From assembly GCA_051382335.1 (NCBI GenBank), contig JBBCAX010000444.1:1-11101 (forward strand): a stretch of DNA of 11,101 nucleotides, written 5' to 3'. Every line of letters begins with the position of its first letter. Positions within the stretch are counted from its first letter, which is position 1. The notes beneath the pieces are model-generated. The model did not search any database. It was not told the DNA's origin and saw nothing but the letters and a program-made list of their open reading frames with translations. Position numbers and translations under genes: made by a program. The stretch is from Deltaproteobacteria bacterium TL4. Its GTDB lineage: Bacteria; SAR324; NAC60-12. This document shows, piece by piece, positions 1 through 11,101 of this stretch.

Positions 1-82
1 TCGTATTAGAATTAATGATAGGTTTGGCCTGAAAAACGGGAAATAATAACCTTGCATTAATTCATTCATAAAATAAAACCAC

Positions 83-91
83 TGATATTAT
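83..91 (+). promoter_or_regulatory. Possible extended -10 sigma70-type promoter element (TG-A-TATTAT) for the + strand cluster
   Basis: TGATATTAT at 83-91 fits TGnTATAAT with one mismatch and ends 21 nt before the ATG at 113, in an AT-rich non-coding stretch. No well-spaced -35 (TTCATA at 65-70 gives a 15-nt spacer). Chance matches are likely in AT-rich DNA. Confidence 0.3.
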
Positions 92-112
92 TGAATAATT
101 AAAACTAAAACC

Positions 113-1297
113 ATGAATCAAATGTTCAAAGTCCAGAAAATAATAAAACAAATTAATAAGTCAGAACCTCCATTCTTTAGTGCGGAAAACCTGGAAAACC
201 TCTGGTGTTTTCAGAGTAAAGAAGATAGCAAACTGCTTAAATTTGACTCCAGTATATTGTATTTAATTGATCATCCATCTGAAAACTTGGAAATTCATCA
301 AAGTTTAATAAATCTAGGATTAAAATTTGAAAAAATTGAATGGGTGGTTGCCGATCAAGGATTGCCAACAATCAATACTCAAATCGATAATCTAAAAAAA
401 GCAGATAATCTCGCTGCATTAGAATTGTTGCAACGAATAAAAGAAGGAAATAGACATGATTTTGTTAAGAATCACCTAAAGTTGCTTCCTATCATCGATT
501 TTTTATGTTCTCAGGAAAAAAAGAATCTGTCAGAAGATCTTCAACTGGCTTTTCTCGTTATTACCGCACAAAACAAAGAGAATCGAAGAAACCTTGGAAC
601 TATCTTTTTGAAGAATTCTCCGTTAAACGGTAAAGAATTAACCGTATGGAAGGGGCTATTTCAATCTTTCTTTGCGGAAGTTCATCCTTCTTGCTCAGAG
701 CCTTTACAGCGTTTGTTAAAACACAAACCTTCTCTTCAAAAATGTCTTCATTCTTCAGACTGTCTCTTGGAAATTTTACAATCTAATTCTTATTTGGAAC
801 CCCTTCATCGTGCTCGCTTTAAATTCTCAAAATCTTTTGAAAGGTTGCACCAAATAATTAATAGCAACTTGAAAACAGAAATTACTTCAGAAATAGAAAA
901 AACAGCCAAAATAATTTTGGAAGAAGCAGACCATCGATGGGAAGATTTGACGGACGCATTTCAACTTACAGTCCTCACATTACCGATTCACCGTACATCA
1001 GAGGGAACGTTTATTTCACTAACAGAAATGGAGGGGGACAACCAATCCACAATTGCTGAACGCTTCCAATTACAATCCAGCGATGATTTAAAAGATGCCC
1101 CTATCAGCCTTCCTGAACTCACTCTGCTGCATCCTGATCGGATGATCCGTAACTTTTATCGTGATCATCTAAAAATCACCGTAGAGGGTAGAGTTGAAGT
1201 ACTCAAATCATGTTTGAAACAAATTGGTAAAGATTCATCAAATAATAGTGAACTCTTAGAATATATTGCCAGTATAGTGAAGAACTGGAGAAACTGA
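113..1297 (+). CDS. Hypothetical helical protein (394 aa), probably the N-terminal part of the giant sacsin-like protein, separated by a -1 frameshift near 1252-1294
   Basis: Long ORF with ATG at 113 and an in-frame TGA at 92-94, so it cannot extend upstream. Contains LPIHRTSEGTFISL (980-1021), a motif type that recurs in the next ORF. The next ORF's frame is already open from 1252 and overlaps this ORF's end. Confidence 0.75.
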   Translation: MNQMFKVQKIIKQINKSEPPFFSAENLENLWCFQSKEDSKLLKFDSSILYLIDHPSENLEIHQSLINLGLKFEKIEWVVADQGLPTINTQIDNLKKADNLAALELLQRIKEGNRHDFVKNHLKLLPIIDFLCSQEKKNLSEDLQLAFLVITAQNKENRRNLGTIFLKNSPLNGKELTVWKGLFQSFFAEVHPSCSEPLQRLLKHKPSLQKCLHSSDCLLEILQSNSYLEPLHRARFKFSKSFERLHQIINSNLKTEITSEIEKTAKIILEEADHRWEDLTDAFQLTVLTLPIHRTSEGTFISLTEMEGDNQSTIAERFQLQSSDDLKDAPISLPELTLLHPDRMIRNFYRDHLKITVEGRVEVLKSCLKQIGKDSSNNSELLEYIASIVKNWRN

Positions 1298-1338
1298 AGG
1301 CGGTAGAAGATAATGCCAATCATCATGATGCAGAGGAA

Positions 1339-4300
1339 TTGGTTTCACTACTTGGGGAAGCCAATCTGGTTTTTTGCATTGATGAACAATGGAGAAATCA
1401 AAAGGAATGTTATGACCTAAGGGAAATTGCAATCAATCTGAAAAAACAAGGATGGAAAAATGAAAATTTAAACCAAATGCTAGCGTGGTTGGTGTCGAAT
1501 AATCCTGTATTAACCTTGGATAAAAAATTGACTAAGTCGTTGGATCAGCTTGTTAAACTGAACAACTATGAATCCAACGATATTCCCAAATTGGTGATTA
1601 CAAGTGAAGTTGAAGAGTTTAGCCTTCATCAACGAGTCAAAATTTTGTCAGACAATGAAGCTTCCTGGCCTAGTGAGCCTATTGAAAGATCTGCAGCACT
1701 GGATCAGATTGACTGTCTTTCTTTCTCAGGAATGATTCCTCTATCTGAAGTAGAAATTGTACCATTATTAGAAATGAAGATGGGGCTGGAAATAGGAAAA
1801 GCTTTTTTTCCGAAATGTATTGATCTCAAGGGAGTTTCCAAACAATGGAAACTGGAAGATGATAAGGTTTCCAAGGTCTTAGGCCTCATGGATGTGAAAA
1901 CGTTATCAATTGAGGAAACTCAAGAGCGTATTTTAGACCAATTTGCTCAGGTTTGGGAACAGATCATCACACAAAAAAGATTATCTTTGCTCCGTTTCAT
2001 CAGTCAATGGGAACCGTCAGAAAAACTAACATCACTTCTACAGAATTTGGATGTGGTTTTGGTCAATTTCCCTGATCCAAATTGGGTGTTACCAAAAAAT
2101 ATAATTTCTCCCAAATGGTTTGAGAAAGGAGTTCCTCCAAATATTCCAGATTCCAATCTACCTGTGATTGAAAAGATAGATCCCAAAATAATTGATCTTT
2201 GGAATGAGTGCTGTTCACTGAAGACATTGGAAGAAGTGGTTTGTGAAACATTACATTGGACACAACAAGCACCCAATCCTTCAGTTGCTTGGAAGAAGCT
2301 CGTTGAATGGATTGATCTGATCACTTCAAAGGAGCAGGATACCCAAAAAGCTATTGACTCTCAAGATTTAGTGAATGCTCTTCAAAATAAAAAATGGGTA
2401 CTCACACGTAAAAACGTTGAATTGAGTTTTCAGAAACCTGAAAACGTGATTTTGCATAAAGGAGCAGAAATCCTATCAAGTCAATTTTCAATTGTTGCAG
2501 ATATTTTACCCAAAATAGTAACCAAAAATCCTGAAGAATTTGGCTTTCGAAACAAAATTTTACCTCAAGTTGAGAACATCGAGAAACTTGCTCACTGTCT
2601 AATGCAAAGCTGCAATGCTTCCTCTAATGGAGTTCTTAGTGTTTATGAACTGGTCTGTGATCTCATTGAAGATCGTCAGGATTTGGAAATTGCTTGGAGA
2701 AAATTTTCTGAACAAATGCCTGTGTTTCGATTGTTTCAGGAACCTGACATAGTAATGACTTCTAATGAACTATACCTAGGATCTGAAGACTGCCAGCAAA
2801 ATTTTGGTCACCTGCTCCTCTGTTTGAATGCAGGTAAAGATAAAAAGGGAGAGAATACAATTTCAAAAGCGAGAAAACTTTACCAGAAATTAGGAATTGA
2901 ATCCGATCCTTCTTTGATTCAAATTGTCATGGCATTATCAAAAATTGATGGAAGCGCCAAACAATGGGAAACAACCCATGAACAACTCGCAAATATACTG
3001 ACTCATAAGAAATTTACGAATCTTCCTGAAAGACTTGATCAAATCAGGGTGCTTACATGTTCGGGTGATTATCAACCAATAAAGAGTTGTTACCAGGACG
3101 AAGAGATAGGTTTACCAAACCTTCTTCAAACAGATAGCCAACCTTTCCTTATCCGAAAGTCCGACAATTCATCCAGCAAGATATTAAGATGGTTAAAAGA
3201 ACATTCACCACAACAAATTAATAATTTGAGAGATATCGCAAAAATGGAATTGTTGGGAAAGCCTTTAAAAATTCAAAATTCTTCAGCAATGCAAATTTTC
3301 AATCAATGGATGGATTGGTTTAAACAGTTGAAAAGAGAAGATTCAATAGTGAGTGAAAGACTTTGTGATTTAGGATATAATGTTCCAAGTCAAGAAATCC
3401 AAATAAGCGTAGTGGAAAAAATTGATATCCGGTTCGTTCTCCCAAACAATAATTTTGTTTACCCTTCGGATAAATGGAGAGGACCAGAAATTTATGCAAT
3501 TCCTGGTAATATTTTCATTAGACAAGACCTAATAGAATTCGATTACTTTAGTCAACCAGATCGTCTGGAAAAATTAGATGAAAAAATTGCAGAAGAATTA
3601 CTCCATATTTTTGAATCTTCTGACCAAGAACGTTCACCGGATCAAGTAGGTCTCTTTGGCTTTGTTAAAGAAACATTGGAGCGGCCAGGTGTTGTTATAA
3701 ATCGTCTACGGAAAGAGCGTGAAGACCGGTTTTTTTATCAATATCGTGACCAAGTTCCAGATCATGAATTCTTAAAACTGCATGAAGAATATGATCATAC
3801 TCGTTCTGGTACTGAAAAGCATGAGGAACTGAGATCCAAAATGTTCCAGATTACCAATCAAAATTTTGCATCGTCTCGTCGAGACCAGATTCGAAATTAT
3901 GGTTATGACGAGTATTCCGTTTTTGCCGAATTGGTTCAGAATGCTGAAGATGCATATTCCCAACGAGAAACGATTGGGTTAGAACCCCCTGAAGCAATAA
4001 GCATTACATTTCGATATGAACTGGATCAATCTGGGAAAAAGCTTATTGTTGAACACTTTGGGCGACCTTTCAACTGTTGGCGTCATGGCAATCTTGAAGT
4101 GGATCAGTTTAAACAGGATGTAGAAGGCGTACTCCGCTCTTCAGGAAGTTTTAAAACTCATGCAACTTCGTCAAATCGAGCCATCGGGCGTTTTGGACTC
4201 GGTTTTAAAAGTGTGTTCCTCTTGACAGATCAACCCACAATCCACTCGGCTCCATGGCACTTTACAATTGAAGCAGGTTGCCTTCCCAAGGAGATCTCTG

Positions 4301-6738
4301 CTCCAGATGATCTTCCCAAAGGAGCCACTCGAATCGTTTTGCCTCTACGTGAAAATGTCACTGAGCTTTCAGGTGATGATATTGCATCCCTACTTAATCT
4401 TTTGCCGTTTCTGAGGAAAATTAAGAACTTAAATTTTAAAGGGAATTGTAATCAATCGAATCTGATTATTAATACCAAGAATATTTATGAGAACGATGAA
4501 GGTTTTTTTGTTGAGGATATATTTATCAATGGATGCTCTCACAATAGAGGGGATAAAGTGAATTTTCTTCGGTGTTGTCATACGGAACATAATGGGCAAC
4601 TTGCGTTAAATCTTTCTCCCGAAGGACTTCCTGTTCCATGGGATGAAGCTTTTGATAGAGACTTTTTTGTTATATTACCTCTCAAAGCTAATTTGGGATG
4701 CGGTGTTGCAATATCTCATCTTTTTGAGATTCAATCTGGAAGAACCCATTTAATAGACCATTCGGACAATAATGATAGGATCAAGGACTTAGCTGACCTA
4801 GTTTCAGGATTTGCGGGAGCATTGAAATTTTTAACTATAAGAAATACTATTCAGAAAGTGTTAAACCACTTTTGGTCTTTATGGCGTTGGGACGGAGATT
4901 CAGAATGTTATGACATAAGAAAAGCTTTGGCTGAAAGTTTGGCAAAATTACCATACCATTCAGTTGTTATTCCAACCCTTGATGAAAATATTGCGGCTTC
5001 GTTTGAAAAGAAAATGATTTTCTATTTTTCTCAGAATATCCCCATAGCGTTTTCCAATAAACTTATTAAAGAAACTTTTATACTACTTGATAAAAAAAGA
5101 GAATACAGCCTATCTAATCGAGTAATTGTACCCTATGTTTTTGCCAAAAACTATTTGACAATATGTAAATTTGCAGATTATCCAGAACCAAACTCCTTGA
5201 TCAAAATTTCTTGGGAGAAAATTGGCGAAACTCTCTCCGGTTCCTCTTGGTTTGCTAAATGTCCAGAGTTACTGAATACTCTAGCAGAGGAGCTTTCACC
5301 ACAGCAGGAAGTCAATGTTTTAGGTTGGTTGTCAGAATGTCAAATTCTTGGTCGTGATGGACGAGATAAACCAGTCTACAAATTAGCCAAAGAATTGTTG
5401 ATTCCAAATTTTCCATACAAGGAACTACTACCAGTTCGTTTTCTTGAATGGTTGGATCCTTGCTACAATGATAAGACTACAAATTTGCTTCACGATTTAT
5501 TGAAACAGCCCTCTGTTGAGCATCTTCGTAAGATGTTAAAAAAAGAACTTATATTGAATGAGTGTGAAGACTTTTTGCAATATCTTTTGAAAGCCAAAAT
5601 CTACAGAATTGAAGAATATGACTCCCTCAAGGATGATTTACAAACCAAATGGATTCCTCATCATGGTGGATACATCAGTGTTGCTGAAGCTAAAACAAAG
5701 TCCAATTTTGATAATGATCTGTTTGATAATGTTGAGTTTTGTGCATGGCTTGGTCTTATTGATAAGACACCTGAACCTGAAGTCGATGAACGTGAAAAGT
5801 ATAAACATCCAGAATTTGATCCTACAACATGGTTGGAAAAACTTTATGACTGGTGGAATAATAATGAAAAAGCACAAATACAACTATACGAGAAACGGGT
5901 TTATCCATTAGGTCATCCGTTTAATTTGAAAACCGATTTTCGTTCAAAGGATAGAGAAGCCCGCAAGGAATGGCTCAGCTTATTTCTTCTCGGTTCTTTC
6001 CACACAATGGGACGTGTAAAACCAAGTCAGCACAAAGAATTTATTAATAAGTGTGAAAACAAAGGATGGTTGCAAGTTTTTGCAGAACCAGAATCTGATG
6101 CAAATGATTGGATGAAAATTTTGGACGAATACCTTGATAGTCAAATTGGAAATACATTTTACAATCAATGGGTCAAACAGTTTGTTAGCATTTATCAATT
6201 GGCTAAATGGTTAATAGATTATAGAGACTCTTTTTTAGAAATTGAAAAAAATCAAATGAATTTTTCAATAAATGAGATCACAATTTCTCGTGAAAATCCA
6301 ATACAACAAAGAGGGGGAATTAATGCACCACCGTTGACAAAGACACTTGGAATTGGAACGAATTTCATCATCAGAGAACTTCTTAGGAACAGAGTCATTG
6401 TCCAACCACTTGCCCATAGACACTGTTATGTTCCTGTCGGCCGAGTGAGAGATATTATGAGAGAACTAGGTTGCGATGGACTTGATGATGATCGTGGAGA
6501 AAAAGCTGATCGCTCTCAAATTATTCATAAATTTCTAGTTGGGCATCTTGGTGAGAATAGGGCAATATTTAATCATTCATTTGACCTTCCTTTATTGGCA
6601 GTAGCAGACGGGGATGCACCTAGATGGGATCTTCCCAGTTCTTTCCAAAACAATTACTCCAATAATTCACGAAACGGTGAAAACTGGGTAACTCTTTCTG
6701 ATGGTAGAAAAATACTAATTAAAAATTCTTATTACTAA
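1339..6738 (+). CDS. Giant sacsin-like protein with internal GHKL (HSP90/MutL/MORC-type) ATPase and S5-like module, degenerate repeats and a C-terminal HhH-like helical domain. Start uncertain (frame open from 1252)
   Basis: N-box ELVQNAEDA (3928-3954), HFGRPF (4054-4071), glycine loop GRFGLGFKSVF (4186-4218), GATRIVLPLR (4321-4350) and LPLKANLGCGVAISHLFEIQSGRTHL (4675-4752) follow the order of the sacsin/NOV-type GHKL-S5 signature. The TTG at 1339 has GAGG only 2 nt upstream, which is poor RBS spacing. Confidence 0.88.
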   Translation: MVSLLGEANLVFCIDEQWRNQKECYDLREIAINLKKQGWKNENLNQMLAWLVSNNPVLTLDKKLTKSLDQLVKLNNYESNDIPKLVITSEVEEFSLHQRVKILSDNEASWPSEPIERSAALDQIDCLSFSGMIPLSEVEIVPLLEMKMGLEIGKAFFPKCIDLKGVSKQWKLEDDKVSKVLGLMDVKTLSIEETQERILDQFAQVWEQIITQKRLSLLRFISQWEPSEKLTSLLQNLDVVLVNFPDPNWVLPKNIISPKWFEKGVPPNIPDSNLPVIEKIDPKIIDLWNECCSLKTLEEVVCETLHWTQQAPNPSVAWKKLVEWIDLITSKEQDTQKAIDSQDLVNALQNKKWVLTRKNVELSFQKPENVILHKGAEILSSQFSIVADILPKIVTKNPEEFGFRNKILPQVENIEKLAHCLMQSCNASSNGVLSVYELVCDLIEDRQDLEIAWRKFSEQMPVFRLFQEPDIVMTSNELYLGSEDCQQNFGHLLLCLNAGKDKKGENTISKARKLYQKLGIESDPSLIQIVMALSKIDGSAKQWETTHEQLANILTHKKFTNLPERLDQIRVLTCSGDYQPIKSCYQDEEIGLPNLLQTDSQPFLIRKSDNSSSKILRWLKEHSPQQINNLRDIAKMELLGKPLKIQNSSAMQIFNQWMDWFKQLKREDSIVSERLCDLGYNVPSQEIQISVVEKIDIRFVLPNNNFVYPSDKWRGPEIYAIPGNIFIRQDLIEFDYFSQPDRLEKLDEKIAEELLHIFESSDQERSPDQVGLFGFVKETLERPGVVINRLRKEREDRFFYQYRDQVPDHEFLKLHEEYDHTRSGTEKHEELRSKMFQITNQNFASSRRDQIRNYGYDEYSVFAELVQNAEDAYSQRETIGLEPPEAISITFRYELDQSGKKLIVEHFGRPFNCWRHGNLEVDQFKQDVEGVLRSSGSFKTHATSSNRAIGRFGLGFKSVFLLTDQPTIHSAPWHFTIEAGCLPKEISAPDDLPKGATRIVLPLRENVTELSGDDIASLLNLLPFLRKIKNLNFKGNCNQSNLIINTKNIYENDEGFFVEDIFINGCSHNRGDKVNFLRCCHTEHNGQLALNLSPEGLPVPWDEAFDRDFFVILPLKANLGCGVAISHLFEIQSGRTHLIDHSDNNDRIKDLADLVSGFAGALKFLTIRNTIQKVLNHFWSLWRWDGDSECYDIRKALAESLAKLPYHSVVIPTLDENIAASFEKKMIFYFSQNIPIAFSNKLIKETFILLDKKREYSLSNRVIVPYVFAKNYLTICKFADYPEPNSLIKISWEKIGETLSGSSWFAKCPELLNTLAEELSPQQEVNVLGWLSECQILGRDGRDKPVYKLAKELLIPNFPYKELLPVRFLEWLDPCYNDKTTNLLHDLLKQPSVEHLRKMLKKELILNECEDFLQYLLKAKIYRIEEYDSLKDDLQTKWIPHHGGYISVAEAKTKSNFDNDLFDNVEFCAWLGLIDKTPEPEVDEREKYKHPEFDPTTWLEKLYDWWNNNEKAQIQLYEKRVYPLGHPFNLKTDFRSKDREARKEWLSLFLLGSFHTMGRVKPSQHKEFINKCENKGWLQVFAEPESDANDWMKILDEYLDSQIGNTFYNQWVKQFVSIYQLAKWLIDYRDSFLEIEKNQMNFSINEITISRENPIQQRGGINAPPLTKTLGIGTNFIIRELLRNRVIVQPLAHRHCYVPVGRVRDIMRELGCDGLDDDRGEKADRSQIIHKFLVGHLGENRAIFNHSFDLPLLAVADGDAPRWDLPSSFQNNYSNNSRNGENWVTLSDGRKILIKNSYY

Positions 6739-6784
6739 CAGTAAAGATGATGAACATCCGAATTCAAAAATGGAGTCATTTCTG

Positions 6785-9520
6785 ATGACCACAGACATAA
6801 TTTATTCTCCAGGTGACCATGTCAACAGTGATGTTCATGGTACAGGAACCGTAATTGTTGACAATGGGCAGACAGTTATTGTCCAGTTCGAAGAAAGTAT
6901 CCATGGCTGTGAAAAGTCTACGTTAAACAGACGTATGACTCCACAGCAGGCCATTCACATGGCTGAGTGGCATCGTCCCCTTGAAGTGATAACCAAAATA
7001 CAAGCAGAAACAATCCAATCCATCAATGATGCTTGGGGAATATTTTCGCGGTCTCGCATATCACTCCTTCCTCATCAACTTTGGGTCTGCAGAAAGGTTC
7101 TTGAGATCTGGCCAGCAAGGTGGCTCATTGCCGATGATGTTGGTCTTGGGAAAACAGTTGAGGCTGGACTTATTCTATGGCCTCTTATCGCAAGAAATAA
7201 AGTAAAACGTCTACTGATTCTTTGCCCTGCATCTTTAGCCGAACAATGGCAAATTCGACTCAAGAGCATGTTTGATATCCGTATGACCAGATATACATCC
7301 AACGCAGATACAGAACGCTCTGACTACTGGAATATTCATGATCAAGTGATTGCTTCAATAGAGACACTTCGCAAAGACCATAAGGGAAGACATCGGAGGT
7401 TTCTTGAATGTGAGCCTTGGGATTTGATTATCGTTGATGAGGCTCATCACTTGAATGCGGACGAAAAGATGGTGCCGACTCTGGCTTTTCAGCTCGTGAA
7501 AGAAGTGGTAACTCAGAAGCGTGTCGCATCAATGATATTTCTAACAGGGACTCCTCATCGCGGGAAAAACTTTGGTTTTATCTCCCTTCTAAGCTTACTC
7601 AGGCCTGATCTTTTTGACACTCACTTGACATTGGGAGAACAATTGCCCCATCTCAGTCAAGTTATGATTCGGAATAATAAACAAAATGTTACAGATTTAA
7701 ACGGAAAACTCCTATTCAAAAAACCAATTGTTGACTCAGCGATTTATGCCTATTCTTCAGAGGAAGAGTATTTTTATAATCAGATGACCAACTTTATTGT
7801 GAGTGGTATGGCTTACGCATCATCTCTTTCATCAGCTGAGCAAAGTTCTGTGATATTGGTGTTGATTTCAATACAAAAATTGGCCTCTAGTTCTGTGGCG
7901 GCAATCAAACGTGCTATTAAAGGTCGACTAGCACGAATAGTAACAAGCAGGAGTCGTCTTACTAAAATGGAGCAGGACTATAATGGGTTACAAGAATATA
8001 GTGATGCCGCAAAATTTAACGATCAGGATCGTTTATGTCAGCTTGAAGAATCGATTTCTGAACTATTAGTTGAGCTTCGTTTGATGGAAGACGAAGAGCC
8101 ACGGCTCAAAGAACTTATGACTCTGGCTGAGAATGTCAAAGAAGAAACAAAAATTATTGAGATTATTAAAATTCTGGAAAGCAGATTTTCCGGAAGAAGT
8201 GTTTTGTTTTTCACAGAGTACAAGGCAACTCAATCTTTGCTCATGTCAGCCTTGATGAAAAATTATGGTGATCGCAGCGTAACTTTTATAAATGGGGAAA
8301 ACGAAGCTCGTGAAATTGTCGATAGTTCAGGTAATATTATCACACTCAGAGAAAATAGAGAATCCGCAGTTGAACGTTTCAACTTGGGTGAGGTTCGTTT
8401 TCTTGTTTCTACGGAAGCGGCAGGTGAAGGAATAGATTTGCAGGAAAATTGTTACTCGCTAATTCACGTGGATCTTCCCTGGAATCCTATGAGATTACAT
8501 CAACGGGTGGGTCGGTTGAATAGGCATGGCCAAAAAAAACGTGTTGAAGTTATTACCATTAGAAACCCTCAAACAGTGGAATCTCGGATTTGGGATAAAT
8601 TGAATGAAAAAATCGAAAACATTATGCAAGCAATGAAACATGCGATGGATGATCCCGACGATCTGTTTCAACTTGTTCTCGGCATGACATCTACCTCTTT
8701 TTTTAACGAAATTTTTTCAGAGGGAAGTAAAGTCTCGAAGGATAACTTTTCCGATTGGTTCAACGCAAAAACATCAGAATTTGGAGGAAAAAATATCATT
8801 AATACGGTGCAGGATCTGGTAGGGAATAGTGCTAAATTTGATTTCCAGACAGTTAGTTCTCAGATTCCTCGCGTTGATCTTGAAGACATGAAACCGTTTG
8901 TATTAAGTATGCTCTCTATTAACGGAAAGCGAGTTACTAAAGAAAATGATGTTAACGGAGAGGTGTTAATTACCTTTAAAACTCCTGAGAACTGGTGTAA
9001 TGAGCCTGGTGTTCGGAAAATTTATGAGGAAATGTGCTTCAACAGAAATTATAGAGGCAAAAATGCAACCCAAAGAATACTTGGTGTCGGGCACATGGTT
9101 GTGGATAAAGCAATTGCCCAGGCAAGATCAACATCCGCTTGTCTCATGACTACTGATGGAATCAAAAAACCACATTTTGTTTTTAGAATAACAGATAGAG
9201 TTACGGATACTGGTGGGGCTGTCAGAGCAGTGATTGCTACAGTTGTTGTTTCAAAAGATAGCGTGAATGATTTAGAACTTTTAAAGGATTGGCATCTTTT
9301 AACATTGCTCAACAGCTTGATTGGCCATGGAGGTATTAAAAAAGCTATGGTTTCATTACCCCCAGATAACGTGTTGGAAGTAGATAGTTCCGTTATCATT
9401 GCCTCCAGGTTTTTAGTGAACAGTATGACTGATCTAAAATTGTCATTTCGTGATCCAAAACCAGAATTGATGGCAATTATTTGGCCTGAAACAGTATTTG
9501 ACGGAAGTAAAGACGAGTAA
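6785..9520 (+). CDS. SNF2-family (RapA/HepA-, DrmD-like) SF2 helicase/translocase with N-terminal Tudor-like beta domain
   Basis: Q-motif LLPHQL, Walker A DDVGLGKT (7133-7156), Ia LILCPASLAEQW, II DEAH (7436-7447), III LTGTP, IV VLFFTEY, V STEAAGEGIDLQ, VI DLPWNP..QRVGRLNR (8501-8524). ATG 6785 is preferred to 6770 because GGAG (6772-6775) lies 9 nt upstream of it. Confidence 0.95.
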   Translation: MTTDIIYSPGDHVNSDVHGTGTVIVDNGQTVIVQFEESIHGCEKSTLNRRMTPQQAIHMAEWHRPLEVITKIQAETIQSINDAWGIFSRSRISLLPHQLWVCRKVLEIWPARWLIADDVGLGKTVEAGLILWPLIARNKVKRLLILCPASLAEQWQIRLKSMFDIRMTRYTSNADTERSDYWNIHDQVIASIETLRKDHKGRHRRFLECEPWDLIIVDEAHHLNADEKMVPTLAFQLVKEVVTQKRVASMIFLTGTPHRGKNFGFISLLSLLRPDLFDTHLTLGEQLPHLSQVMIRNNKQNVTDLNGKLLFKKPIVDSAIYAYSSEEEYFYNQMTNFIVSGMAYASSLSSAEQSSVILVLISIQKLASSSVAAIKRAIKGRLARIVTSRSRLTKMEQDYNGLQEYSDAAKFNDQDRLCQLEESISELLVELRLMEDEEPRLKELMTLAENVKEETKIIEIIKILESRFSGRSVLFFTEYKATQSLLMSALMKNYGDRSVTFINGENEAREIVDSSGNIITLRENRESAVERFNLGEVRFLVSTEAAGEGIDLQENCYSLIHVDLPWNPMRLHQRVGRLNRHGQKKRVEVITIRNPQTVESRIWDKLNEKIENIMQAMKHAMDDPDDLFQLVLGMTSTSFFNEIFSEGSKVSKDNFSDWFNAKTSEFGGKNIINTVQDLVGNSAKFDFQTVSSQIPRVDLEDMKPFVLSMLSINGKRVTKENDVNGEVLITFKTPENWCNEPGVRKIYEEMCFNRNYRGKNATQRILGVGHMVVDKAIAQARSTSACLMTTDGIKKPHFVFRITDRVTDTGGAVRAVIATVVVSKDSVNDLELLKDWHLLTLLNSLIGHGGIKKAMVSLPPDNVLEVDSSVIIASRFLVNSMTDLKLSFRDPKPELMAIIWPETVFDGSKDE

Positions 9521-9543
9521 GGACACCAGGAAAATAAGGACAC
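9518..9543 (+). repeat. 9-bp direct repeat TAAGGACAC x2 (8-nt spacer) between the helicase and nucleotidyltransferase genes
   Basis: TAAGGACAC at 9518-9526 (includes the helicase stop codon) and 9535-9543 (includes the AAGGA Shine-Dalgarno of the next gene). Confidence 0.85.
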
Positions 9544-9546
9544 ACG

Positions 9547-10272
9547 ATGCAACGTAATGAGTGGAACCAGCAAGTTAAAGCTCTCGCTGAAGAGGCTGAT
9601 ATTGAAATAACACAAAATCAGTTAGATCAATATTACAAGGAAGACTTGAGTCCAGAAGGCGCATTAGTCAGGATGATTCAATTCTCTGGAAACAGTGAAG
9701 AACAAATAGTATCTACAGAAATCACTGCTGAGAATTTTAACCAGATTATGTCTGGGTTGGAAGAGGAGTTAAAACGATTCAATAACCATTTGACAATTAC
9801 AGTAGGAGGAAGTTTACCTCTTATTTTGCGGGATACCATTAGTCGTTCAGGATCAGAGGATATTGATGTGGCTAAAAGTTCAGTAACTCCTTCGGAAATT
9901 GAGAGGGTTATAAAAGCAGTACAAGAACAATTTCAAAAAGATAATTGGCTCGATTTTAGTTTTCGTGGTTTGTTTTCCAAAAGAGCGGCGAAGGTTTCAA
10001 CTGATACAGCCCTCTATGAATCGGAACATCTCGTTGTTCTTCCACTGGATCCCTATCAGATTCTAACTTTAAAATTGTTGATTCGTGAAGACAAGCGTAG
10101 AGCTAGAGATTATGGGGATATTCGTGATCTTTTAAAATATGTTCAGGAGAAAGATCATTTAGAGAGTCGTGGAGCTTTTCTGAGACAGTTGAAGCCCTAT
10201 TGCAAAAATGAGTATAAAGGATTACTGGATAAAAATCTCAGGGACATGTATAATAAGTACATTACCAAGTGA
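9547..10272 (+). CDS. Pol-beta-superfamily nucleotidyltransferase, DUF6036/AbiEii(MenT)-like putative toxin, with a ~55 aa N-terminal extension
   Basis: ITVGGS (GGS at 9805-9813), then SxDxD (SEDID, 9853-9867), then C-terminal K (10072) ... RxRDxxD (RARDYGD, ending 10119). This is the AbiEii/DUF6036 motif order. SD AAGGA lies 6 nt before the ATG. Confidence 0.8.
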   Translation: MQRNEWNQQVKALAEEADIEITQNQLDQYYKEDLSPEGALVRMIQFSGNSEEQIVSTEITAENFNQIMSGLEEELKRFNNHLTITVGGSLPLILRDTISRSGSEDIDVAKSSVTPSEIERVIKAVQEQFQKDNWLDFSFRGLFSKRAAKVSTDTALYESEHLVVLPLDPYQILTLKLLIREDKRRARDYGDIRDLLKYVQEKDHLESRGAFLRQLKPYCKNEYKGLLDKNLRDMYNKYITK

Positions 10273-10297
10273 GTATTTACATAGACAGAGCACGACA

Positions 10298-10717
10298 ATG
10301 GGAACCATTATTAAATCGACACCAATTGAAAATTGGACATTTGAAACATTCTTCCGAGAAGTATTACTGACTTATACCGCTCAGGATTTGGATTCGAATA
10401 AAGATGCTATGTTGACCAATTATGTGATGCGACTCTGGGATTCCAACTTTCTATTGAAAGATATTCCGTTTCTTAAGAATTTAAATGGTTGGGAACTCAA
10501 GATTGCTGCAGGGTTGGTTGAACAACTTGGCGAAATGTGGAAAGACAAAGGTCGAAACGAAATACTACCTTCATGGATATCTGAAGTTCCTCCCGTTGAA
10601 AACAGTGTGACTTTGATCCCGAATAGTTATCGACCTGATGTGAATGAATCCGGATATTCTAAGGTCCTATTAAAAAGGAATATTGTTGCCGTTGGAGGAA
10701 TGTTTGGATTTGCTTAG
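10298..10717 (+). CDS. Small partner protein (139 aa) of the nucleotidyltransferase, putative antitoxin
   Basis: IAAGLVEQL (10502-10528), LPSW (10565-10576) and KRNI (10673-10684) resemble the AAxxExLxxxxPxW...F.xRxI pattern I recall from proteins encoded next to DUF6036 genes. ATG 10298 is preferred because ATG 10208 would overlap the upstream gene by 65 nt. Confidence 0.65.
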   Translation: MGTIIKSTPIENWTFETFFREVLLTYTAQDLDSNKDAMLTNYVMRLWDSNFLLKDIPFLKNLNGWELKIAAGLVEQLGEMWKDKGRNEILPSWISEVPPVENSVTLIPNSYRPDVNESGYSKVLLKRNIVAVGGMFGFA

Positions 10718-10850
10718 AATGGAGCAATATCAAAAGCGGATACGCTTCCTCTGGATTGTTTATCTCAGGAAAATATCCATTTAAACTTTTCAGAAGATAG
10801 GCGTATCAAGTGTCAAAAGAGATGTATGGACAACCAGTGATTTAATCTTG

Positions 10851-10872
10851 TTCCCAGACTCCAGTGTGAGAA
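10851..10872. repeat. Imperfect palindrome, REP-like hairpin
   Basis: TTCCCAGACT-CC-AGTGTGAGAA: arms match at 8 of 10 positions. It lies between convergent genes, 5 nt past the stop of the minus-strand gene. Confidence 0.5.
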
Positions 10873-10877
10873 TCCTA

Positions 10878-11099
10878 TCATGAGAACGCCCCTGAAATTT
10901 GAATTGGTATCGTCAAAAACCAATCCCGAATAATGAGCTGATCCTGTCCGCTGTCAATCTCACCTTCAAGGCTAGAAATTTGAAGCACCAAATGGTTTTT
11001 ATACCTTAAAAATTGTAAGGCTTCCTGCTTGATTCCAAGTCCCAATTGCAGGGTGTCTTTTCCATAAACGTCTTCAATGAAGTCCGTTCCGTCTCCGCG
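10878..11099 (-). CDS. 3' end (partial, runs off the window) of an RTX/haemolysin-type calcium-binding protein with an HCBP-related domain, possibly truncated
   Basis: Manual minus-strand translation: RGDGTDFIEDVYGKDTLQLGLGIKQEALQFLRYKNHLVLQISSLEGEIDSGQDQLIIRDWFLTIPIQISGAFS*. The pattern GDGxDxIxD..GxDTLxxGxGI....LxFxR...LVL......DxLxIxDWF is characteristic of type I-secreted Ca-binding proteins. Missing from the ORF track because its start is outside the window. Confidence 0.8.
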   Translation of the reverse strand, partial: RGDGTDFIEDVYGKDTLQLGLGIKQEALQFLRYKNHLVLQISSLEGEIDSGQDQLIIRDWFLTIPIQISGAFS

Positions 11100-11101
11100 A
11101 T

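Follow-up and report, generated by a model that had tools for sequence, protein, structure and literature searches.

Class 1 DISARM, the definition of which reportedly goes back to Ofir et al. in 2018, is said to consist of DrmD, DrmA, DrmB and DrmMI. Sections of a 2008 paper describe MORC and paraMORC proteins as GHKL-S5 ATPases found with SF2 (SWI2/SNF2) helicases in restriction-modification-like operons; they are sporadic and laterally mobile, and a DNA looping or clamping role in restriction-like systems was proposed for them (Iyer, Abhiman and Aravind 2008, PMC2292703). The END nucleases are portrayed, in the passages devoted to them, as proteins in which PLD, NucS-like or McrB-like modules are joined to an inactive EndoIII/Ogg sensor, with the EndoIII domain proposed to set specificity for hypermodified phage DNA (PMC12191111). 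According to the main text of a preprint, helicases, Swi/Snf included, are the commonest conserved neighbours of Tiamat-like GHL ATPases, and joint action was proposed (10.64898/2026.09.30.754977). The general idea of a sacsin/Tiamat-like GHL ATPase plus a helicase is already in print there; in that main text, as distinct from the figures and supplements, the terms "glycosylase", "RapA" and "two GHL" are absent.

Here we describe a pair of genes from Deltaproteobacteria bacterium TL4. The window, that is, the whole stretch of DNA analysed, is an entire contig of 11.1 kb (11,101 nt) with repeats at its bounds, and the gene absences reported for it hold for these 11 kb. As the preliminary description had stated, two large genes share the + strand; the stop codon of the first, encoding a giant protein, lies 31 nt from the ATG of the second, encoding a SNF2 ATPase, and none of the four terminator-like sites in the window falls between them. 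Its statement that methylase, DrmA/B, ZorA/B and nuclease domains are missing was reproduced for the contig with Pfam and PADLOC (five ORFs). The features are as follows.

1-136, no strand: right-hand part of a MITE-like repeat, containing ATG 113, the start chosen by the ORF finder for the giant gene
113-1297, + strand: ORF of 394 aa (P0001)
137-1270, + strand: giant gene, segment A, which corresponds to residues ~594-980 in full-length relatives
1271-1272, + strand: frame break, one base fewer than in homologues, reading going on in the -1 frame
1273-6738, + strand: giant gene, segment B, which takes in the middle region, the second GHKL module and the C-terminal domain
1339-6738, + strand: ORF of 1,799 aa, the downstream part of the giant gene, its frame open from 1252
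3841-5220, + strand: second Hsp90/sacsin-like GHKL ATPase with Hsp90-like middle (transducer) domain (ELVQNAEDAY, GRFGLGFKSV)
5815-6651, + strand: conserved helical C-terminal domain with a predicted HhH-GPD (DNA glycosylase) fold
6770-9520, + strand: intact RapA-like/DrmD-like SNF2 ATPase of 916 aa (P0003)
6818-6934, + strand: N-terminal small beta-barrel of the SNF2 protein
about 7049-8644, + strand: SNF2 core
about 8657-9487, + strand: family-specific C-terminal domain of the SNF2 protein

The search for related loci returned 79, and in 17 of them the alignment extends past the GHKL motifs; one of the 17 loci is cut off within the giant gene, leaving 16 that can be checked. In 15 of these 16 loci a P0003 orthologue (41-72% identity) lies directly downstream of the giant gene, starting between -17 and +98 nt from the giant stop, and the two genes often overlap (for L052 and the partial loci, spacing was taken from tblastn coordinates). 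The SNF2 gene of these relatives encodes ~900 aa. By their record titles, the loci come from Acidobacteriota, Verrucomicrobiota/Kiritimatiellae, Nitrospira, Planctomycetes, Geobacteraceae, Cloacimonadota and Gammaproteobacteria, and a giant homologue sits upstream of the SNF2 gene on all three plasmids inspected. Within the phylum of the window, the SNF2 gene was found in none of 87 other genomes (E <= 1e-100). These results support the view that the giant and SNF2 genes form a conserved two-gene cassette, horizontally spread across many phyla.

Full-length relatives of the giant protein are ~2,700-2,840 aa long and carry two sacsin-type GHKL modules, arranged as an N-terminal sacsin-type GHKL, a middle region of ~1,200 aa, an Hsp90-like GHKL plus transducer, and the conserved C-terminal domain. 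Their first module (GHKL1) retrieves crystal structures of sacsin SR1 (E 8e-34). The protein of the window matches Pfam SACS (residues 852-971) and NCBIfam P_loop_sacsin, and Foldseek with an AlphaFold model of its C-terminal half retrieves TRAP1/Hsp90 (E 8e-8), TRAP1 being aligned across model residues 10-465; the match takes in the Hsp90 N-terminal and middle domains. The modelled second module (GHKL2) matches HtpG with a Z score of 13.9 and sacsin SR1 (5v44) with 12.9. The preliminary description had spoken of a ~2,200-aa GHKL-S5 protein; the GHKL module is real, but the protein is a remnant of the longer, two-GHKL form. Single-GHKL forms also occur (L037 and L061, ~1,130-1,160 aa), and these keep both the tail and the SNF2 partner.

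Several known proteins share parts of this plan. Tiamat TmtA has the sacsin-type GHL head, with PADLOC TmtA models matching giant residues 843-1157, and also a large helical middle region and a defence-island context. The cassette differs from it in having two GHKL modules per chain, a predicted glycosylase-fold tail where Tiamat has a nuclease, and an obligatory, nuclease-free RapA-like SNF2 partner, whereas Tiamat is a single-gene system. Pfam gave no match to NOV_C/PD-(D/E)xK (DUF3883) in the giant protein or four full-length relatives, nor to DUF3684 in these same proteins (E <= 1); a language-model look-up returned DUF3684/DUF8348 clusters at 0.91-0.96, which we treat as a lead only. Eukaryotic sacsin is likewise a single giant chain with repeated SRR modules of Hsp90 type, while the cassette protein is bacterial, operonic with SNF2 and ends in a predicted glycosylase-fold tail, with no UbL, DnaJ or HEPN found. 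In the MORC/paraMORC systems, so far as the sections cited above describe them, a GHKL-plus-transducer ATPase is likewise encoded with a SWI2/SNF2 helicase, and distribution is sporadic and mobile. The cassette heads, however, are nearer to Hsp90 and sacsin than to MORC (Z 12.9-13.9 vs 10.5) and belong to a giant two-headed chain, and the operon holds no HNH/EcoRII-type nuclease or methylase, none being conserved.

Positions 5824-6610 had been singled out beforehand as a domain of interest. The region is indeed conserved, while a predicted HhH-GPD fold and a possible DNA-reading part had not been foreseen. When the giant model was used in a structure search, 21 of the 50 rows spanned residues 661-959, and all 21 were HhH-GPD-type enzymes. 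The best match to the tail is 3n0u (Z 11.7, rmsd 3.6, 197 of 209 residues aligned), and EndoIII 2abk gives Z 9.7, values within the range of 9-12 that helical domains can reach by chance, per the warning of the tool itself. The tail domain is represented by 961 representative clusters and is extreme C-terminal in 149 of the best 150; it is also the best-conserved part between two giant subfamilies (38-41% identity vs 26-34% in the GHKL regions), and its alignment contains invariant residues. Pfam searches with nine tails at up to E 10 found no match, PF00730 included, hhalign of the tail against eight genuine EndoIII proteins gave a probability of 0.1, and the best E value in a PDB profile search was only 1.2. 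Read by eye, with the EndoIII motif positions checked, the alignment shows an LGIG hairpin, and the positions expected for the catalytic Lys and Asp carry C/N and small or aromatic residues. The tail is predicted to resemble HhH-GPD DNA glycosylases at the level of the fold only, without their sequence signature; its catalytic residues, judged from the alignment, may have been lost, and the model suggests a part that reads DNA. END nucleases, in the passages cited, likewise have a C-terminal glycosylase-fold domain without a glycosylase signature in a defence-island protein, whereas in the cassette a nuclease is neither fused nor conserved nearby, and GHKL ATPases and a SNF2 motor are found instead.

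The SNF2 protein is whole, as had been claimed, with the motifs GLGKT, DEAHH, TGTP and QRVGRLNRHGQ and Pfam matches to SNF2-rel_dom and Helicase_C. Its AlphaFold model retrieves RapA at E 3e-29, and aligns with RapA 8t0l_F over 750 residues at Z 19.8 (model 7-910 on chain 2-967). Other SNF2 structures align only over 83-689, so that RapA is the only solved structure to cover the N- and C-terminal domains besides the core. On the basis of the model, the protein is predicted to have RapA architecture end to end, sharing the beta-barrel, SNF2 core and C-terminal domain of the E. coli RNA-polymerase-associated protein (6bog, 8t0l). It differs from RapA in its 16-19% identity, in being sporadic and mobile and not a core gene, and in always having a giant partner. 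The match to Zorya type I ZorD is slight, with 48.2 bits for NF041790 against a cut-off of 1500 and partial PADLOC ZorD matches of 69-77 bits, and ZorA/B gave no match.

DISARM requires closer comparison. DrmD is also a SNF2 ATPase of ~900 aa, and one PADLOC DrmD model, PDLC02634, matches end to end, covering residues 9-906 with 1055.9 bits; the NCBIfam DrmD equivalogs score below their cut-offs (NF038317, 290 vs 610 bits; NF038318, 164.6 vs 950). On Trichormus variabilis plasmid C, one of the three plasmid copies, a distance of 0.5 kb separates the cassette from genes for a C5-methylase, drmC, a DUF1998 protein and drmA. Because of the PDLC02634 match and these drm neighbours, the cassette is not fully separate from DISARM. 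The conserved partner of the SNF2 protein, however, the giant GHKL protein, is no component of DISARM, and DrmA, DrmB and DrmMI (an N6-adenine methylase) are missing from the window and from the flanks of 12 relatives, with no methylase domain in the five ORFs of the 11.1-kb contig and no DUF1998 (DrmB) among the 102 flank ORFs of these 12 loci. The sole DUF1998 match in the genome of the window is on a separate contig, C184. The earlier view that the pair fits no named system holds for PADLOC v2, NCBIfam, Pfam and the literature searched, and is to be qualified by the DrmD match and the one plasmid with DISARM neighbours.

Other copies have other neighbours, often known defence genes, with integrase and IS genes among them too. 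The flanks contain Qat (L013), DUF1156 and DUF499 with SIR2-pAgo (L015), a WYL-WCX regulator with an SspB-like gene (L018), Hma-like, PLD-helicase and JetD genes (L020), type I R-M with GmrSD (L022) and BREX (L024). The expected defence-island location is borne out in part, with a clearly named defence system in only about half of the 12 scanned flank sets, and the flanks of L012, L016, L037 and L061 ambiguous or blank. One reading of these surroundings is that the pair is no system of its own but serves nearby methylation-based systems (DISARM, type I R-M, BREX, Hma) as an accessory module, to which it would contribute a motor of the DrmD type and a clamp that reads DNA. The full-length PADLOC assignment to DrmD and the gene order on plasmid C would fit this, as would Deinococcus pDrdI, on which a gene for a NucS-domain protein and type I M and S genes come after the cassette, and L022 and L024, where type I R-M or BREX genes lie directly upstream in the same orientation. 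However, the neighbours vary by locus without a conserved partner, DUF1998 is absent from the scanned flanks and stands apart in this genome, and the NCBIfam DrmD scores fall far short of their cut-offs; we consider an accessory role unlikely.

The end-to-end RapA likeness could equally mean a housekeeping role in transcription. In that case the cassette would have a housekeeping or stress function in transcription or DNA repair, combining a RapA-like RNA-polymerase recycler with a chaperone- or repair-like giant protein, as might be argued from the unique structural match to RapA, the predicted repair-glycosylase fold of the tail, the chaperone nature of Hsp90 and sacsin, and the failure to find a nuclease or toxin domain. 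The NCBIfam RapA model (PRK04914) nevertheless gives the protein 153.2 bits, far below the cut-off of 576, and the patchy occurrence, the plasmid copies and the integrase, IS and defence-gene neighbours speak against such a role. The copy at L019 is decayed too, and the decay there and here fits a dispensable accessory gene. We regard the housekeeping reading as quite improbable.

In this genome the giant gene is a damaged remnant, cut at the MITE-like repeat and frameshifted, whereas the SNF2 gene is whole. The repeat is ~198 nt long and, by alignment with its flanks, begins 58 nt to the left of the contig start and stops at window position 136. Positions 1 to ~140 are matched at 39 further places in the genome (93-100% identity), and the element has 74 blastn matches, 25 of them near full length. 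Homology to the giant protein begins at nt 137, where the repeat ends, and ATG 113 lies inside the repeat; therefore, the first ~590 codons, which encode GHKL1, are absent from the contig. P0001 residues 9-386 align with residues 594-980 of P0008, the closest full-length relative (35% identity, E 2e-70), and segment B aligns with P0008 residues 983-2809 (42% identity, 1,848 columns). The first frame ends at the stop at 1297, the second is open from 1252, and similarity to P0008 runs to residue 980 in the one and from 983 in the other. Since similarity to relatives persists on both sides, the break looks like one lost base. Located at about nt 1271-1272, outside any homopolymer run, it is genuine in this sequence. 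Both frames are otherwise clean: 1,828 and 400 codons are open without an internal stop, the giant and SNF2 genes keep the residues that are invariant in the family, and no other decay is seen.

DNA for GHKL1 was not found in the 6.59-Mb assembly with whole P0008 or its first 593 residues as the query; when the N-terminal 600 residues from 48 full-length relatives were used, every match fell inside this contig, and the sole Pfam SACS match in the assembly is the GHKL2 of the window. The missing 5' piece could have ended up on a short contig that was left unassembled or unbinned, and an error in the assembly could account for the frame break. That the copy is whole and working, its 5' third just past the contig end, would suit the cleanness of both genes apart from the two lesions and a contig that breaks within a repeat, as is typical of assemblers, but is very doubtful given that a simple ~198-nt insertion alone would split the gene after codon ~593, that three different queries found no GHKL1-coding DNA and that the frame break is not in a homopolymer run. 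Repair of the frameshift, as suggested beforehand, would not yield a complete giant protein, as the first ~590 codons are missing too. Without its first ATPase head and with a broken frame, the copy here would be inactive, and it is probably dead.

We lean, modestly, toward reading the window as a conserved two-gene cassette in damaged form, which in its whole state likely works as a defence module that targets foreign DNA and has no nuclease. The GHKL heads of Hsp90, MutL and MORC close as ATP-gated clamps. By analogy with these proteins, we infer that the GHKL heads would let the giant protein shut around DNA as an ATP-gated clamp, and that its glycosylase-fold tail, like the inactive EndoIII-type sensor in END nucleases, may read bases or lesions in the DNA and leave it uncut. 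DNA marked in this way would next be the track for translocation by the RapA-like motor, which may strip RNA polymerase or replication proteins from it, or pass it to nucleases encoded elsewhere.

The window, which is all of contig C444 in an assembly of 6.59 Mb and 445 contigs, carries two frames of the giant GHKL gene, the SNF2 gene and two small ORFs.

113-1297, + strand: P0001, ORF of 394 aa, first frame of the giant gene
1339-6738, + strand: P0002, ORF of 1,799 aa, second frame of the giant gene (frame open from 1252)
6770-9520, + strand: P0003, ORF of 916 aa, SNF2 gene
9547-10272, + strand: P0004, small ORF, 26 nt after the SNF2 gene
10208-10717, + strand: P0005, small ORF

The preliminary description had reported two co-oriented genes with no terminator between them. 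As expected from that account, the giant stop codon is separated from the SNF2 ATG by 31 nt, and none of the window's four terminator-like sites, a number below the shuffle expectation of 7.4, falls in this gap. The assignment of the pair to a GHKL protein and a SNF2 helicase with its motifs present holds as well. Pfam places a sacsin domain at 852-971 of P0002, to which NCBIfam adds a match to the sacsin ATP-binding domain, and P0003 contains the Pfam domains SNF2-rel_dom and Helicase_C together with the motifs GLGKT, DEAHH, TGTP and QRVGRLNRHGQ. The small ORFs P0004 and P0005 were considered as cassette components and rejected, as they are conserved at none of the related loci. P0004 has no relative among the 5.8 billion proteins searched, and its similarity to DUF6036 nucleotidyltransferases (E 6e-4) is sub-threshold; P0005 has no match in Pfam, NCBIfam or PADLOC.

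The giant gene had been described as encoding a protein of ~2,200 aa, and in this respect the description has to be revised, since what the window holds is a remnant with some 590 codons lost from its 5' end and a break in frame. A search of the 5.8 billion proteins gave 231 relatives at E ≤ 0.001 from 7,999 scored candidates, and the full-length relatives are mostly about 2,750-2,830 aa. Residues 9-386 of P0001 correspond to residues 594-980 of the closest of these (P0008, 2,811 aa), and the second frame corresponds to P0008 from residue 983 to the end, with 42% identity. The alignment with P0008 therefore reveals two lesions, a missing base and a lost 5' part. The base is missing at nt 1271-1272, which is not a homopolymer run, and the similarity to relatives is uninterrupted on either side of it. 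The ~590 residues that are lost comprise the first GHKL module (GHKL1), which in relatives is strongly sacsin-like, as evidenced by matches to Pfam SACS at E ~1e-50 and to crystal structures of sacsin SR1 (E 8e-34). Both GHKL modules of the full-length protein carry an E-L-x-Q-N-A motif. Queries with the whole of P0008, its first 593 residues, the N-terminal 600 residues of each of 48 full-length relatives and Pfam SACS did not find the GHKL1-coding part elsewhere in the assembly, every match being inside the window contig; the missing part could lie on an unassembled short contig. Apart from the two lesions, the giant and SNF2 genes look intact.

Homology to the relatives starts exactly at nt 137, where a repeat element stops. 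Window positions 1-136 are the right-hand portion of a MITE-like element of ~198 nt, the contig starting 58 nt into it as judged by alignment of the copies, and the ATG at 113 is part of the element. A genome search finds the element at 39 other places, and blastn gives 74 matches, of which 25 are near full length. Copies with their flanks were taken from loci L003, L007 and L008. At L008 the element lies between ORFs 979-1482 and 1695-2216, which are possibly two halves of a single gene. One frame of the element's left end reads ...LDFEQFAQYYS-stop and closes interrupted ORFs. The element is also seen at the start or end of many contigs. At the other end of the window, the last 190 nt (10912-11101) are 96% identical to part of an ORF longer than 1,060 aa on contig C90 (locus L002), so that this end of the contig, too, lies in a repeat, different from the first. 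The cassette copy in the window is probably inactive, and we lean, by a modest measure, toward the combined reading of a decayed copy of a defence cassette.

To place this copy among its relatives, one genome per species was scanned with an alignment query, which was required since a single-sequence query found no relative. The scan returned 79 loci, 17 of which align past the GHKL motifs. Of these 17, one stops within the gene; at 15 of the other 16 an orthologue of P0003 (41-72% identity) lies directly after the giant gene, spaced anywhere between an overlap of 17 nt and a gap of ~100 nt. The exception (L019:10001-17668) is a decayed copy in which the giant is in three ORF pieces without its 3' end and no SNF2 gene is present; ParB-methylase and phage terminase genes lie upstream. 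By their record labels, the cassette loci belong to Acidobacteriota, Verrucomicrobiota/Kiritimatiellae, Nitrospira, Planctomycetes (including Kuenenia), Geobacteraceae, Cloacimonadota and Proteobacteria. The other 62 loci match the GHKL motifs only, and seven of them have weak, partial SNF2 matches on the upstream side of the GHKL gene and are probably members of different GHKL-helicase pairs.

The cassette is also carried by plasmids. A second giant subfamily (~2,400-2,600 aa, Gimesia-like) has the same gene order, with the SNF2 gene after the giant on all three plasmids inspected out of six plasmid records covering at least 80% of P0003. The two genes thus form a conserved cassette, at related loci and on plasmids alike. 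Two cultured strains carry apparently whole plasmid copies: Deinococcus wulumuqiensis NEB 479, on pDrdI (DVJ83_RS16315 to DVJ83_RS16320), and Trichormus variabilis ATCC 29413, on plasmid C, where annotation splits the giant gene into two ORFs (828 and 1,853 aa), followed by the SNF2 gene. The Geobacteraceae copy at L018 is likewise intact. At E ≤ 1e-100 the SNF2 gene is found in none of the phylum's 87 other genomes, and the SNF2 protein has no match in the phage collection at E ≤ 1e-30.

The folds of both proteins were predicted. P0002 residues 830-1799 were modelled with AlphaFold2 (mean pLDDT 83.9), and the first ~460 residues of the model resemble the N and middle domains of the Hsp90 family (TRAP1 E 8e-8, HtpG Z 13.9, sacsin SR1 Z 12.9), and MORC, TopoVI-B and MutL score lower than the Hsp90 family for the same part. 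Model residues 664-942 (window 5815-6651), the conserved C-terminal domain or tail, include the stretch picked out in the preliminary description and are matched by HhH-GPD enzymes only, which account for 21 of the 50 matches listed. Thermotoga Ogg (3n0u) aligns with the tail at Z 11.7 and rmsd 3.6 over 197 of 209 residues and EndoIII at Z 9.7, values that, as the tool warns, can arise by chance among helical domains; further matches are to Qng1, MagIII, AGOG, MutY, NTHL1, Mag1, OGG1, AlkA and ROS1. In favour of a real relationship between the modelled tail and the glycosylases, all 21 rows come from one superfamily and near-whole enzymes are covered. At the sequence level the tail has no Pfam match at E ≤ 10 and nothing better than E 1.2 in the PDB, and hhalign against eight genuine EndoIII proteins gives a probability of 0.1. 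In the family alignment two predicted helices flank an LGIG hairpin, residues H76, R190/E191 and D260 (numbering of alignment A6) are invariant, and mapping by eye suggests that neither Lys nor Asp occupies the positions of EndoIII K120 and D138.

The tail family comprises 961 representative clusters (E ≤ 0.001) and occupies the very C-terminus in 149 of the best 150. It is the best-conserved part between the two giant subfamilies, with 38-41% identity as compared with 26-34% for the GHKL regions. The C-terminus of sacsin is a HEPN domain, and this together with a conserved GR-x5-H motif in the tail alignment led us to expect a HEPN RNase; that identity was rejected, as none of the 21 tail-covering rows is a HEPN protein and Pfam gives nothing. 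The same tail is found in a short form of the cassette.

L037:9926-16096: short-form cassette, ~1,130-1,160-aa protein with the same tail, then SNF2 gene
L061:9914-16020: short-form cassette of the same make-up

The short form has one Tiamat-like GHKL module, which TmtA models match up to about position 585; it may be a minimal version of the cassette and would be an easier subject for study.

The P0003 model (pLDDT 83.6, pTM 0.76) matches E. coli RapA at E 3e-29, well ahead of every other SNF2 protein (1e-16). Only RapA, at Z 19.8 and with model residues 7-910 aligned to chain residues 2-967, extends over the barrel at the N-terminus as well as the C-terminal domain; on this prediction the motor is RapA-like. 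RapA-type motors act on RNA polymerase.

The surroundings of the cassette were scanned using 102 flanking ORFs of 12 loci, drawn from a set of 160 called ORFs by leaving out giants, SNF2 genes and the outermost flanks, and PADLOC was additionally run on 16 proteins. At several loci, named defence systems adjoin the cassette.

Neighbours of the cassette at related and plasmid loci
L013: Qat (KAP NTPase, QatC, TatD)
L015: DUF1156 and DUF499; SIR2-pAgo fusion
L018: WYL-WCX regulator; SspB-like gene
L020: Hma-like trio; PLD-helicase pair; JetD
L021: integrase
L022: type I R-M and GmrSD
L024: BREX (BrxA, DUF6079, PglX, PglZ)
L114, T. variabilis plasmid C, record 262319-289012: cassette adjoins divergent C5-methylase, drmC, DUF1998 gene and drmA
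Deinococcus pDrdI: cassette, then NucS-domain gene, type I M and S genes
Sphingomonas pC33: cassette amid IS3, HEPN and WYL genes

The flanks of L012, L016, L037 and L061 are uninformative. Judged by its neighbours, the cassette presents the usual picture of a defence-island resident, and the plasmid locus of the cultured T. variabilis strain is DISARM-like. At the Nitrospira locus the fusion (L015:6796-9987, 1,063 aa, SIR2-APAZ/pAgo) lies directly upstream of the cassette, after the DUF1156/DUF499 genes, and matches the PADLOC pAgo model with 1223 bits. Separately, the sole DUF1998/MZB match in the window's own genome (L112, contig C184:5179-5463) lies in a 1,733-aa open frame, possibly a DrmB-like protein or helicase fusion of a separate system.

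The cassette resembles named systems in part. PADLOC puts its SNF2 family among the DrmD models of DISARM (1055.9 bits), but the protein misses the NCBIfam DrmD cut-offs, and domain scans of the window and of the flanks of the 12 loci show no DrmA, DrmB or DrmMI. The TmtA models of Tiamat match only the GHKL parts of the giant. The idea of GHKL ATPases and SF2 helicases acting in restriction-like systems dates from 2008 (PMC2292703), and a 2026 preprint places helicases, including Swi/Snf, beside Tiamat-like proteins (10.64898/2026.09.30.754977). The terms "glycosylase", "RapA" and "two GHL" do not occur in the main text of the latter, nor do "SNF2", "helicase" and "glycosylase" in the NO VEIN preprint. 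Neither preprint describes the cassette, and the literature searched holds no paper on it, although figures or bioRxiv supplements may mention it. We regard the family as a variant of the defence modules that combine a GHL ATPase with a helicase. The preliminary reading of an undescribed two-gene defence system stands in part: the pair was confirmed, the giant proved to be a remnant, and the defence interpretation gains partial support.

The gene pair, its conservation, mobility and neighbours are observed and the folds are predictions; how such a cassette would work can be proposed at a strength far below that of the decayed-copy reading. The giant would act as a clamp gated by ATP, as Hsp90, MutL and MORC do. 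The tail with its glycosylase fold might read DNA, by analogy with END nucleases, in which an inactive EndoIII domain is reported to act as a sensor (PMC12191111). The RapA-like motor would then work on the DNA so recognised and either displace polymerases or pass the DNA to nucleases encoded elsewhere. Taken to its full extent, the proposal amounts to an undescribed immune system in which invaders are restricted but not cut, with a two-headed sacsin-type clamp, a disarmed glycosylase fold recognising foreign or hypermodified bases, and a RapA-type motor evicting the transcription or replication machinery; we consider this unlikely as a complete account.

Since the copy in the window is probably dead, it chiefly illustrates how a cassette decays through MITE insertion and frameshift, and it adds little beyond that; it is the cassette family that merits experimental work. 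If the intact cassette defends cells, bacterial immunity would gain a nuclease-free mechanism built on two ATPases and, if the tail reads DNA as proposed, a second example, END nucleases being the first, in which the fold of a repair glycosylase serves to read foreign DNA. To our knowledge, the biochemical role of human sacsin is still unclear, and the family would give its repeated Hsp90-like units a model in bacteria. Were the non-cutting immune system real, a bacterial machine for DNA surveillance would be the ancestor of these units.

Follow-up and report, generated by a model that had tools for sequence, protein, structure and literature searches.

The giant sacsin- and Tiamat-like ATPase encoded in the window (the whole stretch of 11,101 nucleotides that was analysed) ends in an all-helical domain that is predicted to adopt the HhH-GPD fold of EndoIII/Ogg-type DNA glycosylases. 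Judged from an alignment of 58 homologues, the canonical catalytic Lys and Asp are both lost across the domain family (58/58), extending to the homologues what the sequence-only reading had remarked for the window's copy. We tentatively favor, at a little under an even chance, the view that the domain is an inactivated EndoIII/Ogg-like sensor of DNA or modified bases that would also hold a Tiamat-like clamp together as its C-terminal dimerisation module. Given that the usual catalytic residues are missing, the domain likely serves to dock onto DNA and inspect it rather than to cut bases.

The features of the window are collected in Table 1. The copy of the giant gene found here may be non-functional, because it is split by a frameshift between ORF1 and ORF2 and lacks its first ~590 residues. 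Full-length homologues carry two GHKL domains, and aa 852-971 of ORF2 correspond to the second. This domain matched PF25794 (E 2.4e-9), NCBIfam NF047352 and PADLOC TmtA (E 2.2e-17 over aa 843-1157). The PF25794 match reached E 1e-53 in full-length homologues, and TmtA matches to the window protein and the full-length homologues ranged from E 2e-17 to 2.5e-32, with partial coverage only. No Pfam match to DUF3684 was found in the window protein or the full-length homologues, and no match to the DUF3883/NOV_C PD-(D/E)xK nuclease at the C-terminus of the window protein. All of the motif coordinates in the sequence-only reading map exactly when counted from the start of ORF2, and the domain span that it proposed (5824-6610) nearly equals the conserved block at nt ~5809-6609.

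Table 1. Features of the window (residues are those of ORF2 where aa positions are given; AF2 model residue + 1474 = ORF2 residue)
Feature	Position	Strand	Basis or remark
ORF1, 394 aa	113..1297	+	matches residues ~592-982 of intact 2,500-2,800-aa homologues
ORF2, 1799 aa	1339..6738	+	C-terminal two thirds of giant sacsin/Tiamat-like protein; homologue residues ~1000-2800
Sacsin-type GHKL (Hsp90-like) ATP-binding domain, aa 852-971 (ELVQNAEDA ... IGRFGLGFKSVF)	3892..4251	+	Pfam/NCBIfam/PADLOC
Pro/Glu-rich linker DKTPEPEVDEREKYKHPEFDP, aa 1475-1495	5761..5823	+	predicted coil, low confidence
Conserved all-helical C-terminal domain, aa ~1491-1757	5809..6609	+	predicted HhH-GPD (EndoIII/Ogg-like) fold
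Helices H5-H6, aa 1588-1603 and 1612-1623	6100..6207	+	family-specific insertion; predicted homodimer interface
Helix-hairpin-helix LTKTLGIGTNFIIRELLR (LTKT-LGIG-TNFIIRELLR), aa 1666-1683	6334..6387	+	model and alignment
CYVPVGRVRDIMRELG, aa 1696-1711, loop and helix	6424..6471	+	putative, from motif/secondary-structure alignment
FDLPL, aa 1748-1752	6580..6594	+	D1749 caps N-terminus of last core helix (model 276-282)
C-terminal tail motif WVTLSDGRKILI	6685..6720	+	modelled as two short beta-strands, low confidence
Partner SNF2-family translocase, 916 aa	6770..9520	+	Pfam SNF2-rel_dom/Helicase_C

AF2 models were obtained for aa 1475-1799 (pLDDT 87.3, pTM 0.85; pLDDT 57-70 across the first 20 residues, which form the linker) and for the Paludisphaera soli homologue, which is 42% identical (pLDDT 92.0, pTM 0.92). 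Both were aligned by VIA-align with 48,161 PDB chains, a comparison in which helical models may reach Z ~13 through a common arrangement. The top 22 rows for the window model all belonged to the HhH-GPD superfamily, including Tm1821 Ogg (Z 11.2, rmsd 3.8, 201/209 aligned), EndoIII (Z 9.7, 190/211 aligned) and, in lower rows down to Z 5.7, QNG1, AGOG, MagIII, NTHL1, MutY, OGG1, ROS1 and AlkA; the best unrelated row had Z 5.2 with at most 100 residues aligned. The Paludisphaera soli model gave 24 top rows, all HhH glycosylases, with Tm1821 at Z 11.4 (202/209), EndoIII at Z 10.1 (190/211, rmsd 3.4) and the block ending with TAG (4.7) and MBD4 (4.5). Unrelated rows in the two wide searches aligned over no more than 100-133 residues. 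When 450 Foldseek-ranked chains were realigned, Z of at least 5 was seen in 13 only, all of them QNG1, MutY or OGG1, and the next value was 3.9. The closest structures are thus HhH-GPD glycosylases and not an unrelated fold. A helix-hairpin-helix was present at LGIG in both models (helices 193-196 and 199-209 of the window model), and the predicted architecture is the two-lobed, all-alpha one of HhH-GPD proteins, with an HhH-bearing six-helix barrel and an N/C-terminal helical lobe, in line with the fold that had been proposed from sequence. The Foldseek comparison with the PDB that had been suggested as a check did not bear this out, as neither model had a match at E≤1e-3 (best 1.1 and 0.55); the rows of highest TM, with non-significant E values, were QNG1, MutY and MjOgg.

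What supports a link between the C-terminal domain and HhH-GPD is structure, as predicted, and not sequence. Pfam HhH-GPD (PF00730) matched none of 19 domain family members at E≤10, the same profile finding three genes in the same genome as a positive control. NCBIfam and PDB phmmer searches returned nothing relevant for the domain, and a PDB profile search gave no hits at E≤10. Alignment by hhalign with the genome's own Nth, an EndoIII-like protein and a 16-sequence Nth alignment yielded probabilities of 0.1-0.6%, and these stayed below 1% with a 197-sequence query profile.

When 1.84 billion cluster representatives (clusters at 50% identity) were searched with a profile, 964 clusters carrying the domain were retrieved at E≤1e-3, 693 of them at E≤1e-30. 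The domain always formed the C-terminal end of a sacsin-like GHKL protein, sacsin-type GHKL ATPases being the only recognised domains fused to it, and none of 87 further genomes from the phylum of the window's genome carried it. A large domain family without a Pfam or NCBIfam match is now given a predicted fold and a testable role. In the alignment of 58, in which the window's own protein is included and counted twice, P1664, L1670, G1673, F1676, R1679, E1680 and R1683 were conserved in 58/58 and V1698, F1748, D1749 and P1751 in 57/58, and the hairpin L1670-G-[IML..]-G1673 was kept in 56-58/58. The GIG, VP..RV and FDLP motifs singled out by the sequence-only reading were conserved, well beyond what chance would give. 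The catalytic Lys past the hairpin belongs to the bifunctional HhH-GPD members only and is not defining for monofunctional ones. The position of EndoIII Lys120, two residues past the hairpin Gly, is occupied by Cys in 47, Asn in 8 and Ser in 3 of the 58 sequences (N1675 in the window). The loop and helix of CYVPVGRVRDIMRELG correspond to the element that opens with the catalytic Asp in HhH-GPD enzymes; here the aligned residue is P1699, with Pro in 46, Gly in 10 and Ala in 2 of the 58 homologues, and the following position is never acidic. For both positions the mapping relied on motifs and secondary structure, with the genome's own Nth as the reference (IAVD versus CYVP at the Asp), and not on 3D superposition.

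A homodimer of the C-terminal domain was predicted with ipSAE 0.53 (0.56, 0.53 and 0.53 in individual runs), the best of three controls reaching 0.02; in the calibration of the tool, 20 of 30 solved homo-pairs attained this mark, as did 1 of 23 single chains. The runs had at least 47% of contacts in common and a partner pLDDT of at least 76. On this prediction, the domain likely pairs the giant protein into a dimer. The symmetric interface covers model residues 114-129, 138-149 and 189-194, that is, H5/H6 and the pre-HhH loop (aa 1663-1668). The conserved F1615 and P1664 fall inside it and W1591 in or next to it; HTMGR, R1679, E1680, R1683, F1748 and D1749 lie outside the confident interface residues. 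The modelled contacts at 1663-1668, beside the HhH, might block access to the canonical DNA face. The predicted homodimerisation, the SNF2 partner and an occasional attachment to DISARM are additions to the sequence-only reading.

In 10/10 loci from several phyla, the gene directly downstream of the giant one encodes an orthologue of the SNF2 protein (51-72% identity), which defines a conserved two-gene module of a giant double-GHKL protein and an SNF2 helicase. The module sits in defence islands, flanked by genes for pAgo, McrBC, DrmC, Cas4-like, WYL, SspB-like and NERD-UvrD proteins, recombinases and integrases. The SNF2 partner fits the PADLOC 'DrmD' model PDLC02634 over its full length (1056 bits); against NCBIfam DrmD it scored 290 bits, under the cut-off of 610. 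PADLOC-type tools would call the module merely an orphan 'DrmD' plus a weak 'TmtA'. The likeness to DISARM goes further in Paludisphaera soli, where a complete class 1 DISARM (DrmD-DrmMI-(PD-DExK)-DrmA-DrmB-DrmC) is directly upstream of the pair, the only one of the 10 loci in which a DISARM core adjoins it. DrmA, DrmB and DrmC were found neither in the window nor, within 10 kb on either side of the pair at the other loci, in the selected large ORFs that were scanned; the sole DUF1998 match of the window genome is on a different contig, and those in two further genomes are also on other contigs. Since DrmA/B/C are absent from the other loci as scanned, the SNF2 protein scores under the DrmD cut-off and the Paludisphaera DISARM has its own DrmD, the giant GHKL protein and its SNF2 partner look like a separable module and not a core part of DISARM.

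Two published systems resemble the protein in different respects. In END nucleases, an inactive EndoIII domain was proposed to be the sensor of hypermodified phage DNA, a proposal backed by domain swaps (Yee et al., bioRxiv 2025, PMC12191111). The END domain, like the present one, has an EndoIII/Ogg-like fold without catalytic residues and is C-terminal in a defence protein, and in neither case is there a cognate methyltransferase (PMC12191111). The END domain is fused to a PLD or NucS-like PD-DExK nuclease or to a McrB-like GTPase and is recognised as EndoIII/Ogg by HHpred, whereas the present domain is fused to a double GHKL ATPase and no profile method detects HhH-GPD in it. The present domain also differs in a ~70-residue helical insertion (the predicted dimer interface) and in the lack of a nuclease. 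Tiamat (TmtA) shares with our protein a sacsin-type Hsp90-like ATPase, a long uncharacterised middle, a disordered linker and a C-terminal domain predicted to dimerise, followed by beta-strands; helicase neighbours, Swi/Snf included, are frequent and WYL regulators occur at both kinds of loci (Yuan et al., bioRxiv 2026, 10.64898/2026.09.30.754977). Where Tiamat combines a single ATPase with a PD-(D/E)xK nuclease at its C-terminus, the present family has two ATPase modules and an HhH-GPD-like end, which agrees with the earlier proposal that the domain stands in the place of the DUF3883 nuclease. The replacement effectors named there for Tiamat-like proteins are helicases, HNH-like, Schlafen plus peptidase, S1, LOTUS, het-6, CDK and J-HEPN, and the word 'glycosylase' occurs 0 times in the main text (10.64898/2026.09.30.754977). 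HhH-GPD glycosylases themselves (EndoIII/Nth, MutY, Ogg1/Ogg2/AGOG, AlkA, MagIII), and QNG1/DUF2419, have the two-lobed all-helical fold with the HhH at the matching place, as predicted here; the present domain departs from the glycosylases in having no catalytic Asp/Lys, Fe-S cluster motif or PF00730 match and in its extra helices H5-H7. They are small repair enzymes, whereas the present domain is a piece of a multi-domain ATPase.

If the domain is an inactive sensor, one could envisage that two protomers are joined at their C-terminal domains through the H5/H6 insertion, as predicted for the nuclease domain of Tiamat, and that the N-terminal GHKL domains would shut around DNA with ATP. Each HhH domain would grip the DNA backbone and probe bases in a conserved cleft (HTMGR, R1679/E1680/R1683, F1748/D1749), much as END nucleases would read hypermodified phage DNA with their inactive EndoIII domain, and translocation would be supplied by the SNF2 motor. 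Dead EndoIII/Ogg readers of hypermodified phage DNA would then extend from small nucleases to ATP-driven clamps, and Tiamat-like proteins would be tied to DISARM. The same dimer prediction would also suit a domain, glycosylase-derived or convergent, that only dimerises or scaffolds the GHKL clamp at its C-terminus and reads no nucleic acid. GHL ATPases depend on a C-terminal domain that dimerises constitutively, and the one in Tiamat is predicted to fill this role (10.64898/2026.09.30.754977); the homodimer prediction passes, and W1591, F1615 and P1664 are in or beside the interface. However, the most strictly invariant residues are not among the confident interface residues, and a pure scaffold would not need the HhH hairpin; we find this explanation rather improbable. 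We consider it very unlikely that the likeness to HhH-GPD reflects a common helical arrangement instead of homology, the domain being a new fold variant that would serve some unrelated purpose, for instance binding proteins or small molecules or acting on free nucleotides in the manner of QNG1. The sequence and profile tests are all negative, Foldseek is non-significant and arrangement alone can carry helical models up to Z ~13; moreover, the longest alignments (226-233 residues, Z 8.1-9.6) go to QNG1, which hydrolyses nucleotides and is no DNA enzyme, and the language-model neighbours are unnamed or DUF3684/DUF8348 clusters with no glycosylases, sharing only 129-150 features. On the other hand, one superfamily fills the top 22-24 rows of two wide searches with 90-96% of the small targets covered, a clear gap separates these from the unrelated rows, and the HhH motif is at the topologically correct place.

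The predicted glycosylase fold also raises the possibility, which we regard as unlikely, that the domain is an active non-canonical DNA glycosylase and the effector of the module, with E1680 and D1749 as candidates to replace the classical Asp and Lys. In that role it would remove bases, modified or not, from the DNA of the invader, leaving abasic sites that would either stall replication or be cleaved by AP endonucleases of the host. Neither ORF1 and ORF2, nor the full-length homologues, nor the SNF2 partner showed a nuclease family or an evident nuclease motif, and a glycosylase effector would account for the missing nuclease in both proteins. The HhH glycosylase TAG has no catalytic Asp, and Brig1 is said to provide a glycosylase-based defence. 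The domain fills the C-terminal slot that the effector nuclease occupies in Tiamat, and mapping of the acidic residues highlighted by the sequence-only reading showed both to be conserved (E1680 in 58/58; D1749, which caps a helix N-terminus, in 57/58). The 12 invariant residues, these two among them, could be equally compatible with a non-canonical active site. Arguing against catalysis, all 58 sequences have Pro, Gly or Ala where the Asp would be and none has Lys at the Lys position, and the published defence precedent of this fold is an inactive sensor (PMC12191111). A true glycosylase here would represent a new effector logic. We give only a small chance to the fuller version of it, a nuclease-free module in which a double-GHKL clamp, loaded and driven along DNA by its SNF2 motor, would use a rewired HhH glycosylase (E1680/D1749 chemistry) to remove bases from DNA that is modified or foreign; no earlier immune effector would then be an ATP-gated, clamp-coupled DNA glycosylase, and the module could plug into DISARM as an extra arm.

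The description of the domain as Trp-rich held only mildly, with 8 Trp in 263 aa (3.0%) compared with 2.1% in the rest of the protein; W1505, W1506, W1545 and W1611 are conserved in 57-58/58. Tails resembling WVTLSDGRKILI are present in a subset of the homologues.

The Pro/Glu linker and the three motifs from which the sequence-only reading proposed an HhH-GPD-like domain without the catalytic Asp translate exactly as described (ORF2 aa 1475-1495, 1666-1683, 1696-1711 and 1748-1752), and its term Trp-rich is only mildly true (3.0% Trp in the domain versus 2.1%). A word-indexed search with ORF2 residues 1480-1799 found 58 proteins, most of them 2,500-2,800 aa long with a Pfam sacsin domain, and the C-terminal block common to these homologues corresponds to ORF2 aa ~1491-1757. 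Within this block, W1506, W1545, G1558, W1611, P1664, L1670, G1673, F1676, R1679, E1680 and R1683 are present in all 58 proteins, and V1698, F1748, D1749 and P1751 in 57 of 58. An exhaustive profile search collected 964 cluster representatives at E≤1e-3, and among the 150 matches listed of these 964, the match almost always ended near the C terminus of the protein. Stand-alone and differently fused forms were rejected, since short contigs account for the short matches, which are fragments, and the upstream GHKL is retained in the mid-length matches. No internal repeat of the domain was found in the giant proteins and no relatives in viral contigs, and none of 87 other genomes from the phylum of TL4 had the domain. 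When contigs were scanned with A1, a full-length alignment, the patterns selected were those of GHKL and nothing was confirmed; the scan that worked used the 5-sequence alignment A3. The extreme C-terminal motif WVTLSDGRKILI forms two short β-strands in the model described below, and similar tails, GWRTLPDGRRIKLW and GDFVTLSDGRVIP, end a subset of the distant homologues; by analogy with the strands after the Tiamat nuclease, the tail could be a peptide for docking or strand swapping.

Pfam, NCBIfam and PDB phmmer searches with the domain gave nothing relevant, a PDB profile search gave no match, and Pfam matched 0 of 19 family members. Probabilities below 1% were obtained with hhalign against TL4's own Nth and an EndoIII-like protein, as well as against a 16-sequence Nth alignment, for which query profiles of 19 and 197 sequences were used. 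The best pairing in both runs with the Nth alignment (probability 0.1-0.2%) set F..FDLPLLAV opposite Nth AFGEPTIAV(D), the segment that precedes the catalytic Asp. FDLP was rejected as the true GPD loop: 190 of 211 EndoIII residues align inside residues 20-298 of the model, so that there is no room for two further helices after the FDLP helix, and because this topological position misfits, the pairing is probably due to chance. The only ESM Atlas neighbours were clusters that are unnamed or labelled DUF3684 or DUF8348, and they had few features in common with the domain.

An AlphaFold2 model of the domain (48-sequence alignment; pLDDT 87.3, pTM 0.85) was all-helical, with a helix-hairpin-helix exactly at LTKT-LGIG-TNFIIRELLR. 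A replicate model was made for the Paludisphaera soli homologue, which is 42% identical (pLDDT 92.0, pTM 0.92). Foldseek found no PDB match at E≤1e-3 for either model, the best E for the first being 1.1. In an exhaustive VIA-align comparison with 48,161 PDB chains, in which Z values such as these are easily reached by helical models, 22 chains of the HhH-GPD superfamily occupied the top for the first model: Tm1821 Ogg (Z 11.2, rmsd 3.8, 201/209 residues), EndoIII (Z 9.7), QNG1/DUF2419 (Z 9.2 and 8.8) and, down to Z 5.7, AGOG, MagIII, NTHL1, MUTYH/MutY, Mag1, OGG1, ROS1 and AlkA. Unrelated chains reached Z≤5.2 with ~80-100 residues aligned. When the 450 chains ranked highest by Foldseek were re-aligned, 13 had Z≥5, all of them QNG1, MutY or OGG1, and the next chain had Z 3.9. 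For the replicate model, HhH glycosylases filled the top 24 rows (Tm1821, Z 11.4; EndoIII, Z 10.1, rmsd 3.4), with TAG and MBD4 last among them. We accept the fold on three grounds: the coherence of the two lists, their 90-96% coverage of the small targets, and the clear gap between them and the unrelated rows. The models thus make it very probable that the domain has an HhH-GPD fold, and the structural proposal of the sequence-only reading is borne out at the level of prediction.

The catalytic residues do not appear to have been retained. TL4's own Nth reads LAGVGRKTANVVL...IAVDTHVLRV, and when the domain is mapped onto it by motif and secondary structure, the positions of Lys120 and Asp138 would fall on N1675 and P1699, respectively. 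The former position is Cys in 47, Asn in 8 and Ser in 3 family members, the latter Pro in 46, Gly in 10 and Ala in 2, and the position after P1699 is never acidic. The canonical mechanism does not account for the strictly conserved HTMGR loop, for R1679/E1680/R1683 in the second helix of the HhH, or for F1748/D1749 at the N-terminal end of the last core helix.

Because GHL ATPases require an element for dimerization at their C terminus, two copies of aa 1475-1799 were modelled together. The homodimer scored 0.53 (runs 0.56, 0.53 and 0.53) and the best of three controls 0.02; in the calibration of the tool, 20 of 30 solved homo-pairs reached the mark, as did 1 of 23 single chains. At least 47% of the contacts were common to the runs, with a partner pLDDT of at least 76. 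The predicted symmetric interface comprises aa 1588-1603 and 1612-1623 (H5 and H6), which are missing from minimal glycosylases, together with aa 1663-1668, which immediately precede the HhH. The model is support for binding between two copies of the domain, not a demonstration of it.

An orthologous SNF2 gene (51-72% identity) lies directly downstream of the giant gene in all ten loci fetched (Geobacteraceae, Anaerolineae, Planctomycetia, Paludisphaera, Nitrospira, two Verrucomicrobiota, Hydrogenedentota, Pirellulales and Kuenenia). Every SNF2 orthologue tested scored >1000 bits with the PADLOC 'DrmD' model PDLC02634; the window helicase is under the NCBIfam DrmD cut-off (290 versus 610 bits) and is RapA/SNF2-like in comparison with the PDB. 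Its N-terminal ~70 residues are well conserved, with a G.G.V...V.F pattern, and neither these nor its C-terminal ~290 residues have a family match. A 9-sequence alignment of the SNF2 partner revealed no evident nuclease motif in its C-terminal third, and the giant protein, like the helicase, showed neither a nuclease family nor any evident nuclease motif. The flanks vary among loci and resemble defence islands or mobile elements; their genes include a WYL-WCX regulator, SspB-like DUF4007, Cas4-like, serine recombinase, pAgo, McrBC, NERD-UvrD helicase, prim-pol, integrase and M78-HTH. The Paludisphaera soli pair comes immediately after a complete class 1 DISARM, DrmD-DrmMI-(PD-DExK)-DrmA-DrmB-DrmC, which has its own DrmD and whose inserted PD-DExK gene is PDC-S02. 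TL4 and two other host genomes have DUF1998 matches, all on contigs other than that of the pair. A Nitrospira MAG has a long pAgo upstream of the pair (PADLOC E 1e-276) and, downstream on the opposite strand, a 1720-aa protein with mad2/methyltransferase-like and SNF2 regions.

We tentatively favour, at somewhat less than an even chance, a reading in which the C-terminal domain would be an inactivated HhH-GPD fold that senses DNA or modified bases, close to the reader of modified phage DNA first suggested from the sequence, and would double as the dimerization module of a double-GHKL Tiamat-like clamp that would work with its own SNF2 translocase and could dock onto DISARM. By analogy, the closest functional precedent is that of the END nucleases, in which, according to the accessible text of their description, an inactive EndoIII/Ogg domain lies C-terminal to PLD or PD-DExK nucleases or a McrB-like GTPase and determines the targeting of hypermodified phage genomes (PMC12191111); a literature search found 'iEndoIII' only in the END preprint. 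The C-terminal layout of the giant protein matches that predicted for Tiamat in the accessible text of its preprint, namely a disordered linker, a dimerizing C-terminal nuclease and short β-strands, and the main text mentions no glycosylase, a type that the supplements might list (10.64898/2026.09.30.754977). Full-text literature searches turned up no paper on bacteria in which sacsin or GHKL is combined with a glycosylase, and none that links DrmD to GHKL, sacsin or Hsp90-like proteins. The interest to defence-system biology is real, and all of it rests on prediction.

An active, non-canonical glycosylase effector, the other function suggested from the sequence, is unlikely: the conserved residues left unexplained by the canonical mechanism are consistent with it, and the replacements at both catalytic positions argue against it. 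Somewhat less likely still is a mere dimerization scaffold, which would fit the predicted homodimer and would sit less easily with the strictly conserved HTMGR loop. That the HhH-GPD likeness is a chance helical resemblance, or that the domain has some other ligand, seems improbable; the empty profile searches are in keeping with such a view, and the coherence of the two VIA-align lists speaks against it.

In the window, which is an entire 11.1-kb contig, ORF1 and ORF2 are collinear with a single uninterrupted gene in the homologues, the frameshift here lying near nt 1273-1285. The AT-rich nucleotides 1-112 contain stops in every frame, and a search of the whole TL4 assembly did not recover the first ~590 residues of the giant protein, which contain its first GHKL domain. 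Given the frameshift and these missing residues, the window copy may be damaged or mis-assembled. Full-length homologues have two sacsin-type GHKL domains, and ORF2 has one at aa 852-971 (PF25794, NF047352); PADLOC TmtA matches ORF2 at E 2e-17 with partial coverage. Another record, P0010 (1772 aa), begins at the same point as the window copy, and judging from this start the split may be recurrent.

Coordinates of features in the window and in related loci (L010, L011, L048 and L052, fetched loci)
Feature	Position	Remarks
ORF1	113-1297	homologue residues ~592-982
ORF2, 1799 aa	1339-6738	homologue residues ~1000-2800
F..FDLPLLAV segment	6556-6609	
WVTLSDGRKILI motif	6685-6720	
SNF2 helicase gene	6770-9520	
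Helicase N-terminal segment	6770-7040	
Helicase C-terminal segment	8650-9520	
ORF4, 241 aa	within 9547-10717	DUF6036 E 6e-4, AbiEii E 0.03, both below cut-off
ORF5, 169 aa	within 9547-10717	overlaps ORF4; no family match
Paludisphaera soli locus	L048:3013-15300 and L010:1-13629	DISARM, 221-aa ORF of no family, giant gene, second SNF2
Nitrospira MAG, long pAgo	L011:1-2559	
Nitrospira MAG, 1720-aa protein	L011:14081-19243	
TL4 contig C184 cluster	L052:745-14658	DruE-like helicase, 1722 aa, with DUF1998 domain; DpdE/DrmD-like SNF2, 950 aa; DrmMI-like methyltransferase, 1345 aa; DrmA-N-like protein, 409 aa

ORF4 has weak nucleotidyltransferase matches only. ORF4 and ORF5 were not found beside the pair in any of the 10 other loci and so probably form a small cassette unrelated to it, which might be of toxin-antitoxin type. 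Contig C184 of the TL4 genome carries a second large cluster of defence genes.
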